A stretch of DNA of 64,000 bases from positions 192,001-256,000 of the forward strand of contig JBHGAY010000001.1 in the NCBI GenBank assembly GCA_041946735.1. Reading direction: 5' to 3'. Positions 1 through 64,000 of this stretch are shown here, in pieces (position 1 is the first letter of the stretch; each line of letters starts with the position of its first letter). Origin of the DNA: Candidatus Eiseniibacteriota bacterium (GTDB lineage Bacteria; Eisenbacteria; RBG-16-71-46; CAIMUX01; VGJL01). A program made the position numbers and the translations under genes. The notes beneath the pieces were generated by a model. The model was given only the letters and a program-made list of their open reading frames with translations, was not told the DNA's origin and searched no databases.

Positions 1-6
1 GTTCAT
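1..6 (-). CDS. Probable start (ATG AAC) of a gene running off the left edge
   Basis: The minus strand reads GGGAGGGGGTGCA-ATGAAC, an SD-like run just before an ATG, divergent from the MFS gene. Only two codons are visible. Confidence 0.3.
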
Positions 7-234
7 TGCACCCCCTCCCGCTCCACCTCACCGATTTTTCCGGGCGCGCAATTCCGGAACGGGCGGTTCTCCGTGGGGTACCGACCGTGACGGGCACGCC
101 ATGAAGATTTCGACATTTGAGATTGCAATCCTTTGCACAAGTGATAACGCTGGACCGTAGCACAAGGCCGTATCGATGACAACGTTCGGGCGCTACCGAA
201 TGGCCTTTTCTACCAAGAAGGACGATTAACCACA

Positions 235-1611
235 GTGCATCTGAGCGCGGCGGTCCCCGCCCCCTGGCGGGGCTTCTGGGATCGGTTCGCCTTCCCTCCG
301 TCCGAAAGCGCCGAAGAGTCCCGAGCCTTCCGCGAGCACCTGCTCTCCTCCTTCTGGGCAGGCACTTCCGGAGGCGTGTTCCTGCTGACCGACGTCATCC
401 TCGCGAAGACCCTGAACGCGACCGGATGGCAGATGACTTTGATGGCGAGCCTCGGACCGATCGCCAGCCTGATGTCGTTCGCCTGGGTCGGCCTCGTGAC
501 CGGCAAACGGCGCGGGTCCTCCTTCTTTCTCGCCGCGCTCCTCGGAAAGATCCCGATCGTGCTCGTCCTCGTCTTCAAGACGGCGACCTACATGGTCTTC
601 ATGACGTTCCTCTCGAGCCTGATCGGAGCGTTGATGATGACCGGGACGAATTCGATCTACCAGGCCTGCTACTCCGAGAAAACGCGCGCGCACCGCTACG
701 CCCTCGCGACCTCGGTCGGCACGGTCTTCTCCATTCTGAGCGCGCAGGTCTCCGGTGCGATCCTCGAGAGGAACGAGCGCGTCTGGCCGTACCTGTTCGT
801 GATCTCCGCCCTGATGAGCTTGCTCGCGGTCTACCACACCTACCGGATGGACGTCGCCTCCGGCGACCGGCGGGACGCGCGCGCCTGGCTGCGCATGGGA
901 GCCGAGAGCCTGCGATCGAGCGTGCGCACCCGGCCGCACTTCGAGCCGGCCGGCGTCGGCCGCAGCTTCGGGGACGCGGTGAGGATCAGCCGCGAGAATC
1001 CGGAGTTCTTCCGGTTCGAGATGAACTTCATGGTGTATGGGATCGCGTTCCTCGCGATCCTCCCGATCTTTCCGCTCTACATCGTCAACGAGCTGAAGAT
1101 GAACTACACCCAGCTCTCGGCGACCAAGGGAGTCTGGTCGCAGGCGGGACAGATGGTGCTGAGCCCCCTGCTCGGGATCCTGCTCGTCCGCATGCGGCCG
1201 ATGCGATTCACGGGGCAGTTCTTCCTGCTCCTCATGCTCTATCCGCTCTGCATTCTCGCCTCGACGTTCGCATCCGGCGACGAACGCATCGCCTGGGTAT
1301 GGGGAGCGGTGTTGCTCTTCTCGGTCGCGATGGCGGGCGTGAACCTTTCCTGGAACATGTCCTCGATCTACTTCGCGGGCGAAGCGGACGCTGCTACGTT
1401 CCAGGGGCTGCACATCGCGATGACCGGCGTCCGCGGGCTGTTCGCCCCTGCGCTCGGCTACTTCCTCTATGCCCACGGCGGGACCCGCGTCGTCTTCAGC
1501 TTCTCGACGGCGCTATTCGCCGTCGCGGCCTGGATGATGTTCGCTCAGGAGAAGCGGACTCGACAGAGCCGGCTTGCGACGGAGGCGCTGGAGCGAGGGG
1601 CGGCAGCCTAG
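235..1611 (+). CDS. MFS-type transporter
   Basis: 458-aa ORF (GTG start) with about 12 hydrophobic segments in two bundles separated by a polar loop. Confidence 0.8.
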   Translation: MHLSAAVPAPWRGFWDRFAFPPSESAEESRAFREHLLSSFWAGTSGGVFLLTDVILAKTLNATGWQMTLMASLGPIASLMSFAWVGLVTGKRRGSSFFLAALLGKIPIVLVLVFKTATYMVFMTFLSSLIGALMMTGTNSIYQACYSEKTRAHRYALATSVGTVFSILSAQVSGAILERNERVWPYLFVISALMSLLAVYHTYRMDVASGDRRDARAWLRMGAESLRSSVRTRPHFEPAGVGRSFGDAVRISRENPEFFRFEMNFMVYGIAFLAILPIFPLYIVNELKMNYTQLSATKGVWSQAGQMVLSPLLGILLVRMRPMRFTGQFFLLLMLYPLCILASTFASGDERIAWVWGAVLLFSVAMAGVNLSWNMSSIYFAGEADAATFQGLHIAMTGVRGLFAPALGYFLYAHGGTRVVFSFSTALFAVAAWMMFAQEKRTRQSRLATEALERGAAA

Positions 1612-1670
1612 AGCCGCCCCTTCCCCGCCGCGGGCACGAGCCGCGCTCTCGCGGCCCCCGCGGCCGCGCC

Positions 1671-1700
1671 TTGACCCTCCTCGACAGCGGTTCCTATACT
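1671..1700 (+). promoter_or_regulatory. Sigma70-type promoter for tdh
   Basis: TTGACC-N18-TATACT, 70 nt upstream of ATG 1771. Confidence 0.6.
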
Positions 1701-1770
1701 CGCGCGGTGTTACCGGCGGGGCCGAGCGGTTTCGTTGTACAGGCGGTTTCGTTTCAAAGGAGTGGCGGGG

Positions 1771-2820
1771 ATGGCGGAGCGGATGCGGGCGGTGGTCAAG
1801 ACCCAGGCGCGGCCTGGCGCCGAGCTCCTGCAGGTGCCGATCCCCCGGATTCAGCCCGACGAGGTGCTGGTCCGGGTGAAGGCGACCACGATCTGCGGGA
1901 CCGATGTTCACATCTACCAGTGGAACGAGTGGGCGCAGGGACGAATCAAGAACCTGCCGCAGACGCTCGGGCACGAGCTGGCCGGAGAGGTGGTCGAGGT
2001 CGGCTCCACCGTGACGACGGTCAAGCCGGGGGATTTCGTCTCGTGCGAGACGCACATCCCGTGCCTCCACTGCGTGCAATGCCTGACCGGCCAGATGCAC
2101 ATCTGCGCGAACCTGAAGATCCTCGGCGTCGACCGCGACGGCTGCTTCGCTGAGTACGTCGCCGTACCGTCGATCGTCTGTTGGAAGAACGACCCGGCGA
2201 TTCCGCCGGAGATCGCCGCCGCTCAGGAGCCGCTCGGCAACGCGGTCTACGCGACGCTCGTCGAGCCGGTCACCTCCCGGTCGGTCTTGATCTTCGGCGA
2301 CGGCCCGACCGGCCTCTTCGCGGCGGGGGTCGCGCGCGCGAGCGGAGCGTCGATCGTCTTCCTCGTGGGAGTGAACGACGCCCGGCTCGAGATCGCGCGC
2401 AAGATGGGAGCCGACGTGGTCCTCGACGCGAGGAAGGACGACGTGCGGAGCGTCGTGCTCGATCGCACGCATGGCGTGGGGGCGGACGTCGTCCTCGACA
2501 TGGTCGGCCTGCAGTCGGTCCTCGACCAGGGGCTCGAGCTGGTGCGCCGGGGCGGACGCTTCTCCGCGTTCGGCCTTCCCGACGGCCGCCTTTCGATCGA
2601 TATGAACAATGGGGTGATCTTCAAGGGGCTCCGGCTCTATGGGATCAACGGCCGGCTGATGTTCGAGACGTGGCTGCAGGTTTCGCAGCTTCTCCGTTCC
2701 GGAAGACTGGACATTCGGCCGGTGATCACGCACAAGCTCCCGCTCGAGGAGTTCGCGCGCGGCTTCGATCTGCTGCACGAGGTGCCGATCAGCACGGGGA
2801 AGGTGGTGCTCATCCCTTAG
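1771..2820 (+). CDS. tdh: L-threonine 3-dehydrogenase (Zn-dependent MDR family)
   Basis: ICGTDVHIYQWNEW, GHELAGEV, the structural Zn site CLHCVQC..C, EPLGNAV and GINGRLMFETW. SD AAGGAG precedes ATG 1771. Confidence 0.88.
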   Translation: MAERMRAVVKTQARPGAELLQVPIPRIQPDEVLVRVKATTICGTDVHIYQWNEWAQGRIKNLPQTLGHELAGEVVEVGSTVTTVKPGDFVSCETHIPCLHCVQCLTGQMHICANLKILGVDRDGCFAEYVAVPSIVCWKNDPAIPPEIAAAQEPLGNAVYATLVEPVTSRSVLIFGDGPTGLFAAGVARASGASIVFLVGVNDARLEIARKMGADVVLDARKDDVRSVVLDRTHGVGADVVLDMVGLQSVLDQGLELVRRGGRFSAFGLPDGRLSIDMNNGVIFKGLRLYGINGRLMFETWLQVSQLLRSGRLDIRPVITHKLPLEEFARGFDLLHEVPISTGKVVLIP

Positions 2821-3047
2821 GCGCGCCGGTAGCGGGCCGGCAGTAGGCCGGCGGCGCGCCGTCTCTGCCGTCCCAACTCGACAATCCGCTTGACGAAGCG
2901 CCCCTCAGAGATGACTCTGGGGGGCGTCCTTCTGACGTCGTCCCCGCAGAGCCCGCCAGGTTTGCGGATCGTCGGAGTCGCGTCGGCGAGGAATTCGAAA
3001 CGTTCCGGTGGTCTCACCTGGTCGCAGGCTCTAGGAGTGCACTCTCG

Positions 3048-3335
3048 ATGGGACGGAACCTCTACGTGGGCAATCTTGCCTACAGCGTCACGGAAGACGA
3101 ACTTCGCAACCTCTTCGAGCAGATCGGCGCCGTCGAAACGGTCAACATCATCACGGATCGTGAAACGGGCCGTCCCCGTGGGTTCGGTTTCGTGAAAATG
3201 ACGACCGACGAGGATGCGCAGAAGGCGGTGGAACAGCTCAATGGCCGCCCCTTCCTGGATCGCGCTCTCGTCGTCAACGAGGCCCGCCCGAAGGGGGATG
3301 GCGGAGGCGGCGGAGCAGGCTACCGCCGCTACTGA
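3048..3335 (+). CDS. RRM RNA-binding protein with Gly-rich tail
   Basis: RNP2 LYVGNL, RNP1 RGFGFV, and NEARP followed by a Gly-rich tail ending RRY. SD AGGAG. Confidence 0.95.
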   Translation: MGRNLYVGNLAYSVTEDELRNLFEQIGAVETVNIITDRETGRPRGFGFVKMTTDEDAQKAVEQLNGRPFLDRALVVNEARPKGDGGGGGAGYRRY

Positions 3336-3425
3336 TTCTTCCCTCCGCGGCTCTCTGAGGTAGGCGCCTCACAGGGCTGGATCGATCCGTCGTTCCGGCC
3401 CTCCGGAACACCCTGTCTTCGCGCG

Positions 3426-3551
3426 CTACTTCCAGACCAGGGAGACGACGTAGATCAGGATCGTCGGGATCCCGACGATCAAGATGAGGTCGAGAACCAC
3501 CCGCTTCGTCGACCGATGGTGTTTTTCGTGACTCGGGCTCTGCGAAGCCAT
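3426..3551 (-). CDS. 41-aa small membrane protein
   Basis: MASQSPSHEKHHRSTKRVVLDLILIVGIPTILIYVVSLVWK. SD AGGAGG upstream; basic N-terminus then one TM helix. Confidence 0.6.
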   Translation of the reverse strand: MASQSPSHEKHHRSTKRVVLDLILIVGIPTILIYVVSLVWK

Positions 3552-3625
3552 TCGAAACCTTCCTCCTTCTTCCCGCCCCTCGCGCGGCGGCAAACGACGT
3601 CGCCGATCGTACCCGGATCTCGCAA

Positions 3626-4912
3626 CTAACGGAAGAGCAACCGCAGCCTCCCCCAATCGACCGTCGCCACCGCCGTCGGCTCCTCGCACCCCGCGTCCAG
3701 CGCGCCGATCCGGCCGCAGCCGGCCGGCCCGTGGCCCGGGAGCAAGGGGGAATCGGAGCTCGGGGCATAGTCGCCGGCGCCCGGATCGCAGAACCGGGGA
3801 TCCGCCACGAGAACCCTGTCGCCCGTGAAACAGGAAGGATCGACCGCCTCGGCTGGCCAGAGCACGGCGCAGTCGAGATACGCCGGCGGCACGCCGGCGC
3901 AGGAGAAGACCTCGCCTCCGCCGGCAGCCTGCACCACCGTGGCCGTCATTTGAAGCGCCGCGCCGTCCTCGAGCGAGATCGCCGGTGATTCCCCCGGGTC
4001 CGCCCGGTTGCCCGCGATCGTCGCGCCATCGACCCGCAAGGAGACGCCGGTGGCGAAGATCGCCCCACCTCTTTCCGCGAAGTTGTCGACGAGCCGGGAG
4101 CCTTCCACGCGGCAGACCGTCTCGCCCGGCAGCGTCAGGTGGATCGCTCCTCCGTCGACGGCGCTGTTGCCAGCCACGACGCAATCGAGGAGCCGGGGAC
4201 CAGAGCGGAAGCCGGCGAACCCGCCTCCCGTCACCGACGCGTTGTCGACGATCTCGCAATCCTCGAACGTCGACCCGACATCGATCAGAAGGCTCACCCC
4301 GCCACCGTTTCCGGCCGCGTTTCCCGCGATCCTGCATCTCCGGAGCGTCGGCCAACCGCCGATGATCGCGACTCCCCCGCCGTCCGTGCCGCCGTTGCCG
4401 GAGACGACGCAGTCCTCGATCCGCGGGTGGGCGCTGTCGATCAGGATCCCGCCGCCGTAGCGGCCGTCCCGCGGGAGCGGAACGTGTAAGGGGGCCTGGA
4501 GCGGCGTGCCGATCCCGTTCTGGAAGGTCAGCCCTCGGACGACCGGTTGCCCGTTCGGCGTGAACGGGATCCGGAGACCAGAGCCGAGCCCGGTGGCATC
4601 GACGATCGTCGCCGCGGCGCCGGCGACACCGGTGAGCGTGATGACCTTCGACTGGAGGAACAAAGACTCGAAGTAGGTGCCGGGGAAGATGCGGATCTCG
4701 TCGCCGTCGTGCGCCGCATCGATCGCCTGCTGGATCGTCGGGAAGTCGGCCGGCCCTTCCTGTGCGACCGTCCAGACGCGGGCCAGGCTCGAGCCGGGAT
4801 CGAGAGCGAGCAGCAGCGCCGGCGCCCCGAGCAGGATCGTGAGCGCGAGGAACACGGCGGCGGGGGCGGCGGCCCGGATGGGCATCGATTCGGCGTGAGG
4901 CAGGGAGCGCAT
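3626..4912 (-). CDS. Secreted right-handed parallel beta-helix protein with WGRLRLLFR tail
   Basis: Signal peptide, [17 protein letters not shown], repeated GN.A..GGG(I/V) units and a DPRFC..GDY..SPLL..CG.IGA subdomain. SD GGAGG precedes ATG 4912. Confidence 0.85.
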
Positions 4913-5018
4913 CGTCACCTCCCGATCTTCCCCGGCGGGCCGGAGGGAAGACTCGTGCGAAGAATGGTAGCCCGGCCGGGTCCGATCCCGCCACGGTGGC
5001 CCACCTCTCCGGCCGAGC

Positions 5019-5078
5019 GGGCGAGGAGACGCCGCGGCCCGGGCGAGGAGACGCCGCGGCCCGGGCGAGGAGACGCCG
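5019..5078. repeat. 22-bp tandem repeat GGGCGAGGAGACGCCGCGGCCC, about 2.7 copies
   Basis: Units at 5019-5040, 5041-5062 and a partial unit at 5063-5078, in the divergent intergenic region. Confidence 0.9.
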
Positions 5079-5277
5079 GCGGGCGGGGAGCGGAAGCGCC
5101 GGGGGCGGCGAAGGCGGCGAACCGGGCGAGGGCGCGGTCGTTGTCCGTCCGGAAGGGCATCTGTTAGGCTCGGCGGTCCCACAGGAGAGAGAAGCTCGCG
5201 AAAGAGGCGCCGCCGCGACGGCTCCGATTCGACCGCGGCAGCAGCCGCAGCGGCACCCATGGAGGAGGAGCGATCGC

Positions 5278-6369
5278 ATGAGCGAGACGGCCCCGCTGGG
5301 CGTACGCGGAATCGATCACGTCGAGATCTGGGTCGGCAACGCCGCGCAGGCGGCCTACTTCTACCGCACGGCGTTCGGCTTCGACGTCGCCGCCTACTCC
5401 GGGCCGGAGACGGGCGTCCGCGACCGGGCCAGCTACGCTCTCGAGCGCGGCAAGATCCGGCTCGCCGTCACGGCGCCGATCCTGCCCGAGGGCGCGATCG
5501 CCGCGTTCGTGCACAAGCATGGCGACGCGGTACGCGACATCGTCTTCGAAACGGACGACGCGGAGGGAGCGTACCAGGAGGCGATCCGCCGCGGAGCGCT
5601 GGGGATCGAGACGCCGCGCCTGATGAAGGACGAGGCGGGAAGCGTGGTCCGCGCTTCGATCCGCGCCTACGGGGACGTGGTCCACACCTTCCTCCAGCGC
5701 AGCGACTACGTCGGCCCCTTCCTTCCCGGTTACGCGGAGCGGCGGGCCCCGGGTGGCGACACGGGGCTGTTGCGCGTCGACCATGTCGTGGCGAACGTCG
5801 AGGATCAGAAGATGGACGCCTGGGTCGGGTACTACAGCTCGATCTTCGGCTTCCGCCACTTCCTCACGTTCGACGACAAGGACATCTCGACCGAGTATTC
5901 CGCTCTGCGCTCGAAGGTGATGGCGAGCGAGAGCGGCGCCGTGAAGCTTCCGATCAACGAGCCGGCGCCCGGCATGCGGCGCTCGCAGATCCAGGAGTAC
6001 ATCGACTTCAACCTCGGACCCGGCGTGCAGCACATCGCGCTCCTGACCGGCGACATTCTCGAGACGATCGGGGATCTGCGCGAACGCGGCGTCTCCTTCC
6101 TCGAGGTTCCGGACGCCTACTACGACCAGCTTCCCGAACGCGTGGGCGAGATCGAGGAGGATCTCGATGCGCTGCGCCGCCACAAGATCCTGGTCGACCG
6201 GGATCAGGACGGCTACCTCCTCCAGCTCTTCACGCGACCGGTCGAGGACCGTCCCACCCTCTTCTACGAGGTGATCCAGCGGAAGGGCTCGCAGGGATTC
6301 GGCAAGGGGAACTTCAAGGCCCTCTTCGAAGCGATCGAGCGCGAGCAGGCGCTCCGCGGGAACCTCTGA
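5278..6369 (+). CDS. hppD: 4-hydroxyphenylpyruvate dioxygenase
   Basis: [36 protein letters not shown] and [28 protein letters not shown]. Confidence 0.96.
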
Positions 6370-7547
6370 TGCCGATCTATCGCCGCGAAGGGGAGATCCC
6401 GCCGAAGAGGCACACGCAGTTCCGGCGTCCCGACGGAGGCCTCTACTACGAGGAGCTGATCGGGACCGAAGGGTTCTCGGGGATCTCCTCGCTCGTGTAT
6501 CACCTGCGCCGCCCGACGCAGGTGCGATCGGCCCGGCGCCTCGGACCGGTCGTCTACGAGGCGAGCGAGCCGGGGCCGCTCCGGCACCGGCACGTGCGGA
6601 CGCGAAGGATCCCCGAGGGAGGGGACCCCTGGACGGCCCGCCGCCCGCTGTTCTGGAACGCGGACGTCGTGATCTCCGTCGCGCGCCCCACCCAGAGCTC
6701 GGAGACGTTCTTCCGCGACAGCCAGGGCGAAGAGCTGATCTACGTCAGCGAGGGGAGCGGCGCTCTCGAATCGATCTTCGGCGACCTGCCCTACGGCAAG
6801 GGGGACTACCTCGTCATCCCGCGGGGCACGATCCATCGCTTCCGCTGCGATCCCGTCCCCCATCATCTGCTCGTCGTCGAGTCGCGCGGGCACGTGCGCA
6901 CGCCGAAGCGCTACCGCAACTCCTTCGGGCAGCTCCTCGAGCATTCCCCGTTCTGCGAGCGGGACATTCGCACTCCCCGCTTCCGCGAGCCGCGCGACGA
7001 GACCGGGGAGTTCGAGATCCGGGTCAAGCAGGGAGACGCGATCCACGCCTACCTCTACGCGGCGCATCCGTTCGACGCGATCGGCTGGGACGGCTACTAC
7101 TATCCGTGGGCGATGCAGATATCCGACTTCGAGCCGATCACCGGGCGGATCCATCAGCCTCCCCCGGTGCACCAGACCTTCGAGGGGGACGGCTTCGTCG
7201 TCTGCTCGTTCGTCCCGCGGCTCTACGACTACCATCCCGACTCGATTCCCACCCCCTACCATCATGCGAATGTGGGGAGCGATGAGATCCTCTACTACGC
7301 CTCGGATCGTTTCATGAGCCGCAAGGGGATCGAGCACGGCTCGATCACGCTCCACCCCGACGGCCTGCCGCACGGTCCCCATCCCGGGACGATCGAAGCC
7401 TCGCTCGGCGCCCGCGAGACCGACGAGCTGGCGGTGATGATCGACACCTTCCGCCCGCTCACGGTCGGCCGCGAGGCCGAAGCGATCGAGGACGAGAGCT
7501 ATCTCACGAGCTGGCTCGAGCCGGGAGATCGTCCTTCGGGCGGGTGA
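6369..7547 (+). CDS. hmgA: Homogentisate 1,2-dioxygenase
   Basis: TGATG coupling to hppD. IPPKRHTQFR, HQPPPVHQTF, PYHHANV.SDE, HP.G.PHGPHPG and ELAVMIDTF. Confidence 0.93.
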   Translation: MPIYRREGEIPPKRHTQFRRPDGGLYYEELIGTEGFSGISSLVYHLRRPTQVRSARRLGPVVYEASEPGPLRHRHVRTRRIPEGGDPWTARRPLFWNADVVISVARPTQSSETFFRDSQGEELIYVSEGSGALESIFGDLPYGKGDYLVIPRGTIHRFRCDPVPHHLLVVESRGHVRTPKRYRNSFGQLLEHSPFCERDIRTPRFREPRDETGEFEIRVKQGDAIHAYLYAAHPFDAIGWDGYYYPWAMQISDFEPITGRIHQPPPVHQTFEGDGFVVCSFVPRLYDYHPDSIPTPYHHANVGSDEILYYASDRFMSRKGIEHGSITLHPDGLPHGPHPGTIEASLGARETDELAVMIDTFRPLTVGREAEAIEDESYLTSWLEPGDRPSGG

Positions 7548-8685
7548 CGCCGACGCCGCGCAGGAGGGCGAGCGAGAGGATCGCGACGCCCGCGAGAGCC
7601 GCGGCGGCCAGGAGCAGAGGGGCGGCGTCCCCGAGCGAGGGAACGAGCAGCCCGCCGGCGAGGGGCAGCAGGAACGTGCCGGCGCCGAGGAGCGCTTCGT
7701 GCACGCCTGTGTTCCGTCCCCTTCCCCGCTCCCTATGGATGCTGTGGAAGAAGCTCTCGGTGAACGCGACGCCGAGCGCGTAGCCGATGGCCGGAGCGCA
7801 GAGAAGGATCCAGAGATCGCGGCCGACGCCGGCGAGGACCGCGGTGGCCGCCGCTCCGGCGACGAGCGGCAGGACGAAGAGGCCCCTGCGGTACTCCCAG
7901 CCGTGGCGCAGGCCGAGCCAGGCGAAGGTCGCCGTCTGCGCGAGGCCCAGGAGCCCGAGGAAGTTGCCGAGGTCGGCGGCGTCGTGGCCGAGCGCGAAGA
8001 GCCTCCGCGGATACTGGTATCCCAGCGTGGAGCCGACGCCGAAAGCGATGCCGTTGGCGATCCAGGCGGCGATGCGGAAGCGGCGGCGGACGGCGGCGGG
8101 GGCGCCGCTCGCCTCTTCCGGCGCGGCCCCGGCCTCGCGCGGCGCGATGTCCGGCGGCGCGAAGAGCAGAAGCAGCCCCTCGAGCAGCACGGCGAGCGCG
8201 AGCGGCGTATCGACGCCGAAGGCGTGCGTCAGGTGCCCCGCGACCCAGAAGCCGCTCATCTTCCCCGCGGACCAGCAGACGTTGTACCAGCCGAGACGCC
8301 GGAGCATGCCGGGCCCTTCGATCCTCTCGCCGAACTCGGCATGGATCGCCGGCCAGAACAGCCCGCCGCCGAGCGAAACGAGCGGCAGGAAGACGAAGAG
8401 CCAGGGGAGGCCGGGAGAGAGGCGAAGCAGCAGCGCTCCGGCGGTGACGAGCAGGCAGCCGAAGCGGGCCATTCGCATCCGGTGGCCTCTATCGGAGAGG
8501 CGGCCGAACGCGAGGGCGGAGATCACGTAGACGGTCGAGGAGACGGCGGGAAGCAATCCGAGGGCGAGCGGACCGGCTCCGAACTCGATCGCCTTGAGGG
8601 GAACCGCCGTGAAGACGAGATAGAGGACGAGATCGGCCGTGAAAACCGCGGCCCCGAACCGGCCCGGACTCGCCCCTCCTCTCAC
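7504..8685 (-). CDS. MFS transporter
   Basis: 393 aa, about 12 TM helices, motif A-like FGRLSDRGHR. The GTG start overlaps the cpoB stop. Confidence 0.82.
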   Translation of the reverse strand: MRGGASPGRFGAAVFTADLVLYLVFTAVPLKAIEFGAGPLALGLLPAVSSTVYVISALAFGRLSDRGHRMRMARFGCLLVTAGALLLRLSPGLPWLFVFLPLVSLGGGLFWPAIHAEFGERIEGPGMLRRLGWYNVCWSAGKMSGFWVAGHLTHAFGVDTPLALAVLLEGLLLLFAPPDIAPREAGAAPEEASGAPAAVRRRFRIAAWIANGIAFGVGSTLGYQYPRRLFALGHDAADLGNFLGLLGLAQTATFAWLGLRHGWEYRRGLFVLPLVAGAAATAVLAGVGRDLWILLCAPAIGYALGVAFTESFFHSIHRERGRGRNTGVHEALLGAGTFLLPLAGGLLVPSLGDAAPLLLAAAALAGVAILSLALLRGVGVTRPKDDLPARASS

Positions 8686-9443
8686 CCGATCGACGAAAGC
8701 TTTGCCTTGGCCTGGCGCGCTTCGTCCGACTTGGGATAGCGGCGAATCAGATCCTGAAGGACGTCACGCGCCGAGGAACGGTCCTCGAGCTGCAGGTGGC
8801 TGAAGGCGATCTTCAGAAGCGCCGCCGGGACTTTGTCCCCCTTCGGGTAGTCCTGCTCGACCTTGCGGAACTCCTCGATCGCGCGCCGGAAGTCCCGCTG
8901 CGCGTAGTACGACTCGCCGATCCAGTACTGCGCGTTGTCCGCCAGCTCCGACTGCGGGTCCTTGGCCAGGAAGTCCTGGAAGCCGAGCAGCGCGAGGGCG
9001 TAGTTGCCCCGCGTCATGTCCAGATAGGCGTTGTCGTAGATCATCTTCGCCTCGGCCGGATTGACCGCGCCCCGGGCGCTGTCTCCGCTCGCCCCGGCCG
9101 GCGACGGCGGCACCCAGCTCCGGACCGGGGGCGCGCTCGGGCGCGTGAGTGCATCGTCGAGACGGCTGCCGACCGTCTCCACCGACTGGGTGATCTCCGT
9201 GAGCGTCGTCTGCGTGTCGGCTCGCAGGGCGCGGACCATCTCCTCCTGCCGGGCGAGAGACTGTTCGAGCGCGGCCAGCCTCTGCTCGAGAAGCTCCTGC
9301 CGCTCCGACAGCGCCTTCACCGTCTCGTTCGTCTCGTCCACCGCGATCGGCTGCCGGAGGAGCTTCGCGCCGTAGCAGCCGCTCGAGGCGAGAACGGCCA
9401 ACGGCAGCAGCACCCGGATCCCACGGGACAGCAATCGTGACAT
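8682..9443 (-). CDS. cpoB: Tol-Pal system protein YbgF/CpoB
   Basis: Lipobox-like ASSGC, a coiled coil, then TPRs with LADNAQYWIGESYY and KVPAALLK. Lies downstream of pal. Confidence 0.9.
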   Translation of the reverse strand: MSRLLSRGIRVLLPLAVLASSGCYGAKLLRQPIAVDETNETVKALSERQELLEQRLAALEQSLARQEEMVRALRADTQTTLTEITQSVETVGSRLDDALTRPSAPPVRSWVPPSPAGASGDSARGAVNPAEAKMIYDNAYLDMTRGNYALALLGFQDFLAKDPQSELADNAQYWIGESYYAQRDFRRAIEEFRKVEQDYPKGDKVPAALLKIAFSHLQLEDRSSARDVLQDLIRRYPKSDEARQAKAKLSSIG

Positions 9444-9483
9444 CACCCATCCTCCCCCGTTGTGTTCCCAAGAGAAAAGGGAA

Positions 9484-9516
9484 AGGGAACAACCCCGTCG
9501 CGCGATGGCGACGGGG
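9484..9516 (-). terminator. Intrinsic terminator after pal
   Basis: Stem CCCCGTCGC/GCGACGGGG (9493-9516) followed on the minus strand by TTGTTCCCTTT. Confidence 0.6.
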
Positions 9517-9547
9517 CTGCTCGACACGAACCCGAGGAACGATCCCA

Positions 9548-10069
9548 TCATTTCTGGATGACGAAGTGGGCCCGTCGATTCTGGGCCCATGCGGACTCGT
9601 CATGCCCCTGCGCGAACGGCCGCTCCTCCCCGTAGCTGACCGTGCTGATGCGGCCCGGATCGATCCCGTAATCGACGAGATACCCCTTGGCCGCCTGGGC
9701 GCGGCGCTCTCCGAGGGCGAGGTTGTACTCGACCGTCCCGCGCTCGTCGCAGTGCCCCTCGATCTGAACGCGCAAGTCCTTGTTGCTCGCCATCGTCTCC
9801 GCGTTGCCCTGCATCGTCTGCCTCGCGTCACTGGTGAGGTTCGACTTGTCGTAGTCGAAGAAGATGTCGTTCAACGTCGCCTCGCGTGGCGTCTCGACCG
9901 GTTGGGTCTCGGTCGGGGGCGGGGGCGGCGGCGTGGACGGTTGCGTTGGCGCCGACGTCGTCACATCGGTCGTCGGCTTCGGCTTCTTGGAACAGTCGAC
10001 GCTTCCGGCGATGACGAAGGCCAGCGCCAGCATCGGCAACAGGCGCAGCGAATGCGAAAGAAACTTCAT
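9548..10069 (-). CDS. pal: Peptidoglycan-associated lipoprotein
   Basis: [37 protein letters not shown] and NRRAHF. Confidence 0.96.
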
Positions 10070-10100
10070 CTTCGGCTCCTCTTGGAAGGCGTTGGCTGAC

Positions 10101-11510
10101 TCAATCCGATGGTCCGCGTGAAGATTCCAAGCTCAGTTGCGGTGACCATGCGGGATTGTATTGGCCACTTCTTCCGGAGGTCAAGGCGCGTTTCCCCGAG
10201 CCATCGGACGCCATGACGTAGAGAGACCGCCGGCCGCCTTGCAGCTTCGAATAGACGAGATGGCGGCCGTCGGGCGCCCAGCGCGGATTCTCGTGCGTTC
10301 CCTCGTCGCCCGTCAAACGGACCAGGTCGCTCCCATCGGGCCGGACGGTGCAGATGTCGAAGACGCCGTCGAGCATCGAAACGAAGGCGATCCGGTCTCC
10401 CTTCGGGGACCAGTCGGGACTGTCGTTCTGGCTGCCGTAGAACGTGATCCTGCGCGCGGAGGCGCCGTCCCGATCCATGACGTAGACCTCCGGATGTCCG
10501 CTTCGGTCGCTCGTGAAAGCGATCCGCCGGCCGTCCGGACTGAAGCTCGGCGACGTGTCGATCGAAGGGTTGTAGGTGAGGCGCGTCGGATCGCCTCCCT
10601 CGGCGTTCGCAACGAAGATCTCGAGATTCCCCGAGAGGCTGCGAGTGAAAGCGACCTGCTGCCCGTCGGGCGACCAGGCGGGCGAAGCGCTCATCGCGCC
10701 CGGCTGCGAGATGTTCCACGTCCTGCCGTCGCGGATGCGGTAGCCGGCGACGCCCGCCTGGCCTTGGGCGAAAGTCGTGAACGCGAGGCGGTCGCCGGTC
10801 GGAGAGAAGGCCGGGGAGAGGACGATCGTGCCGAAGCGGGTGAGCTGTTGCTGGTTCGCTCCATCGTAGTCGATCAGGTGGATCTCTCGGTTCTGTCCCG
10901 CTTCCTGGATGAAGGCGATGCGGGTCTCCGCGATTCCGCGCTCGCCCGTCATGTAGAGGACGATGTCGTCGGAGAAGGCGTGGATCGCCCAGCGGTCGGG
11001 GGGATCGCCCAACGGATAGTCTCGCGAGAAGATCTTGTTCTGCGTCTTCGCGTCTCGCAAGGTCCCGGAGAGGACGGGCCGGCCCCAGGAGCTGCCGATC
11101 GAGGCGGAGGCGATGGCGCGTGTCCCTTCGGGGATGATGTCCCCGCCCGGGCCGCTCGCGAAGGAGCCGAGGCTCACCGTGAAGAAGTCGGAATAGCGGA
11201 GATCCTGGCCGAGGATGATCTCCGCCCGGTCTCCTCCGGGGAACGACAGCACGACTCCGCCCTGGTAGACGAACTGCTCGATGTGGATCGGGATCTTGTA
11301 GAACGAGCCGGAGACGATGTCGGGAAGCCGCACTTCGTCCTCGCTGCGCGCGGGGCGCCCGAGGGCGAGGATCGAGGCTACGGCCAGGATCGGCAGGAGC
11401 AGCGCCGCCGGGCGGCGGACGCGCGGGCGCGGGCGCCAGCGCGGGCGGCGGCGCTGACGGCGGCGCGAGCGCGGCTGCTTCGGTGGCTTCTCGAACGGCG
11501 GCATCGTCAT
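10101..11510 (-). CDS. tolB: Tol-Pal beta-propeller protein TolB
   Basis: TRIAF, DYDGAN and repeated SP.WSPDG (PD40) units. Lies upstream of pal; start codon uncertain. Confidence 0.9.
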
Positions 11511-11562
11511 CGGTGTCCGCTCCTCCTCCTCTTCAGCGCTTTCCCGCGCGCACCGGGCTTCC

Positions 11563-12387
11563 TCAGTCCTGATAGACGAACCGGAGATGGATGCCGAGCC
11601 ACTCCCCGTCGTACTCCTGAGGGAGCGGCGGGAGCGGAGCGGCCATCGTGACCGCCCGCAGCGCCGCCTGGTCGAACAGCGTCATACCCGATGGCTCCTC
11701 GACGTAGCTCGCTTCCACGTTCCCCGTCCGGTTGATCCGGAAGCTGATCATCGCGGAGAGCTGCGACACCGAGCCCGGCGGCGGCTCCCAATAGGACGCG
11801 ATCTTATCCCGGACGATGCTGAGGTAGTAGCTGTAGGCGGTGATCGGGCCCTCGACGCCGATCTCGAGCGCGCCCGATCCTCCGCCCGGCAGCGCCACCT
11901 CCGTCCGCAGCGCGCGAGCGTCGCCGCCCGCCGCCTCCGTTGCGCTCTGCCGTTGTCCCTCGGCAGCCTTCTGGCGCGTCGGCACCGGGGTTCCTTCCTT
12001 GCCCGGCTTCGCGGGCGTCGGCTTCTTCTCCCCCGCCTTCTTGGTGCTCGCCTCGATCGGCGGCGCCTTCGGCTTCGTTTCCGGCGCCTTCGTCTCGGGC
12101 TTCTTGGCCGCTGGCTTCGGCGGGGTGGGCTGCGGCGGGCGGGGCGTGCCGGCGCGCGTGCCGCCGCCTCCCGCCTTGCCCGGAAGTCCCACGAGATGCA
12201 CCGGGATGCCGACGAGGCGGACGGGCGGCTTCGGGCGGCTCGGAATGCCGATCGCGATGGTGAGGCAGATCAGGAGGTGGATGCCGAGAGAGACCCAGGC
12301 GGCGCGGCGGAGTCGCGAGGGATGAAGCTCCCGCTCCTGCTTCCACCTTCTTCCCCACCGCTCCCTCGGCTCCGTCCACCAGCTCAA
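11563..12387 (-). CDS. TonB/TolA family energy transducer
   Basis: N-terminal TM with SLGIH (S-x3-H), a Pro/Lys-rich linker, and a C-terminal domain Y...VRDKI..YW..PSG..LFDQAALRAV..AAPLPPLP. Confidence 0.85.
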   Translation of the reverse strand: MSWWTEPRERWGRRWKQERELHPSRLRRAAWVSLGIHLLICLTIAIGIPSRPKPPVRLVGIPVHLVGLPGKAGGGGTRAGTPRPPQPTPPKPAAKKPETKAPETKPKAPPIEASTKKAGEKKPTPAKPGKEGTPVPTRQKAAEGQRQSATEAAGGDARALRTEVALPGGGSGALEIGVEGPITAYSYYLSIVRDKIASYWEPPPGSVSQLSAMISFRINRTGNVEASYVEEPSGMTLFDQAALRAVTMAAPLPPLPQEYDGEWLGIHLRFVYQD

Positions 12388-12411
12388 TGAAACTTCCCCC
12401 TCGCCCCGGCG

Positions 12412-14274
12412 CTACCCCTCGCTCGATGACGAGGTTCCATGATCTTGCCGCCGGACGTCGCGGGCATCGCGCGTGTCGCGAGTTTCGCGAGCGCCGCCCG
12501 TTTCGCGAGCGCCGCGGGCATCGCGGACGCCGCCAAGATCGCGGCCCTCGCCCCCGCGGGCGCGGTCCGTCTCGTCGGGCGAGATCCGGAGGCGATCGAA
12601 GAGCATCGCGATTTCCTGCGAGCGCACCTCCGCCAGGTCGCCACGCGGATGCTCCGCGAACGCGCCCGGCCCTTCCCCGGCGATCCTCTTCGCGACGGCG
12701 TCGACCAGATCCGGAAGCCGGCTGGGACCCCTCTCGCGAGCGAGGAGGTGCGCGAGCGCCGTGGCGAGCGTTCGCGCCTGCGAAGGATGCACCAGCGCGC
12801 CGCTCGACGACAGGTCGATCTCGCTCGTCCCTACGCGCACGCGCCGCAGGCCGGTCGCGCGAACGCGCGGGTCGCGCGCTCGCAGACGATCCAGCGGCAG
12901 ATCCCTCCGCGGCTCGGGCCACGTCGCGCGCGGCGGCTCGACCCCGGGCCCCATCTCCCGCCGGATCTCGACCATGCGCCGCGTCTCATCGACGGGACGG
13001 TACGCGTCCATCACGACGACCCGATCCGCCGCCCGAAACGCCTCCCCGCTCCCCCCGACCACCAGGACGGTGGAGATCCCTAGATCCGTGTACATCTCCC
13101 GCAGCCGCGAGAGCAGAGGGACGATCGGCTCTTGCTCGGGCCGGAGGAGCCTCGCCATCCACGGGTCGCGCAGGAGGAAGTTCGTCGCCGAGGTGTCCTC
13201 GTCGATCAGGAGACAGCGGCATCCTGCCGCGATCGCCTCGACGATCGAGGCGGCCTGCGAGGTCGCGCCGCTTGCGTTCGCCGTCGTGAAGCGACGGACG
13301 TCGCGCCCGCCGGGCAGGTTGCGCAGGAACGGGGACAGATCGACGCCATGGACCGACCGGCCATCCTCCGCCCGGATCATCATCGCGGTCGGGTCGGTCG
13401 CCACGCGCTCGCGCCCGTCTCCGGGCACGTGCGGCCAGACGGCGGCCGCGAGGGACCGCAGCACGGTCGACTTTCCGTGAAAGCCGCCGCCGGAGAGGAG
13501 CGTGATGCCGCGCGGGATCGCGAGGCCGCGCAGCCGGCCCGCATGCGGGAGCGCGACCTCCCCCGCGAGCGAATCCGGCGCCTCGAGGGGAAGATTCCCC
13601 TCCTCGAGCGGGACGTCCTCTTCGCCGGAGCGGCGGGCGAGGCGCGAGCCGTCGGCGAGGAACGCGACCCACCCGTGTCGGGCAAGCAGCGACTGCAGCG
13701 CCGCGTGGTCCTCGGCGGCGGCGCGGTGGCGAGCGAGAAGCGCCGCGTCCCAGGATCCCTCGAAGAGCGTCTCGCGAATCATGCGCGGGATCCCGATCGC
13801 AAGCGCCGCCGCCGCCCGCCGCCCCTCGATCCGCCTTCCCCGCGCGGGAAGCGAAGCTTCGAGGAGAAGTTCGATCCTGTCCTCCGCGAGGCGCAGCGCC
13901 GTGCGACGCAGGATCTGCTGCGAGGGAGGATCGATGCCGACGATCGAGCCGATCTCTTCGCGCTCGCGCAACCAGGCGTGAAGGCGCCGCGCGAGAAAGT
14001 CCTCGATCGCCGTCGTTCCCTCCGGTCCCGCTCCGGCCAACGGCAGCCCGGCGAGGGCGAGCGGGACCGTGACGCGCAGGATCGAGGGAGGCGCGAACGG
14101 GTCGGGCTGGACGTGCAGGATCTCGAGCACGACCCCGCCAGGGGACAGGTCATGCAGGCCGCGCAGGTCGCGGTAGGCGGGATAGGGAGCCCCTTCCCGT
14201 TCCCGAAGCCGCTCCTCCAGACCGCCTGCGCTGCCGGCCGGTGTCCTCCTCCGGTCGCGCGACCCTTGCTGCAA
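12412..14274 (-). CDS. ABC-class ATPase-domain protein (ABC_ATPase/MRB1590-like family)
   Basis: HVQPDPFAPPS, Walker A GGGFHGKST, HVPGDGRE, NASGATSQAA and Walker B LLIDEDTSATNF. SD GGGAGG precedes TTG 14274. Confidence 0.85.
   Translation of the reverse strand: MQQGSRDRRRTPAGSAGGLEERLREREGAPYPAYRDLRGLHDLSPGGVVLEILHVQPDPFAPPSILRVTVPLALAGLPLAGAGPEGTTAIEDFLARRLHAWLREREEIGSIVGIDPPSQQILRRTALRLAEDRIELLLEASLPARGRRIEGRRAAAALAIGIPRMIRETLFEGSWDAALLARHRAAAEDHAALQSLLARHGWVAFLADGSRLARRSGEEDVPLEEGNLPLEAPDSLAGEVALPHAGRLRGLAIPRGITLLSGGGFHGKSTVLRSLAAAVWPHVPGDGRERVATDPTAMMIRAEDGRSVHGVDLSPFLRNLPGGRDVRRFTTANASGATSQAASIVEAIAAGCRCLLIDEDTSATNFLLRDPWMARLLRPEQEPIVPLLSRLREMYTDLGISTVLVVGGSGEAFRAADRVVVMDAYRPVDETRRMVEIRREMGPGVEPPRATWPEPRRDLPLDRLRARDPRVRATGLRRVRVGTSEIDLSSSGALVHPSQARTLATALAHLLARERGPSRLPDLVDAVAKRIAGEGPGAFAEHPRGDLAEVRSQEIAMLFDRLRISPDETDRARGGEGRDLGGVRDARGARETGGARETRDTRDARDVRRQDHGTSSSSEG
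12452..12532. repeat. Imperfect 9/18-bp periodic repeat encoding the RDARGARETGGARETRDTRDARD tail
   Basis: GTTTCGCGAGCGCCGC occurs twice at 18-bp spacing, and CGCGGGCATCGCG occurs twice. Confidence 0.65.
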
Positions 14275-14538
14275 GATGCGATCCTCCCTGGTCCTGCCGC
14301 GGATTCTCCGATAGGGCGGCCGGCAAGTCCAATGCGGAACGAGAATTCGACCAGCGGCCGGGATCGCGCTCCTCCGTTCCGGCGCATTCGGCTGGCACCG
14401 CGCGGCCGGCGCTCCGGGTTCGAGCCGCTTGGTCGGTCCGCAGAGAATCGGTACACTCATCTCGATGCTTTTCAGCCCTGGCGCCGGTGGAGGCCCCCCG
14501 GCGCCCTCGCACACCCGCCTACCGTCTTGGAGGAGATC

Positions 14539-16836
14539 ATGGCGAAACCACGCCTGAGGGTGGCCCTCTTCGCACTGTCCACCCTGCTGCTCGCCGGCAG
14601 CGCGCTGGCCCTCCACGCTCCCGAGTTCTCGGGACCGCGCCCAGGACCGCACGCCTCGGAGATCTCGGCCGCGACCGACCCGCTGGACGCGGTCCCGAAC
14701 GGACTCGTCAACCGGACCAGCGGCGTCCTCGCTTCCCTCGTCAATCTGCACGACGGCCCCTTCCCCGGGACTCCCGAGCAGGCCGCCCGGGCGTTCCTCG
14801 CCCAGCGCGCCGGCGACTTCGGCCTCTCGCGCTCGGGAGACGACCTCGCCGTCGACGCGGTCCAGCAATCCCCCGGCAACGTCCATGTCCGGATGCACCA
14901 GACCGTCGGCGGGGTCCCGGTCCTCGGCGCCGACGTCGTGGTGACGCTCGATGCGGCGGGCCGGATCGTCGAAGCCGTCTACTCCGCATACGACCCGATC
15001 CTCGCGCACAGCGCGGTGCCGTCGGTCGCCTCGATTCCCGCCTCGCGGGCGCGCGAGGCGGCGGTGAACGCCGTCGGCGTCACTCCCGACACCCGGTGGA
15101 TCGGCGAGATTTCCGAGTCGCTCTGGGTGATCCGGGACGAGCCGCGCGTCGGCAGTCCGGCGCACCTCGCCTTTCGGGTCTCCGTCCCGGTCGAGACGCC
15201 GATGGGCGACTGGGTCGTCGACGTCGACGCGCTTTCCGGTTCCGTCCTCAGGGTGTACGACCAGGCGTTCTACACCGACGGCAGCGGCATGTCGTTCGAT
15301 CCCGATCCGATCACGACGGCCGAGGTCGTCTACGGTGGCAACTACTCCGACAACAACGACCAGGACAACGCGTACCTGAGCGCAGAGCGTTTCCCCCGCT
15401 CCCTGCGCGACATCACCCTGATCAGCGGGATGTGGAATCTTCGCGGTCCCTGGGTCTACCTGGAAGACTTCGAATCGCCGGTGAGCCCGCCGGTCACCAA
15501 TGCCGATCCGAACGCCTTCAACTACTCGCGCTTCGACCAGGGGTTCGAGGACGTGATGGCCTACTTCGGGATCGACCAGAGCCAGCGCTACATCCAGTCG
15601 CTCGGCTACAACAACATCCAGCACGGTCCGATCCACGTCGATCCGCATGGCCTCAGCGGGGCGGACAACAGCCACTACATCCCCAGCTCGAACAAGATCG
15701 CATGGGGAGAGGGAGGCGTCGACGACGCGGAGGACATGGACGTGCTGCTCCACGAGTACGGCCATGCGCTGCAGAACAGCATGGTTCCCGGCTGGGGCGG
15801 GAGCGTCCAGGCCAGGTCGATGGGCGAAGGGTTCGGCGACTACTGGGCGGGAAGCTACTCGCAGAGCATCTCCGACTTCCGCTCCGAGTGGGTCTTCAAC
15901 TGGGACGGTCACAACACGTTCTGGGGCGGCCGCGCGCTCAACTCGACGCTCACCTACCAGAACATCAACGGCGACATCTACCACGACGGCTCGATCTGGG
16001 CGGCCGTGCTCTGGTTGATTCGGAGCGAGGTCGGCCGGAAGGTCTCGGACGACGACGTTCTGAAGCTGCATTTCGGCCTCGGAACCGGCCCGACGATGGC
16101 ACAGGCGGCCGCGAGCATGATGCAGGCCGACAAGACGCTCTACGGCGGCCTCCACGCGGGGAGCATCGACTTCTGGATGGTCCAGCGGCGCTTCTTCACC
16201 GAGGGCCAGTACGACGTTCCGTCGCTGACCCACGTTCCGATCCCGGATCAGAACGTCGCCGGACCGTACCCGCTCACCGTGACGATCGCCTCGGGGAGCC
16301 CGATCGTCGACGGCAGCGTCAAGGTCAAGTTCGGAACCGGGACGGCATTCGATCAGGAAGCGGTCCTCGCTCCGACGGGAAACCCGAACGAGTGGGGCGG
16401 CGCGATTCCCAACCAGGGCGGGAACGTGGACATCCGCTACTACTTGATCGCCGACAACACAGCCACCTGGCGCGGTGCCAGCCCGCGCGGCGCCGAGAAC
16501 CTCTACTACCAGTTCCACGTCGGACCGCTCGTCTCGGTCGAGGAGCTGCAGCCGGGCGCGACGCTCGCCCTCTACCGGCCGAGCCCCAACCCCTGCAGCC
16601 CGATGACCAGCCTGCGCTTCGACCTTCCGCAGGCCGGAAATGCCCGCTTCGCGATCCATGACCTGCAGGGCAGGACGATCCGCACCCTCGCCGACGGCGC
16701 CTTGGTCGCCGGCCGCCACACCTACTCGTGGGACGGACGCGATCAGGGCGGCCATCCGTTGCCGGCCGGCCTGTACTTCGTCCGCCTCGAGGCCGAGGGC
16801 CGCACGATGACGGAGAAGGTGCTCTTGACGAAGTAG
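14539..16836 (+). CDS. Secreted M36/M4-type Zn metallopeptidase with propeptide and FlgD-Ig-like C-terminal tail
   Basis: Signal peptide, FTP/PepSY-like propeptide (HVRMHQTVGGVPV, VDVDALSG), HEYGH..MGEGFGD, and a PNP..WDGRD..G.LPAGLYF tail. Confidence 0.88.
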   Translation: MAKPRLRVALFALSTLLLAGSALALHAPEFSGPRPGPHASEISAATDPLDAVPNGLVNRTSGVLASLVNLHDGPFPGTPEQAARAFLAQRAGDFGLSRSGDDLAVDAVQQSPGNVHVRMHQTVGGVPVLGADVVVTLDAAGRIVEAVYSAYDPILAHSAVPSVASIPASRAREAAVNAVGVTPDTRWIGEISESLWVIRDEPRVGSPAHLAFRVSVPVETPMGDWVVDVDALSGSVLRVYDQAFYTDGSGMSFDPDPITTAEVVYGGNYSDNNDQDNAYLSAERFPRSLRDITLISGMWNLRGPWVYLEDFESPVSPPVTNADPNAFNYSRFDQGFEDVMAYFGIDQSQRYIQSLGYNNIQHGPIHVDPHGLSGADNSHYIPSSNKIAWGEGGVDDAEDMDVLLHEYGHALQNSMVPGWGGSVQARSMGEGFGDYWAGSYSQSISDFRSEWVFNWDGHNTFWGGRALNSTLTYQNINGDIYHDGSIWAAVLWLIRSEVGRKVSDDDVLKLHFGLGTGPTMAQAAASMMQADKTLYGGLHAGSIDFWMVQRRFFTEGQYDVPSLTHVPIPDQNVAGPYPLTVTIASGSPIVDGSVKVKFGTGTAFDQEAVLAPTGNPNEWGGAIPNQGGNVDIRYYLIADNTATWRGASPRGAENLYYQFHVGPLVSVEELQPGATLALYRPSPNPCSPMTSLRFDLPQAGNARFAIHDLQGRTIRTLADGALVAGRHTYSWDGRDQGGHPLPAGLYFVRLEAEGRTMTEKVLLTK

Positions 16837-16905
16837 GAGAACGGAAGGGCCGGGCGTCGCCGCTGCGTGAGCGTGCGGCGCGCGTGTCTCTCGATCCGAC
16901 ATCAT

Positions 16906-16933
16906 GAGGGCCGGGGATCGCTCCCCGGCCCTC
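16906..16933. terminator. Hairpin between convergent genes
   Basis: 12-bp stem GAGGGCCGGGGA-TCGC-TCCCCGGCCCTC. Confidence 0.65.
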
Positions 16934-16971
16934 TCTGCGTTTGCGTTCCGCCGGTGCGCGGGCGGCGGGCG

Positions 16972-19731
16972 CTAGAGCGAAAGCTCCACGTGGATCATCT
17001 TCCCATCCTCGCTCGCGCCGGTCTTGCGGAAGCCGAGCTGGCCGATGATCGCGAGCATCCCCTGGTTGTCGGACGAGAGGCTCGTCGTCAGCCTCTCGAG
17101 CCCCTCGTCGCGCGCGAAGTCCACGAGCCGGCGGACGATCTCCTTGCCGAGGCCCCAGCCCTGGTACGGATCGCCGACGAGGATGCTGAACCGTCCCTCC
17201 TCGGCGCCGCGCAGCTTGCTGAGGCGTCCGACCGCGAGGATCTTGCGCCCGTCGCTGTCCCGGTCCTCGACGACGAGCGCCATCTCGCGGTCGTAGTCGA
17301 GGAAGCAGATGCGGGACAGACGCTCGTGAGCGACTCGATGGGAGAGCAGAAGCGGGTTCATGTAGCGCAGCCGGACGCTCTTCTCCGACAGGACTTCGTG
17401 AAAATCGACCAGGAGCGTCTCGTCGTCGGGACGGATCGGCCGGATCACGACGCGCCTCCCGTTCTTCGTCGTCCACTCCTTCTCGTATTGGCTAGGGTAG
17501 GGCCGGATCGCCAAACGCGGCAGCTCGCTCTCCTTCTTCTCCGCCGGATGCAGGACGACGCGCGCGTCGAGCGCGAGAAGCCGCTCCGGCGAGGCGAGCA
17601 GCGGGTTGATGTCGATCTCCGCGATCCGGGGCTGCTCGGCCACCAGCTCGCTGAAGCGGACCATGAGCTGCTCGAGGCCGCCGAGATAGACCGGCCGGCG
17701 CCCGCGCACCCCTTTCAACGCCTTGAAGATGGAGGTCCGCTCCATCATTCGCCGGGCGAGCGTCGTCGTGAGAGGAGGAAGGCCCAGCGCGCGGTCCTTG
17801 AACACCTCGACGAGCTGCCCGCCCATTCCGAAGAGGAGGACCGGCCCGAACTGCGGATCGGGGCTCGAGCCGAGGATCAGCTCGTAGCCGTCGAGCTTGA
17901 CCATCGGCTGGACGGTCACCCCTTGGAAGTGCTCCGCGCCCGCCTTCGCCGTCACGGAGTCGCGGATCTCGCCGAAGGCTCGCCGCACCGCCGCTTCGTC
18001 GGAAAGCGAGAGCTTCACGCCTCCCACGTCCGTCTTGTGCGTGATCGTCTCGCTGTAGAGCTTCAGCACGGCCGGGTAGCCGATCTCTGCCGCCGTTCGG
18101 GCGGCTTCGTCCTCGGAGCGTGCGATCCTCGTCGTGACGGTCGGAATCCCGTAGGCGGCCAACAGCTCCTTCGACTCGTACTCGGTGAGGATCGTCCGTC
18201 CCGATGCGAGGACGGCCGCCAGGATCTCCTTCGCGCGGCCCCGATCGACCCCCTTGCTTCCACTGTCGATAGGCGCCGACGGCGTCTCGTAGAGCAGGCG
18301 GAGATTTTCCGCGTAGCGCCACATGTAGTTGAACATCCGCGCCGCGGTGTCCGGATAGGCGAGCGTCGGGATGTTCGCGCGGTTCAGGATCGCCTCGCCG
18401 GGAGCGACCTCGTCGCCTCCCATCCAGCTCGCGAGAAGCGGCTTGCCGGTCGACTGCGCGTACGGCTCGAGGTGCTCCGCGATCGCCGTCGGATCGGTCA
18501 TCGCCTGCGGCGTGAGGATCACGAGCATTCCGTCGGAGTTCGGATCCTTCGCGGCGATCTCGACCGCGCGCGCATAGCGCTCCGGGCTCGCGTCGCCGAG
18601 GATGTCGATCGGATTGTTGCGGCTCCATGCCGCGGGAAGGATCTCGCCATAGCGCTGGAACGCCTCGGGAGAGATGTTGCTCAGCTCGCCGCCCCCGGTC
18701 AGGAGAGCGTCGGTCGCTAGGACTCCCGGGCCGCCCGCGTTCGTCAGGATCGTCAGCTTGCGCCCGCGCGGCCGCGGCTGCTTCGCGAGCAGCTCCGCCA
18801 TGTGGAAGAGGTCGCTGATCTCGTCGACGCGCAGGACGCCCGATCGCCGGAACGCCGTCTCGAGGACCTCGTCGCTGCCGGTCATCGAGCCGGTATGCGA
18901 GGCGGCCGCCTTCGCCGCCCCCGCGGTCCGTCCCGGCTTGATGACGATGATCGGCTTGACGAGCGAGACCTCGCGGGCCGCCGACAGGAAGGACCGCGCG
19001 TCGCCGATCGTCTCCATGTAGATCACGATGCTCTGCGTGAGCGGATCGTCGCCGAGGTAATAGATCAGGTCGCCCCAGTTGACGTCGAGCATCGAGCCGA
19101 TCGACACGAACGCGCTGAATCCGACGTTCTCCTTGAAGCTCCAATCGAGGACGGCGGTGCAGAGCGCCCCGCTCTGGCTCAGGAAGCCGACGTTTCCGGG
19201 CCGCGCCATAGCGGTCGCGAACGTGGCGTTCAGCCCCGAATGCGTGTTCATCACGCCGAGGCAGTTCGGCCCGATGATGCGCATCCGGCCGCGCTTCGCC
19301 TCCTGAAGCACCTGCTGCTCCAGTTGCTGACCTTCCTCTCCGATCTCCTTGAATCCGGCCGAGATGACGATCGCGCCCCGCACCCCGTGCTGCACGCACT
19401 CGCGGATGATCCCAGGCACGGTCGTGGCAGGAGTGACGATGACGGCGAGATCGACCGGGTCAGGAACGTTGCGGATGCTCGGATACGCCTTGATCCCGAG
19501 AATCCCCGCCCGGTTCGGATTGATCGGATAGACCGTGCCGCCGAACGGGCTCGAGATGAGGTTCCAGAGGATCGTCCGGCCAACGGATCCTTCCTTCTCG
19601 GTAGCCCCGACGACAGCGACGCTCTTCGGCGCGAAGATCGCCTGCAACGCTTCCCGCCCGTAGTGCAGCACATCGTGCACCGGATCGAGAGGCGCAGCGA
19701 TCGAGCGAACTGCGGACTCTGTCTTCTCCAT
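16972..19731 (-). CDS. Acetate-CoA ligase family/GNAT fusion (Pat/PatZ-type protein lysine acetyltransferase)
   Basis: CoA-binding domain (IIGPNCLG), AASHTG, ATP-grasp ([15 protein letters not shown]) and C-terminal GNAT (YQGWGLG). Confidence 0.9.
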
Positions 19732-19995
19732 GGAGCGCTCCTTCAGACACACGTACCCCATGATCGGCGAGGTATTCCGACGATCCGATGGATGGATCCG
19801 ACTGGAAATTGCGCGGGGGGCCCACGCCGATCCCCTTCCCCACACCGGCCCCACGGATGACTCTAGGAGAGCCGGCCGAGGATCACAACGAGCCACTGAA
19901 GCGAGGGTGCGTGGAGAGGCGGGGGCTGCGCGCGGCGTCGAGCCGTCGCCTCGAGAAGGACGGTCGATGCTCCGGCGCCGCGCCGTCTGCATCAG

Positions 19996-21393
19996 CTATT
20001 CCGGAAAGATGTTCCCCGGCGCGAAGATTCCTGCAGGATCGACGGAGCGTTTGAGGGCCCGCATTCCATCTATCACCCATTCGGGATACTGATACCGGAC
20101 GTACTCCCGCTTCACCTTCCCGACGCCGTGCTCGGCAGTCACCGTCCCTCCCCGCTCGATCGCAAGCAGCGCGAGGCGATGGGTCGCCGCACGGGCGCGC
20201 TCGAGCTCGGCGGGATCCGAGGCGAGCAGATTGAAGTGCGGATGCCCGTTGCCGACGTGCCCATAGCGGACGAAGGGGCCGCCGAAGGTTTCCCGTACGA
20301 TCCGCGTCGCTTCCTCCATCGTCGCCGGAAGTGCGTCGAGCGGAACGGCCCAGTCGGTCGAGAGCTTGCGGCCTCCTCCCGCGCGCGCCCGCGCGCCCCG
20401 CTCGTTCATCTCGGCGGGGAGCGCGTGCCGCAGACGACGCAGCTCGCTCTGCGGCTCGCTCGCCGTCGCGACGATCGTGTCGTCCGGGAGCGCGCCGGCA
20501 TGCGCTTCGAGCAGCCGGAACCATCCTTCCAGCGCCCGCTCCTCCTCGCCCGGGCCGCACTCCTGCTCGAAGTAGATCGCCGCGCGCGCGTCGTGCGGAA
20601 TCCGCAGCCGCCCGGCCTGAGGCCGGATCACGTCGAGCGAGCCGTCGTCGAACAGCTCGAGGCATCGAGGAGCGAGCGTGTGATCCCGGCGCGCGCGATC
20701 GGCGGCGAGCACGAAGGCGAGAGAGTCCTCGAGGGCGCGGAAGAACGCCAGCGCGCCGAAGTAGCCGGGCGGCGCGGGGATCAGGCGCAGTGTGACGCGC
20801 GTGACGATCCCGAGAGTGCCCTCGCTTCCGATCACGAGGTCGATCGGATCCTGGAAGCCGAAATAGCCGGTCGTGTTCTTCGTCGAGCGCCGCCGCGTCA
20901 GCTCATCGACGGAACCGTCGGCGCGGACCAGCCGCAGCGACACGACGTACGGGCGGGTGGGACCGTAGATGTAGGTGCGCGAGCCGCTGGCGTTCGCGAG
21001 CACGCTCCCGCCGACGGTGCATTCGTTCTCGCTCGTCGGATCGGGCGGGTAGAAGAGGCCGGTCCCGGCCAGCGATCGCTTGAAGTCGCCGAGGTTCGCC
21101 CCCGGTTCGACCACGGCGATCCGGCGCTCCGGATCGATCTCGAGCGTGGCCGCCATCCGTTCGAGACTGAGCGCGATCCCTCCCATCGCGAGCGGCGCGC
21201 CGGTCGTGCTCGACCGGAGCCCCTGCGCCGTGATCGGAACCTTGCGCGAGGCGGCCGCCCGAACGATCTCGACGACCTCGGCTTCGGTACGTGGCCGGGC
21301 GACCGCGTCCGGGACTCCGATCAAGCCCGAGGCGTCCTCCGAGTAGGCCCGACACGTCTCGGAATCGGTGGACCAGTGAGGATCGTCTTCCAT
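19996..21393 (-). CDS. FAD-linked oxidase (GlcD/D-lactate dehydrogenase-like)
   Basis: YPPDPTS, GSEGTLGIVT, GHVGNGHPH, AEHGVGK and DPAGIFAPG. Confidence 0.9.
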   Translation of the reverse strand: MEDDPHWSTDSETCRAYSEDASGLIGVPDAVARPRTEAEVVEIVRAAASRKVPITAQGLRSSTTGAPLAMGGIALSLERMAATLEIDPERRIAVVEPGANLGDFKRSLAGTGLFYPPDPTSENECTVGGSVLANASGSRTYIYGPTRPYVVSLRLVRADGSVDELTRRRSTKNTTGYFGFQDPIDLVIGSEGTLGIVTRVTLRLIPAPPGYFGALAFFRALEDSLAFVLAADRARRDHTLAPRCLELFDDGSLDVIRPQAGRLRIPHDARAAIYFEQECGPGEEERALEGWFRLLEAHAGALPDDTIVATASEPQSELRRLRHALPAEMNERGARARAGGGRKLSTDWAVPLDALPATMEEATRIVRETFGGPFVRYGHVGNGHPHFNLLASDPAELERARAATHRLALLAIERGGTVTAEHGVGKVKREYVRYQYPEWVIDGMRALKRSVDPAGIFAPGNIFPE

Positions 21394-21533
21394 TCCGCCT
21401 CCGTTGCTGCCGGCATCATAACGGAGAGGGACGGGGCAGGCACCGCCGGGCCGGCGGCCGGCGCGAGCGGCGAGCGGCAGGCCCGCGAGCCGCGACCGCG
21501 AAGAAGCGGCCGCGGAGAAGCGGCCGGAGCACC

Positions 21534-21570
21534 CATGAAGAAGCCCCGGGTCCAAAGGACCCGGGGCTTC
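21534..21570 (-). terminator. 14-bp hairpin terminator
   Basis: GAAGCCCCGGGTCC-AAA-GGACCCGGGGCTTC (21540-21570), followed by TTCATG on the minus strand. Confidence 0.75.
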
Positions 21571-21595
21571 GAACGGACGGAATCGAATCGGCTGA

Positions 21596-22171
21596 CTAGC
21601 GGAACATCGACCGGATCTGGCCCCACGAGTTGTCCTGGGTCGCGACGGCTTCGCCCGTCGTCGCCCAGATCGTGAGGTTGTTGTCCGTGAACGGAGTCGT
21701 GCACTGGCAGCTCGTCGACCAGTAGGTGTTGCCGTAGGGCGCGCTGTTGTAGTCCTCGCCCGTGACGGCCCAGAAGTCACCGATGGGGCAGAGCATGATG
21801 CAGGCATCGCCCGAGATGCTGACATCGTCGATGTCGAAGTCGTTCATCCCCTCGACCGGCTGCACCGTCGTCCGCGAAACCTCGACGCCGTTGTCGTAGA
21901 CCACGATGTCGAGCGATCCGGGAATGACGAGGAACTCGGTGTACCAGCCGACCGCAAGGATCGCGCCCGGAGCCTGGCACATGATGCCAAGCTGCTGGCC
22001 GAGTCCGAGAGTCCAACCTTGGCCAGGAGCGGTGTCGGTGTAGCCGTACTGGCAGGTGCCGTCACGCGGGCCCGACTCGAACTGCCCCGGGGGACCGTAC
22101 GACATCAGCGGCTCGGCGACCGCGGAGCTGGCCAGCAACGCGAGAACGGACAGAGTAACAAGGAGCTTCAT
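21596..22171 (-). CDS. Secreted Cys-containing hypothetical protein with SWGQIRSMFR tail
   Basis: Signal peptide MKLLVTLSVLALLASSAVA, six Cys, SD GGAGG. Confidence 0.8.
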   Translation of the reverse strand: MKLLVTLSVLALLASSAVAEPLMSYGPPGQFESGPRDGTCQYGYTDTAPGQGWTLGLGQQLGIMCQAPGAILAVGWYTEFLVIPGSLDIVVYDNGVEVSRTTVQPVEGMNDFDIDDVSISGDACIMLCPIGDFWAVTGEDYNSAPYGNTYWSTSCQCTTPFTDNNLTIWATTGEAVATQDNSWGQIRSMFR

Positions 22172-22240
22172 GGGACCTCCCTTCCGAGTGATCGGGAATC
22201 GGCCGTTGACAGACCGAAACGGTCGCAATCGGACGAGGAG

Positions 22241-22270
22241 AGAATACGTCGAGATCGGGAGATGCGTCAA
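22241..22270 (-). promoter_or_regulatory. Sigma70-type promoter
   Basis: TTGACG-N18-TATTCT on the minus strand, 70 nt upstream of ATG 22171. Confidence 0.55.
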
Positions 22271-22509
22271 GGAATAGTGAAGATGAACTGATGATCGGCA
22301 GAAGAAAATGTTTTCGGCAATCTCGGATCGAGTTGCACGCCGGCCAGGCAATTCCGGCGCTGCGGTCGCGGTCGATGGCGGAGCGCCTTCGACTGCCATT
22401 CGCGCGTCCGGTCATTCCGACAGGGGGCACTAGCCAATTGATCCAGCGAGCCTTGGACGTATCTCGCTTCGTGCGTCGCGCGAGTGCGCGCGTTGCCTGC
22501 GCTCGATCC

Positions 22510-23403
22510 TCAACCGGACATCACGAGCGCGACGCCGAGAACGGCGAGAATGGTTCCGATCCAACCGGCGGGCTTCATCGTCTCGCCGAGGAAGACCGCG
22601 GAGAGCGGGGCAACGAAGAGCGGAGACGTACCGGTCAGTGCCGCCGTGATCGCGGGATCCGCGTAGCGGACGGCGACCTGGAAGAGGAAGAAGCCGACGA
22701 ACGATCCGAGGAGAGCGGCAGGGAGGATCCTTCGGAGCGAGGGAGGTCGGATGGCGTGCGAGACCGTCGCCGCGAGCCGCCCGCGCAAGAGAGAGAACAG
22801 CAGCACGCCGAGCACTCCGGCGAAGATCCGGATCGTGCTCGCCTGCAGGACGTCCGCTTCCTCCAGACCCAGCTTGGTGAGAACGATGCCAAGCGCCTGG
22901 CAGAAGGCCGCGAGCAGTGCGAACGCGAGCCCCGAGATCACCTTTCCTCGGACGATCGTCCCGTGCGGGCGCTCGCGGAGGACGAGCGCAAGCCCCGCGA
23001 CCACGAAAGCGACGCCGACCGCCGCGAGGCGACCGGGAAGCGGCTGGCCGAACGCCGCCGAGAGAGCGGCGGCGAAGAGCGGCGTCAGGGTCTGGATCAG
23101 CATCGTCCGCGTCGCGCCGATCCGCCCCAGGGCCGCGAAGTAGGCGCTGTCGCCGAGCGACATGCCCGCGACACCGCTCACGAACAGAATCGCGAAGGAG
23201 CCGGCTCCGACGCCGGCGAGAGCGGGACGCGGGCCAAAGAGGAGCAGCACGAGAAGGAAGAGCGGGAAGCAGAGCGCCGTCTTGAAGAGGTTCATCGCTT
23301 GCGGCCAGGAGACGGCCATCTGCCGGGTCCAGAGGATGCTCGTTCCCGCCCACAGCGCCGCCGCCGCGAGCGCGGCCGTCTCACCGATCGGCAGATGCCC
23401 CAC
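22510..23403 (-). CDS. DMT/EamA family transporter
   Basis: About 10 TM helices in two EamA-like repeats; SPLF..PLS.VFLGE. Confidence 0.88.
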   Translation of the reverse strand: MGHLPIGETAALAAAALWAGTSILWTRQMAVSWPQAMNLFKTALCFPLFLLVLLLFGPRPALAGVGAGSFAILFVSGVAGMSLGDSAYFAALGRIGATRTMLIQTLTPLFAAALSAAFGQPLPGRLAAVGVAFVVAGLALVLRERPHGTIVRGKVISGLAFALLAAFCQALGIVLTKLGLEEADVLQASTIRIFAGVLGVLLFSLLRGRLAATVSHAIRPPSLRRILPAALLGSFVGFFLFQVAVRYADPAITAALTGTSPLFVAPLSAVFLGETMKPAGWIGTILAVLGVALVMSG

Positions 23404-23421
23404 GATCCGGCCGGGCTTCCG

Positions 23422-24330
23422 TCAGGCTCGATAGCCGAGGCGGCGCAGGGCCGTTTCGTCCCGCCGCCACTTCGGGACAACCTTCACGCGAAGCTCGAGG
23501 AAGACCGGGCGCCCGAGGAAAGCCTCGATCTCCTCGCGAGCCGCCTCGCCGAGAGCCCGGATCGCCGCTCCCTTGCGGCCGATCAGGATCGCCTTCTGCG
23601 ACTCCTGCTCGACGAAGAGCGTCGAGGCGATGTAGTCCTTCGCCCCCTCCCCTCGCTCCCGGAAGTCGTCGATCTCCACCTCGACCGAGTACGGAATCTC
23701 CTCGTAGAACCGCAAGAACACCTGCTCGCGGATCATCTCCGCCACGAAGAAACGCTCCGGCTGGTCGGTGACCTGATCCGGAGGGTAGAGCGGCGGGCCT
23801 TCGGGCAGGCTTCGCGCGAGAACACGCACGAGATCGTCGATGCCATCCCCTTCGAGAGCCGAGATCGGGACGACGTCGGCGAAGAGCCCGCGCGCCGCGA
23901 TCGCATCGAGCACCGGCAGCATCGCCTGCTTCGGCTTGTAGAGATCCACCTTGTTGAGAGCGGCGATGCGAGGCCCGCGGAACTCCTCGATCGCAGGCGG
24001 GATCGGGAGCCGGTCGGGGCGCGCCTTCTCCGCGTCGAGCAGCACGCACGCGACGTTCGCGTCCCCGAGCGCTTCCTGGACGGTCCGCATCATGGCGCGC
24101 TGGAGCGGGTAGCGCGGGTCCAGCATTCCCGGCGTGTCGAGCAGGATCATCTGGAAGCTCTCGCCGCCGACGATCCCCAGCGTCCGGCGCCGCGTGGTCT
24201 GGGGCTTCGGGCTCACGATCGCGAGCTTCTGATGGAGCATCGCGTTCATGAGGGTCGACTTGCCGGCGTTCGGCTCGCCGACGAGCGCGACGTACCCGCT
24301 GCGGTACGATCCGTCCCCGGGCTCGTCCAT
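23422..24330 (-). CDS. era: GTPase Era
   Basis: GEPNAGKST, KPQTTR, DTPG, NKVD, EEIPYS and the KH-domain motif ILIGRKG. Confidence 0.96.
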   Translation of the reverse strand: MDEPGDGSYRSGYVALVGEPNAGKSTLMNAMLHQKLAIVSPKPQTTRRRTLGIVGGESFQMILLDTPGMLDPRYPLQRAMMRTVQEALGDANVACVLLDAEKARPDRLPIPPAIEEFRGPRIAALNKVDLYKPKQAMLPVLDAIAARGLFADVVPISALEGDGIDDLVRVLARSLPEGPPLYPPDQVTDQPERFFVAEMIREQVFLRFYEEIPYSVEVEIDDFRERGEGAKDYIASTLFVEQESQKAILIGRKGAAIRALGEAAREEIEAFLGRPVFLELRVKVVPKWRRDETALRRLGYRA

Positions 24331-24422
24331 CGAGGCGTCTCCTCCCTTCGGTCCAGGGAAGAGTAGCGGAGGGGACGCCGGAACGACAGGGAGCTGCCGC
24401 GCGCGCCGCCTGACCGGGCGCC

Positions 24423-26477
24423 TCACTCGCGCAGGAGAACCATCCGGGCCGCGGACCGCTCCCCGCCCGCCTCGAGCCTCGCATGGTAGACGCCGCACGG
24501 CAGCTCCCGGCCGCCGGAGTCCCGGCCGTCCCAGTCGACGGCGTGCCAGCCGGCTTCGAGCAGCCCGTCGGCGAGCGTGCGCACGCAGCGTCCCGCCGGA
24601 TCGTAGATCCGCAGGATGGTGACCGCCGCCCGCGGGAGCGCGAAGCGCAACGACGTTCCGCCCGCGAAGGGGTTCGGACGGCCGGGGGCGAGAAGCAGAG
24701 CCGCCGCGGCGCCGCCGCCGGACTCCGGGGCTCCGCTCACGTCCTGCACGATATGGATCAGCCAGCCGTCCGGATCGAGCGCGACCGACGTGGGAAGATT
24801 CGCGACATGCAGCTCGAACGACTGCGTCTCGAGCGAGTCCCACACGACGAACCGCTCCTCGCCGGCCTGGGTCGTCACCGCGACGTCGATCGGCATCCGG
24901 AAGATCGGACCGACCGTCTGCACCTGCTCGAGCTGCAGCGTCACCTTGTAGCCCCCGCCGTCGGGCACGCTTCCCCAGGCCAACTCGTACTCGGGGCATC
25001 CGGGCTGGTAGATCCACTCATCGAAGAACCAGGCGAGATCGATGCCCGACGTCGCCTCGAACGCCGCGCGGAGGTCTTCCGTCGTCGAGACGCCGTAGCG
25101 CAGGTCGGGGTCGCTGACGTACTCCGTAATGCCCGAGAAGAAGGCATCCTCGCCGATCACGTGACGCAGCATGTGGAGAACCCAAGCGCCCTTGTAATAG
25201 ATGGCCGCGTCCAGAGGCGGGTAGATGTTGTAGAGGCGGCGGCCGGCGTAGTCGAGCGGGTGCATCTGATCCATATAGTCGTGATAGTACGACTCGCCGT
25301 ACTTGTCCTCGAAGTACAGCGCCTCGCAGAGCGTGCCGAATCCCTCCTTCGTCCACGCGTGGCTCCACGTCCGCATCGTGATCATGTCGCCCACCCAGGA
25401 ATGGGAGAGCTCGTGCGCCACGACGAAGTCGTTCGAGTTGTCGCCGGTGATCCAGACCCACCCCATGCTCGTCGCGGTCTGATGCTCCATCGCGCCGGGA
25501 TGCTGGAACTCCGCGATCGCGTACTTTTCGGTTAGGAAGGGGTACTCGCCGAAGAGGGTGGCGTAGTACTCCATCATCTCGATGTTGCGCCCCCAGCTCG
25601 CCTGGGCGTCGGCGAGGTCCTCCGGATACGCGTAGTAGTCCACGTCCATCGTGGTGACGCCGTCGAGAGCGGTGTACGTCTCTGTCCAGGAGTCGAAGTT
25701 CGTCGTGGCGATCGAGAAGAGGTAGGGAGACATCGGGTAGTCGTGCGTCCAGTTGCAGGTCGTGGTCCCGTCGTGATTGTCGACGACCGACTCGAGCGTC
25801 CCGTTCGAGACGGTGAACAGGTCGCTGGGCGCCCGGACGTGGACCGAGAAGCTCGCCTTGTCCTTCGGGTCATCCTTGCAGATCCACCAGGCGGGCGCGC
25901 CGTACGGCTCGGAATAGCTCAAGACCATCGGGATCGAGGCGCCGTGCGTCATCCAGCGAAACGGAACCCCGGTGTAGCTCGGCGTGCCGTGGTAGGTGGA
26001 GCGTACGGTGAACGGCTGGCCGGGCTGCAGGATCGTTCCGAGATTCACCCGGATCGTGTTGCCGAGGTCTGTGAAGATCGCGGGAGCGCCGTTGACCGTC
26101 ACTCCGTCGACGAGCATCGGCGAGTAGAGGTCCAGGACGATCTGCGAGAGGTTCGCGACCTGGGCGAGCGCCTCCATCTCGACGACGCCGTAGATCGTGC
26201 GGTTCGGGATGTCCAGTCGCAGGTCGACGTCGTAATGCGTGACGCCGTACTCGTCGTGCACCTCGCGCAACCCTTCCGCTTCGCCCGCGAGCAGCCCGGC
26301 GGTGTGAGCGTCGAGAAAAGCCTGGCGCGTTTCGGCCGACGGGATCGGAGGCGGCTCGCCGGCCGTCGAGCGAAGCAGGTCGGCGGCGAGGAGCATGCCC
26401 GGGAGGAGGATCGCGGGGATCGCGGGGATCGCGACGGCGAGCAGGACCCGGACGACCAGGCTGGCGTGGCGGTTCAT
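24423..26477 (-). CDS. Secreted M1 aminopeptidase with FlgD-Ig-like tail
   Basis: GAMEH, HELSH-x18-E, YYKGAWVLHMLR, and a PNPF..WDGRDSGG..GVY tail. Confidence 0.92.
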   Translation of the reverse strand: MNRHASLVVRVLLAVAIPAIPAILLPGMLLAADLLRSTAGEPPPIPSAETRQAFLDAHTAGLLAGEAEGLREVHDEYGVTHYDVDLRLDIPNRTIYGVVEMEALAQVANLSQIVLDLYSPMLVDGVTVNGAPAIFTDLGNTIRVNLGTILQPGQPFTVRSTYHGTPSYTGVPFRWMTHGASIPMVLSYSEPYGAPAWWICKDDPKDKASFSVHVRAPSDLFTVSNGTLESVVDNHDGTTTCNWTHDYPMSPYLFSIATTNFDSWTETYTALDGVTTMDVDYYAYPEDLADAQASWGRNIEMMEYYATLFGEYPFLTEKYAIAEFQHPGAMEHQTATSMGWVWITGDNSNDFVVAHELSHSWVGDMITMRTWSHAWTKEGFGTLCEALYFEDKYGESYYHDYMDQMHPLDYAGRRLYNIYPPLDAAIYYKGAWVLHMLRHVIGEDAFFSGITEYVSDPDLRYGVSTTEDLRAAFEATSGIDLAWFFDEWIYQPGCPEYELAWGSVPDGGGYKVTLQLEQVQTVGPIFRMPIDVAVTTQAGEERFVVWDSLETQSFELHVANLPTSVALDPDGWLIHIVQDVSGAPESGGGAAAALLLAPGRPNPFAGGTSLRFALPRAAVTILRIYDPAGRCVRTLADGLLEAGWHAVDWDGRDSGGRELPCGVYHARLEAGGERSAARMVLLRE

Positions 26478-26554
26478 CGTTGCGCTCCTTGACCGAAGGA
26501 TGGAGAAGGCGGCGCGGGCCCCCCTTGGGCGGCGCCATCGAACCGGCGCGAGGA

Positions 26555-26563
26555 AGTATAGCA
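26555..26563 (-). promoter_or_regulatory. Extended -10 promoter
   Basis: TGcTATACT on the minus strand, about 78 nt upstream of the M1 peptidase ATG. Confidence 0.45.
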
Positions 26564-26647
26564 CGGCGGCGGCGGAAAGCGAGGAGCCGGCGACCCGCGG
26601 AGCGGGCGCCGGCCCTCGATCGCCTTTCAGACTGCCGGCAAACGGCC

Positions 26648-28177
26648 TCAGTCGAGCTTGCCGATCGCCTTTTCGACCGCCTCGAGGATCTCCCCCGACT
26701 CGACGACCGCCGCGAGACGGTTGATGTCGGCGTGGAGAGGCCTGTCCTCCTCGAGGAACGCGACGTGCTTGCGAATCACCTCGTAAGCCGCCTCGGTCCC
26801 CTTCCCCGCCTTCAGCGGGCGGCGGAAGTCCATCGCCTGCGCCCCCGCCATCATCTCGATCGCGAGAACCGCCTGCGCGTTCTTCAGGATCTGCTTCGCC
26901 TTCAGGGCGGTCGTCATCCCCATCGAGACGAAGTCCTCCTGATCGGCGGCGGCCGGGATCGAGCCGGTTGCGGCGGGAGCCGAAAGGATGCGCGCCTCGC
27001 AGCACAGCGCACCCGCCGTGTACTGCGCGAGCATCATCCCGCTGAACATTCCCGCTCCCTTGGTCAGGAAGGCCGGCAGGCCGCAGCTCAGGTTCCGGTT
27101 GAGGAGCCGGTTCAGGCGCCGCTCGGAGAGGACCGAAACGGTGGTGATCGCCGTGCCGAGCATTTCGAGGCCGAACGCCATCGGGGTTCCCTGGAAGTTC
27201 GCGCCGGTCAGGTAGGTGCCGCCATCGTCGTCCGGGAAGAAGATCGGGTTGTCGCCGACGCCGTTCAGCTCGATCTCGATCTGCGAGCGGGTGTACTTCA
27301 GCGCGTCCCGCGCTGCGCCGGCGACCTGGGGAGTGGAGCGGAGCGAGTAGGCGTCCTGCACCTTCTTCCCCTTCTGCTGCAGCATCTCGCTCCCGGCGGT
27401 GATCCGGCGGACGTTCCCCGCTTGCACCTGGGCGCCCGGGAAGCCACGCACGCGATGAATCCGCTCGTCGTAGGCGGCCATGTTGGCGTTGACCACCTCG
27501 AGCGTCATGGCGACCGCGATGTCCTGCTGGCGGAGCCATTGCTCGGCGTCGCACACCTGCAGAGCTCCCATCCCGCTGATGCAGTTCGAGCCGTTGATCG
27601 AGGCGAGTCCGTCTCGCGCTTCGAACTGGACGATCGGGATTCCGGCGCGCTCCATCGCCTGCCGCGCCGGCATCCGCTCCCCCTCGAAGAACGCCTCTCC
27701 CTCTCCGATCAGGACGAGGGCGAACTGAGACATCGGCGAGAGGTCGCCGCACGCGCCGACCGATCCCTTTTCGCACATGACCGGCGTCACGCCCCGGTTC
27801 AGCATCTCGACCATCGTCTTCACCAGCACCGGGCGGATGCCGCTGTGGCCTTGGCTGAGGACCGAGATCCGGGACAGGACGGCGGAACGGGCGTCGGGAA
27901 CCGGAAGCGGATCGCCATAGCCGGCCGCGTGGCTGTAGACAAGGAAGCGCTGGAACCGCTCGGTCTGGTCCGGATCGAGGATCGTCTCGGACAGCTCGCC
28001 GATCCCGGTCGTGATGCCGTACATCACGGCGCGCTCGCGAACCTTCCTCTCGACGAAATCTCGACAGTGCTGAATGCGCCCGAGCGCCGCGGCCGAAAGC
28101 TCGACCGGCTCCTTCCGGCGCGCGACTTGGTAGACGTCCTCGCAGGTCAGTCTCTTCTCGCCGATCGTGATGCTCAT
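26648..28177 (-). CDS. hutH: Histidine ammonia-lyase (MIO-dependent aromatic amino acid lyase)
   Basis: MYGITTGIG, LVYSHAAG (HAL-type SH), GSVGACGDL, VQDAYSLR, DNP and QEDFVSMG. Confidence 0.82.
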   Translation of the reverse strand: MSITIGEKRLTCEDVYQVARRKEPVELSAAALGRIQHCRDFVERKVRERAVMYGITTGIGELSETILDPDQTERFQRFLVYSHAAGYGDPLPVPDARSAVLSRISVLSQGHSGIRPVLVKTMVEMLNRGVTPVMCEKGSVGACGDLSPMSQFALVLIGEGEAFFEGERMPARQAMERAGIPIVQFEARDGLASINGSNCISGMGALQVCDAEQWLRQQDIAVAMTLEVVNANMAAYDERIHRVRGFPGAQVQAGNVRRITAGSEMLQQKGKKVQDAYSLRSTPQVAGAARDALKYTRSQIEIELNGVGDNPIFFPDDDGGTYLTGANFQGTPMAFGLEMLGTAITTVSVLSERRLNRLLNRNLSCGLPAFLTKGAGMFSGMMLAQYTAGALCCEARILSAPAATGSIPAAADQEDFVSMGMTTALKAKQILKNAQAVLAIEMMAGAQAMDFRRPLKAGKGTEAAYEVIRKHVAFLEEDRPLHADINRLAAVVESGEILEAVEKAIGKLD

Positions 28178-28319
28178 GGGAATGCCTCCCCCCCTCTCCC
28201 GCCACCCCGGTGGGAATCCTGGCGGCGACAGCGGCCCCAGGTTCGACAGGGGCGAGAATAGCCCGGCGGCCCCGAGCGGGTCAAACGCCGAGCATCGGCC
28301 CCGAGGTGACCCGAACCGA

Positions 28320-28694
28320 TCAGTCCTCCTGCCCCCAGTCCTCCGTGGCCAGCTTCTCGAGCGACTTGTCGACCGTCGTCGAGAGCGAGAGGATGCTGCC
28401 GCTGATGTCGGAGATCTCGTCGGAGATCGCGCGAACCTTCTGAGAGGACTTCTGAACCTCCTGCGCGACAACGTCGAACCCGGCCCCCTCGTGCCCGATC
28501 CTCGCCGCCTCGACCCGCGCGTTGATTCCGACCACGTGCAGGGCGTTGGTGATGGAGTAAATGTCGCGCACCTGCTGGCTGATGCGTGCGGCGCTCTCCG
28601 CGATCCCGGTCCGGATCCGCCGGATGTCCTCGATCACGTTCTCATTCGTCAGCCGATTGAGATCGAAGACGACGCGGAACAGAAATCGTGCCAT
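28320..28694 (-). CDS. Small soluble protein with a methyl-accepting chemotaxis signalling hairpin
   Basis: INARVEAARIGHEGAGFDVVAQEVQK matches the MCP tip consensus. Start uncertain. Confidence 0.75.
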   Translation of the reverse strand: MARFLFRVVFDLNRLTNENVIEDIRRIRTGIAESAARISQQVRDIYSITNALHVVGINARVEAARIGHEGAGFDVVAQEVQKSSQKVRAISDEISDISGSILSLSTTVDKSLEKLATEDWGQED

Positions 28695-28754
28695 GTCGTG
28701 CTCGATGACGCTTGCGCTTCCCCCCGCCGGCTCTCGGCATCCCGGCGTCCCCCC

Positions 28755-30920
28755 TCAGCTCTCCTTCACCGGTTTCGCCGTGAAGACGCCGTTGGGCTGA
28801 TAGATCCGAACCTCCTGCACCACGTCACCCGGTCCCATCTGGAAGCTCACGCTGAAGCCATTCGCCCCTTTCAGACGGAACTCCGTTCCCCGGTCCGGTA
28901 GGAGATCGTACGGGGGCTGCCCGGGCACCACGAGCACGAGGCTGCTGCCCTTCTGCTCGACCCGCAAGGTCTGGTCGAGCAGGTCGTAGCTTCCGGCGAG
29001 CTTCGCCAGGAACGCCGGATCGGACAGCCGGGCATCCGGTTTGCGCGTGAAGACGATGTCGGCGACCATCGGCTCGATCGCAACCTTCAGCCCGTCGATG
29101 TTGCCTCTCATGTCCATCGTGAACTGCACTTTCGTGTCCTCGAAGGTCGGGTCCGGCGCGTCGTTCGCGCAGTTGAAGACATCGTAGTGCCAGTGTTCGA
29201 GCGGATCGGTGATGTGATTGAAGGTCACCGCGAGGGACTTCCCCACCATCTCGACCTTCGCAATTCCGTAGCCCGGATGCTCGTACTCCCCGACGTAGTC
29301 GGCGAGCGGGTGGGACGGCTTCGTCCCCTTCACGCGCGTGATGTCCGCCTTCTGCTTCGCCTCCTCGAGCGCCACCTCCCCTTGGGTCTTCTTCGTGAGC
29401 GCCTCGGCGATCCAATCCTTCCCCTCGATTCCGAAGATCCTGTCGAGCGCAACCTTCTCGAGAAGGTAGGGAAGGCCGGTACCGTTCTTGTTCGTGAGGA
29501 TCACGAAGCCGACGTCGTCCTGCGGCAGGAAGGTGACGAGCGCGCTGAAGCCGTCGATGTTCCCGCCATGCTCGAGGCGGTAGTGCCCTCGGTACGGCTG
29601 CACGAACCACCCCATGGCGTAGGAGGTCGCCGGCGTTTCGGGAGACTCCGGATTCGGCGGGGAGGCGATGACCATCTGCGGGGTGTGGATGTCCGCCAAT
29701 GTCGCTTCCTGGATCAGCGTCTTGCCCGCGTACTTCCCGCCGGAGAGCTGAACGAGCACCCACCGCGCCATCTCCTCGACGTTGGAGTTGATCGACCCGG
29801 CCGGGCCCATGTTCGTGATCACGCGGAACGGGATCCGCTCGATGACGCCGTCGTCCTCCTTGTACCCGAGCGCGTAGTCCGCCGCTTTCTGGGACTCCTC
29901 GACCGAGAAGTTCGATGCGGTCCATCCGAGCGGCTCGAAGATGCGCTCGCGGACCGACTCCTCCCAGCTCTTCCCGGTCAGGACCTCGGCCAGGTAGCCG
30001 GCGGTAAGGAACGCGAGGTTGTTGTACTGCCAGGTTTCGCGCAGGCCTTTGTTCGGCTCGAGATAGGCGAGGCGCGAGACGATCTCCTTTCGCGACAGCT
30101 CCGTGTTGTTGTACCAGACGAGATCGTGACGCGGCAGCCCGGAGCGATGCGTGACGAGGTCGCGCGGCGTGATCCGGAGCTGCGCCTGCTCGTCCTTCAG
30201 CCGGAAGTCGGGAAGGTAGCGGATCACCGGCTGGTCCCACTCGAGCCTCCCCTCGTCCACGAGGGTGCCGAGCGTGAAGACGGTGAACGCCTTCGTCGAC
30301 GACCCGATCGCGAAGAGCGTCTTCTCGGTGACCGGGAGCTTCTGGTCGATGTCGCGATACCCGTATCCCTTCGAGAGGACGGTTTCGCCCCCCGCGATGA
30401 CCGCGATCGCCACGCCGGGAACCTTCAGATCGGCCAACGCCTTCTCGACGATCGCGTCGAACCCCTCGAGGGCCGCCCGGGCCTTCGCGGCCGGGCTGTC
30501 ACCGCTCGCCAGGCGGAACGGAAACGTCTGTCCCGCCTGCGTGAAGTCGCCCGTGATCGTCCCCGCCGCGGCATCCCAGATTCCCTGGAACGCCGGCTCT
30601 CCCGGGATGCCGGCGATGGCGAAGCGGACGGCTGGCCCCTCGATCGAGACACCCTGAAGCGGCAGATCCTTCACCCCTTGCGCGGGGATCGAAATGTCTC
30701 CCGCCCAGGCGCCGGGTGCGCCGGTGAGATCGACGTCGATCTCGAGCTTCATCCCGGGGATCTCGATCGCTCCCGCCCAATGGCCGGCCGGCGCTGCAGC
30801 ATCGGCCCGCCCGGTGGACGGAAAGAGCAGGACCGCGGCGAGCACGGCCGCGAAGCCGGCGAGGAAGAGAAGGAAGGGCCGGATGCGGCGGGCGGCACCC
30901 GGGTTGCGTGGCGTAGCCAT
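28755..30920 (-). CDS. Exported serine hydrolase (beta-lactamase/PBP fold) with DUF3471-like C-terminal domains
   Basis: SSTK (SxxK), YNN (YxN), HGG and [11 protein letters not shown]. Signal peptide; SD AAGGAG. Confidence 0.9.
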
Positions 30921-31192
30921 CTTGCACTCCTTGCTTGGGTCGTTCGTTCCGCGAGGCCGGTTACCGAGCAACAAGAGAAGACGATCCGGCCGTGCGGGTC
31001 AACGAGGATCTCGAGCGCCGGTCGCGAGTGGACCCCAGGAGCAGGTCGGATCCGGAGTGCGGATGTCGTAGCCGGATGTTCGGCGCAGGTGTCTGCCGAT
31101 GTCGGCCGCAAGGCCGGCGCGGGTTTCCCGGCCTCGCCTGTCGGGCGTCGAAATCTCTGGTTCCGGGACGGCGGATCGTCCACCATCGCGGA

Positions 31193-33019
31193 ATGACTCG
31201 AAACGAAAGCAGCAGCCACAAGAACGAGACGATCCGAAACGTCGCGATCATCGCTCACGTCGATCACGGCAAGACGACCCTCGTCGATGCCATGCTCCGC
31301 CAAAGCGGGGTCTTCCGCACCAACGAAGCGGTCGTGGAGCGGGTGATGGACTCCAACGAGCTCGAGCGGGAGCGCGGCATCACGATCCTCGCGAAGACGA
31401 CCGGGATCCATTACCACGGACTGAAGATCAACATCGTCGACACGCCCGGGCATAGCGATTTCGGGGGCGAGGTGGAGCGCGCGCTCGCGCTCGTCGACGG
31501 AGTGATGCTCCTCGTGGACGCCAGCGAAGGCCCCCTCCCGCAGACCCGCTACGTGCTGATGAAGGCGCTGGAGGCGAAGCTTCCTCCCGTCGTCGTCATC
31601 AACAAGATCGACAGGCCCGACGCCCGCCTCGCCGACGTCCTGAACGAGATCTACGACCTGTTCATCGATCTCGACGCGACGGAGGATCAGCTCGACTTCC
31701 CGGTGATCTACACGAACGCACGCGACGGCATCGCAAAGGCGTCGCCCGAGGAGGAAGGACGCGACCTCCGCCCCCTCTTCGACGCGATCGTCACCCACAT
31801 CCCGGCGCCGTTGGGCGATCCGGAAGCGGTCCTCCAGGCATTGGTCGCCAACCTCGACTACAACGACTATCTCGGCAGGATGGGGATCTGCCGCGTCCTG
31901 GCCGGCACGCTTCGAGCAGGCGAAGAGGTCGGGATCGCCCGCCGCGACGGCACGATCCAGCGCACCCGGATCACGAAGCTCTTCTCATTCGAGGGGCTGA
32001 AGCGGATCGATCAGAGCGAGGGACGCGCCGGAGACATCCTCGCGATCGCGGGAGTCGAGGGGATCCAGATCGGCGAGACGCTCACGAGCCTCGAGACCCC
32101 GCGCCCGCTCCCGCCCCTCAGCATCGACGAGCCGACGATCGGAATGATCTTCACGATCAACACCTCGCCGTTCGCCGGGCGCGAAGGGACCTACGTGACG
32201 TCGCGCCATCTGCGGGAGCGGCTGCAAAAGGAGCTTCTGACGAACGTCTCCATTCGAGTCGAGGAGGCGGGCGGCCCGGAGAGCTTCCAGGTGATGGGGC
32301 GAGGGGAGCTGCAGCTCGCGATCCTGATCGAGATGATGCGGCGTGAGGGATACGAGCTGGCGGTCGGGAAGCCCGAGGTGCTCACGCGGACGGCGCCGGA
32401 CGGCACGCTCGAGGAGCCGCAGGAGCTGCTGGTCGTCGACGTGCCGGATGCCTTCCTCGGCGTCGTCATGGAAATCGTGGGGACCCGGAAGGCGAAGATG
32501 ACGAAGATGGTCAATCATGGCTCCGGCCGCGTGCGGCTGGAGTTCCACGTCCCCTCACGTGGACTGATCGGCCTGCGCGGCACCCTCCTCACCGAGACGC
32601 GCGGCACGATCATCCTCAACTCCCTCTTCCTCGGCTACGTGGAGTGGCAGGGCGAGATCCCGATGCGGGTGACCGGCTCGCTCGTCGCGGACCGAGCCGG
32701 GCGCGCGACGTCCTACGCGATCTTCAATCTGCAGGAACGCGGCGAGATCTTCGTGACACCTGGGACCGACGTGTACGAAGGGATGATCGTCGGCGAGAAC
32801 GCGCGGCCCCGGGACATCAACGTGAACATCGTGAAGGAGAAGAGGCTGACGAACATGCGCGCTTCGACGGCGGAGGAGGGGATCCGCCTCGTGCCTCCGC
32901 GGATCCTGAACCTCGAGCAGGCGATCGAGTTCGTCAACGAGGACGAGCTGGTCGAGGTCACGCCGAAATCGATCCGCTTGCGCAAGAAAGTCCTCGCGGC
33001 GAACCAGCGCTGGGTCTGA
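31193..33019 (+). CDS. typA: Translational GTPase TypA/BipA
   Basis: [40 protein letters not shown] and [11 protein letters not shown]. Confidence 0.97.
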
Positions 33020-33080
33020 CCGGCGCCGGCGCCGGCGTCGGAACACCGGCCAGGCTTTCACAGCGAGCGCCAAGCGCAGC

Positions 33081-33114
33081 GAAGCCCCGGGTGTCCACCC
33101 GGGGCTTCTTCATG
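33081..33114 (+). terminator. Hairpin terminator after typA
   Basis: GAAGCCCCGGGT-GTCC-ACCCGGGGCTTC followed by TTCATG. Confidence 0.75.
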
Positions 33115-33175
33115 CTGCCGTCGTTCGGGACCGATCTCGATCGAAGGATCTCGATCGTCCCGTGGATCTCGGGGG

Positions 33176-33484
33176 CTAGTAGCGCCGCCCGCCGCCGCCG
33201 CCGTACCCGCCACGACCGCCGCCACCGCCACGGTCCTCGCGAGGCCGCGCTTCGTTGACGGTGAGATCGCGTCCCTGGAAGTTCTGGCCGTTCAGCGCCT
33301 GGATCGCCCTCTGCGCCTCGTCGTTCCCAGCCATCTCGACAAATCCGAACCCCTTGCTGCGTCCCGTATCCCGATCCATGATCACCTGCGCGCTCTGAAC
33401 CGTCCCATGCTGCGAGAACAGCTCCTCGAGATCGGAATCGGTCACCCGGAAGCTCAGATTGCCGACGTACAACTTGGCACCCAT
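33176..33484 (-). CDS. RRM RNA-binding protein with Gly-rich tail (second copy)
   Basis: LYVGNL, KGFGFV and NEARPRE..GGGGRRY. SD AAGGAG. Confidence 0.95.
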
Positions 33485-34145
33485 GTGCATCTCCTTCTGA
33501 CAGAACAATGGACCCGTCACGGAATTCCTGGGTCCGCTAGGAACGGGTCCGACCATCGGACCCCGGGGAAGGGCGAGTGGGACCGAGCAGCGAGGACACT
33601 ATCACTACCACGTGGCCAAGTCTCAGCCGACAAGCCGATCAACCGGGACACTAGAGAGATCCCGGTAAGAAGTAAACACGAGAGGTCGTTTTGCGGGGCT
33701 TTCCCCGCGCCTTCCATCCGACTCTTTTCTCGGCAGGACCGGCGGCGGACTGAACCGGCGAGCTGCGGAGAAGCGGGAATCCCGTCGGCCTCGTCGGCAT
33801 CCGCGGAGGCAGACCCGGCGTCCCTCACGGGGCAGCTGCCCCGAGCCCCAGGAAGGTCGACCGCGGTAGTTGAATACCGGGCAATGGATTACGGCCGTAG
33901 GTCGGACATCCGGTCGCTCTCCTTCTTTCGGCGCGAAGCCGCGGGGCCGGGAGATCGCTCCGTCCGGCCCGCCTTCGCAGGAGTCGAGGATGGCGGGGCC
34001 GCCAAATCGGGAGGAGCCCGATGAGAGGCTCGAACCTCCTCACCGGCCTTGGAGACCGGCGGCCCCGCGCTACGTCCCGGACTGCCGGCGACCGCTCTTC
34101 TCGCCGGCGCGCCGGCAATCCGTCTTGACCATGTGACCGTCCGCG

Positions 34146-35558
34146 TCACTCGACGAGGATCACACGACGAGCTTCGGTCCTTGCCGCCGCCTCGATCCTG
34201 CAGAAGTAGGCTCCAGGCGGCAGCGGGCGCGCCACGAGTGCCTCCCAGGCGAGCTTCGTCTGCCCAGCCGGCAGGACGCCCCGCCAGGATCCGACCTGTC
34301 GTCCGGCGGGATCGACGAGCGTCAGCGTGACGCTGCCGGCCTCCGGCAGCCGCAGCATCAGGCTCGCCTGGTCGCGAACGGGATGGGGCAGAACCGTCAG
34401 GAGAGGCTGGAGTCCGTTCCACGGCTCGGGCGTCGCTGCCAGATCGAGTGTCGCCTTGACGTAGGTGACCTCGTTGGTCTGGCTGTTCCAGGCGAGCAGG
34501 TGGGCGACCGCGCCGCGAACCTCGAGGACCGGCCCCTCCCCGTCCGCCGTCGAGTCGAGCACCTCCTGAGCGACGAAGCCGCCGGCCGTCTCGACCGCGA
34601 GCATCAGCTTCCCCTGGCTCACGTCGTCATAGGCGACGACCGCGAGGCCGCCGGTCGCGATGTCGACATCCGCCTGGCCGTATCCCCAGCTGCCGGGGGG
34701 CGTGACGGCCGTCGACACCCATGTCCCGCCTGACTTCCGTGCGATCCAGATGCGGTCGCCGGTCTGGTAGCAGACGGTCGCAGCCCCGCTGGCATCGAGC
34801 GCGAGCCAGGATTCGTTGCCGATCCCGGGAGCCGAGGCGACCGGCTCCCACTGCCACGCTCCCGAAGCGTCGGTGGCGTATCGAATCTGCTGATCCTCGT
34901 AGAAGTAGTAGGCGATGTGCCCATGATCGGCCGGGTCGACGACCAGGTCGGGATACCGTCCCGCGAAGGTGCCGATCTCTCCCGAGCCGTCCACGACCAC
35001 GTGATTCCAATTCCCGCCCGGGGCCATCACGCCATAGTTCAGGCCGCTGTAGTTGTCGTAGTACGCGCAGCGCGGCAGCTCGGCAGGCGCCGGGCCGAGA
35101 TCGAGGGCGAACCAGCGCATATCCGGCCGGACCTCGGTGGCGACCCACGAGCCGCTGCGATTCGTGGCGTAGAAGAAGTCGTCGATCGCGCGGCCGCCGT
35201 CGTAGGCGACATGCCCCTTGCCGGCCGCGTCGACCGTTCCGGAGACGTTGAGCGAACCCCAGTCGCTCGTGTGATCGATCAGGATGGGCTCGCTCCAACT
35301 CCCCGACAGGTTCGTCCGGTAATAGAGGAGATCGGCGAGGGTATCGTCGAGATACGCATGTGCGAAGCCCTGCGAATCGACGCCCAGGTCGTAGTACCAG
35401 ATGAAGCCGTTGTGAATGACTTCCGTTTCCACCTGCAACGCGGCTGCGGGCGTTACGGCGGCGACAACGAGGACCGGCAACAGAAACCGTGCGATCGAAG
35501 CGAACGGCAAGCAGGCGGGCTTGCTCTTTCGAGAGATCGTGCGAGAGATCGTGCGCAT
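34146..35558 (-). CDS. Secreted beta-propeller-like repeat protein with FlgD/T9SS-A-like tail
   Basis: Repeats YRTNLSGSW, YATNRSGSW and YATDASGAW; tail PHPVR..DPAGRQV..LPPGAYFCRI. Confidence 0.78.
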   Translation of the reverse strand: MRTISRTISRKSKPACLPFASIARFLLPVLVVAAVTPAAALQVETEVIHNGFIWYYDLGVDSQGFAHAYLDDTLADLLYYRTNLSGSWSEPILIDHTSDWGSLNVSGTVDAAGKGHVAYDGGRAIDDFFYATNRSGSWVATEVRPDMRWFALDLGPAPAELPRCAYYDNYSGLNYGVMAPGGNWNHVVVDGSGEIGTFAGRYPDLVVDPADHGHIAYYFYEDQQIRYATDASGAWQWEPVASAPGIGNESWLALDASGAATVCYQTGDRIWIARKSGGTWVSTAVTPPGSWGYGQADVDIATGGLAVVAYDDVSQGKLMLAVETAGGFVAQEVLDSTADGEGPVLEVRGAVAHLLAWNSQTNEVTYVKATLDLAATPEPWNGLQPLLTVLPHPVRDQASLMLRLPEAGSVTLTLVDPAGRQVGSWRGVLPAGQTKLAWEALVARPLPPGAYFCRIEAAARTEARRVILVE

Positions 35559-35713
35559 GCTTCACTCCCCCCTCTAGTCGAAAGGCTGCGATTGGCGGCG
35601 CTCGATCCGATCCGCTCGAAGAGGCGGCGTCCAGCTCACGGTCACGTGCGGATCTCGAGCGCGACTGAAGATACGCCGATTCTGCCGGGAATGGAAGGGC
35701 GCCTGGCGACCGC

Positions 35714-36583
35714 CTAGCGACCGTGCCCCGAGGGGTGGTGTCCGGGGGCGCAAAGGCTCTGCAGCGTTCCGAGACGCACCCGCTCCTCGGGCAGCATCTC
35801 TCCACGATCGATCTCGTTGCCGTCGGTATGGAAGGTGAAGCGCCTCCCGGCGGGGACGCGCTCGCTCGATCCGCTTCCGAGGACCGAGACCTCCACCGTC
35901 CCTTCGAGGACGCAGACGCAGGTTCCGAACGGCGGACGGATGACGGCGACGGTCGTGCCGCTGACGACGACCGCGACCTCCGGAGTCTCGACCGTGAGGC
36001 GGGCTCCGGGGAAGCGAGGCCCGGTCGTGATGCGCACCTCGCCCGTCGCGATCGATGCGTGCACGTCGCGTCCGAACCACCTGCCCGGAGCCGGCGGAAT
36101 GTCCATCTGGGTGCCGGGGAGGATCTGCAAGTAGACGTTCTCCGCGCTCGCAATCGTAACCAGAACCGAGTCGGCCAGATCGACGCGCGCCCCGCCGGTA
36201 AGGAGCTTGCCGAGCGTGGATCGGTCGGAAAGGGCCACCGTCCGGCCGTCGATCCGGATCGATCCCTCGTGCGGGCCGTCGAGCAACTGCCAGGAAGGGC
36301 CGCGGTTCGTCAGAAGGACCAAGGCCACGCTCGCCGCCAGGACGGCCGGGATCGCGATCCACCCGGGACGGAGAAGCCGGTCCAGCCACCGGCGGCGCGC
36401 GCCGGCCCCCGCAGCGGCCCGCGGAGCGAGCCGGCCGGCGACGAACTCCTGGCGCATCCGATTGCGGAATGCATCCGAGGGGCGCGGCTCCGGCAGGGCC
36501 CTGAGAAGCGAGCGCACCCGCTCCTCCTCTCCCGCCGGCGGGATCCGCCCGCCTGTCCGCTGCTCGCCTTCGTGCCCGCTCAT
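35714..36583 (-). CDS. Anti-sigma factor with FecR-like domain
   Basis: Short N-terminal domain, one TM, and FecR-like LTVETPE..VSGTT..VCVLEGTVEV. ATGA overlap with the ECF gene. Confidence 0.78.
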   Translation of the reverse strand: MSGHEGEQRTGGRIPPAGEEERVRSLLRALPEPRPSDAFRNRMRQEFVAGRLAPRAAAGAGARRRWLDRLLRPGWIAIPAVLAASVALVLLTNRGPSWQLLDGPHEGSIRIDGRTVALSDRSTLGKLLTGGARVDLADSVLVTIASAENVYLQILPGTQMDIPPAPGRWFGRDVHASIATGEVRITTGPRFPGARLTVETPEVAVVVSGTTVAVIRPPFGTCVCVLEGTVEVSVLGSGSSERVPAGRRFTFHTDGNEIDRGEMLPEERVRLGTLQSLCAPGHHPSGHGR

Positions 36584-37278
36584 CGGTCCATCCCCTTCAA
36601 GCTGCGCGCGAGCTCGGCGAGCGCCCGCGAGTAGCGCTTGCGCGCCGCCTCGTGCGTTACGCCGAGAGCCGCCGCGATCTCCTTGTGATCGAGCCCTTCG
36701 TAGTCATGGAGCAGGACCACCTCGCGCAGCGACGGATCGAGTTCCGAGACGGCGCGCGTCACCCTCTCGTTTCGCCGGCGCTCCGCAAGCAGGTCCTCGG
36801 GAGTCGGAGCGCGCCTGCCGTCCCACGCCTGCTCGTGCACCTCCTCGATCGGCACGCTCGCCTGATCCATGCGATACCGCGCGGATCGCCAGACCGACCG
36901 GCAGGCGTTGACCGTTGTCGCGAGCATCCACGGAACCGGATCGCGTTCCGGGTCGAGGCGTGCGGCGCCGCGCTGGATGCGATAGCACACCTCCTGCGCC
37001 ACCTCTTCTGCCGCGGGCCGTGTTCCCAGCAGGCGATGAGAGAGGGCATAGATCCGGTCGAAATAGAGATCGAAGAAGACCCCCAGAGCCTCGGGATCTC
37101 CGCGGCGCACCCCCTCGAGAGTCGTCGCGTCCACCCGAGGCCAGCGGCGCGACGCTTCGCGGTCGGGCGCGCTAGAAGAGGGAGCGGGAGAGGAGGCGGC
37201 CGCGACCCCGCCGCTCGAGTTCCCCTCGGGGACGGACTGGGGACGATCGTCGCGGCGATCTGGATCGAGCGGCTTCAC
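36580..37278 (-). CDS. ECF sigma factor
   Basis: Region 2 (GDPEAL..AEEVAQE..WM..TVN.CRS) and region 4.2 (LREVVLLHDYEGL..EIA..LG). Start uncertain; GTG 37134 is also possible. Confidence 0.9.
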   Translation of the reverse strand: MKPLDPDRRDDRPQSVPEGNSSGGVAAASSPAPSSSAPDREASRRWPRVDATTLEGVRRGDPEALGVFFDLYFDRIYALSHRLLGTRPAAEEVAQEVCYRIQRGAARLDPERDPVPWMLATTVNACRSVWRSARYRMDQASVPIEEVHEQAWDGRRAPTPEDLLAERRRNERVTRAVSELDPSLREVVLLHDYEGLDHKEIAAALGVTHEAARKRYSRALAELARSLKGMDR

Positions 37279-37723
37279 GAGTCGAAGAGAACCTCCGTGC
37301 GGTACGGGACCCTCTCGGCTCTCCTCCCGCTTCCGCTCTTGCCACGACCAGCCCTCGCCCCTGCGCCGGGGCGCCTCGAACGCAATGAGGACCGTACGGA
37401 ATTCTCCCATCTCTTCCCATCCCGACCGGCGTACGGTGCGCGCCCGTCCGCTCCCGCCTTGCCTCGCCCGCGCGCATGCGGCGCGATCGATCCTTCCCTG
37501 GGAGAACTACGCAAGAGGAGTCGAATCGTGACCCGCGTGCGGCGGTCGCGCGGAATCGTGTCACACGCGGCGAGGCTTCCCGTACTCCCCATGTCCGGCT
37601 GCCCGGGCGAAAGGCCATCGCCCGGCCGCGCCGGCCGGTCCCACCGACGGTGGGGCCACGGGCAAGAGACGGACGAACAGGCTGCAAGACGAACCCAAAC
37701 GATCGCAGACAAGGAGGGCAACG

Positions 37724-38439
37724 ATGAAGCATCAGAAGCATCGAACGAGGATGATCGCTCTCGCCGCGCTCTTCTCGACGACGACGCTGATCGCCGCGGC
37801 CGGGGCGATGACCTACGAGATCACCGTCGAGAACGCCGTCACGCCGGGCGGGATGGAGATGGGTCAGCCGTTCTCACGCCCGGTCGCAGTCGTCCACGGC
37901 GCCGGCTACTCGCAGTGGGCGCCGGGCGGCCAGGCCTCCCCCGGGCTCGAGCTCGTCGCGCGCGAAGGCAACCCGACCGTGCTCGCGATGGAAGCGGAGA
38001 ACAACGCCGACGTCTACGACGTCGTCGTGGGCGAAGTGGACCCTTCTTCGACTCGGTCTCCTTCTCCGTCGAGGGAGACCCTGGAGATCTGTTCTCGATC
38101 GCGTGGATGCTGGGGCGCACGAACGACCTCTTCGCCGGTCTCCACGACGTTGCCCTTCCCGCGCAGGGGGTGGACGTCCAGGACGCCGACGTCTGGGACT
38201 CGGGGACCGAGGTGAACACCGGCATGATCGAAGACCTGGGCTTCTACGGGCACCCGAACACGGGACCTGACGAGGACGCGCCGATCACGTCGATCGCGAG
38301 TTACACCGTCTACGACGACCCGACCTATGGCGAGCTGACCTGGAACTTCCCGCCGGGCGGGCGCGTCACGATCCGCTCCGTTCCACCGACTGCCACGAGC
38401 GAGACGACTTGGGGCGCGGTGAAGTCGCTCTTCCGTTGA
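37724..38439 (+). pseudogene. Secreted spondin-N domain protein with TWGAVKSLFR tail, frameshifted near 38035
   Basis: The first half (QPFSRPVAVVH, ASPGLE.VAREG) is in frame 37724. The second half (MLGRTNDLFAG, WDSGTE, tail) is in the frame ending at 38439. One extra base restores a single ORF. Confidence 0.8.
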
Positions 38440-38526
38440 TCCTTTCGCTCATCTGAATCATCAAGCAGAAGAGGGGTGGACCGGCTCGAGGACGGAACGG
38501 GCCAGGAGATCCATCCGAGCAAGAGC

Positions 38527-38562
38527 GCCGGCCGGTCCAGGAGCGACTCTGGACCGGCCGGC
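38527..38562. terminator. 14-bp hairpin between convergent genes
   Basis: GCCGGCCGGTCCAG-N8-CTGGACCGGCCGGC. Confidence 0.7.
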
Positions 38563-38599
38563 TTATCTGTCGCGAATCTTCGCCCAAACGTCGAAACGT

Positions 38600-39403
38600 C
38601 TAGCGGAACAGGCCCTTCACGGCGCCCCAGGTCGTCTCCTCGACCGCCACCGGTCCACCGGCGCCGACATCGTAAGACTCCCACTGAGCGGTGTTGGCAT
38701 TGTACAGATAGACGAGGCCGTCGAGGCCGACGCCGAACGAGAAGTCCGTGTTGAAGTCGCCGGGAGAACCGATCGGCACGTTGCACTGGCCGATCCGGTT
38801 GCCCGCGAGATCCCACTCGGACACGACGCCGTTGGAGCAGGTGAGGATCCTGCCGTCGGCCGTCGTTTCCATCTGGACGTTGTCCGGATAGTCCGTCTCG
38901 CCTCCGCCCATGCCGATGAGCGGCACGTTACCGATCGGCGAGCCGTTGGCGGCGTCGAAACGGTAGAGTGTCGGCGCCGCGAACACGTAGAGCTCCGTGT
39001 CGTCACCGTTGAGGCTGGCGGCGGACTGGCAGTCCGGATCGGAAATCCCGTAGAGGAGCGTGGCGACGCCGCTCTGCGAGATCGAGTAGACGTTGCCGCA
39101 GAACTCCTTGGCGTAGAGCTGCCCGCCGTTGCTGGCGTAGAGCGAACGGAAGTCGATCTGCGGGTAGTAGGTGTTCAGGAGCGTCCCGTCGACGCTGTAC
39201 TGGCTCAGCGGGCAACCGGGGTTGCCACCCGGCGCGAGCCAGACGTAGGTCCCGTCCATTTCGGCCGTCATCGTCGTCCAGCCCTGCGAGTTGTCAGGGT
39301 AGGTATAAACGAGAACGCCCGTGTCGCTCAGCGTCCCCGAAGCGAGCGCCGATCCAGTGGCGGCGAAGGCCAGGACGAAGAGAGCTACTACCAATTTCTT
39401 CAT
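38600..39403 (-). CDS. Secreted beta-propeller-like hypothetical protein with TWGAVKGLFR tail
   Basis: Signal peptide MKKLVVALFVLAFAATGSALA, beta-strand-rich body, SD GGAGG. Confidence 0.82.
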   Translation of the reverse strand: MKKLVVALFVLAFAATGSALASGTLSDTGVLVYTYPDNSQGWTTMTAEMDGTYVWLAPGGNPGCPLSQYSVDGTLLNTYYPQIDFRSLYASNGGQLYAKEFCGNVYSISQSGVATLLYGISDPDCQSAASLNGDDTELYVFAAPTLYRFDAANGSPIGNVPLIGMGGGETDYPDNVQMETTADGRILTCSNGVVSEWDLAGNRIGQCNVPIGSPGDFNTDFSFGVGLDGLVYLYNANTAQWESYDVGAGGPVAVEETTWGAVKGLFR

Positions 39404-39677
39404 AGAATCCACCCTCCCGTATTTGATGAGCCCGGATAGAACGGCCGCTTTACCGGCGCTTGAATGTTACGCTGGGCGACAGGATCCGTCAACGAATGCG
39501 GGGCGCACGCAGTGTTCTGCGAATGGATTTCGATCCAGCAAACTCCCCGAGACCCGCCCCATCTCCGGTTTCATGGAAATCATCGCCCTTTTCGTAGGAC
39601 AGACAGGAAGGGGCACCACCGGTGGCGGTCGGCGGTCGGCGACCTGAGGCCGGCAGGCGCCGGTTGGGAATCGGCCC

Positions 39678-40244
39678 TTACGTCTCCCGGCTCCGCCGAA
39701 ACGCCCACGACAGGAGGATGGGGTCCCGAGCGGCCTCGGTGCACAGCATCTCCGGCAAGGGCCGGATTCCGATGCGTCCGAGGTCGAGACGGTCCGCGTC
39801 CCAGCAGGTCTGGATCGTCACGTCCGCTTGCAGCTGGCCGTGGCTATGGTCCCGGCAGGCGAAGAGGAGGAGGTCGAGATCCTCCTTCTCGAGCTGGAAG
39901 GCGTTGCCGGCGAGCGAGAGCGCGAAAGCCGCGGCCCGCAGGCCGTGGTCGCGGTCCTCCGTATCCGAGACCCGGCGGGCGTCGTGGATCAGCGCGAACA
40001 GCTCCACGACCGGCTGCTTCGCCCCGGTCAGCGGCGCGAGCCGGATCCCGTTCTCCAGCACCCGCTTCCAATGCGGCCTCCCGTGCACCCCTTCCAGATC
40101 GAGCAGGAACTGGCGTTCGATCGTGGAGAGAAGCAGCGGGTAGCGAATGGTCCCGGGCTGCAGACCGCTGGCCGGGGGGGGCCCGGCCGGCTCTTGACGT
40201 CCGGGCCCGTCGTGAGGCACTCCCGTTTCTCCCGTTTCTTCCAT
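39678..40244 (-). CDS. HD-domain metal-dependent phosphohydrolase
   Basis: HG..HW.RV, IHD, HG.RAA and CWDADRLDL. TGATG coupling to the upstream gene. Confidence 0.85.
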   Translation of the reverse strand: MEETGETGVPHDGPGRQEPAGPPPASGLQPGTIRYPLLLSTIERQFLLDLEGVHGRPHWKRVLENGIRLAPLTGAKQPVVELFALIHDARRVSDTEDRDHGLRAAAFALSLAGNAFQLEKEDLDLLLFACRDHSHGQLQADVTIQTCWDADRLDLGRIGIRPLPEMLCTEAARDPILLSWAFRRSRET

Positions 40245-41680
40245 CACCGGGAACGTATCAGACGGACGGTCGCTCCACCCTTCCCTTCGGTCGTCACGAG
40301 ATACACTCCGGCCGGGACTTCGCGGCCCTGCTCGTCGCGGCCATCCCAGACGACCGTTCCGTCCGGCGCTTCGAGCATCCGGACCCGCCGTCCGGACAGG
40401 TCGACGATCGCAGCCCTCCGTCCCGTCGACAGCCGGATCTCCGTGGCCCGTTGGAACGGATTCGGCACGGCGGCGATCGTAGGGACCGCTGTCGCCGTGA
40501 CGCCCGGCTCCGGGACGGCATCCGGACGGAGCCATGCGATCCGCTTCTTGTAGATCACGCCCTGGAAGCTCGGAAGGAAGCCGACGCACCAGACGTCCGC
40601 CGAGTCCGATACGAGGGGCTCCCAGTCGATCGCCGACATCTCGGCCCCCGTATCCTGATCGAGGTTCCAGCTGTTGCCGCCGTCGAGCGACTCCCAGATT
40701 CCGCCTCCGGCGTTGTTGAAGCGCGTCCCGCCGGCCGCGAAGCCGTGGAAGAGATCGAAGACCTGGACGACGCGGATCGGATAGTTCGTCTGCAGCACCC
40801 TGCCGCTCCAGGTCGCTCCGCCGTCGGAGGAGCGGTGGACCCACCCGCTGACCGGCGCGGAGATCTGTCCCCCGCCCGTCCATCCCAGAATCCCGTCGGC
40901 GAACGAAACGCCGCCGTCGAAGACGTTGTCGACCGAGTGCCGGGAAGACCAGGTAAGGCCGCCGTCGGTGGAGTTGCAGAGCTGGATCCCGGTCACCCAG
41001 GCGCGGAGGGCCGCATCGAACGTGAAGTTGCCTGCGAACCAGCCGCCCGTCGGGTCCGCCTGGATCTTCGTCCAGTCGGCCGCTGTTCGCCCTCCGTTCG
41101 TCGTGACGTAGACATATCCCTGATAGCCGTAAGCGATCCCGTGCATGGAGTCGGCGAAACGAATGTTCAAGAGCCAGTTGGCCGGGTCGAGGACGACGTC
41201 CGGCGACCAGGTCGCGCCACCGTCGTCGGTCCAGCGGAGGATTCCGGCCCCGCTCTGGTTCTGGAATCCCGCGACGACCGCCGTTTGGGCGGAGAAGGCA
41301 TGCACGCCGTACCAGTAGTACGGGAAGCCGACGTTCATCGCCGTCGTCCAGCTCGCGCCCCCGTTGGTCGTGTGGTACACCGCGCCGAGTTCGGCCGACG
41401 CGAAGCCGTTCAAGGGATCGGCAAAGGAAACTCCGGTCAAGACGTTGGAGACGGTTTGCTGCAGGACCCATCCGGTCCGGTCGCCGGTCGGAGCTTCGAC
41501 CGGCTGTTGCACGAAGTCCGGACCTCCCGAGACGGGGATCCTCTGCAGAAGAGCCTCCCCGGCACGAAGGTCGCGGCGCTCGGGGCTGATCGCATCAGCC
41601 TGCGATAGGAGCGGCGAGAGCAGGAGCGACAACAGAATAGAGGAGGAAAGAGCGAGGAGACAGAAGCGTGGAGATCGCAT
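40244..41680 (-). CDS. Secreted YCF48/BNR-repeat beta-propeller with FlgD-Ig-like tail
   Basis: Seven (T/S)x(D/N)GG..W-type repeats; tail PNPF..DLSGRRVR..WDGRDEQG..PAGVY. Confidence 0.88.
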   Translation of the reverse strand: MRSPRFCLLALSSSILLSLLLSPLLSQADAISPERRDLRAGEALLQRIPVSGGPDFVQQPVEAPTGDRTGWVLQQTVSNVLTGVSFADPLNGFASAELGAVYHTTNGGASWTTAMNVGFPYYWYGVHAFSAQTAVVAGFQNQSGAGILRWTDDGGATWSPDVVLDPANWLLNIRFADSMHGIAYGYQGYVYVTTNGGRTAADWTKIQADPTGGWFAGNFTFDAALRAWVTGIQLCNSTDGGLTWSSRHSVDNVFDGGVSFADGILGWTGGGQISAPVSGWVHRSSDGGATWSGRVLQTNYPIRVVQVFDLFHGFAAGGTRFNNAGGGIWESLDGGNSWNLDQDTGAEMSAIDWEPLVSDSADVWCVGFLPSFQGVIYKKRIAWLRPDAVPEPGVTATAVPTIAAVPNPFQRATEIRLSTGRRAAIVDLSGRRVRMLEAPDGTVVWDGRDEQGREVPAGVYLVTTEGKGGATVRLIRSR

Positions 41681-41851
41681 GCTGCACCTCCGGGATTGTC
41701 CGTATTCGGTTGCGGGGCTCGCGCTGGCGGGCCTCCTGAAGCACGCGCAGAAGGATACGGCAGCGGCATGGACCTGTCCATCCACGCTGCGGGCCGCGCT
41801 ACCGCCGGCGACGCAGGCGCGGAGAACCGGGCCAGGGTGGACCGGTCTCCG

Positions 41852-42046
41852 TCAGAAGAAAAGAGACGGCGAGCTCGGGCAGGCGCGAAGCATGAAAAGC
41901 GTTGCGGCGGCGGCCGCGCCAAGGACGAGGAGCAGCAGGCCCACGAGCGCGAACGCAGAGATCCGCGGCCGGGAGACGCGAGACAGGACGAACGGCACCC
42001 GGTCGCGAACCCCGGCCGGGGACTCGCGGCGGAGCTCAGCGCCCAT
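41852..42046 (-). CDS. Possible 64-aa single-TM protein
   Basis: GGAG upstream of the ATG, overlaps the previous stop, TM segment AFALVGLLLLVLGAAAAATLFML. Confidence 0.45.
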   Translation of the reverse strand: MGAELRRESPAGVRDRVPFVLSRVSRPRISAFALVGLLLLVLGAAAAATLFMLRACPSSPSLFF

Positions 42047-42269
42047 CGCGGTCTCCGGCCGGCGCTCCGTCCGTCCCGGTCGCCGCCTGCCGCCGATCCG
42101 GAACGTAACGACGGAAGAAGACGATCCCGTTCAGCTCCTGCTTCGGGAAGTTGCGGTTCGGCCGCCGGCGGTCGCGCAACTTGTACGCCGCGTACGAGCC
42201 AACGGCGAGGACGATCGAAGCGATCGTCGCAACCAGGATCGCCATCGAGAAAAAGCCCATCGCGTTCAT
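42036..42269 (-). CDS. 77-aa single-TM protein (BcsF-like candidate)
   Basis: SD GGAGG, N-terminal TM, basic juxtamembrane stretch and IVFFRRYVP. Confidence 0.7.
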   Translation of the reverse strand: MNAMGFFSMAILVATIASIVLAVGSYAAYKLRDRRRPNRNFPKQELNGIVFFRRYVPDRRQAATGTDGAPAGDRDGR

Positions 42270-42327
42270 CGTCGTCCTCCGGGGCGACGCTCCCGCGCGC
42301 CGCCGGTGCGGGTCCCCCAAGCGAGCT

Positions 42328-43635
42328 TCAGATCCGCCCCCGGCGCTCGAGCTTCCCCCATCCCATCTCGACAGAAAGGGTCTCCTCGACGAGCGCGCCG
42401 ACGCGGCACACGTCGAGGCAGAGCGTGAAGAAGAGTCGGTAGGGGATCGCGTAGGGAACGAGGCGCAGATCCTCCTCCTCGGCGACGACGCAGAAGAGGC
42501 CGGCGACGAGATCGAGGACCGTGAGCTGCAACCACCAGAGCAGCAGCAGGCCACCCGACTGGTAGGCGCTCGCCATGTAGAGCAGCCAGACCTGAGCCAT
42601 GAGGTTGACGAGAGGCCACAGGAGGCCCTCGAAGAGCAGGTGGAGAATCGAAAGCGAAAGCAGCGCGTTGTCGCATCGGATCGCGGGGCGCACCCGCTTC
42701 TTCACCGCCTGCAGCAGGCCGCGCGACCAGCGGTAGCGCTGCTGGAACAGGTCCCGCATTCCCTCCGGGGCTTCCGTGAAAGCGATCGCGTTCGGCTCGT
42801 AGCGCACCCGCCAGCCCCGCTCGAGGATCTTGAGCGTCAGGTCGGCGTCCTCCGCATACGTATCCTCGGAGTATCCGCCCGCCTCGCGCAGCACCCGCCG
42901 CCGGAACATTCCGAAAGGCCCGGGAATGATCGCCACCGAGCGGAAGAACGCTTGCGCGCGCCGCGACATGTTCAGCCCCTCGACGTACTCGAGCGCCTGC
43001 AGCCGCGTCAGGAGGTTCCGCCGGTTCGCAACCTTCACGTTTCCCGCGACGGCGCCGACCTTCGGGTCGCCGAAATGACGCACCGCGGCTCTCAGGCTTC
43101 CTGGCTCGATCCTGGAGTCCCCATCGACGCAGAGGATCAGGTCCTCGTGCGCGGCGGAGATGCCGAGATTCAATGCGCTCGCCTTCCCGCCGTTCGCTTT
43201 GTGCAGCACCCGCACGCGGGTGCCGGAATAGCGTCCCTCCATCGCGCTCGCGCGCAGGAACGTGTCGTCGGTCGAGCCGTCGTCGATCACGAGAATCTCG
43301 AAGCTCGGATAGTCCAGCTCGAGGAGCGATCGGATCGATGCCTGGATCGTCACCGACTCGTTGAATGCGGGCACGAGGATGCTCACCGGCGGCAGCGCCT
43401 GGCACTCCGGCTCCGCCCCCCCCTCGATCCCGTCGAGGTAGGCGAACCACATGAGGATGAAGTGCCGGAGGATCAACACGCAGAGGAAACCGAAGAAGAA
43501 CGCGCCCGCGCCGCGGGTCCAAGCGGGAAGCGCCGGCAGCGGCTGGCGAAAGAGGATGCCGGCCAGAGCGAAACCGAGCGCGACGAAGAAGCCGGCGAGG
43601 AGGACGAGGAGCAGGAAGTAGCGCACTCTCCTCAC
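42328..43635 (-). CDS. Processive GT2 polysaccharide synthase (PgaC/IcaA-like)
   Basis: PAFNE, DDGSTD, NGGKASALN, VDGD, EDADLT and QQRYRW. Two N-terminal and several C-terminal TMs; no PilZ domain. Confidence 0.9.
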   Translation of the reverse strand: MRRVRYFLLLVLLAGFFVALGFALAGILFRQPLPALPAWTRGAGAFFFGFLCVLILRHFILMWFAYLDGIEGGAEPECQALPPVSILVPAFNESVTIQASIRSLLELDYPSFEILVIDDGSTDDTFLRASAMEGRYSGTRVRVLHKANGGKASALNLGISAAHEDLILCVDGDSRIEPGSLRAAVRHFGDPKVGAVAGNVKVANRRNLLTRLQALEYVEGLNMSRRAQAFFRSVAIIPGPFGMFRRRVLREAGGYSEDTYAEDADLTLKILERGWRVRYEPNAIAFTEAPEGMRDLFQQRYRWSRGLLQAVKKRVRPAIRCDNALLSLSILHLLFEGLLWPLVNLMAQVWLLYMASAYQSGGLLLLWWLQLTVLDLVAGLFCVVAEEEDLRLVPYAIPYRLFFTLCLDVCRVGALVEETLSVEMGWGKLERRGRI

Positions 43636-43638
43636 CGG

Positions 43639-45042
43639 CTAATGTCTCCACTCCAGCGCGAGCCGCACGCTCCGCGATTCGTAGCGGGAGATCCGGCGGG
43701 TCGCCGAGATCTCGCCGGTCGCCACCGCGTCGAGCGAAGAGGCGATCGGAGCGCGGAAAGCGAGCTTGCCACCGCCTGCCTCGCCGGACCCCGTCCTGTT
43801 TCCGACGGCGCCGAACCATCCCGACGCGTCGAGGGAGAAGAAGGCCGGGAGCGGAGGCGAGAGATGGATCCAGGCCGCGGCGGTCCATTCGTCCCTGGGC
43901 GCGTAGTAGAGAGAGGAGCCGCGCGAGTAGCCGGTCCACTGGGCGGCGAGAGCGGCGCGCAGAGGCCCCGCAAGCTTCGCGTCGAGCGCAACGTCGCTCG
44001 AGCGGAAGGCGTTTTCGTCGTCCCAGCTTCCCGCGCGCAGGCGCATGTAGAGGCCGGCGCGGGGCGAGAAGGAGAGGTAGCCGGAGAGGCTGCCGTCGAC
44101 CCCTCGCAGGCCCGCCTCCTCCGCCGCAACGCTCTTCAGCTCGTAGCCGCGATCCGCGAAGGCGGCGGCGGCCTGGAGCGAGGCTCGCGCGAGCGGGCGA
44201 GATCGGAAGACAGCGCGAAGGCGCGGGCAGGCGCCGTCCGCCGAGCCGGCGCCCGGAATCGAGACGCCCGCCTCGAACGCGATGGAAGACCGGGGTCCTG
44301 TCGCGATCTCGGTCCCGGCCTGCAGCAACTGCCTCTCCGTCTCGCTCGCGCTCTCTCCCGCGCTCTCTCCCGGCCCAGGCGCGCCGGCTCCATCACGCGT
44401 GAGGCGTTCGCTTCCCGCCGTGATCGTCCACGCGGTGGCCGGCCCCGTGTCGAGCCGCCCGTGGATCGCGAAGGCGCGAGCGCTCACTTCTCCGGAGTCC
44501 TCGAAGAAGTCGACGCTCGCGCGCACGGCCGGATCGCATTCGCGGGCGAGCGACCGTTCGAGAGAGCGCAGATCCTCGTCCTCCGGGTCGAGGCGGCGCA
44601 GGCGACGGACCGACTCGAGCGCCTCGCCCGACCGTCCCGCCCAGCGCAACGCGTTCGTTCGCGCGCGCAGCACCGCCCGGTCCGCGGGCGACTGCCGGAG
44701 CAGATCCTCGTAGAGGGGGATCGCGGCGTCGGGATCCCCTGACCATGCGAGGGCGTTGGCGAGATCGAGGCGCGTGGCGCGGTCTTCTGGATGGCGCACG
44801 AGCCGATTGCGGAACACGGGGATCGCGATCTCCTCGTTGCCCGCCCAGTGTTCGGCGCGCGCGGCGGCCAGGAGGCTGTCCTCAGGGGAACCGACGGCGT
44901 GCGACGGCTGTGCTCCGCGCGCCGGAGAAGCAAGAAGAAGCGAGAGAGCGGCGAGCGCCGCAGCTACGGTGGCATGACGGGTGCGGCCGCGCGCCGGGCG
45001 GCCCGTGACGCGAGCCGGCCGCGCCACGGCGCCCTGCCTCAT
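43639..45042 (-). CDS. TPR + putative outer-membrane beta-barrel protein (PgaA-like architecture)
   Basis: Signal peptide, TPRs (LANALAWSG..A..LY, NALRWAG), amphipathic beta-strand C-terminal half ending VRLALEWRH. ATGA overlap with the upstream gene. Confidence 0.72.
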   Translation of the reverse strand: MRQGAVARPARVTGRPARGRTRHATVAAALAALSLLLASPARGAQPSHAVGSPEDSLLAAARAEHWAGNEEIAIPVFRNRLVRHPEDRATRLDLANALAWSGDPDAAIPLYEDLLRQSPADRAVLRARTNALRWAGRSGEALESVRRLRRLDPEDEDLRSLERSLARECDPAVRASVDFFEDSGEVSARAFAIHGRLDTGPATAWTITAGSERLTRDGAGAPGPGESAGESASETERQLLQAGTEIATGPRSSIAFEAGVSIPGAGSADGACPRLRAVFRSRPLARASLQAAAAFADRGYELKSVAAEEAGLRGVDGSLSGYLSFSPRAGLYMRLRAGSWDDENAFRSSDVALDAKLAGPLRAALAAQWTGYSRGSSLYYAPRDEWTAAAWIHLSPPLPAFFSLDASGWFGAVGNRTGSGEAGGGKLAFRAPIASSLDAVATGEISATRRISRYESRSVRLALEWRH

Positions 45043-46703
45043 GGCGCGACCGCCAGGCGGCGTGTCCCATACGCGGCGAAGCCCGGATACCGGAAGAGGT
45101 CGAATTCCGGCTCCCGGGCGCGCCGCATCACCTCGTCGGGATCGGCGAACGGCACCCCATCGATCGGCTCGACGACGTCGTAGGAGCAGCGGATGTGCGG
45201 CGGCTCCCCGTCCTGCGGCCGCGGCCATTCACGACGCAGCCGGGCGATGAAGCCGAGCGTCCCCTCGATGGTCTCCGCATGCAGCACGACGAGCGCCTCG
45301 CCTGGACAAGGGAAGGTCAGCAGGTCGTCCGGGCGGCTCAAGCACTCGAGATCCGCCGGGATCGAGGCTGGCGTGTCGGACGACGGATCCCACAGGAGCC
45401 GGACCACGCCGAGGCTCCGGGCGAAGGCCCGGGCGTCTTCGCACGCGCTCTGCAAGTGCGTGCGGAACTCTTCCGGCGGCAGCGCTCGGACGCGGGCGAG
45501 CGACAGGAGATCTTCGACGTCGGCCGCCGGCGGAGCGGCCGGCGCGACGAAGAGGCGGCTTGCGTTGCGCACCTTCTCGATCACTTCGCGCAGCTCGAAG
45601 GGCTTCGAGATGAAGTCGTTGCCCCCGAGTGACAGTCCTCGGACGCGTTCGTTGCGATCCTGAATCCCGGAGACGAAGAGGATCGGCTGGTGGAAGCCCG
45701 AGCCGCGGAGGGCGCGGCAGACGTCGAAGCCGCTGAGCTTCGGAAGCTGGACGTCCAGCAGGATCACGTCCGGGGCTTCGCGGACCGTGCGGGTCAGCGC
45801 CTCCACTCCGTCCTCGGCCATCAGCAGGTCGAACTCGCTGCGCAACGCCTTGCGCAGGAGCGAGCGGATGAAGGGGTCGTCGTCGGCGAGCAGCACGCGC
45901 TTGCGCGGGTGCGGCACGGCCGGCGGCCCGGCCGGCCCGCCGCTGGAACGCGGGGCGGAGACTTGCGACGCGCTGGCGCTCGCGCGAGATGTCGAAGCGT
46001 CCCTCTCGCCATCCGCGGTGACGCGCGTCTCGACCAGCCCGGCTCCCGGCACGATCTGGAACGGGATCTTTCGCATCCGGTCCGACGGCTGGCGGAGCTT
46101 GTGGATGAAGAGTCGCTTCGAGGACTCGAGACTCTCGACCTCGTCCTGCAGCTCGAAGATGCCCTGGCAGATGTCGGAGAAGACCCGGTACAGGGACGGA
46201 TGGCCTTGCGTCGCGCCGCGATCGTTGAGGAACAGGGGGGTCCATCCCCATTCGGCCAGCGTCTCCGTGAGATAGCGGAGGTCGTAGCGGAGCCGTCCCT
46301 CCTCGGTGCTGCCTCCGAAGAGGGGATGGATCGGATCGAAGACGATCCGGCGATACGCCGCTTCGGCGCGAAGCTCGGCGAGAGGTTCGAGGAAGCGCTT
46401 CCACCCGTAACGCATCAGCCGGCTTGTCACGTCCTGGTCGTACTCGAGCAGGCAGAGGTCGCCCCGCTCGACGGCCGGGTAGGGATCGAGCGCCAGGCTG
46501 GCTGCCTGCGCGAGGAGGTCGGCCGGGCGCTCGATCGTCATCAGGATCGCCGGCTCCTTCGAGCCTCCTCCGAGCGCGTACTGCAGGCCGAGCAAGGTCT
46601 TGCCGGTCCCCGCCTCGCCGAAGACCAGGTATGGCTTGCCCCGGAAGAACCCTCCGATGTGATCGTCCAGCAGACCGATTCCCGTGCGAAACGTCCCGTC
46701 CAT
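45039..46703 (-). CDS. KaiC/RAD55-like ATPase + receiver + degenerate GGDEF fusion protein
   Basis: TGI..LD..IGG, GEAGTGKT, IVFD and KLR; REC motifs ADDD, LLDV and SKPF; RPDD-LLTFP-CPGEA-LVVL. Confidence 0.85.
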   Translation of the reverse strand: MDGTFRTGIGLLDDHIGGFFRGKPYLVFGEAGTGKTLLGLQYALGGGSKEPAILMTIERPADLLAQAASLALDPYPAVERGDLCLLEYDQDVTSRLMRYGWKRFLEPLAELRAEAAYRRIVFDPIHPLFGGSTEEGRLRYDLRYLTETLAEWGWTPLFLNDRGATQGHPSLYRVFSDICQGIFELQDEVESLESSKRLFIHKLRQPSDRMRKIPFQIVPGAGLVETRVTADGERDASTSRASASASQVSAPRSSGGPAGPPAVPHPRKRVLLADDDPFIRSLLRKALRSEFDLLMAEDGVEALTRTVREAPDVILLDVQLPKLSGFDVCRALRGSGFHQPILFVSGIQDRNERVRGLSLGGNDFISKPFELREVIEKVRNASRLFVAPAAPPAADVEDLLSLARVRALPPEEFRTHLQSACEDARAFARSLGVVRLLWDPSSDTPASIPADLECLSRPDDLLTFPCPGEALVVLHAETIEGTLGFIARLRREWPRPQDGEPPHIRCSYDVVEPIDGVPFADPDEVMRRAREPEFDLFRYPGFAAYGTRRLAVAP

Positions 46704-46976
46704 CGCCCTGCTCAGCCTCCCTGTCGACTTGCCGTTCCACGGTCCGGAGATACACCGCGTCATCTCCCTATCGGACGACGCGGCTGTTCCCTCCAGCATT
46801 CGGCGAGTTCCTGGAAGCGCCCGATTGGCGCGGGAAAGGGTCGCTCCGGTCATTAGCCAGCGCGCCATCAGGCATCACGATTGATCGCTCGGCGCTCCTG
46901 CGGGGCCGGTGCGATGATCGTTGCTCCGGAACGACTGTGCCTGGGTCGCAACCGATTGGCCGCATCGAGGTGAACC

Positions 46977-49679
46977 ATGACTCGCTGGATGCCTGCCGCC
47001 GGCCGCGGCCGCCTGGGAGCAGTCTCGCTCGCCATCGCGGCCACCTTGGTATGTGGGATCGAGGGAGTGGTTGCGCGCGCCCCGATCCGGCAATCCTTCT
47101 TCAACGCCTATCCGTCCGCCGTCGGGAGCCGCCTCGACAACCTGCCGAGCATTCAAGGGCACTGCGGCGTCTGTCATTACCAGTTCACGGGGGCCGGCCC
47201 GCGCAATCCGTATGGACAGAGGATCGAAGGGCTGCTCGGCAGCTACCCGAACAACGACGCCGGTCGCCAGCGCCTCATGCACGACATCGAGAACGAGGAT
47301 GCCGACGCGGACGGCTACGCCCAGATCACGGAGATCACCGACCTGATCCACTACGGCAACACTCCGACGTTCCCGGGCTTGACCCCCTCGAACGTAGGCC
47401 AGGTGAGCGGCGTGAACGCACAGGACATTCTGGCCTTCCTCGTCCCGGCAGTGGGCGGAGACGTTCAGGCGCCTACCGTGAATGTGATCTCCCCCAACGG
47501 AGGAGAAAGCTGGCAGGGAGGGACGCAGCACACGATCGCGTGGACCGCCACGGACGACGTCGGAGTCATTTCGATCGACGTCTTCTATCGCGCGACCGAC
47601 GCCGAGCCGTGGACGCCGCTCGCGCTGTCGATCGCGAATGCGGGAACCCTTCCATGGTTCGTGCACAACACGCCTGGATCACGCGCGCTCGTTCTCATCA
47701 AGGCGCGCGACGCCGCCGGCAACGTTGGGCAGGACCTGAGCAACGCCTTCTTCACGATCACCCGCGAGACGGGGTCGACCGCCCCGACGACGCTGCGTGA
47801 CTTCGAGATGCCAGGGACGCACCCGCTCCAGGCCACGGGGCTGCAGGACCGCTCCGGGTGCTCAGGCTGCCACGGAGGGTATGATCCTGCCGTCGAACCG
47901 GAGTTCGTGCAGAAGGGGAGCATGATGGCGCAGGCGATGCGCGATCCGCTCTACTTCGCGACGCTGGTCGTCGCCGAGCAGGATGCGTCGTCCTCCGGCG
48001 ACCTCTGCCTACGCTGCCACACTCCGCTCGGTTGGCTGTCCGGACGAAGCAATCCCACCGACGGCAGCCAACTTACCGCGTTCGATCGCGACGGCGTGAC
48101 CTGCGACTTCTGTCACCGGGGCGTCGACCCGAGTTACGTCTCGGGGCAGTCTCCCTCGGTCGATCTGGAGATTCTCGCTGGTCTCGATGCGGTCCCACCC
48201 GGCTACTCGAACGGAATGTACGTGATCGATCCGCAAGCGCGCCGGCGCGGGCCGTTCGCGGACGTCGTCGCCCCGCATCCATTCCTCGTCTCGCCGTTCC
48301 ACGTCTCCAGCAACTTCTGCGGGACCTGCCACGACGTCTCCAATCCGGTCTTCGAGAAGGTGGCGCAGGGGGATTACGCCCCGGGGCCGCTCGACCAGCC
48401 ACCGGAGACGATCCTCTCCTCGGTGACGCTGCCGGTCGAGCGAACCTACAGCGAGTGGCTCCACAGCGAATTCCCGGGCGGCGTCTACGCTCCGGAGTTC
48501 GCGGGAAACAAGCCGGGCGGATATGTGTCGACCTGCCAGGACTGCCACATGCGCGACGTGAACGGCAAGGGGGCGAACGATCCCAACGCGCCGATCCGTC
48601 CGAACCTCCCGCTCCACGATCAGACGGGAGGCAACTCCTGGGTGCCGACGATCCTCGACGAGATCTATCCGAACGAGGTCGATCCGGCGGCGCAGGCGGC
48701 AGCTTCCGCGCGGGCCGTCTCGATGCTCCAGCTCGCTGCCCTGCTCGATCTCACCGTGACCCAGACGCAGCAAGGGCTTCAGGCCGATTGCCTCGTCACG
48801 AACCGGGCCGGCCACAAGCTGCCGACGGGATACCCCGAGGGACGCAGGATGTGGATCCAGATCCGTGCGTACGACGGGTTCGGTCAATTGGTGTACCAGT
48901 CGGGGGCCTACGATCCCGCGACCGGCGTGTTGATCCAGGACGCGGACGCCGTCGTCTACGAGGCCAAGCCGGGGCTTTCCGGATCCTGGGCAGGGGCGCT
49001 CGGGCTCCCAGCCGGACCTTCCTTCCACTTCGCGCTGAACGACTCGATCTACAAGGACAACCGGATCCCGCCGCGCGGCTTCACGAACGCAGGCTACGCG
49101 ACGTTCGGCGGCGAGCCGGTCGATCCGCACCACGAAGGGCCGGGGCCTCGCTACGCGGACGGGCAGAACTTCGACGTCGCCAGCTACCTTCTGCCCGCCT
49201 CCGCGCGCAAGATCGTCGCGACTCTCTTCTACCAGACGGCGTCGAAGGAGTACGTCGAGTTCCTGCGGGACGAGAACGTGACCGACGACAAGGGCCTGCT
49301 GATGTACAGCCTGTGGCAGAACAATGGAAGGTGCGCTCCGGTGATGATGGTCCGCGACAGCGTCCTCTACGTTCCCGGGGCGGCCGAGGACGGATCGATC
49401 GCCGGGCGGCGTCTCGAGATCGAGGCGTTCCCGAGTCCGTTTACCGACGGGCTGTCGATCCGTATGAACATTCCGCGTCCGCGCGAGCTCAAGGCGGAGA
49501 TCTTCGATCTTCAGGGGCGCCTGGTCTTCCGCCGCGCCTGGCCGCCCATCACCGGAGCGCTCTCGCTCCACTGGGACGGACGGGATGGCGCTGGACGCCC
49601 GGTCGCGCCCGGGATCTATTGGCTCCGCGTGGAATCGGGCGGGCAGGCGCAGACGAAGCGATTGGTCCGCATCTCCTGA
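46977..49679 (+). CDS. Secreted multiheme c-type cytochrome (6 CxxCH) with Ig-like domain and FlgD-Ig-like tail
   Basis: CGVCH, CSGCH, CLRCH, CDFCH, CGTCH and CQDCH; SPNGGE.W Ig-like module; AGHKLPTG; tail PSPF..WDGRDG.G..PGIYW. Confidence 0.9.
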   Translation: MTRWMPAAGRGRLGAVSLAIAATLVCGIEGVVARAPIRQSFFNAYPSAVGSRLDNLPSIQGHCGVCHYQFTGAGPRNPYGQRIEGLLGSYPNNDAGRQRLMHDIENEDADADGYAQITEITDLIHYGNTPTFPGLTPSNVGQVSGVNAQDILAFLVPAVGGDVQAPTVNVISPNGGESWQGGTQHTIAWTATDDVGVISIDVFYRATDAEPWTPLALSIANAGTLPWFVHNTPGSRALVLIKARDAAGNVGQDLSNAFFTITRETGSTAPTTLRDFEMPGTHPLQATGLQDRSGCSGCHGGYDPAVEPEFVQKGSMMAQAMRDPLYFATLVVAEQDASSSGDLCLRCHTPLGWLSGRSNPTDGSQLTAFDRDGVTCDFCHRGVDPSYVSGQSPSVDLEILAGLDAVPPGYSNGMYVIDPQARRRGPFADVVAPHPFLVSPFHVSSNFCGTCHDVSNPVFEKVAQGDYAPGPLDQPPETILSSVTLPVERTYSEWLHSEFPGGVYAPEFAGNKPGGYVSTCQDCHMRDVNGKGANDPNAPIRPNLPLHDQTGGNSWVPTILDEIYPNEVDPAAQAAASARAVSMLQLAALLDLTVTQTQQGLQADCLVTNRAGHKLPTGYPEGRRMWIQIRAYDGFGQLVYQSGAYDPATGVLIQDADAVVYEAKPGLSGSWAGALGLPAGPSFHFALNDSIYKDNRIPPRGFTNAGYATFGGEPVDPHHEGPGPRYADGQNFDVASYLLPASARKIVATLFYQTASKEYVEFLRDENVTDDKGLLMYSLWQNNGRCAPVMMVRDSVLYVPGAAEDGSIAGRRLEIEAFPSPFTDGLSIRMNIPRPRELKAEIFDLQGRLVFRRAWPPITGALSLHWDGRDGAGRPVAPGIYWLRVESGGQAQTKRLVRIS

Positions 49680-49808
49680 GCCGAGCGCGCCCGCGGCCCT
49701 CGCCGCCCGCAGGCAGCCGCCCGCCCAAGGCAGTCGCCCTCCCTGCCGCCCGCAGGCCCATCGGCCGAGCCGGGCGGCGGGGACGGACGGGCAGAACGCG
49801 AATCCGCG

Positions 49809-49837
49809 TTGACAACCGACAGGCGCCGGATCAGATT
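49809..49837 (+). promoter_or_regulatory. Possible sigma70 promoter
   Basis: TTGACA-N17-CAGATT: perfect -35, weak -10. Confidence 0.4.
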
Positions 49838-49967
49838 CTTCCTGCCGAACGTTTCTCCGTAGGGACGACGGCAGGGCGCCTTGCGCGACCGTGCTCCCCA
49901 TCTCCCTTCCGCCCCGCCGGGATCGCCCCGCGAACGCGATCGTCGTGGTCTCTCGGAGGGTGGAAAC

Positions 49968-51629
49968 ATGCGCCGCCGTTCTTTCCCGAGTTTCCCAGCC
50001 GCGCTCCGCGGTCCGTGCCACAGCGTGGCGACCCGTCGCTCCGCAGCTCCGGCGATCCTCTTCCCGCTGGCTCTCGCTCTCGCCCTTGTCACGCAGGGTT
50101 GCGTCGCGTGGCGCGCGCCAAGGAAGCCGATCGAGCAGGTGATGACCGACCGGCATCCCGAAGTGGTCCGGGTCAGCGTGCGAGAGGCGGATGGAGACGT
50201 GAGCCGCCGCCTCGTCATGACTCCGTGGATCGAATCGGACAGCCTGCTCGGCTACGAGGCCGATACCCTGGCCGCGCGATCGAATGTCTATCGGGTGATG
50301 CCTCCGAAGACTCGCGTCGCGATTCCCCTGTCGTCGATCCAGCAGACCGAGATCCGCAAGCCGGCCGTCGGCGCCGGGACGATCATCGTCGGGGCGGTCG
50401 CCGCGGCGCTTCTGGTCGCGGCGCTCACCGCCGACTTCGACACCGGTGGCGACGGTGGCACGCTGAGCGATAGCGGCAACATGGGCAGCTGCCCCGTCGT
50501 ATCGAGCTGGGATGGCTCCCGCTGGAGACTCGACTCGGCGACCTTCGGCGGGGCGATCGCAGAATGCCTCCGGCGCACCGACGTCGATCTGCTCGAGTTC
50601 GCTTCCGCCTCTCCGGACGGGCGGGTACACCTCGCGATGGAGGATCCGCTCGACGAGACGGAGCACGTCGATCGCGTCACGCTCCTCGTGGTCGAGCACG
50701 ATCGCGGCGTTTCGATCGCGCCCGACGCCGAAGGCCGGCTCTGCACGCTCGGTCCGCTCATCGCGCCGCTCTCGGCCGCCGACTTTGCGGGAAACGACGC
50801 GCTCGACCGGGTCGCGGCGCTCGACGACTGGAGCTGGGAATCGGTGCCGGCAATCCGCGACACCTCGGATGCGCAGACACTGCGGGACGGCCTCGTGCTC
50901 CGGTTCCCGTGCCCTTCGGGCGCCAGTCAGGGGAAGCTCGTCGTGGACGGGCGGAACAGCTCCTGGGCGAACTACCTGATGTACGTCTTCGTCGCGGCTC
51001 ACGGAAGCGAAACCGGAGCATGGTACGAGGCGCTCGCCGCCGATCCGGAGAGGGCGCGGCGGGCGATCCCCTTCCTCTTCCGGGATGCCTTCCTGTCGGT
51101 CGAACTCCTCACCGATCAAGGTTGGCGTCCGCAGGGAACGCTGTACGAGGCGGGCCCGGAGGTGCGCAAGCGGCAGGTATGCCGCCTCGATCTCCGTGAT
51201 GCGGCGGGCGAGGAGACGATCGAGGTGCGGGTTCGGTCCCTCCCTTCCTTCTGGGTGATCGACCGGGTGGCGATCGACACGAGTGAGGATGGAGTGATCG
51301 ACGTCCGCGAGATCGAGGCGGAGTCGGCCGCCGACCAGGACGGCAAGGACATCCGGCGATCGATCCGGCGGATCGATGCCGAGGAGTACCGGATGGAGCA
51401 GGGCGACCGCGCCGATCTCGTCTTCGATGCCGGCGGCCCGCCGGCCGAGGGGCGAGCGCGCAGCTTCGTCCTGCAGACGAGCGGGTGGTACTGGATCCAC
51501 AGCCGCGACGATGGCAAGCCGGACATCGCCATGCTCTCCCTCCTCGAGCGGGATCCGGCGGCGCTCGGGCGGCTCGCCGTGGCGCGCGCCAACCGGGCGA
51601 CCGCGCTTCTCTCGCGGGCCCGCCCGTAA
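49968..51629 (+). CDS. Putative lipoprotein of unknown function with GSCP..WDG motif
   Basis: Lipobox-like LVTQGC, an internal hydrophobic helix, GSCPVVSSWDG and SGWY. SD GGAGG. Confidence 0.75.
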   Translation: MRRRSFPSFPAALRGPCHSVATRRSAAPAILFPLALALALVTQGCVAWRAPRKPIEQVMTDRHPEVVRVSVREADGDVSRRLVMTPWIESDSLLGYEADTLAARSNVYRVMPPKTRVAIPLSSIQQTEIRKPAVGAGTIIVGAVAAALLVAALTADFDTGGDGGTLSDSGNMGSCPVVSSWDGSRWRLDSATFGGAIAECLRRTDVDLLEFASASPDGRVHLAMEDPLDETEHVDRVTLLVVEHDRGVSIAPDAEGRLCTLGPLIAPLSAADFAGNDALDRVAALDDWSWESVPAIRDTSDAQTLRDGLVLRFPCPSGASQGKLVVDGRNSSWANYLMYVFVAAHGSETGAWYEALAADPERARRAIPFLFRDAFLSVELLTDQGWRPQGTLYEAGPEVRKRQVCRLDLRDAAGEETIEVRVRSLPSFWVIDRVAIDTSEDGVIDVREIEAESAADQDGKDIRRSIRRIDAEEYRMEQGDRADLVFDAGGPPAEGRARSFVLQTSGWYWIHSRDDGKPDIAMLSLLERDPAALGRLAVARANRATALLSRARP

Positions 51630-51642
51630 GGCAGGGAGGATC

Positions 51643-54126
51643 TTGAGAACGCGCGGGAGGACGCCGCCTCGCGGGCTCTTCTACGCGATCAGCATCGTCG
51701 CGCTGGCGGTCGGCCTGTGGGGGTATCTGCGGCTGCCCGCGATCTCCCTGCCTCCGGCCAGCGTTCTTGCGGAGAAGCTCGATTCCCCGGTCCGCGTCGA
51801 GGGATGGACGGTCCGCGATCGCGCCCAGCTGCGATTCGTGACGCAGTCGATTCCGCCGGGGCGCTCCATCGTGATCGAGCCGGTCGAAGTGGCGACCGGC
51901 GGCGGGCGGCCAGGCCAGCCGGCCGCCCCGCAGACGCGGACGATCACGCTGATTCCCCAGATTCCGACCAGGCAGCGCGCGATCATCCTCGCCGTCGGGC
52001 TCGTCTTCTTCGCGGTCAACCTGCTCGTCTTCGCTCCCCGAATGCGTGACCGCTCCGTCCATGGCTTCTACGCTTCGACGCTCCTCTACGGGACGGCGAT
52101 CCTGATCAATGGCGCCTATCTCCCGACGGGCCCCCTTTGGCCGGACGTGGTCCCTGCGCTGGTCTGGCTGATCGCGCTCGCGCTCCTTCCGGTCCTCTTC
52201 CTTCACATCGCGCTTACCTTTCCCAAGCGCCACCCGCGGCTCGACCGCGTCCCCCCGCTGTTCCCCATCCTGTGGATCGGGATGGCCGGCCTGGCGATCG
52301 CGGAATGTATAGCCCTCCTGGCCTATGGAAGCGACAGGTCGATCGAGCGATGGGTCCTCTTCGCCTCGCTGCGGCACGCGGCGGAATGGCTCGTCCCGCT
52401 CCTCGTGTTCGCCGCGATCGTCCTGCTCTTCCGAGCCTCGTCGCGCCTGGACATTACGCGGCAGCGGCTTCAGGCGCGGTGGCTGCAGTGGGGATTCGCG
52501 ATCGGCGTCCTTCCCTACGTCTTCCTGCGTTCGCTGCCGCGCCTCTTCGGAATGGAGTCGCCGCTGGATCCGGAGTTCGACCGCCTCTTCGAGCTGGCCA
52601 TCCCGGCCGGCTTCACGATGGCGGTCGTGCGCCACCGGCTCTTCGACATCGATCTCGTCGTGCGCCGCAGCGTCCTTTATTCGACCCTCGCGGCGCTTCT
52701 CGCGGCGGTCTACTTCACCCTGACGCTTCTCCTCGGGCGGGTGGCCGGCATCTCCTCGCCCGGCCTCGCCGCAGCGGTGTCGGCGCTGGGAGCCGGCGCC
52801 GCCGTGGCGCTCTTCGCTCCCACGCGCCGCGCCGTCGGCCACTGGATCGACCGGACTCTGTTCAAGCTCCGCACCGATCACGCACGAGAGCTTCGGGCGT
52901 TCGAGGCGTCCCTCGAAGAGGTAGCCGGGCCTCAGGAGGTGGCGGAGAGCCTGCACCGCCTCGTACAGCGCGCGCTCGAACCCCGTCGGGCGCTGGTTCG
53001 CATGCCTGGATCCCAGGGGGAAGACGGGGCTGGCGCAGGGGACCGCGACCTCTGGCCGCCCGAGCAGGCCGAGGCGCTCACGGACGGCCTTCCGACGTGG
53101 ACGATCCGTACGATCTATGCCGCAAGCGAGAGCACCGGAACTCCCGAAGAGGAGTGCGCCGACTATCCGGGCTGGTTGCGCCGTCGTGGCGTCGTGCTCG
53201 CCGTCCCGGTCTTGATCGACTCCTCGGACCCCGGTTGGATCCTGCTTGGCGAGAAGCGGAGCGAGCGCCGCTACATCGACGAGGATCTCCGCCTGCTAAG
53301 GGACGCCGCTCGCGCGGCCGGCGGCGCAGTCGACCGGATCTTGCTGATCCAGCGGGCCGCGGCCGAGGCGGCCGCCGCTCGGCGCCTCGACGAGCTCACG
53401 CGCCTGAAGGACGATTTCCTCGGCCGCGTGGCCCACGACCTGCGAACGCCTCTCACCGCGATCGACTGGTCGCTCCGCAATCTCCAGGACGGGCTCGCCG
53501 GTCCGCTCGCTCCGCGGCAGTCCGACTATCTGCGGTCGATCCGGGCTGCAACCGATCAGCTCGGCCGGCTCGTGAGCAATCTGGTCGAGCTGACGCGCCT
53601 CGACTCCCCGGCGGTCGAGCACCTGATCGAGGCCCTCTCGCTGCGAGAGATCGTCTGCGACGCGCTCGCGATGCTCGCCCCCGTGGCGGCGGAGCGAACC
53701 GTCCGCCTCGAGCTGCGGGCCACCACGCCGCTCCCTCCAGTACGGGCCGACCGGCGCTGCCTCTCCGGCGCGGTCATGAATCTCATCGACAATGCGGTCC
53801 GCTACTCTCCGGACGGTGAGACCGTCGAGGTGTCGATCGAACGCGTGGCGGGCGGCTCCCAGACCCTTACAGTGCGGGATCACGGTCCGGGAGTCGCGCC
53901 CGAGGATCGGGAGACGATCTTCGAGCGATACGGCACCGGGAGGCGCTCCCCCTCGGATCGCCGCCGGGCCGGACTCGGGTTGGGTCTCTACGTCGCGCGA
54001 TGCGGGATCGAGGCGAGCGGAGGATCGATCGCCGTCGACGACCATCCCGAGGGAGGCGCGCGCTTCGTCTTCACCCTGCAGGATTGGAGGGAGGTCTCCG
54101 ATGGGGACGATCCTGATCGTCGATGA
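51643..54126 (+). CDS. Multi-TM sensor histidine kinase with GAF-like domain
   Basis: AHDLRTPL, NLIDNAVRYS, DHGPG and GLGLGL. SD GGAGG precedes TTG 51643. Confidence 0.92.
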   Translation: MRTRGRTPPRGLFYAISIVALAVGLWGYLRLPAISLPPASVLAEKLDSPVRVEGWTVRDRAQLRFVTQSIPPGRSIVIEPVEVATGGGRPGQPAAPQTRTITLIPQIPTRQRAIILAVGLVFFAVNLLVFAPRMRDRSVHGFYASTLLYGTAILINGAYLPTGPLWPDVVPALVWLIALALLPVLFLHIALTFPKRHPRLDRVPPLFPILWIGMAGLAIAECIALLAYGSDRSIERWVLFASLRHAAEWLVPLLVFAAIVLLFRASSRLDITRQRLQARWLQWGFAIGVLPYVFLRSLPRLFGMESPLDPEFDRLFELAIPAGFTMAVVRHRLFDIDLVVRRSVLYSTLAALLAAVYFTLTLLLGRVAGISSPGLAAAVSALGAGAAVALFAPTRRAVGHWIDRTLFKLRTDHARELRAFEASLEEVAGPQEVAESLHRLVQRALEPRRALVRMPGSQGEDGAGAGDRDLWPPEQAEALTDGLPTWTIRTIYAASESTGTPEEECADYPGWLRRRGVVLAVPVLIDSSDPGWILLGEKRSERRYIDEDLRLLRDAARAAGGAVDRILLIQRAAAEAAAARRLDELTRLKDDFLGRVAHDLRTPLTAIDWSLRNLQDGLAGPLAPRQSDYLRSIRAATDQLGRLVSNLVELTRLDSPAVEHLIEALSLREIVCDALAMLAPVAAERTVRLELRATTPLPPVRADRRCLSGAVMNLIDNAVRYSPDGETVEVSIERVAGGSQTLTVRDHGPGVAPEDRETIFERYGTGRRSPSDRRRAGLGLGLYVARCGIEASGGSIAVDDHPEGGARFVFTLQDWREVSDGDDPDRR

Positions 54127-55474
54127 CGACGCGGCGCTCCGGCGCGCCCTCCGCGACCGGCTCGAGTTCTGGGGACACGCCCCGTTCGAGGCGAAAGACG
54201 GTGCGGCAGCGCTCGAGCAGTGCGAAAGGCGGGAGTTCGATCTCGTCCTGCTCGATCTGGCGATGCCGGGAATGGGCGGGCAGGAGGTGCTGGAGGAGCT
54301 GAAGCGGCGCGGTTCGGCCGCGGCGGTCGTCATCTTGACCGCCCACGGCACGATCGGCGCCGCGGTCCAGGCACTGAAAGCCGGGGCGGAGGACTTTCTC
54401 TTGAAGCCTGCGGACTTCGACCTGCTCCGCTCCGTCATCGATCGCGCCTTCGAGTCGCGCAACGCGCGCCGCGTGACGCACGCCCTGCGCGAGGATCGTG
54501 CGGGCGAAGCGGCCGGATTCGTCGAGGCGGCCTCCCCTACGATGCGCAAGCTTCTCGAGACGGCCTCGCGCGCCGCTCAGTCCAACGCGACGATCCTCGT
54601 CACGGGCGAGAGCGGGACCGGCAAGCAGGTTCTCTCCGAATACGTGCACCGGCAGAGCGCGCGCGCGAAGGGGCCGTTCGTCTACATCAACTGCGTCGCC
54701 CTCTCGGACGAGCTGATCGAATCCACCCTCTTCGGGCACGAGAAAGGGGCGTTCACCGGGGCCATCGCTCGCAAGGAAGGGCGCCTCGAGGCGGCGGCGG
54801 GAGGTACCGCCTTCCTCGACGAGGTCGGCGACATCAGCCCTCGTCTGCAGGCGAAGCTGCTCCACTTTCTCGAGACGAACGAGTTCGAGCGCGTCGGCGG
54901 AACCCGCACGATCCGCGTCGACTGCCGGATCATCGCAGCCACCAACCGGGATCTCGACGCCGCCGTCCGGGAGGGACGCTTCCGGCAAGACCTCTACTTC
55001 CGCCTGAACGTGATCCGGCTCGACGTGCCTCCGTTGCGCGCGCGCAAGGAAGACGTCCCGATCCTGGCCGAGGCGTTTCTCGCCCGCTTTGCCGGTGAGC
55101 TGCGGCGACCCGGTCTCGCCTTCACGCCTGCCACGATGCGCCTGCTCGCGCAGTATCCGTGGCCGGGCAACGTCCGGCAGCTCCGCAACTCGATCGAACG
55201 CATGGCCGTCCTGGCGACCGGCGCCGCTCTCGATCCCGATCTGCTGCCTCCCGAGCTGTTCACGGTGGAGATCGGAGGGATCGAGCCGAGGACCGAGGGG
55301 CGAGGCGCGCCGGCGGGCGGGGCGCTGCCCTTGCGGGAGGCCATGCAGGACTTCAAACGGGAGTACATCCGGCAGGCTCTCGCTCGCGCGGGGGGGAACC
55401 AGACCCGAGCCGCCGAGGCGCTCGGCCTGCAACGGACCTTCTTGAACCGCTTGATCCGCGAAATGGGGCTGTGA
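54101..55474 (+). CDS. Sigma54-dependent NtrC-family response regulator
   Basis: REC domain, GESGTGKQ, GAFTGA, FLDEVGD, WPGNVRQL and a Fis-type HTH. Confidence 0.95.
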   Translation: MGTILIVDDDAALRRALRDRLEFWGHAPFEAKDGAAALEQCERREFDLVLLDLAMPGMGGQEVLEELKRRGSAAAVVILTAHGTIGAAVQALKAGAEDFLLKPADFDLLRSVIDRAFESRNARRVTHALREDRAGEAAGFVEAASPTMRKLLETASRAAQSNATILVTGESGTGKQVLSEYVHRQSARAKGPFVYINCVALSDELIESTLFGHEKGAFTGAIARKEGRLEAAAGGTAFLDEVGDISPRLQAKLLHFLETNEFERVGGTRTIRVDCRIIAATNRDLDAAVREGRFRQDLYFRLNVIRLDVPPLRARKEDVPILAEAFLARFAGELRRPGLAFTPATMRLLAQYPWPGNVRQLRNSIERMAVLATGAALDPDLLPPELFTVEIGGIEPRTEGRGAPAGGALPLREAMQDFKREYIRQALARAGGNQTRAAEALGLQRTFLNRLIREMGL

Positions 55475-55586
55475 GCAAGACCGCCGCCGCGGCGACGCGA
55501 CGGAAGCGGCGAGGATGGCGGGCAGGTCCCAGCGCTCGGCGATGCGCTGAGACCTGACCTGCGTCGCTAGGCGCGCCTCGGGCCTT

Positions 55587-56876
55587 TCAGAGACAGCGGG
55601 TCAGAATTCGGAACTGCTTCGGTCCCCCCTCGCGCAGCTTCAGGGAGACGATGCGAAGCTCCTTCCCTTCCGATTCTTTCGCGACCTTGGAGTCGTCCCA
55701 GGTGACGTGCCACCCGCCTTCGTTCCGCAAGCCGCGATGCGACCCCTTGACCGTCGCCGGGTACGGGTCGCCCGCGGGAATGTTCTCGAAGACATCCCAC
55801 GGCGTGATGGTCAACTCACCGGAGTAGGAGGCGTCGCAGAGGTAGTTGCCGCCGGGCAGGACCTCCGCCTTCTTGTCGAAGGTGACGGGACCTTCGACGA
55901 GGACGAACTGCGAACCGTCGTTGCAGAACGGCTTCGGCACGATCTGCTGGTAGACCTCGGTGACCGTCTCGCTCCAGCTCCCAGGAAGGACCGCCGCCGC
56001 GGCCGCGAGGTACAGAATCGTCGCCTGGCCGTCCGTCGGGATGCCGACCGGCTCTGCCACCTGCTCGGGCGCGCCAGGACCGAGGATCAGAACCTGCAGG
56101 TCCCGGGGCAGGGCGTTGTAGATCTCGGCGGGGATCTCCCGGAAGGTCGGCGCGTCGTTGATCAGGCCGGACGGCATCATCGGAACGCTGGGATCGAGGA
56201 GCCCGGTCCGGACCATGTCGGCGATGACCAGTTGCTCGGCCAGCTCCCAGTGCAGCACCTGATGGTCGGCCGTCCCCGGTATGAGGATCTCGAAGTGGGC
56301 GGCAGCGACGGTCCAGGTGCCGTCCCCGAAGGGGCTGTTCGTCTCGAAGAGCCGCATATGCACCCGTGCGGGGTCGTAGTGGCCGCACTGCAGCTGCACG
56401 TAGTTGGCCGTCCAGCCCTCCGCGCCGGCCCAGCATGTCTGGACGTCGCCATTCGCCTCCGACCACGTGCCGTTGAAGGGATCGACATCGGGGAATCCGA
56501 AGGCGGTGCGATCGCCGTCGAGCGCCATCAGCGCGGCGCGGATCTGCAACGGTTCCGCCTGACCGACGAAGATCAAGTTCACCGGGTCGGATGGCTCGCC
56601 GTCGAACGAGCTGCCCGTGTAGGGCCAGAGATCGAGGGACGGATCGCCGAAGTGGACCGTGACGATGCCGGATGGAGGAGCGGCATCGCGTGTCTCGTGC
56701 TCGCTCGCCCCCGGAAGACCGGCAAGGCTGGCGTCGTCATCGTCCCCGCTCGAGAAGGTGGGTCCGGCGGGATTCCCGTCGTCGGAACACCCGGCGAGGC
56801 CGCCGAGCCCCGCGACGAGGAGCACGATAGAGAACATTCCGAACAGCGACACCAGAGGAAGATGGGAAGCGCGCAT
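55587..56876 (-). CDS. Lipoprotein of unknown function (possible LssY-C-like domain)
   Basis: Lipobox LAGC; DPVNLIFVG..RVHMRLF..AAAHFE. SD AGGAGG. Confidence 0.75.
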   Translation of the reverse strand: MRASHLPLVSLFGMFSIVLLVAGLGGLAGCSDDGNPAGPTFSSGDDDDASLAGLPGASEHETRDAAPPSGIVTVHFGDPSLDLWPYTGSSFDGEPSDPVNLIFVGQAEPLQIRAALMALDGDRTAFGFPDVDPFNGTWSEANGDVQTCWAGAEGWTANYVQLQCGHYDPARVHMRLFETNSPFGDGTWTVAAAHFEILIPGTADHQVLHWELAEQLVIADMVRTGLLDPSVPMMPSGLINDAPTFREIPAEIYNALPRDLQVLILGPGAPEQVAEPVGIPTDGQATILYLAAAAAVLPGSWSETVTEVYQQIVPKPFCNDGSQFVLVEGPVTFDKKAEVLPGGNYLCDASYSGELTITPWDVFENIPAGDPYPATVKGSHRGLRNEGGWHVTWDDSKVAKESEGKELRIVSLKLREGGPKQFRILTRCL

Positions 56877-57302
56877 CGGGTCCTCCTGAGGAAACGGAGC
56901 CCGCGTCCTCGGACTCCTCAGCCTCGGTCCACCGCTCGGCTCCTTCGCACGATGGCTCCCACGTTGCCTTTGTCGTCGCGTGGAGCCGCTCGCCGGTGAA
57001 CCTGGCGTCTCTGTCTGCATGCTCCGTGCCGAAGCGCGTCGGGCATGACCCGGCCGGCCCGCCCGGAGGCGCCGGAAATCCGCGACCCGTTGGCGACAAC
57101 CGTTTGCGCGATCCTGCTTGTGCCCCCGATCCGCCGCGATCCCGGGCACGCGCGGCGGGAACGGGCGGGGGCGTATGCGGCGGCAGACGGACGGGTATCT
57201 TCCGGGATGCATGGAGGCGGACGGCCGATGCCGGCGACGATCGGTCGCAATCCCGCAGCCGGCTTTCTCCGGGAGCCTTCGGCCCTCGTTTCGCCGAAAG
57301 GC

Positions 57303-60300
57303 TCAGCGACGGCTTCTCGACCGCAGTTCCGGCTTCAGGGAGGCGGCCTCGGCCGCCAGGGCTTGCATGCGAGGCGAGGGGGACAGGTCGAGATCCTGGG
57401 CCAGGCGCTCCTCGTAGCGGTGGTACGCCTCGAGCGCATCGTGCCGGTTCCCGGAACGAGCCAGCGCATGGATGAGGTGCCAGGCGATCTCTTCGCTGTA
57501 CGGATCGTGGAGCAGCCCGCGCCGGGAAAGCGGAATCACCTTCTCCCATCCCCGTCCGCCCGCGTGGATCTCGATCAGCCGCCGCAGCGCGCTCAGGTAG
57601 AGGTCCCGAGCATCCTCGCGGGCCGCCGCAAGGAACTCCTCGTACGGACTCTCCTCGAAGAGATCCCCGCGGTACAAGTCGACCGCCTCCTGAAGCGTCT
57701 TCTCGGCGCGGCGGCGGCGGCCCTGGTCGAGCCATCGCTCCCCCGTCGCGATCCTGCGCTCGAACTCCTCGAGATCCGACTCGCCTCCTTCGCCTGGGTC
57801 GAAGCGGTACGCCTCGTTACGGAAGCGCACGTACGGGGAAGCGTGCGTTCCGCCGGCGTCGCTCTCCAGAGCGCGCCGGAGGAGGTGCACGCTCTGGCGC
57901 AGGTTGTTCCGCCCCTTCTCCGGATCCGCATCCGGCCAGAGCGTCTCGAGGATCAGATCGGCCGGCACCCAGCGCCCTCTCTGAAGGAAGAGGTACTGCA
58001 GAAGGCGCGTCGCGCGCGCGGAGCGTAGGCGCTCGGGCCCGATCACCTCGCCGCTCGGCAGCAGGATGCGGAAGGGACCGAGGACCTGGAGCCGCAAGGG
58101 GACGGCAGGAGCGTTCTTCAGATCAGCCGCCGCGCTGCGGGCGGCCCACCCCGCGTCGGAGTCCTTGCGCCCCTCGCGCTCGAGGATCCGTTGCGCCCGG
58201 AAGCCGCCTATCTGGGCGAGGGTCTCGATGAAACGGCGGCGGACCGGATCTTCCACCTTCTCCATCGCTTCCTCGATGGCAGGCACCGCCCTCTCGCCGA
58301 TTGCCGCGAGCATCGCAGCCGCGAAATCGGGCTCGATCTCCTTCGCGATCGCCCTGGCGAGGACGACCACCGCCCGGTCCGGCTCGATCTCCGTGAGCAG
58401 GAACCGGTGATCGAGCCGGGCGATCCCGGCGAGGAACTCCGCCAGCGCCCTCGCTTCCCGGCGTGGCGCGACGTCTCCGGCGGCGAGGCGCAGGAGCAGC
58501 ACTTCATGGAGACCGAAGGATGACCCGATCCTCCGGTAGATCGTTTCCGCGCGCCGCCACCAGCGCCCCGCCACCGAGGCGGCAACGGGCGACGGCGGCC
58601 GCGCGCGGCCGAGCGTTACGTAGCATCGCGCCTCGACGTAGGGAGAGCGACCGCGGCGCGTGTGCGCCAGCACCTCCCGCGCCAGGATCTCCGCGGCCGG
58701 CCGGTTGCCTTCGAGCAAATGGGCAGCGGCGAGTCCGAGCTGCGGCCACGTGAGAAGCGACAGTTCCCCGAGTTGCTCGCCGAGCTGCCTCGCACGCCCG
58801 AGGTGCATCCGGGCGGCGGCCGGGTTCCGCGCAAGGAGCGCGCAGATGCCGAGCGTGTAGTGGCAGTATCCTTCCGCCATCCGGTACTCGAGGCTTTCGG
58901 CCAGGCGGAGCGCCCGCTCGGCGAGATCGCGCGCTTCGCGCGGCTCTCCCGCGGCGGCCGCATGCTGCGCGATCCCCATCATGGAATGGCAGATCCAGTG
59001 CGGATCGCCCAGTCGCTGGAAGAGGACGAGCGCCTGCCGTCCCGCCTCCTTCGCGCGCCGGTAGTCGCCACGGTAGTAGTGAACGTTCGCCGCGAGCAGG
59101 CAGAGGACTCGCCCTTCCCCGCTCGCATCGTCGATCCCTCGAAAGATCCGGATGGCTCGATCGAAATGTCTCTCCGCTTCCGCCAGCCTGCCCATCTCTC
59201 CGGCCGAGACCCCGAGAAGGCAGAGCACGCGACCTCGAAGCTGCGCGGACTTCCTGCCGGGCTGCCGGAGCGCCTCGACGCAGGCCCGCTCTCCTTCGCC
59301 GTATTCTCCGCGCCGGATGTGCGCCTGCCCGAGCAGGCTGAGCAGCTCCGCCTTCGCCAGTCCCCGCGCGACGAGAATCGCCTTCCCATACGTCCGCCGC
59401 GCCTCCTCCCACTCGCCGTGGGTTTCCTGCATGCGCCCGAGCACGGTCAGAGCCGCAGGATGCTGGGACAGCATCGAGTCCGGAATGCTCTCGAGGGCGC
59501 GGCGCAGGACTCGATAATTGCCCGCGGGCAGGAGCTTCTCCCCGAGACGCTCGATCACGGCGAGGGTGGCCCGAGGATCGCCGCCCTCCGCATACTCCAT
59601 CGCCGCCTCCGCCCAGGCTCCCGCCGCCGCCAGCTCCTCGGCGCAGCGAAGCCTTAGCCGTCGCGCCTCCTCCGGGTCGCTCTCGCGGGCGAGCCGGTCC
59701 TTCAGGAACTCGCGAAAGAGGTGGTGATAGCGATACGAAGGAGGGTCGCGGCGAATCGGGAAGGTGAAGAGGTTGCGGGAGCAGAGCGCCTCGAGCCGGG
59801 CGGCGCTGTCGTCAACGCCGAGAACGCGGTCGCACAGTCCCGGCTCCATGGAGGGCAGGACCGAGGAGCGCCGCAGAAACTCCCGCGTCGCCGGATCCAG
59901 GTCGCCCAGGACCTCTTCGGCGAAGTAGGCGAACCACCCGGCGCCCGCCTGCGTCGAGCGATCCAGCGCCTCCTCGATCGCCCACGGCGACCCGCCGGAG
60001 GCCTGGAGAAGGATTTCGATGCCGGCTGCCCATCCTTCGGTCTCCGAGAGAAGCCGGCGGACCAGCGCCGGCTGGATTCCGGCGGCCGGGAAGCGTTGCA
60101 GGAGGAACGACGAGAGCTCCTCCTCCGTGAACTGAAGATCGCGAGTGCCTATGCGGGCGACGGAACCGAGCGACTGCAGCCGCGCCGTCGCCATGGGGAC
60201 CGGTTCGCGAGACGAGAGAACCATCGAGCACGAGTCGGGGAGCGCCTGCGCCAGGCGCTCGAGGAACCGTAGGGCCTCGGCGCACTGCCCTACGTGCTGG

Positions 60301-60689
60301 ACGTCATCGAAGAGAAGGACGATTCCCGAATCGTGAGCGATCGCCGCCCGGAGAAGGCTCGCGAGGAGGGCCGAATCCGAGAGCCTCCCGGCCTTGTGGG
60401 CGAGCGCCTCCGCACGCGCCGGCGAGCGCGAGTCGAGATCCCGGAGGGTGCCCGCCAGACGCGAGGCGAACGTCGCCGGGTCGGCGTCCAGCTCCTCGAG
60501 AGAGTGCCAGATCACCGGGCGGGCGCTCTTTCGAGCCTGCTCGGCGAGGAACGAAGTCTTGCCGAAGCCCGCGCCAGCCGTAACGAGGATCAGCCGATGC
60601 GCGGCCGCCTGCTGCCAAACGGCGTCCAGGCGCGGGCGCGGCAGGTAGTGAAGAGGCAGGGGTGGCGTGTGAGGCGTCGTCACGGCCAT
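57303..60689 (-). CDS. MalT-like ATPase-TPR regulator with C-terminal wHTH/BTAD domain
   Basis: AGAGFGKT, LLFDD, TEGWAAG, YRYHHLFREF, TPRs, LGPF..LWPD..LRRAL, LYRGDL and DPYSE. Confidence 0.9.
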   Translation of the reverse strand: MAVTTPHTPPLPLHYLPRPRLDAVWQQAAAHRLILVTAGAGFGKTSFLAEQARKSARPVIWHSLEELDADPATFASRLAGTLRDLDSRSPARAEALAHKAGRLSDSALLASLLRAAIAHDSGIVLLFDDVQHVGQCAEALRFLERLAQALPDSCSMVLSSREPVPMATARLQSLGSVARIGTRDLQFTEEELSSFLLQRFPAAGIQPALVRRLLSETEGWAAGIEILLQASGGSPWAIEEALDRSTQAGAGWFAYFAEEVLGDLDPATREFLRRSSVLPSMEPGLCDRVLGVDDSAARLEALCSRNLFTFPIRRDPPSYRYHHLFREFLKDRLARESDPEEARRLRLRCAEELAAAGAWAEAAMEYAEGGDPRATLAVIERLGEKLLPAGNYRVLRRALESIPDSMLSQHPAALTVLGRMQETHGEWEEARRTYGKAILVARGLAKAELLSLLGQAHIRRGEYGEGERACVEALRQPGRKSAQLRGRVLCLLGVSAGEMGRLAEAERHFDRAIRIFRGIDDASGEGRVLCLLAANVHYYRGDYRRAKEAGRQALVLFQRLGDPHWICHSMMGIAQHAAAAGEPREARDLAERALRLAESLEYRMAEGYCHYTLGICALLARNPAAARMHLGRARQLGEQLGELSLLTWPQLGLAAAHLLEGNRPAAEILAREVLAHTRRGRSPYVEARCYVTLGRARPPSPVAASVAGRWWRRAETIYRRIGSSFGLHEVLLLRLAAGDVAPRREARALAEFLAGIARLDHRFLLTEIEPDRAVVVLARAIAKEIEPDFAAAMLAAIGERAVPAIEEAMEKVEDPVRRRFIETLAQIGGFRAQRILEREGRKDSDAGWAARSAAADLKNAPAVPLRLQVLGPFRILLPSGEVIGPERLRSARATRLLQYLFLQRGRWVPADLILETLWPDADPEKGRNNLRQSVHLLRRALESDAGGTHASPYVRFRNEAYRFDPGEGGESDLEEFERRIATGERWLDQGRRRRAEKTLQEAVDLYRGDLFEESPYEEFLAAAREDARDLYLSALRRLIEIHAGGRGWEKVIPLSRRGLLHDPYSEEIAWHLIHALARSGNRHDALEAYHRYEERLAQDLDLSPSPRMQALAAEAASLKPELRSRSRR

Positions 60690-61020
60690 CGACCCGGCCT
60701 CGCTTTTGCGACGGCATTCAGGCAGTGAAAGAGATCCTCCGTCGCGGTTGCCGGCCGGTTCGATCCCCACGGAACCATCGGCCGCAGGGACGGAACACTT
60801 GCGCATGCGAGGATAGCGGAGGGGGGTCGCAGCGGCAACGGCGATGCCGCTGCACGCCGGGGCCCGGCCCGCGAAGGCCCCGCGATCCCAACCGGCGGGG
60901 AGCCGGCACCGCAACCCTTCCCGGCCGCTCTTCCCCGCCCTTCTTGCGTAACTCCCGAGTAACTGGCCGCTCCTACGGTGCCGGCGTGCTCTCGTCCAGG
61001 CCGGCAATGCCACGAAACGG

Positions 61021-61060
61021 AACGAAGACAGACGAAGACAGACGAAGGCAAACGAAGGCA
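61021..61060. repeat. Four 10-bp direct repeats RACGAAGRCA
   Basis: AACGAAGACA GACGAAGACA GACGAAGGCA AACGAAGGCA. Confidence 0.9.
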
Positions 61061-61075
61061 GAGGAGAGCCGTGGA

Positions 61076-61387
61076 ATGTCGACGTTCGTCATCCGCTTCT
61101 TCCAGAGCGACGCGGAATCGTTTCGAGGCCGCGCTAGGCACGTGCGAAGCGGAGAGGAGACCTCCTTCTCCTCACGCTCGGAGTTGTGGTCGTTCCTCGA
61201 GCGGATGAACGCGAGCGGGCGGGCGGACCCCGATCGCGAGCCGACCGCCGATCGGGATCCCGGGGCAGCTCCGGCCGGTGGCTCCGGCATCGCGACCGCC
61301 GATCTCGGCGGCGCGCGATCGCCGGAGCGGACGCCCCCTCCGGAGGCCCGGCAACGAGGGAGGGGAAGAACCACGGGACATGCGTGA
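61076..61387 (+). CDS. Small hypothetical protein divergent from the BTAD regulator
   Basis: MSTFVIRFF..FRGRARHVRSGEETSFSS..ELWSFL plus a low-complexity tail. SD GAGGAG. Confidence 0.7.
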   Translation: MSTFVIRFFQSDAESFRGRARHVRSGEETSFSSRSELWSFLERMNASGRADPDREPTADRDPGAAPAGGSGIATADLGGARSPERTPPPEARQRGRGRTTGHA

Positions 61388-61492
61388 GCGCCGTCCGAGG
61401 GCTAGCGGCCGGTCGTGACCGTGTTCGGCGGGGAGAGCGAAAGGGACAGGCTCTTCCGTCGCAGCGAGACGGTGATGCGGCGGCCCTCGGAC

Positions 61493-61525
61493 GGCTGATT
61501 CCTGGCTGATTCCTGGCTGATTCCC
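61493..61525. repeat. Three 11-bp direct repeats GGCTGATTCCY
   Basis: Units at 61493, 61504 and 61515. Confidence 0.9.
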
Positions 61526-61573
61526 GGCGGCCGGCTGCCGCCGACTCCCGGCCAAGCCGACTCCCGCCGGATC

Positions 61574-61611
61574 CCCGGCCCCACTCCCGGCCCCACTCCC
61601 GGCCCGACACT
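61574..61611. repeat. 12-bp tandem repeat CCCGGCCCCACT, two copies plus a variant
   Basis: Units at 61574 and 61586; variant at 61598. Confidence 0.8.
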
Positions 61612-61641
61612 CCGCCTTGCTGAGCGGTCCCCTGCGGGCGA

Positions 61642-63195
61642 TCAGCGCGGCAGCAGGACGACCGCCCGCGACTCCTCGATGCCGGACCCGGGCAGGAAGA
61701 GCTGCACGAAGTAGACGCCACCCGGGAGGCGAGGCGAGACGCCCTCGCCGCCGGCCTGCCAGCGGAACGTATGCGCTCCCGCCGCCAGCTCGCGATTCAC
61801 GAGTGTCGCCGCGATCTTCCCCTCCGCCGTCACGATCCGCAGCCGGACCCGCTCCGCCTCAGGCAACGCGAGCGTGAGCTGCACCTCTCCCGGGGACGGA
61901 TTCGGCCACGGCGGGGCGAGGAGCAGACGCCGTCCGCTCGCCTCCTCGGACCCATCCGGAGGGATCGCGGCGGCCGGGCAACCCGCGCCGAGAGCGCCGA
62001 CCCAGGACTGGCAGGCGCTCAGATCGGGGAAGCAGGCGGACTGCCTCGAGACGGTGTAGTCGCCGTCGAGCGTGGGAGCGTCGGTGCAGAGAGCCGGGCC
62101 GCAGAAGTGAGGATCCTCGAACCGGTTGCCTCCTTCGTCGAAGATCTCGCCTCCGCTGATCGAGACCGCCTGTGAGTCGGCGACGGAGCACGAGAGGTGG
62201 ATCGTCCCGTAGGAGGCGAGGATGGAGGGGCCGACCGCCGCGCAGTTGCCCGCCACCACGCAGCCGACGATCGTCAAGGAGCTGTTCATCGACACGATCC
62301 CGCCGCCCTGCCAGATCCAAGCGTCATTGCCTGCGATCGTCGTCCTCTCGACGAGGTTGTGGCCCCCGTAGGAGGTGATCCCCGCCCCGAGCCCCGAGAC
62401 GTTGCCGGCAACCACGCAGCCCGTGACCACCGCATCGCCCCCGAGCAACAAGCCTCCTCCCCAACCGGAGTCGTCGAGTCCATTGCGCGCGTCGTTGCCC
62501 CGGATGTCGCAGTCGACGATGCGGGGCGCTCCGGTCCCCCCGCAGTCGATCCCGCCGCCGTAGCCGCCGGAATTCTCGTAGATCCGGCAGTCCCGGATCG
62601 TCGGGCTCGACCCGAGCCGGCAGGCGATCCCGCCACCGTAGCTCGCCGTGTTTCCGCGAATCGTGCAGCCCTCGATGAGGGAGTTGGAGCTCCAGAGCAA
62701 GATGCCGCCGCCGTCCTCGCCCGTCAGGGAGACGAAGTTGTCTGCGACGACGCAGTCACGGATCGTGGGGGACGTGTAGTCGCAGAAGATGCCCGCGCCG
62801 CCGGTGCCGGGCTCGTACCCTCCGCGGATCGTCAGCCCCTCGATCACGGTCGAGGGACCTTCCCCCGCGGAGATATGGAATCCGCGATGCCCCAGTTCCG
62901 GGGTCCCCTCGACGTCGAGGATCGTCACCTCGGCCCCTTGCTCCGAACGGACGACGATCGCCTTGCCGGCAAGCGAGATGTCGCGGTTGCCGGTGCCGGT
63001 GTACGTCCCGGGAGCGATCAGGACGGTGTCGCCTTGCTGCGCGGTGGCGATCGCCTGCTGGATCGTCCCGTATTGCGATGGGACGCGAAGCGTCGAGGCG
63101 CGGGCAGTCCCGCCGGCGATGATGAGGACGGCCACTACGGCCGCAGCGAAGGGAGCAACGCCGGACCGCGCGAAACCGCAGATGCGCACGAGCAT
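61642..63195 (-). CDS. Secreted right-handed parallel beta-helix protein with FlgD-Ig-like tail
   Basis: TIQQAIA..GDTVLIAPGTY, GN.A..GGGI repeats, DPHFC..GDY..C..GALGAGC and a PWPNPS..GVYF tail. SD GGAGGAGG. Confidence 0.87.
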   Translation of the reverse strand: MLVRICGFARSGVAPFAAAVVAVLIIAGGTARASTLRVPSQYGTIQQAIATAQQGDTVLIAPGTYTGTGNRDISLAGKAIVVRSEQGAEVTILDVEGTPELGHRGFHISAGEGPSTVIEGLTIRGGYEPGTGGAGIFCDYTSPTIRDCVVADNFVSLTGEDGGGILLWSSNSLIEGCTIRGNTASYGGGIACRLGSSPTIRDCRIYENSGGYGGGIDCGGTGAPRIVDCDIRGNDARNGLDDSGWGGGLLLGGDAVVTGCVVAGNVSGLGAGITSYGGHNLVERTTIAGNDAWIWQGGGIVSMNSSLTIVGCVVAGNCAAVGPSILASYGTIHLSCSVADSQAVSISGGEIFDEGGNRFEDPHFCGPALCTDAPTLDGDYTVSRQSACFPDLSACQSWVGALGAGCPAAAIPPDGSEEASGRRLLLAPPWPNPSPGEVQLTLALPEAERVRLRIVTAEGKIAATLVNRELAAGAHTFRWQAGGEGVSPRLPGGVYFVQLFLPGSGIEESRAVVLLPR

Positions 63196-63507
63196 GAACG
63201 GTCCTCCTCCATGGAAGATCGAGCCCCCCGGAGTGCTTCCGAGAATGGGAATTTCGGAGGCATGAGCCCGTCCGTCCTGCAGCATTCGCATGGCCGGGCC
63301 CCTCGTCGGCGTCGTCTGCTGGCTGCGCACGTGTGTCGATCTGCGATTGACGGAAGACAGTATATCGCAAATCCAGACGTTCGGTCGAGTTGCCGCCTCG
63401 CCGGACCGGGCCTGCCCGGCCGGACACGGCCGCCGCGCCGCTCGCCGCGCCGGCCCCTACCGCGGCATCCCTCGCGTCGCCGGCCGCTGTCCGCCGCCCG
63501 GGCGGGC

Positions 63508-63516
63508 TGCTAGAAT
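63508..63516 (+). promoter_or_regulatory. Extended -10 promoter for ispH
   Basis: TGcTAGAAT, 35 nt before ATG 63552. Confidence 0.5.
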
Positions 63517-63551
63517 CGAAAGGTGCCGCATCAACCGCGAAGGGACGGGGC

Positions 63552-64000
63552 ATGAGCGAGTCGCGCTATTACCGCAAGGGGTTCGACAACCGGGCCGAGA
63601 TCCTTCCGATGCTGGAGCAGGACTATCGGAGCGGCGTCGTCGAGTGGATGCAGACGCATGGACGCCGCCTCCGTCACGGGGAGACGACGCTCGTCCTCGC
63701 TCGGGAGTTCGGCTTCTGCTATGGGGTCGACCGCGCGATCGAGTACGCATACGAGACGCGGCGCCGCTTTCCCGAGCGCCGGATCTTCATCACCGGCGAG
63801 ATCATCCACAATCCCTGGGTCAACCGGCGCCTCCAAGAGATGGGGATCGAGCGGCTCCCGCACGGCGAGAATCAGGACGAGCGCTTTGCGGAGGTGACGG
63901 CCGACGACGTCGTCCTGATCCCCGCCTTCGGCATCGAGCGGCCCGAGCTCGACCGCCTGCGCCAGCGCGGTCCGATCCTCGTAGATACCACCTGCGGCTC
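63552..64000 (+). CDS. ispH: 4-hydroxy-3-methylbut-2-enyl diphosphate reductase (5' part, truncated by the window edge)
   Basis: Translated by hand: AREFGFCYGVDRA, GEIIHNPWVN, IPAFG and VDTTCG. Not in the supplied ORF track. Confidence 0.92.
   Translation, partial: MSESRYYRKGFDNRAEILPMLEQDYRSGVVEWMQTHGRRLRHGETTLVLAREFGFCYGVDRAIEYAYETRRRFPERRIFITGEIIHNPWVNRRLQEMGIERLPHGENQDERFAEVTADDVVLIPAFGIERPELDRLRQRGPILVDTTCG

Follow-up and report, generated by a model that had tools for sequence, protein, structure and literature searches.

A probable Pga-type exopolysaccharide secretion operon headed by a KaiC-receiver-degenerate GGDEF regulator in Candidatus Eiseniibacteriota

The DNA considered here, a window of 64,000 nucleotides from Candidatus Eiseniibacteriota bacterium (GCA_041946735.1, contig JBHGAY010000001.1, positions 192,001–256,000), carries five co-oriented ORFs on its minus strand between 41852 and 46703 (ORF coordinates), termed genes A to E. 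They are tightly packed, with an ATGA overlap between A and B (45039–45042), a 3-nt gap between B and C (43636–43638), a 58-nt gap between C and D (42270–42327) and an 11-nt overlap between D and E (42036–42046). This layout agrees exactly with the initial annotation, which had also assigned KaiC and REC domains to A, TPRs to B and a GT2 to C, and family searches return the same domains. The features are as follows.

45039..46703, minus strand: gene A, cytoplasmic KaiC-type ATPase/REC/degenerate GGDEF regulator, 554 aa (Pfam, AF2, 18 full-length homologues)
46038..46688, minus strand: KaiC/RecA-like P-loop ATPase domain of A, residues 6–222 (Walker A GEAGTGKT at 46596–46619)
45567..45896, minus strand: receiver (REC) domain of A, residues 270–379 (phospho-acceptor D317 inside LLDVQL, 45744–45761)
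45066..45518, minus strand: degenerate GGDEF domain of A, approximately residues 396–546 (I-site RPDD at 45324–45335; CPGEA replaces GG(D/E)EF)
43639..45042, minus strand: gene B, export porin, 467 aa (signal peptide; ca. 3.5 TPRs at 44536–44886; 16-strand outer-membrane beta-barrel at 43645–44529)
42328..43635, minus strand: gene C, membrane-embedded processive-type GT2 synthase, 435 aa (TIGR03937, invariant motifs, tree)
42036..42269, minus strand: gene D, one-helix membrane protein, 77 aa (Shine-Dalgarno, relatives in 4 genomes and in metagenomes)
41852..42046, minus strand: gene E, remnant of a truncated CE4 deacetylase gene comprising its N-terminal membrane anchor, 64 aa (alignment to gene-5 products of relatives)

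The highest scoring NCBIfam model for the synthase, C, is PgaC_IcaA (TIGR03937) with 213.6 bits, against an equivalog cut-off of 422.3, while NodC and CelA score 120 and 75.6 respectively. C and E. coli PgaC share 32% identity (E 3e-47). The motifs DDGSTD, DGDS, AEDAD and QRYRW, those of a processive GT2, are invariant in the 11 sequences compared, and together with the family scores they bear out the earlier description of a PgaC-like D,D,D,QxxRW enzyme lacking PilZ. In a 22-row tree, the clade containing C (100/97) is nested within a 98/98 clade alongside PgaC, BcsA and NfrB, with NodC, HasA and the lipid transferase ArnC falling outside; the placement that had been proposed as a check thus sets C among the processive synthases and apart from lipid transferases. 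The sister group of the C clade (87/71) consists of GH18-CE4-GT2 fusion proteins, and C lies outside the sampled PgaC clade. Since C both scores below the equivalog cut-off and stands outside that clade, a beta-1,6-GlcNAc product is only putative.

The AF2 model of B (pLDDT 77.7) consists of 7 helices followed by 16 strands, the arrangement of periplasmic TPRs and C-terminal 16-strand barrel found in the PgaA/BcsC/PelB porins. Its best five Foldseek matches in the PDB are BcsC (9b8a, 3.7e-15; 9b8h; 6tzk), PelBC (9h80) and PgaA (4y25, 4.2e-11), with ordinary porins beginning at 2e-8, at least some 3 orders of magnitude behind. The TPR/beta-barrel exporter of the initial annotation, a proposal for which the barrel was decisive, is supported by both model and structure search. 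At the sequence level, the PgaA equivalog TIGR03939, whose cut-off is 366.65, matches just the TPR part of B with 26.7 bits, and alignment of B to E. coli PgaA by hhalign gives a probability of 10.6% over 79 TPR columns.

Gene D, preceded by the Shine-Dalgarno sequence GGAGGA 5 nt ahead of its ATG, encodes a protein predicted to cross the membrane once, by an N-terminal helix, with basic residues beside the membrane (AYKLRDRRRPNR); it also carries an FFRRY motif and, in its tail, TGTDG. It is 57–62% identical across 4 genomes and has relatives encoded at 38 metagenome loci. Neither D nor E matches any family in Pfam or NCBIfam, and the D profile aligns to E. coli PgaD and BcsF with hhalign probabilities of 0.2% and 0.6%. 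D appears analogous to PgaD, resembling it by position and size only. Gene E is of a different nature. It aligns, at 40% and 46% identity, with the first ca. 75 residues of the 635-aa and 620-aa gene-5 products of two related operons, L098 and L099, and as a free-standing gene it has no tblastn match in the related loci. In L098, L099 and L101 gene 5 encodes a CE4 deacetylase (PF01522, 50–52 bits against a cut-off of 23.1), as it also does in L140; the product is of ca. 620–637 aa and membrane-anchored, and is present in at least 3 of 4 related operons. On this alignment E is the N-terminal stub of a CE4 deacetylase gene, which, in place of the two small membrane proteins originally proposed, leaves one, D. 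The earlier statement that no PgaB deacetylase is present stands for the window, where Pfam and alignment show a 64-aa stub and no CE4 domain in the operon, because of a deletion in this genome; it does not stand for the system, in which the intact gene 5 of relatives indicates an ancestral operon with every Pga function and a regulator of BcsE architecture.

The gene arrangement is not due to chance. A further 4 genomes of the same taxonomic order, from 3 families, have A-B-C-D in this succession, and of the 32 metagenome loci long enough to show it, 30 have C immediately ahead of D, so that gene order, which the initial annotation had offered as a check, is conserved. A KaiC-type gene is found upstream in all 8 of 8 metagenome loci and a deacetylase downstream in 14 of 23. 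The core of regulator, synthase and D occurs both in Candidatus Eisenbacteria and on Gemmatimonadales metagenome contigs, with one cluster labelled Gemmatimonadales. Two of the Gemmatimonadales-type loci, L144 and L146, stop at D and continue into unrelated genes (Pfam scan), and L145 and L147 likewise stop there, judged from the lack of any match to the deacetylase, so that the operon also occurs naturally with four genes.

The operon is headed by the large regulator A, whose start at 46703 is consistent with the N-termini of its 18 full-length homologues and whose AF2 model has a pLDDT of 83. Pfam identifies KaiC (PF06745, 104.8 bits against a cut-off of 26.6) and a receiver (PF00072, Response_reg, 84.2 bits). 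Across the 18 homologues the Walker A pattern GxxGxGK[ST] and D123 are invariant, as are the acidic pocket (the DDD triad D274–276), D317, S345 and K367 that define a receiver domain. A is not a circadian KaiC: it has a single KaiC domain rather than two, and NF006799 scores 72 bits against an equivalog cut-off of 408. The C-terminal domain receives no score from PF00990 in Pfam, but in the PDB its profile (A4) matches 9 GGDEF chains at E<1e-3 and its fold is that of Atlas GGDEF structures with TM 0.62–0.69, upholding the degenerate GGDEF call made earlier. In the A4 alignment the RxxD of A falls on the I-site of WspR-type cyclases, the spacing of RPDD, 5 residues and CPGEA reproducing their RxxD-5-GG(D/E)EF register, and D460 of this I-site is invariant in the 18 homologues. 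The GG(D/E)EF catalytic signature itself is absent, with CPGEA, variable among homologues, in its place; A should therefore not make c-di-GMP. Its genome has 5 GGDEF-domain genes, so that c-di-GMP signalling is present. The operon encodes no cognate histidine kinase, and the nearest one (51376–54126) adjoins its own NtrC-type regulator. All three sites are kept in the Eisenbacteria proteins, while Gemmatimonadales-type relatives have a degenerate receiver that has lost its phospho-acceptor and a non-canonical I-site, RxxSGD, so c-di-GMP binding may not be family-wide. A paralogue family in sister genomes, which has also lost the phospho-acceptor, carries R[NSET]GD.

Taken together, the GT2 of C, the porin of B and the KaiC-REC-degenerate GGDEF plan of A support the synthase-dependent exopolysaccharide locus put forward in the initial annotation, and the operon is likely a secretion system of Pga type with an added cytoplasmic regulator. 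C would polymerise a sugar at the inner membrane, most likely N-acetylglucosamine, and pass the chain across, with D as its one-helix partner in the place taken elsewhere by PgaD, IcaD or BcsF, and B, as a minimal TPR and 16-strand barrel porin, would carry the polymer through the outer membrane. In relatives, gene 5 would supply a membrane-anchored periplasmic deacetylase for partial deacetylation of the chain; its reduction to a 64-aa anchor would here entail a fully acetylated polymer, another CE4 enzyme or a failing system. A would be the switch that turns the synthase on. Its degenerate GGDEF domain, with RxxD in exact register, most likely binds c-di-GMP as BcsE, PelD and PssE do; its receiver is predicted to take up phosphoryl groups from a histidine kinase encoded outside the operon, and its KaiC-type domain, with Walker A and B kept, to bind or hydrolyse ATP, driving oligomerisation. 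With these three inputs A would combine phosphorelay, c-di-GMP and ATP at the synthase.

The nature of the polymer is the first point at which other readings have to be weighed. It is probably built from N-acetylglucosamine: no other family model scores C nearly as high as PgaC_IcaA, and an N-acetylated sugar accords with the CE4 deacetylase linkage seen both in the operon and among the sister fusions. A beta-glycan other than PNAG, for example a chitin-like beta-1,4-GlcNAc chain, or a polymer without GlcNAc, is nevertheless possible although not favoured, given the equivalog score and tree position of C, the GH18 (chitinase-family) domain fused to its sister clade, and the Pfam result that no PgaB-type C-terminal hydrolase domain is found in the deacetylase of the relatives. 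That C might instead be a non-processive or lipid-linked glycosyltransferase, with no synthase-dependent secretion system at all, is highly improbable: the GT2 family is very broad and C has weak matches to HpnI and several non-processive models, but there is no variation in QRYRW, ED or the two Asp motifs upstream of them, C groups in the tree with processive synthases and apart from ArnC, and the gene is linked to a polysaccharide porin.

Two further alternatives accept the system and concern its state and control. Decay of the locus in this lineage is possible, as E is truncated, the TGTDG motif at the C-terminus of most A relatives is missing from the A of the window, and G015, a genome of the same family, keeps only a 344-aa REC-degenerate GGDEF remnant adjoining a homologue of the window's downstream gene, with 2 of the 5 other family genomes showing no match. 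The stronger form, a remnant whose deacetylase is deleted, whose polymer is not processed or exported and whose other four genes are drifting to loss, would accord with the genome, 94.8% complete, having just one further CE4 match, a weak one (34.6 bits over 91 aa), and with the periplasmic retention of PNAG in E. coli pgaB mutants; it is rather unlikely, however, in that A to D have kept their full length and every catalytic motif, with no interruption, GC3 in A and C is of coding type (0.86–0.89), and the four-gene loci L144–L147 end naturally at D. Similarly, A could be insensitive to c-di-GMP, its degenerate GGDEF domain serving as a dimerisation or output module under control of phosphorylation and ATP alone. 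The out-of-register R-x-x-S-G-D of the Gemmatimonadales-type relatives and the failure of PF00990 to recognise the domain speak for this, which is unlikely in view of the exact RxxD register in Eisenbacteria-type proteins, the invariance of D460 and the R[NSET]GD of the paralogues, comparable to the RxGD form of BcsE. Furthermore, Bcs and Pel systems are known to use I-site receptors built on a dead GGDEF domain (PMC7439463), which argues for the binding of c-di-GMP by A.

Among the known routes to polymers of the biofilm matrix, the main ones are synthase-dependent systems such as those for cellulose, PNAG, Pel and alginate, each of which senses c-di-GMP differently. What is new in the present operon is a Pga-type machine joined to a regulator with the three-domain plan of BcsE, from two little-studied soil phyla; literature searches found no published description of it, in keeping with the initial annotation, which knew of no system with this layout. 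As the ATPase and receiver of A look functional, the system could show the role of those domains before their enterobacterial decay, and how ATP, phosphorelay and c-di-GMP inputs combine on one synthase. It also adds a TPR-porin that is very short, at 467 aa, and small synthase partners of a new family. The truncation of the deacetylase, like the loci naturally made up of four genes, is relevant to whether export requires deacetylation. A more speculative and rather improbable proposal is that KaiC-REC-GGDEF* could be the still-working form of a design degenerate in BcsE, an ATP-driven, phosphorylation-gated c-di-GMP receptor oligomerising at the synthase. The retention of all three sites in Eisenbacteria and the loss of the phospho-acceptor in Gemmatimonadales and paralogues might then be graded steps between an ancestor resembling PleD and a scaffold resembling BcsE, and TGTDG, common to the C-terminal tail of the regulator in most relatives and the cytoplasmic tail of D, might be a docking site or a KaiC-type Ser/Thr phosphorylation site tethering the regulator to the synthase complex.

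Among known systems, PgaABCD of E. coli shares with this operon a TPR and 16-strand barrel porin, a PgaC-like GT2 without PilZ, a CE4 deacetylase (here in relatives) and a small membrane partner encoded right after the synthase. The order differs, being porin, synthase, small protein and deacetylase rather than pgaA-B-C-D, and B (467 aa) is about half the size of PgaA (807 aa). C, at 32% identity to PgaC, falls short of its equivalog cut-off, and D has one helix in contrast to the two of PgaD, to which it shows no similarity. The deacetylase of relatives is membrane-anchored, with no PgaB C-terminal domain detected, and is truncated in this genome, and, unlike in PgaABCD, a large cytoplasmic regulator heads the operon.

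For that regulator, both C-terminal domains find their best sequence matches in the PleD/WspR-type cyclases, where REC likewise precedes a GGDEF domain bearing an RxxD I-site; A differs by CPGEA in place of GG(D/E)EF and by the additional N-terminal KaiC-type ATPase domain. PelD and PssE share with A a dead GGDEF domain with a kept I-site, both being c-di-GMP receptors that activate a PilZ-less synthase. PelD, a weak match to the C-terminal profile of A (E 0.23), is membrane-anchored with a GAF domain, and PssE, of the Listeria Pss system, is a stand-alone domain protein; unlike A, neither has an ATPase or receiver domain. Whole-model structure searches with A, in which a superposition on BcsE was sought, were filled by KaiC and receiver chains. 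Profiles A1 and A4 align to E. coli BcsE with hhalign probabilities of at most 1%, and the GIL domain has no Pfam match in A at E<=0.1. BcsE has a KaiC-modelled RecA-like N-terminal domain followed by REC* and by a GGDEF* that bears an RxxD I-site, which is the fold order of A, but its Walker A and phospho-acceptor pocket are degenerate whereas Walker A, Walker B and all phospho-acceptor residues of A are intact (PMC7439463). Like BcsE, A heads an exopolysaccharide operon encoding a one-helix membrane protein of ca. 60–80 aa, although its partner is a PgaC-like synthase and that of BcsE is BcsA. The BcsE/F-like pair of the initial annotation hence holds for the domain architecture of A and not for sequence homology, hhalign finding none between A and BcsE or D and BcsF. 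BcsQ, BcsR, BcsG, BcsB and BcsZ are absent from the locus, the last two as already stated there, and the system is better seen as the whole range of Pga functions joined to an extra regulator than as the hybrid Pga/Bcs core then proposed.

Five co-oriented, close-packed genes, termed A to E, make up the operon within a window of ca. 68% G+C, and the map of open reading frames bears out the coordinates and junctions proposed for them in the initial annotation:

45039-46703, minus strand, gene A, regulator
43639-45042, minus strand, gene B, TPR/barrel porin
42328-43635, minus strand, gene C, GT2 synthase
42036-42269, minus strand, gene D, one-helix protein
41852-42046, minus strand, gene E, deacetylase stub

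Read from A to E, the junctions are an ATGA overlap, a 3-nt gap, a 58-nt gap and an 11-nt overlap. The start of A at 46703 coincides with the N-termini of its homologues in the alignment, and a GGAGGA sequence lies 5 bases upstream of the ATG of D. Scanning for sigma-70 promoters and intrinsic terminators, which is uninformative for this phylum, returned one of each, at or below the shuffle expectation and off the gene boundaries. No histidine kinase is encoded within the operon and the nearest one is paired with its own NtrC-type partner. This 916-aa kinase and the NtrC-type sigma-54 activator (51376-55474, plus strand) lie ca. 5 kb upstream of gene A and appear to form a separate pair. The operon-flanking genes at 46977-49679 (plus strand) and 40244-41785 (minus strand) share a similar C-terminal segment of ca. 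60–90 amino acids, which in the 900-aa flanking protein is FlgD Ig-like; this protein also carries many CxxCH haem motifs. The shared tail, probably a domain for secretion or sorting, recurs at related loci. No Pfam family matches the 513-aa protein downstream of the operon.

The product of gene A is assigned a KaiC-type ATPase, a receiver and a degenerate GGDEF domain, the architecture first read from the sequence, because of its Pfam domains, a profile-to-PDB comparison of its C-terminal domain and matches in the protein Atlas. Pfam places the ATPase at residues 6–222 (104.8 bits) and the receiver at residues 270–379 (84.2 bits), with no match for residues 385–554. A profile of this C-terminal domain, built from 15 loci, matches nine GGDEF-domain chains of the PDB at E<1e-3 and, weakly, PelD (E 0.23), with the RxxD of A aligned to the WspR-type cyclase I-site. 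GGDEF structures matched in the Atlas have TM values of 0.62–0.69. The GG(D/E)EF signature itself is replaced among the homologues, reading CPGEA in the window protein. In whole-model comparison by Foldseek and VIA-align the matches listed were taken up by KaiC and receiver chains, which carries no information on the C-terminal domain or on BcsE, and the full regulator alignment, as a query on genome contigs, matched 80 generic response regulators, receiver patterns being dominant. A collection of 5.8 billion proteins yielded 18 full-length homologues; among the nearest named relatives, which bear the label Candidatus Eisenbacteria, one has a copy of 54% identity. Invariant across the 18 are Walker A residues G29, G32, G34 and K35 together with D123, the receiver's acidic triad D274–D276, phospho-acceptor D317, S345 and K367, and, in the C-terminal domain, D460 within an R-P-[ED]-D motif.

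A beta-barrel is present in the product of gene B, as initially annotated. The AF2 model (pLDDT 77.7) comprises a signal peptide, seven helices and 16 strands. Foldseek against the PDB ranks BcsC (9b8a at 3.7e-15, 9b8h, 6tzk), PelBC (9h80) and the barrel of PgaA (4y25 at 4.2e-11) in its first five places, with ordinary porins from 2e-8 on. This predicted 16-strand barrel, together with the polysaccharide-porin matches, points to B as the export porin. At the sequence level the barrel has no Pfam family and its profile collects only 40 proteins at E<=1e-3 in an exhaustive search of 1.84 billion representatives, with TPRs ahead of the barrel in all 18 of these that were scanned by Pfam. A word-index search with B retrieved only its own near-copy and TPR proteins, and a partial copy in a Candidatus Eisenbacteria-labelled relative is 99% identical. 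Comparison with PgaA by hhalign aligned 79 TPR columns only (probability 10.6%).

Gene C encodes the synthase, the sole gene of its kind in this 94.8%-complete genome at E<=1e-20. Among NCBIfam models PgaC_IcaA scores highest (213.6 bits, against a cut-off of 422.3), followed by NodC (120 bits) and CelA (75.6 bits); over 255 residues C is 32% identical to Escherichia coli PgaC. The DDG, DxDS, ED and QRYRW motifs are invariant across 11 sequences. A tree of 22 rows with ArnC as the root samples neither IcaA nor Alg8 nor PssC, and BcsA and NfrB sit on long branches. C groups with its relatives there (support 100/97), and the sister clade (87/71) consists of GH18-CE4-GT2 fusion proteins of ca. 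1,130 amino acids. Both groups fall together with PgaC, BcsA and NfrB (98/98), leaving NodC, HasA and the lipid transferase ArnC outside, in keeping with the Pga-like synthase first proposed. Judged from its sequence, C is a processive-type synthase, near PgaC and not inside it. The sister-clade fusions are single proteins from plasmid records of Deinococcus, Sulfitobacter and Prevotella (L155 3820-7269, L156 3844-7215 and L157 2670-6077, respectively); two of the three score for a GH18-like domain, and the Deinococcus gene adjoins a diguanylate cyclase gene.

The product of gene D combines a single transmembrane helix with a basic stretch, an aromatic motif and a tail. It has no Pfam or NCBIfam family, and hhalign detects no similarity to BcsF or PgaD; its identity of 57–62% across four other genomes exceeds the conservation of B. 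Complex prediction for C and D scored 0.02 against a mark of 0.32, a value counting neither for nor against binding. The peptide TGTD(G) occurs within the cytoplasmic tail of D in six loci and forms the C-terminal end of the regulator in seven, two of them paralogues unlinked to the operon, and it is absent from the window regulator and from Gemmatimonadales-type proteins. The sites are as follows:

Window, 42066-42080 (tail of D)
L098, 8886 and 11756
L099, 8774 and 11629
L100, 8966
L101, 8621 and 11654
L103, 587
L107, 9462
L116, 562
L117, 1886 and 3464

The codons vary synonymously and therefore the peptide is the conserved element; it may serve in docking or as a target of Ser/Thr phosphorylation. 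A nucleotide signal of the A/B overlap was ruled out, since the motif also ends paralogues with no downstream B and its synonymous codons vary, as was frameshift loss from the tail of the window regulator, the motif being in no other frame.

Gene E, initially taken for a small membrane protein, is instead the N-terminal stub of a CE4 polysaccharide deacetylase. Its 64 residues align solely with the first ca. 75 residues of the relatives' deacetylases and then end, the remainder of the gene being missing from the window; elsewhere in the 94.8%-complete genome there is a single CE4 match, weak and over a short stretch. At three related loci (L098, L099 and L101) a single long gene 3' of D encodes ca. 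620–637 amino acids, with an N-terminal anchor and a CE4 domain (PF01522, 50–52 bits), and at L100, beyond the three loci covered by the CE4 scan, the open frame 3' of D encodes a membrane-anchor N-terminus that matches theirs. The statement that the operon has no PgaB deacetylase thus holds for the window and fails for these relatives. The relatives' CE4 genes and the E stub together indicate that the ancestral operon carried the regulator and the full set of four Pga functions, namely porin, synthase, small partner and deacetylase.

The locus is a real one, and it is conserved. An A-like protein occurs in 17 of 206 genomes of the phylum, comprising the window's own, three of the five others of its family and 13 from other families of the order. 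Gene order A-B-C-D is kept in four other genomes (L098–L101), consistent with the layout first noted in the window. In the sister genome G015, of the same family, the KaiC domain and genes B–E are gone; a 344-aa receiver and degenerate GGDEF remnant (L102, 9472-10506, minus strand) with a TRPED motif and an NGTDGP tail sits between an ispH-like gene and a homologue of window gene 40244-41785, apparently the same locus at a more advanced point of loss. Ten genomes of a fourth, sister family (L103–L112) encode a ca. 30%-identical paralogue (e.g. L107 7806-9482) with a decayed receiver, a degenerate GGDEF domain, an R[NSET]GD motif and, in most cases, an RRWGT tail. No match to B, C or D lies near it in any of the ten loci, and its Pfam-scanned surroundings in L104 and L107 are housekeeping genes (Maf, sodium:solute symporter, TilS-like, FtsH); the protein is BcsE-style but has no accompanying polysaccharide operon.

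As a query on metagenome contigs, D retrieved 38 loci, with C directly upstream in 30 of the 32 with enough sequence, a KaiC-type gene upstream in 8 of 8 and a deacetylase downstream in 14 of 23. Variants include a regulator immediately before D (L129), D without C (L148) and, on an Eisenbacteria-type contig (L117 203-3499), regulator, synthase and D with no intervening porin gene. The regulator of these wider relatives keeps Walker A, but its receiver is decayed and its RxxSGD motif lies out of register. One Gemmatimonadales-labelled cluster carries no annotation beyond "ATPase domain-containing protein" and "tetratricopeptide repeat protein". The Gemmatimonadales-type operon stops at D, with unrelated genes next (Pfam, L144 and L146), and the four-gene form is therefore natural.

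Beyond the observed folds, motifs, linkage and truncation of E, roles can be proposed by analogy with Pga, Bcs, Pel and Pss systems. Accordingly modelled, C would polymerise and translocate the chain with D as its partner, B would export the polymer and, in relatives, the deacetylase would modify it. The regulator may use ATP, accept a phosphoryl group at D317 and sense c-di-GMP at R457–D460, the genome encoding five GGDEF-domain proteins. The weak points are that all functions are inferred and that the deacetylase is lost in this genome; the interest lies in an intact-looking BcsE-style regulator and in receiver decay graded across clades.

The operon is not a categorically new system. A full-text literature search and passages of an operon census (PMC7112194) gave no account in which a KaiC-type regulator accompanies a pga-like operon; the census mentions divergent environmental pga arrangements without detectable pgaB and pgaD, and the arrangements in its supplementary figures may overlap with this family. 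Of the BcsE/F-like pair initially proposed, the architectural likeness of A to BcsE stands, and sequence relationship does not, hhalign being blank for A with BcsE as for D with BcsF. According to PMC7439463, BcsE has an N-terminal domain predicted to be RecA-like, overlaid on KaiC and with a decayed Walker A, a middle receiver domain incapable of phosphotransfer and a C-terminal degenerate GGDEF domain binding c-di-GMP via RxxD. On that description the two proteins have the same architecture, but the ATPase and receiver motifs decayed in BcsE are intact in A.

Follow-up and report, generated by a model that had tools for sequence, protein, structure and literature searches.

A small single-pass membrane protein encoded after a PgaC-like synthase, and its possible role as an adaptor for a regulator with a BcsE-like domain plan

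Results and discussion

A small gene in a pga-like cluster

The DNA analysed here (the window) is a stretch of 64,000 nucleotides from a Candidatus Eiseniibacteriota bacterium. Its minus strand carries, tightly packed and in this order, genes for a regulator, a TPR protein and a PgaC-like GT2, followed by the small ORF that is the subject of this report and by a second ORF of 64 aa (Table 1). The TPR protein likely starts at M63 of the listed ORF, at an ATG at 45042 that overlaps the TGA of the regulator gene; the GT2 gene begins 3 nt after the TPR stop, and 58 nt lie between the GT2 stop and the start of the small ORF. On TIGR03937 (PgaC_IcaA) the GT2 reaches 213.6 bits, short of the 422 that the cut-off requires, and its alignment to E. 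coli PgaC, which spans 255 aa of the catalytic domain and takes in the QxxRW region, shows 32% identity. A scan for terminators 3' of the small gene found none.

Over 42 aa, the 64-aa ORF aligns at 40% identity with the N-terminal TM-anchor region (residues 14-55) of the deacetylase-domain protein of a related locus (L001), and it is probably a remnant of the corresponding part of a deacetylase gene. The window cluster seems to have lost its PgaB-like deacetylase and may be decaying; the one PF01522-type match in the rest of the genome, on contig 3, is weak (E 1e-8).

Table 1. Features of the cluster and of the small gene, in nucleotides counted from the start of the window.
Feature	Position	Strand	Basis
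Small single-pass membrane protein P0001, 77 aa	42036..42269 (incl. stop codon)	-	ORF translation and family conservation
Shine-Dalgarno GGAGGA, 5 nt 5' of the ATG at 42269	42275..42280	-	Direct sequence reading
Predicted TM helix, residues 5-25	42195..42257	-	Sequence; most conserved part of the family
Basic juxtamembrane stretch SYAAYKLRDRRRP, residues 25-37	42159..42197	-	Conservation of Y26, R32, R35
Cytosolic tail motif IVFFRRYVP, residues 49-57 (family consensus PxFFxRYxP)	42099..42125	-	Family alignments
TGTDG, residues 64-68, within the acidic/glycine-rich C-terminal end	42066..42080	-	Alignments
64-aa ORF overlapping the end of the small gene by 11 nt	41852..42046	-	Alignment to the L001 deacetylase-domain protein
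PgaC-like processive GT2, 435 aa	42328..43635	-	Pfam GT2 families
TPR-containing putative export protein, PgaA position	43639..45042	-	TPR Pfam matches, weak PgaA N-terminal match
Regulator, 554 aa: KaiC-like ATPase, REC and degenerate GGDEF	45039..46703	-	Pfam, alignment, structure models

An unnamed and widespread family

Translation of the small ORF agrees exactly with the product read in the initial annotation, with its N-terminal TM helix, the stretch GSYAAYKLRDRRR (residues 24-36 of P0001) and the tail IVFFRRYVP. By the positive-inside rule the protein is predicted to have its N-terminus outside and its C-terminus inside. A 172-aa ORF listed at the same place (42036-42554) was rejected: it begins too far 5', at a GTG inside the GT2 gene.

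A word-indexed search with P0001 returned 9 homologues of 62-84 aa with 14 invariant positions in common, and a profile of these homologues, run against 1.84 billion representatives, gave 528 matches at E<=1e-3, of which 91 reach E<=1e-10. The 150 best-scoring of the 528 include 120 proteins of 50-100 aa; nearly all of the 150 align from residue 1, and no fusion to a GT2 was found among them; one long GT2 homologue was inspected (P0242), and its extension is N-terminal. The consensus of a 130-sequence alignment reads MDLxxxLSTVILVxTIVTIVLAVxSYxAYKLRExRRP, then a linker of 6-12 aa, then PxFFxRYxP, with Y26, R32 and R35 each at least 90% conserved. A search for variants without the tail motif showed that a tail of the FF/YF/VF-x-R type is kept by the small proteins of all 26 genome loci described below.

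No family in Pfam or NCBIfam fits the small protein, and an NCBIfam scan of P0001 at E<=10 gave a single chance match, to TcuB. Its neighbours in the ESM Atlas are unnamed clusters, mostly from Gemmatimonadota. The family is unnamed and widespread.

Spurious ORFs are abundant in high-GC DNA, and a chance ORF with no gene behind it has to be considered here. The profile matches, the position kept in 104 loci of high-GC and low-GC genomes alike (see below), and the Shine-Dalgarno site nevertheless place the ORF far beyond chance. The spurious reading, to which we give virtually no credence, is refuted by this conservation, and the small ORF is a real gene.

The small gene adjoins a GT2 gene in distant lineages

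A scan of species-representative genomes yielded 27 loci, in MAGs labelled Eisenbacteria, Gemmatimonadota, Myxococcota/'Deltaproteobacteria', 'Spirochaetales' and others. At 26 of these the small ORF directly follows a homologue of the GT2 (50-69% identity to that of the window), while the remaining locus, from Nocardiopsis, was discarded as a chance pattern match with no GT2. The gap from GT2 stop to small-ORF start, a length that depends on manual choices of start, is -4 to +16 nt in 25 of the 26 loci and 54 nt in L001. Of the 18 genome loci where 3 kb or more of sequence precedes the GT2, 17 have a homologue of the regulator on the 5' side, as searches with the regulator profile showed; the exception is L010, whose GT2 also looks truncated, and the other 8 loci are too short. 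The TPR protein stands between regulator and GT2, and in many loci a deacetylase-domain protein (PF01522, about 600 aa) comes after the small ORF. These gene contents give the cluster order regulator, TPR export protein, PgaC-like GT2, small TM protein, deacetylase, which amounts to a pga-like set. At four Gemmatimonadaceae loci (L016, L018, L019 and L021) the regulator ORF is a KaiC-like domain alone, of 230-340 aa, and no receiver or GGDEF-like part was detectable on the same strand.

The alignment of the GT2 family also showed that the close homologues all end in MxWGKLERxGR[IL], just 5' of the start of the small gene; this C-terminus is a candidate contact or coupling element.

Some of the longer profile matches keep the TM and juxtamembrane core and have a different end, KFLKYTSEGYV...KWR. 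A metagenome scan with these sequences identified 80 loci of 28-49% GC, in 78 of which the small ORF follows a GT2 at gaps of -6 to +65 nt, the other 2 beginning at the small ORF and having no upstream sequence. An ORF is conserved at the homologous position: wherever there is upstream sequence the small gene directly follows the GT2 gene, without exception in the 26 genome loci and the 78 metagenome loci (104 of 104 together).

A protein of about 410 aa that matches the regulator profile is present in 37 of the 39 low-GC loci whose sequence extends 4.3 kb or more upstream of the GT2 (L081 has a partial match at the contig edge, and L074 has none). It matches the KaiC-like and C-terminal parts of the regulator and not the receiver. 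The KaiC-like domain is joined to REC and a degenerate GGDEF (GGDEF*) in the window's clade and to GGDEF* without REC in the low-GC group, and it is the sole regulator part present in all clades. One low-GC locus, L058, has the order GH9, KaiC-like regulator, TPR protein, GT2, small protein, deacetylase-domain protein; the GH9 endoglucanase-like gene that precedes the regulator there (L058:561-2201) would be odd for an N-acetylhexosamine polymer.

The components have diverged to different degrees when the window is compared with the low-GC group: identity is 47% for the GT2 and 46% for residues 1-35 of the small protein, but only 25% for the KaiC-like N-terminal domain of the regulator, and the tail of the small protein does not align. 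Simple presence/absence logic could not separate the hypotheses considered below, since all 26 genome loci keep the tail and the low-GC group changes the tail and keeps the regulator. As a KaiC-like regulator is retained in the low-GC group alongside a different tail, the interface must have been remodelled there if the tail does dock on the KaiC domain.

The regulator follows the domain plan of BcsE

The regulator matches the KaiC (E 7e-30) and receiver (E 1e-23) families of Pfam, and at E<=0.1 Pfam gave only KaiC, REC and AAA families, with no BcsE/GIL match. In the PDB it matches KaiC and response regulators by sequence. GEAGTGKT forms the Walker A motif, and the receiver, as read from the alignment, keeps the acidic pair, the central Asp and the Lys position. 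An AF2 model has a mean pLDDT of 86 and a disordered linker at 232-263. Because a Foldseek search with the full-length model returned KaiC matches only, the C-terminal domain was modelled alone. The model of the last 167 residues (pLDDT 88, pTM 0.81) has solely GGDEF domains as its top Foldseek-PDB matches (WspR, PleD, DgcB and others; E ~1e-5, TM 0.50-0.57). An R-x-[ED]-D motif lies five residues before the GGDEF place, and in the window RPDD is kept while the GGDEF position reads CPGEA. This RxxD spacing is what we take to be the I-site spacing of PleD. At least 5 GGDEF-domain matches above the Pfam cut-off occur in the genome, which makes c-di-GMP signalling plausible.

BcsE has been described as having a RecA-like N-terminal fold that overlays on KaiC, with a degenerate Walker A, and a degenerate REC-GGDEF tandem (PMC7439463). 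On the strength of the Pfam matches, the models and the alignment, the regulator of the window has the same three-domain plan, a KaiC-like NTPase, a REC domain and a GGDEF fold with RxxD, and the initial annotation's description of this neighbour as BcsE-like holds at the level of that plan. The likeness does not extend to sequence: hhalign of the regulator alignment against E. coli BcsE gave 0.4%. Moreover, whereas the domains of BcsE are described as degenerate (PMC7439463), the window regulator has an intact Walker A and a canonical-looking REC.

The TGTDG element, found in the tails of small proteins of the Eisenbacteria clade, recurs at the extreme C-terminus of regulators of that clade and of paralogous regulators (e.g. 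L119:6806-8479); the window's own regulator ends without it. TGTDG may be a shared docking or modification site.

Regulator-coupled modules without a GT2

The small protein is present in 5 of 151 genomes of the window's phylum, the window's own included, and in each the regulator is 2.65-2.85 kb away on the same contig; an unpublished genome among the 151 (G015) gave no small-protein match. Eleven further genomes have a paralogous regulator (E 1e-88 to 1e-101), full-length except at L122, where it is truncated, and no small-protein match. These 11 are close kin rather than independent cases, 10 being from family f4 and the other being G140.

In the four stretches scanned with the GT2 profile, no PgaC-like GT2 was found within about 8 kb of the paralogous regulator. 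A whole-genome search with the same profile, in four such genomes that are 92-95% complete, gave no match at E<=1e-20 in two and only partial-length GT2 matches in the other two (4e-23 and 2e-25, against 4e-213 for the positive control).

Nine of the 11 paralogous regulators have next to them, 3' and in the same orientation, an ORF for 63-101 aa with one N-terminal TM, a basic stretch and an invariant LFFxxxxP, and in 6 of these 9 the ATG overlaps the regulator stop. Four of the nine ORFs were picked by the motif pattern and five by a hydrophobicity filter only, the motif being present in these as well. They belong to genomes G076, G057, G126, G072, G110, G111, G138, G104 and G092 (loci within L119-L129). 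The two loci without such an ORF are L122, with the truncated regulator, and L127, which has a TM-less remnant only. In a single hhalign comparison, the window family matched the regulator-coupled ORFs with a probability of 86.9% (E 4e-6), and the match spans the basic stretch and the FF motif and not the TM.

Three of these stretches were annotated (L119, L121 and L123). An ECF sigma gene lies 3' of the small ORF in L119 and L121, the two where the next gene was scanned, and a divergent Maf gene lies 5' of the regulator in L119 and L123. The GT2-less module may be a membrane-tethered sensor with a transcriptional output.

L122 (G140:C1:1501000-1519000) comes from a genome of the window's own family. 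Its regulator is cut to profile positions 237-554 and has an in-frame TGA; the next gene 3' encodes a homologue of the BNR-like protein of 513 aa that lies at 40244-41785 in the window, with no TPR protein, GT2 or small gene between the two. The cluster appears to have been deleted there.

A proposed two-part adaptor

Because the TM half of the small protein tracks the synthase and the tail tracks the regulator, we read it as a two-part adaptor, an inner-membrane subunit of a PNAG-type synthase-dependent exopolysaccharide machine, and we judge the chances that this is correct to be about even. The N-terminal TM and basic juxtamembrane stretch would associate with the PgaC-like GT2 translated just before, as gene coupling and conservation suggest. 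The tail PxFFxRYxP would dock on the KaiC-like N-terminal domain of the cluster regulator, to which the analogy with BcsF and BcsE points, as does the way the motif travels with the regulator. Docking would then hold the regulator, presumably a sensor of c-di-GMP and phosphorylation, at the synthase. What the analysis shows is the gene, its family, the synteny, the domain folds of the regulator and the sharing of the motif; we infer both contacts, the binding of c-di-GMP by the regulator and an N-acetylhexosamine polymer.

The gene order of the window can be read more simply. Its small gene follows the GT2 and not the regulator, and gene order alone favours a plain subunit of the synthase, that is, a functional analogue of PgaD or IcaD needed for the folding, stability or activity of the GT2, with a tail that acts on the GT2 cytosolic domain or on nucleotide and not on the regulator. 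The constant place immediately behind the GT2 gene, where the stop of the one and the start of the other often overlap, and the strong conservation of the TM fit such a role, and there is precedent in pgaD and icaD, whose products are described as non-homologous yet required (PMC7112194). Against it, the tail motif is also found on regulator-coupled small TM proteins in genomes without this GT2, and the tail diverges along with the regulator while the GT2 stays conserved. The protein also has one TM helix where PgaD has two, and it has no similarity to PgaD. We regard a purely synthase-accessory role as rather unlikely. The PgaD/IcaD-like partner that the initial annotation had named as its alternative is in this respect borne out in its gene position, which is that of pgaD in every locus, and in its conserved TM, but not in topology or sequence.

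Conversely, the protein could serve to tether the regulator and nothing else, as a strict analogue of BcsF whose TM is an anchor or dimerisation element making no specific contact with the GT2. BcsF itself sets the example (bioRxiv 10.1101/2024.06.05.597511), and regulator-coupled small TM proteins do exist without any GT2. However, the TM and juxtamembrane sequence is near-fixed across phyla where there is a GT2 and is not conserved in the GT2-less modules, and the gene adjoins the GT2 and not the regulator in all of the 104 loci with upstream sequence, so that we think a role as tether only improbable. The membrane anchor for the regulator that the initial annotation proposed retains comparative support, from the BcsE plan of the neighbour and from FFxxxxP on regulator-coupled proteins, and has lost its sequence link to BcsF.

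The adaptor reading was also put to complex prediction. With the GT2, residues 1-235 of the regulator and the small protein predicted jointly as three chains, three runs scored 0.54, 0.53 and 0.43. A control with the GT2 replaced scored 0.69, which means that the three-chain score is not specific to the GT2, and the two controls in which the partner, the small protein, was replaced each scored 0.00; these scores count neither for nor against binding.

If the adaptor model holds, the connection between sensor and synthase would be a simple peptide-domain interaction, and the system would offer a handle on the ATPase activity that BcsE has lost. BcsE and BcsF are commonly seen as additions peculiar to cellulose systems of the enterobacterial type, and the control of PNAG synthesis in Proteobacteria is ascribed to PgaC-PgaD. 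The locus suggests a third arrangement, in which a PgaC-type synthase has a one-helix subunit whose tail recruits a BcsE-like sensor with its ATPase motif intact, and this arrangement would be widespread, in Eisenbacteria, Gemmatimonadota, Myxococcota and a low-GC lineage. A search of full-text literature, with subscription-only papers outside its scope, found no description of the family, no KaiC- or BcsE-like regulator and no BcsF-like peptide in a PNAG-type cluster.

More speculatively, and less likely than not in our view, FFxxxxP could be a portable docking peptide for KaiC-like NTPases, with the TM half as an exchangeable address that chooses the membrane machine to which the regulator is brought; the pair in the window would then be a relative or analogue of BcsE-BcsF that has remained catalytically competent, and through it a PNAG-type synthase would be coupled to ATP turnover, to phosphorylation of the receiver and to the sensing of c-di-GMP. 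If that is true, activation by a tethered sensor, in the manner of BcsE and BcsF, would be general to synthase-dependent polysaccharide secretion across several phyla, and it would be usable for other outputs, such as the ECF-sigma-linked modules.

Comparison with BcsF, PgaD and IcaD

The resemblance to BcsF that the initial annotation had seen in the small protein did not survive comparison at the level of sequence families. PF11120 gave no match to P0001 at E<=0.1, and a six-frame scan of the genome at E<=10 gave matches at two other places only and none at the small ORF; the family is absent from those listed for 10 members and from the 25 most-matched families (E<=1) for 130 members. As a control, E. 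coli BcsF scores 116 bits on PF11120. An alignment of BcsF from E. coli K-12 and six plasmid records, which at 7 sequences, all from Enterobacterales, is shallow, has the invariant tail residues F40, R44, Y45, K47 and G50 and the motif F..(P/A)RY.K..G. Against these 7 sequences, hhalign of the 130-sequence family gave 22.9% over 33 columns, confined to the N-terminus/TM and the juxtamembrane part; against E. coli BcsF singly it gave 0.2%, and BLASTP of P0001 against E. coli BcsF aligned 3 residues only. With no PF11120 match, a profile-profile match limited to the TM and a different spacing of the motif, we rejected the small protein as a member of the BcsF sequence family.

The likeness to BcsF is rather one of design. 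Each is some 60-80 aa long and has one TM, at the N-terminus; a basic juxtamembrane stretch comes next, and the cytosolic tail is short and aromatic. BcsE, the partner of BcsF, has the same plan of RecA/KaiC-like NTPase, REC and GGDEF with RxxD as the window regulator. Just as E. coli bcsF overlaps bcsE, the small genes of the paralogous modules overlap the regulator stop. BcsF is described as a peptide that spans the membrane once and, with its C-terminal tail, adds to the beta-sheet of the N-terminal, NTPase-like domain of BcsE (bioRxiv 10.1101/2024.06.05.597511). The differences are nonetheless considerable. The F..(P/A)RY.K..G of BcsF stands against FFxxxxP here, with no similarity beyond the TM. 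BcsF is encoded after BcsE, whereas the window gene and those of the 104 related loci are encoded after the GT2, and only those of the GT2-less modules follow the regulator. BcsF belongs to the BcsA cellulose synthase system, whereas the window has a PgaC-like synthase and no BcsA, and related loci have deacetylase genes. BcsF is a protein of Proteobacteria; the hosts of the small protein are Eisenbacteria, Gemmatimonadota, Myxococcota and the low-GC group.

The same comparison bears on ancestry, as the small protein might be truly homologous to BcsF but far diverged from it, the BcsE/BcsF pair and the present one being of common descent. This is compatible with the adaptor model, and the collinear layout of N-terminal TM, G/S-Y, basic stretch and aromatic tail, the weak but collinear hhalign match (22.9%) and the shared three-domain plan of the regulators would agree with it. 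It is at odds with PF11120, which is missing at E<=1 from the 25 most-matched families of 130 members and at E<=10 from this place in the genome, and with an alignment that covers only the TM and leaves the motif differently spaced; we consider common descent very improbable.

A further parallel is the split BcsE of Pseudomonas putida, PP_2629/PP_2630, which lies before bcsF and has the NTPase-like domain as an ORF of its own near a small TM protein (PMC7439463). It recalls the ORFs with a KaiC domain only at L016, L018, L019 and L021, a likeness drawn from the description and not from sequence, and it belongs to a cellulose system, unlike the PgaC-like locus of the window.

Membership in the PgaD family fared no better. 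One of 10 members matches PF13994, at E=0.095, and the family is not among the top 25 for 130 members; hhalign against E. coli PgaD gave 0.6%. With so little support from PF13994 and hhalign, and with 77 aa and one TM, the small protein was rejected as a member of the PgaD sequence family too. What it has in common with PgaD is to be a small inner-membrane protein whose gene lies immediately 3' of that of a PgaC-type synthase, and both the pga cluster and the small-protein cluster contain a TPR export protein and a deacetylase. PgaD, at 137 aa, is the longer, and the window protein has a single hydrophobic segment. In E. coli, c-di-GMP is reported to be sensed by PgaC-PgaD themselves (PMC7112194), whereas the window cluster has a separate regulator bearing a GGDEF* domain. 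The same source describes the products of pgaD and icaD as non-homologous membrane proteins, required for their GTs, and mentions pga-like operons of environmental bacteria in which pgaD is not detectable (PMC7112194).

IcaD, the partner of IcaA in making staphylococcal PIA/PNAG, is likewise a small membrane protein encoded after a GT2. An NCBIfam scan at E<=10 gave no similarity to IcaD. Its topology differs from that of the single-TM protein described here, and we know of no link between the staphylococcal IcaA/IcaD system and c-di-GMP. IcaD is reported to be required for full GT activity (PMC7112194).

What the small protein has in common with BcsF is design, what it has in common with PgaD is gene position, and membership in neither family is supported. 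By analogy, the best reading is that it functions like BcsF in the place of PgaD.

Follow-up and report, generated by a model that had tools for sequence, protein, structure and literature searches.

The closest described system is that of BcsE, the c-di-GMP-sensing cellulose regulator of E. coli, which passages of two papers describe as three dead domains whose genes may have been fused within the enterobacteria (PMC7439463, PMC8892547). The protein of 554 amino acids considered here shares with BcsE the order of NTPase, receiver (REC) and degenerate GGDEF domains, a linker helix, the loss of the catalytic loop and of the first helix of the GGDEF domain, the register of the I-site, a gene for a small single-pass partner, and location in a polysaccharide operon. 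Unlike BcsE, it keeps the Walker A and B motifs, the arginine finger and the phospho-acceptor, and its clade has no second RxxD. Moreover, it scores below the Pfam model of BcsE, its partner synthase is PgaC-like and lacks PilZ, and its genome contains no cellulose synthase above the cut-off.

Other systems are similar in single parts. The CI domain of KaiC and the single-domain ATPases of the KaiC, RAD55 and FlaH type have the same fold, Walker A motif, Walker B aspartate and K-x-R finger. However, in our protein this domain is fused to a receiver and a degenerate GGDEF domain, has one glutamate for the Glu-Glu pair, and is not followed by CII. PelD of Pseudomonas also has a dead GGDEF domain with RxxD and is encoded beside a polysaccharide synthase; it is membrane-bound, contains a GAF domain and has neither an ATPase nor a receiver. 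The PgaABCD system of PNAG synthesis shares a PgaC-like GT2 synthase, a TPR-containing export protein and, in relatives of the genome studied, a deacetylase-family gene. However, no PgaD was found in this genome, the GT2 synthase and the porin score under the curated cut-offs, and there are an additional three-domain regulator and a small membrane gene.

The window, that is, the whole analysed stretch of 64,000 nucleotides, contains the following features of the operon.

45039..46703, reverse strand: first gene of the operon, encoding the KaiC-REC-degenerate GGDEF protein of 554 aa (P0001; reading frame, Pfam, homologues, model)
46020..46703, reverse strand: KaiC/RecA-type ATPase domain, residues 1-228 (Pfam E 6e-30, alignment with KaiC, model match)
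45549..45908, reverse strand: receiver domain, residues 266-385 (Pfam, fold match), without the BcsE-type second RxxD
45099..45530, reverse strand: linker helix and degenerate GGDEF domain, residues 392-535 (profiles, model), which has the I-site R457xxD460 and R488 and lacks the catalytic loop and the first helix
43639..45042, reverse strand: protein of 467 aa with a signal peptide, TPR repeats and a probable outer-membrane barrel (TPR matches; conserved in four relatives)
42328..43635, reverse strand: processive GT2 synthase of 435 aa, closest model PgaC/IcaA, with D,D,D,QxxRW intact
42036..42269, reverse strand: single-pass membrane protein of 77 aa with a basic stretch and an FF-x-x-Y tail motif, candidate tether

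The best reading of this locus is that the 554-aa protein is a cytoplasmic, membrane-tethered gate on a PNAG-like synthase, dependent on c-di-GMP and phosphorylation. The N-terminal domain would bind ATP and oligomerise via its arginine finger, with hydrolysis slow at best, and the tail of the small protein would tether this domain to the membrane in the way that BcsF anchors BcsE. The dead GGDEF domain would bind c-di-GMP at R457xxD460/R488. Micromolar affinity is proposed because the second RxxD of BcsE is missing here, by analogy with the low micromolar binding of single-site BcsE reported in part of a preprint (bioRxiv 10.1101/2024.06.05.597511). Phosphorylation of D317 by an unlinked kinase would alter the dimerisation of the receiver. 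The assembly would then turn on the PilZ-less GT2 synthase, and the polymer would exit through the TPR-barrel protein. The retention of RxxD, the match to the BcsE profile, the order of the operon and the c-di-GMP enzymes of the genome speak for this scheme. Taken as a whole, with the regulator held by the small protein, a single c-di-GMP site, an unlinked kinase and activation of the neighbouring synthase, we rate it as only just on the probable side.

Domains of the 554-aa protein

The start of the gene was set at 46703. A longer frame of 609 aa starting at 46868 was dropped, because the starts of the homologues correspond to 46703: the 17 full-length homologues (38-60% identity) share this methionine. 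One of them carries the label Candidatus Eisenbacteria. A wider search added more KaiC-REC proteins, and 63 were aligned for the family counts. Pfam recognizes KaiC (PF06745, residues 6-222, E 6e-30) and Response_reg (residues 270-379, E 9e-24) and gives no GGDEF match for the single protein. The AlphaFold model, constructed from an alignment of 18 sequences (the protein and the 17 homologues), has mean pLDDT 83 and contains three ordered domains, residues 229-264 being a disordered linker. The lists returned by fold searches with the full model were dominated by KaiC and receiver entries. A collection scan with the full-protein alignment produced ordinary receivers only, because the search patterns derived from the REC domain. 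At the level of sequence, the composition of a KaiC-type ATPase, a receiver and a dead GGDEF domain is confirmed, and all KaiC-like and receiver motifs listed in the preliminary description of this DNA are present.

The ATPase domain contains Walker A G29-EAGTG-K35-T, Walker B IVF-D123, the finger K202-L-R204 and the glutamate E58. The comparison of the model with KaiC, suggested in the same description, yielded a match to CI over 213 aligned residues (Z 26, rmsd 2.3), and the KaiC-type matches span Z 22-26. In the alignment with KaiC, a one-residue deletion leaves a single Glu in place of the Glu-Glu pair, and the residue after Walker B is Pro instead of Ser. E58 aligns to the strand that carries the KaiC glutamates, likewise at its end. 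Since the latter are important for KaiC, as stated in parts of two papers (PMC5007536, PMC9171630), and the pair is reduced here, hydrolysis by the 554-aa protein is uncertain. In the clade of the window, which comprises 20 proteins, K35, D123 and R204 are each kept in 20/20 and E58 in 18/20. ATP binding by the N-terminal domain is predicted as quite probable, and for ATP hydrolysis we consider the chances even.

These observations bear on the main alternative, in which the protein is a BcsE-like scaffold that binds c-di-GMP and the tether, and its KaiC domain binds nucleotide only or is inert, like FlaH-like or BcsE-like modules. The loss of one Glu of the pair and the replacement of DS by DP agree with such a role, as does the decay of other clades, one of which has the Walker A Lys replaced by Arg in 26/26 members while in the Acidobacteriota the finger and the Glu are lost. 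Part of one paper also reports that the E77Q/E78Q substitution leaves the ATPase of KaiC at 22% (PMC5007536). However, the conservation of K35, D123, R204 and E58 in the clade of the window, together with the position of E58, argues against an inert domain. One glutamate is enough in RecA and DnaB. Overall, the scaffold role appears doubtful, although it is the strongest of the alternatives. A clock role was rejected: the circadian KaiC model gives 72 bits at a cut-off of 408, and the protein has a single KaiC domain with no CI-CII tandem, so in the absence of CII it is not a clock protein. A separate double-domain KaiC is encoded in the same genome.

The receiver contains D274/D275, D317, S345 and K367-P368, and its model superimposes on known receivers with Z 22.4 and rmsd 1.2 over 120 residues. 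The phosphorylation set (acidic pocket, Asp, Ser/Thr, Lys) is complete in 18/18 close homologues, and D317 is kept in 19 of the 20 proteins of the clade. Phosphorylation of this domain is predicted as likely; no kinase was found by Pfam in the operon.

The C-terminal domain has R457-P-D-D460 (R457 at nucleotide 45335) and, five residues further, CPGEA in place of GGDEF. This is the RxxD-x5-GGDEF spacing with a lost catalytic motif that had been noted earlier. Poor conservation of RxxD among orthologues had been named as a refuting outcome. RxxD is retained in 15/18 close homologues and 59/63 wider ones, GGDEF being lost in all of them. The I-site arginine is lost in 3/18 close homologues and kept in 17/20 members of the window's clade. 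A profile of 25 C-terminal domains produced 27 matches in PDB at E<=10 (best E 2e-5), all of which are named as cyclases or GGDEF proteins, PelD, or labelled uncharacterized; the PelD structures are weak matches (E 0.04). Among 39,964 ORFs of the genome, the best other match of the family's C-terminal profile is a GGEEF cyclase (E 1e-12), and in alignments with two other cyclases of this genome RxxD falls in the I-site register. Pfam PelD_GGDEF weakly matches 7/45 relatives. Arg or Lys stands 31 residues downstream of the I-site in 58/63 proteins, and Arg in 12/23 comparison cyclases; this is the place of the secondary I-site arginine of PleD.

The domain is thus a degenerate GGDEF, as judged from these profiles. 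Diguanylate cyclase activity was rejected, with CPGEA instead of GG[DE]EF and a nine-residue gap relative to true cyclases that removes the metal-binding loop; according to part of one paper, this loop and the first helix are missing from BcsE and PelD as well (PMC7439463). Folding of the C-terminal domain alone from a single sequence without alignment gave pLDDT 41, and this model was discarded; hence the GGDEF fold is assigned from the profiles together with the secondary structure that the full model shows. The genome encodes five GGDEF domains above the Pfam cut-off, three of them with GG[DE]EF, and one HD-GYP motif, and therefore c-di-GMP signalling. Binding of c-di-GMP is the most confident of the predictions for the three domains.

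The operon and the candidate tether

The start of the TPR gene overlaps the stop codon of the regulator (ATGA). The PgaA model matches the TPR part only of the 467-aa protein (E 2e-6), and its barrel part is matched by no family or structure; we infer a PgaA-like role. The synthase scores 214 bits with TIGR03937 (PgaC/IcaA) at a cut-off of 422 and has no PilZ match. Its orthologues in four relatives are 64-69% identical. Among 206 genomes of the phylum, a close orthologue was found only in these five, the genome itself and the four relatives, and 19 others have more distant GT2s. The order regulator-TPR-GT2-small membrane gene is kept in 4/4 relatives with full context; the locus of a fifth relative ends at a contig edge. 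In all four, the operon is followed by a deacetylase-family gene, which is absent in the genome of the window, both at the locus and elsewhere. This genome (95% complete) contains no PgaD, BcsF or cellulose synthase (CelA) above the cut-off, and no sigma-70-like site was observed upstream of the operon. One relative (protein P0014, genome G006) has lost the I-site arginine, and the full operon is still present there, which counts against the gate reading, as does the lack of nearby polysaccharide genes in most other clades. The operon, the small membrane partner and the missing second I-site do not figure in the preliminary description.

The small protein resembles BcsF in size, topology and gene pairing. 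Part of a preprint describes for BcsF this topology and a tail that extends the N-terminal domain of BcsE by one strand (bioRxiv 10.1101/2024.06.05.597511). No sequence kinship with BcsF (PF11120) was detected, the comparison giving 15% for the profile and 0.1% for the tails, and 12 members of the small protein group have no Pfam match. The FF-x-x-Y motif occurs in 3/190 short ORFs of the genome with an N-terminal transmembrane segment, the 77-aa protein included. In the sister clade from genomes of family f4, a small membrane ORF with the same Phe-Phe tail motif lies directly downstream of the regulator in 11/12 loci; one of these eleven ORFs has no clear start codon. In the Acidobacteriota, a small gene with the FF motif follows the regulator in 2/13 loci, which were drawn from the class of a Pyrinomonadaceae genome. 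By analogy with BcsF, the small protein is a reasonably good candidate for the tether of the ATPase domain.

Some of these loci suggest another possibility, namely that the regulator and its tether form a general signalling hub whose output is not the synthase, the operon being merely shared in this clade. Indeed, in family f4 the pair of regulator and small gene occurs away from a synthase: a close GT2 orthologue was found in 0/15 genomes (at E 1e-60, from 8 scored candidates in each genome), none of the 12 fetched loci has a synthase or TPR gene beside the regulator, and each of the three loci scanned further has a gene for an ECF-type sigma factor downstream. The Acidobacteriota members appear as orphans, no polysaccharide genes being recognised beside 13 of them. 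On the other hand, the overlap of the regulator with the TPR gene, the gene order in 4/4 relatives and the fact that BcsE regulates a polysaccharide synthase make the hub rather improbable. Control of the neighbouring GT2 synthase by the regulator, as the gate reading has it, seems somewhat more likely than a different output.

Relationship to BcsE

The profile of 63 family members aligns end-to-end with 22 diverse BcsE proteins (97% probability, E 6e-11, 431 columns, 13% identity), and with 80 members hhalign gives 97.7% and up to 438 columns; the control with a reversed alignment gives 0.4%. This collinear match, at 97-98% over 431-438 columns, bears out the BcsE-like domain order claimed at the outset. 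The linker helices are paired in this alignment, as are the two RxxD sites, R457xxD460 corresponding to R415xxD418 of BcsE.

Considered by parts, the degenerate GGDEF domain of the family matches BcsE at 87%, compared to 0.4% for 28 intact GGDEF domains, and the receiver with the degenerate GGDEF at 75%, compared to 0.3% for generic REC-GGDEF. The receivers alone give 0.7% (control 0.2%). The N-terminal domain gives 96.5%, and 18 KaiC domains 87%; the latter value was 96% when four family members were included in the control. The second site of BcsE, R306ATD, is in register in 31/63 family members, 15/22 BcsE and 2/192 unrelated receivers. It was found in 0/20 proteins of the window's clade, and the 554-aa protein has D349-x-x-E352 at this position. 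Single subclades match BcsE at 43-96% over the full length and at 1-32% on the degenerate GGDEF part; the signal of this part is weak from single subclades and needs the pooled family profile.

Single sequences give less. Pfam CBP_BcsE (PF10995) matches neither the protein nor, at E<=1, anything in the genome, the E. coli control being positive. The family profile gives 0.3% with the single E. coli BcsE, and the family HMM matches single BcsEs weakly, the best pairwise E-value being 2e-4 for one divergent BcsE. The sequence evidence makes homology of the family and BcsE likely. Since several features by which BcsE is recognised are absent, the 554-aa protein is not classed as BcsE; it would work in a similar way and is probably a relative of it.

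A tree of the N-terminal domain (40 of 80 family members, 11 of 22 BcsE, 18 KaiC domains, 217 columns) groups the family and BcsE against the KaiC domains with support 98/91. The branches of BcsE are long, and the order within the group is not fixed: by AU tests, the data are compatible both with a family that excludes BcsE (p 0.46) and with a pairing of BcsE and the window's clade (p 0.13). The protein had been suggested to be a less degenerate, ancestral-like relative of BcsE. The retained motifs agree with the first part, and these tests leave the second undecided. It is very improbable that the fusion of KaiC, REC and GGDEF arose by convergence, unrelated to BcsE and with RxxD as a structural relic: the 13% identity, the lack of CBP_BcsE matches in the genome, the 0.3% with a single BcsE and the 87% of generic KaiC domains would fit, but the specific match of the dead GGDEF domain, the shared linker helix and the second RxxD in 31/63 proteins versus 2/192 controls argue for common origin.

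Variation within the family

The ATPase, phospho-site and I-site motifs are all intact in 14/80 family members, and all 14 belong to the clade of the window (14/20). Every other clade misses something. In the Lys-to-Arg clade the receiver is live and there are two I-sites; attempts to recover its genomic context gave 0/301 in a stricter first screen and then 0/5. In the dead-receiver clade the receiver Asp occurs in 0/9 members.

The presence of a full-length relative with live-looking motifs in a distant phylum suggests that the fusion of the three domains is older and more widespread than an origin within the enterobacteria would imply. No description of a KaiC-REC-degenerate GGDEF family was found in the openly accessible literature searched; only PMC7439463 brought together BcsE, homologs and KaiC, and passages of PMC8892547 and PMC10333796 contained nothing more on such a family. 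A tentative extension, which we would not expect to hold in full, is that BcsE is a decayed proteobacterial branch of this wide undescribed family. The clade of the window would then be the working form, a membrane-tethered ring ATPase that would integrate ATP turnover, phosphorylation and c-di-GMP in gating a PNAG-type synthase, with the phospho-switch replacing the second c-di-GMP site. The regulator may reveal the past role of the dead domains of BcsE, and the family makes the original purpose of its ATPase and receiver testable, as it provides natural variants with the ATPase live or dead, the receiver live or dead, and one or two I-sites. The operon also suggests a possible route of c-di-GMP control for PgaC-like synthases without PgaD and PilZ.

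The clade of the window occurs in 6/206 genomes of the phylum, its own genome included, and the sister clade in 13/15 genomes of family f4. In the class of a Pyrinomonadaceae genome, 32/131 genomes were matched.

Genes flanking the operon

At the 3' end of the operon, the gene of the small membrane protein is followed by a deacetylase-family gene in all four relatives. This gene is absent at 41785-42036 of the window, and its place downstream of the small gene is taken by an unrelated gene encoding a BNR-repeat secreted protein. On the other side, the operon is preceded by a divergent gene:

46977-49679, + strand: multiheme cytochrome c, 900 aa, with a C-terminal sorting domain

This gene was not seen next to the operon in the relatives.

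In family f4, which carries the sister clade of the regulator, the loci L192-L203 contain a regulator with a dead receiver and a small gene. An ECF-type sigma factor follows this pair in all three f4 loci scanned. Close by are genes for a GAF/HD-domain protein, a sodium:solute symporter and an SpoU methylase.

The C-terminal TGTD motif

A TGTD(G) motif is found at or near the C-termini of most regulators of the window's clade (P0002-P0015) and of the small proteins; the loci include 42036-42269 (- strand) of the window, L168, L170, L192, L193 and L203. The regulator of the window lacks the motif, and its small protein carries it. Near the terminus, TGT[DE] occurs in 13 of the 39,964 ORFs of the same genome, the majority being spurious frames.

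Domain and motif variants

The two Acidobacteriota members with a full Walker A motif (L248:8327-10350 and L249:8481-10378) also have the small FF-motif gene; in both, the I-site arginine is replaced by histidine. No small FF-motif gene was seen at the other 11, whose Walker A is shortened. The I-site arginine is also missing in the subgroup of P0014 (L170:6968-8641, genome G006), P0011 and P0013, where the ATPase and receiver motifs are kept. Despite this loss, G006 retains the full operon.

The REC-GGDEF* proteins P0138 and P0213 of the family have no ATPase domain, which may reflect either gene splitting or gene calls that were cut short. Further proteins with related domains encoded by the genome of the window itself include:

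contig C25, 20298-21419, - strand: another GGDEF domain, in which the signature is degenerate and an RxxD site is present
contig C20, 60736-62553, - strand: double-domain KaiC homologue, separate from the regulator

A true but divergent BcsE was found in another genome (G300, L173:1366-2997, - strand). Its N-terminus aligns end to end with the KaiC domain of the family (pairwise E-value 2e-4); this BcsE is a useful bridge sequence.
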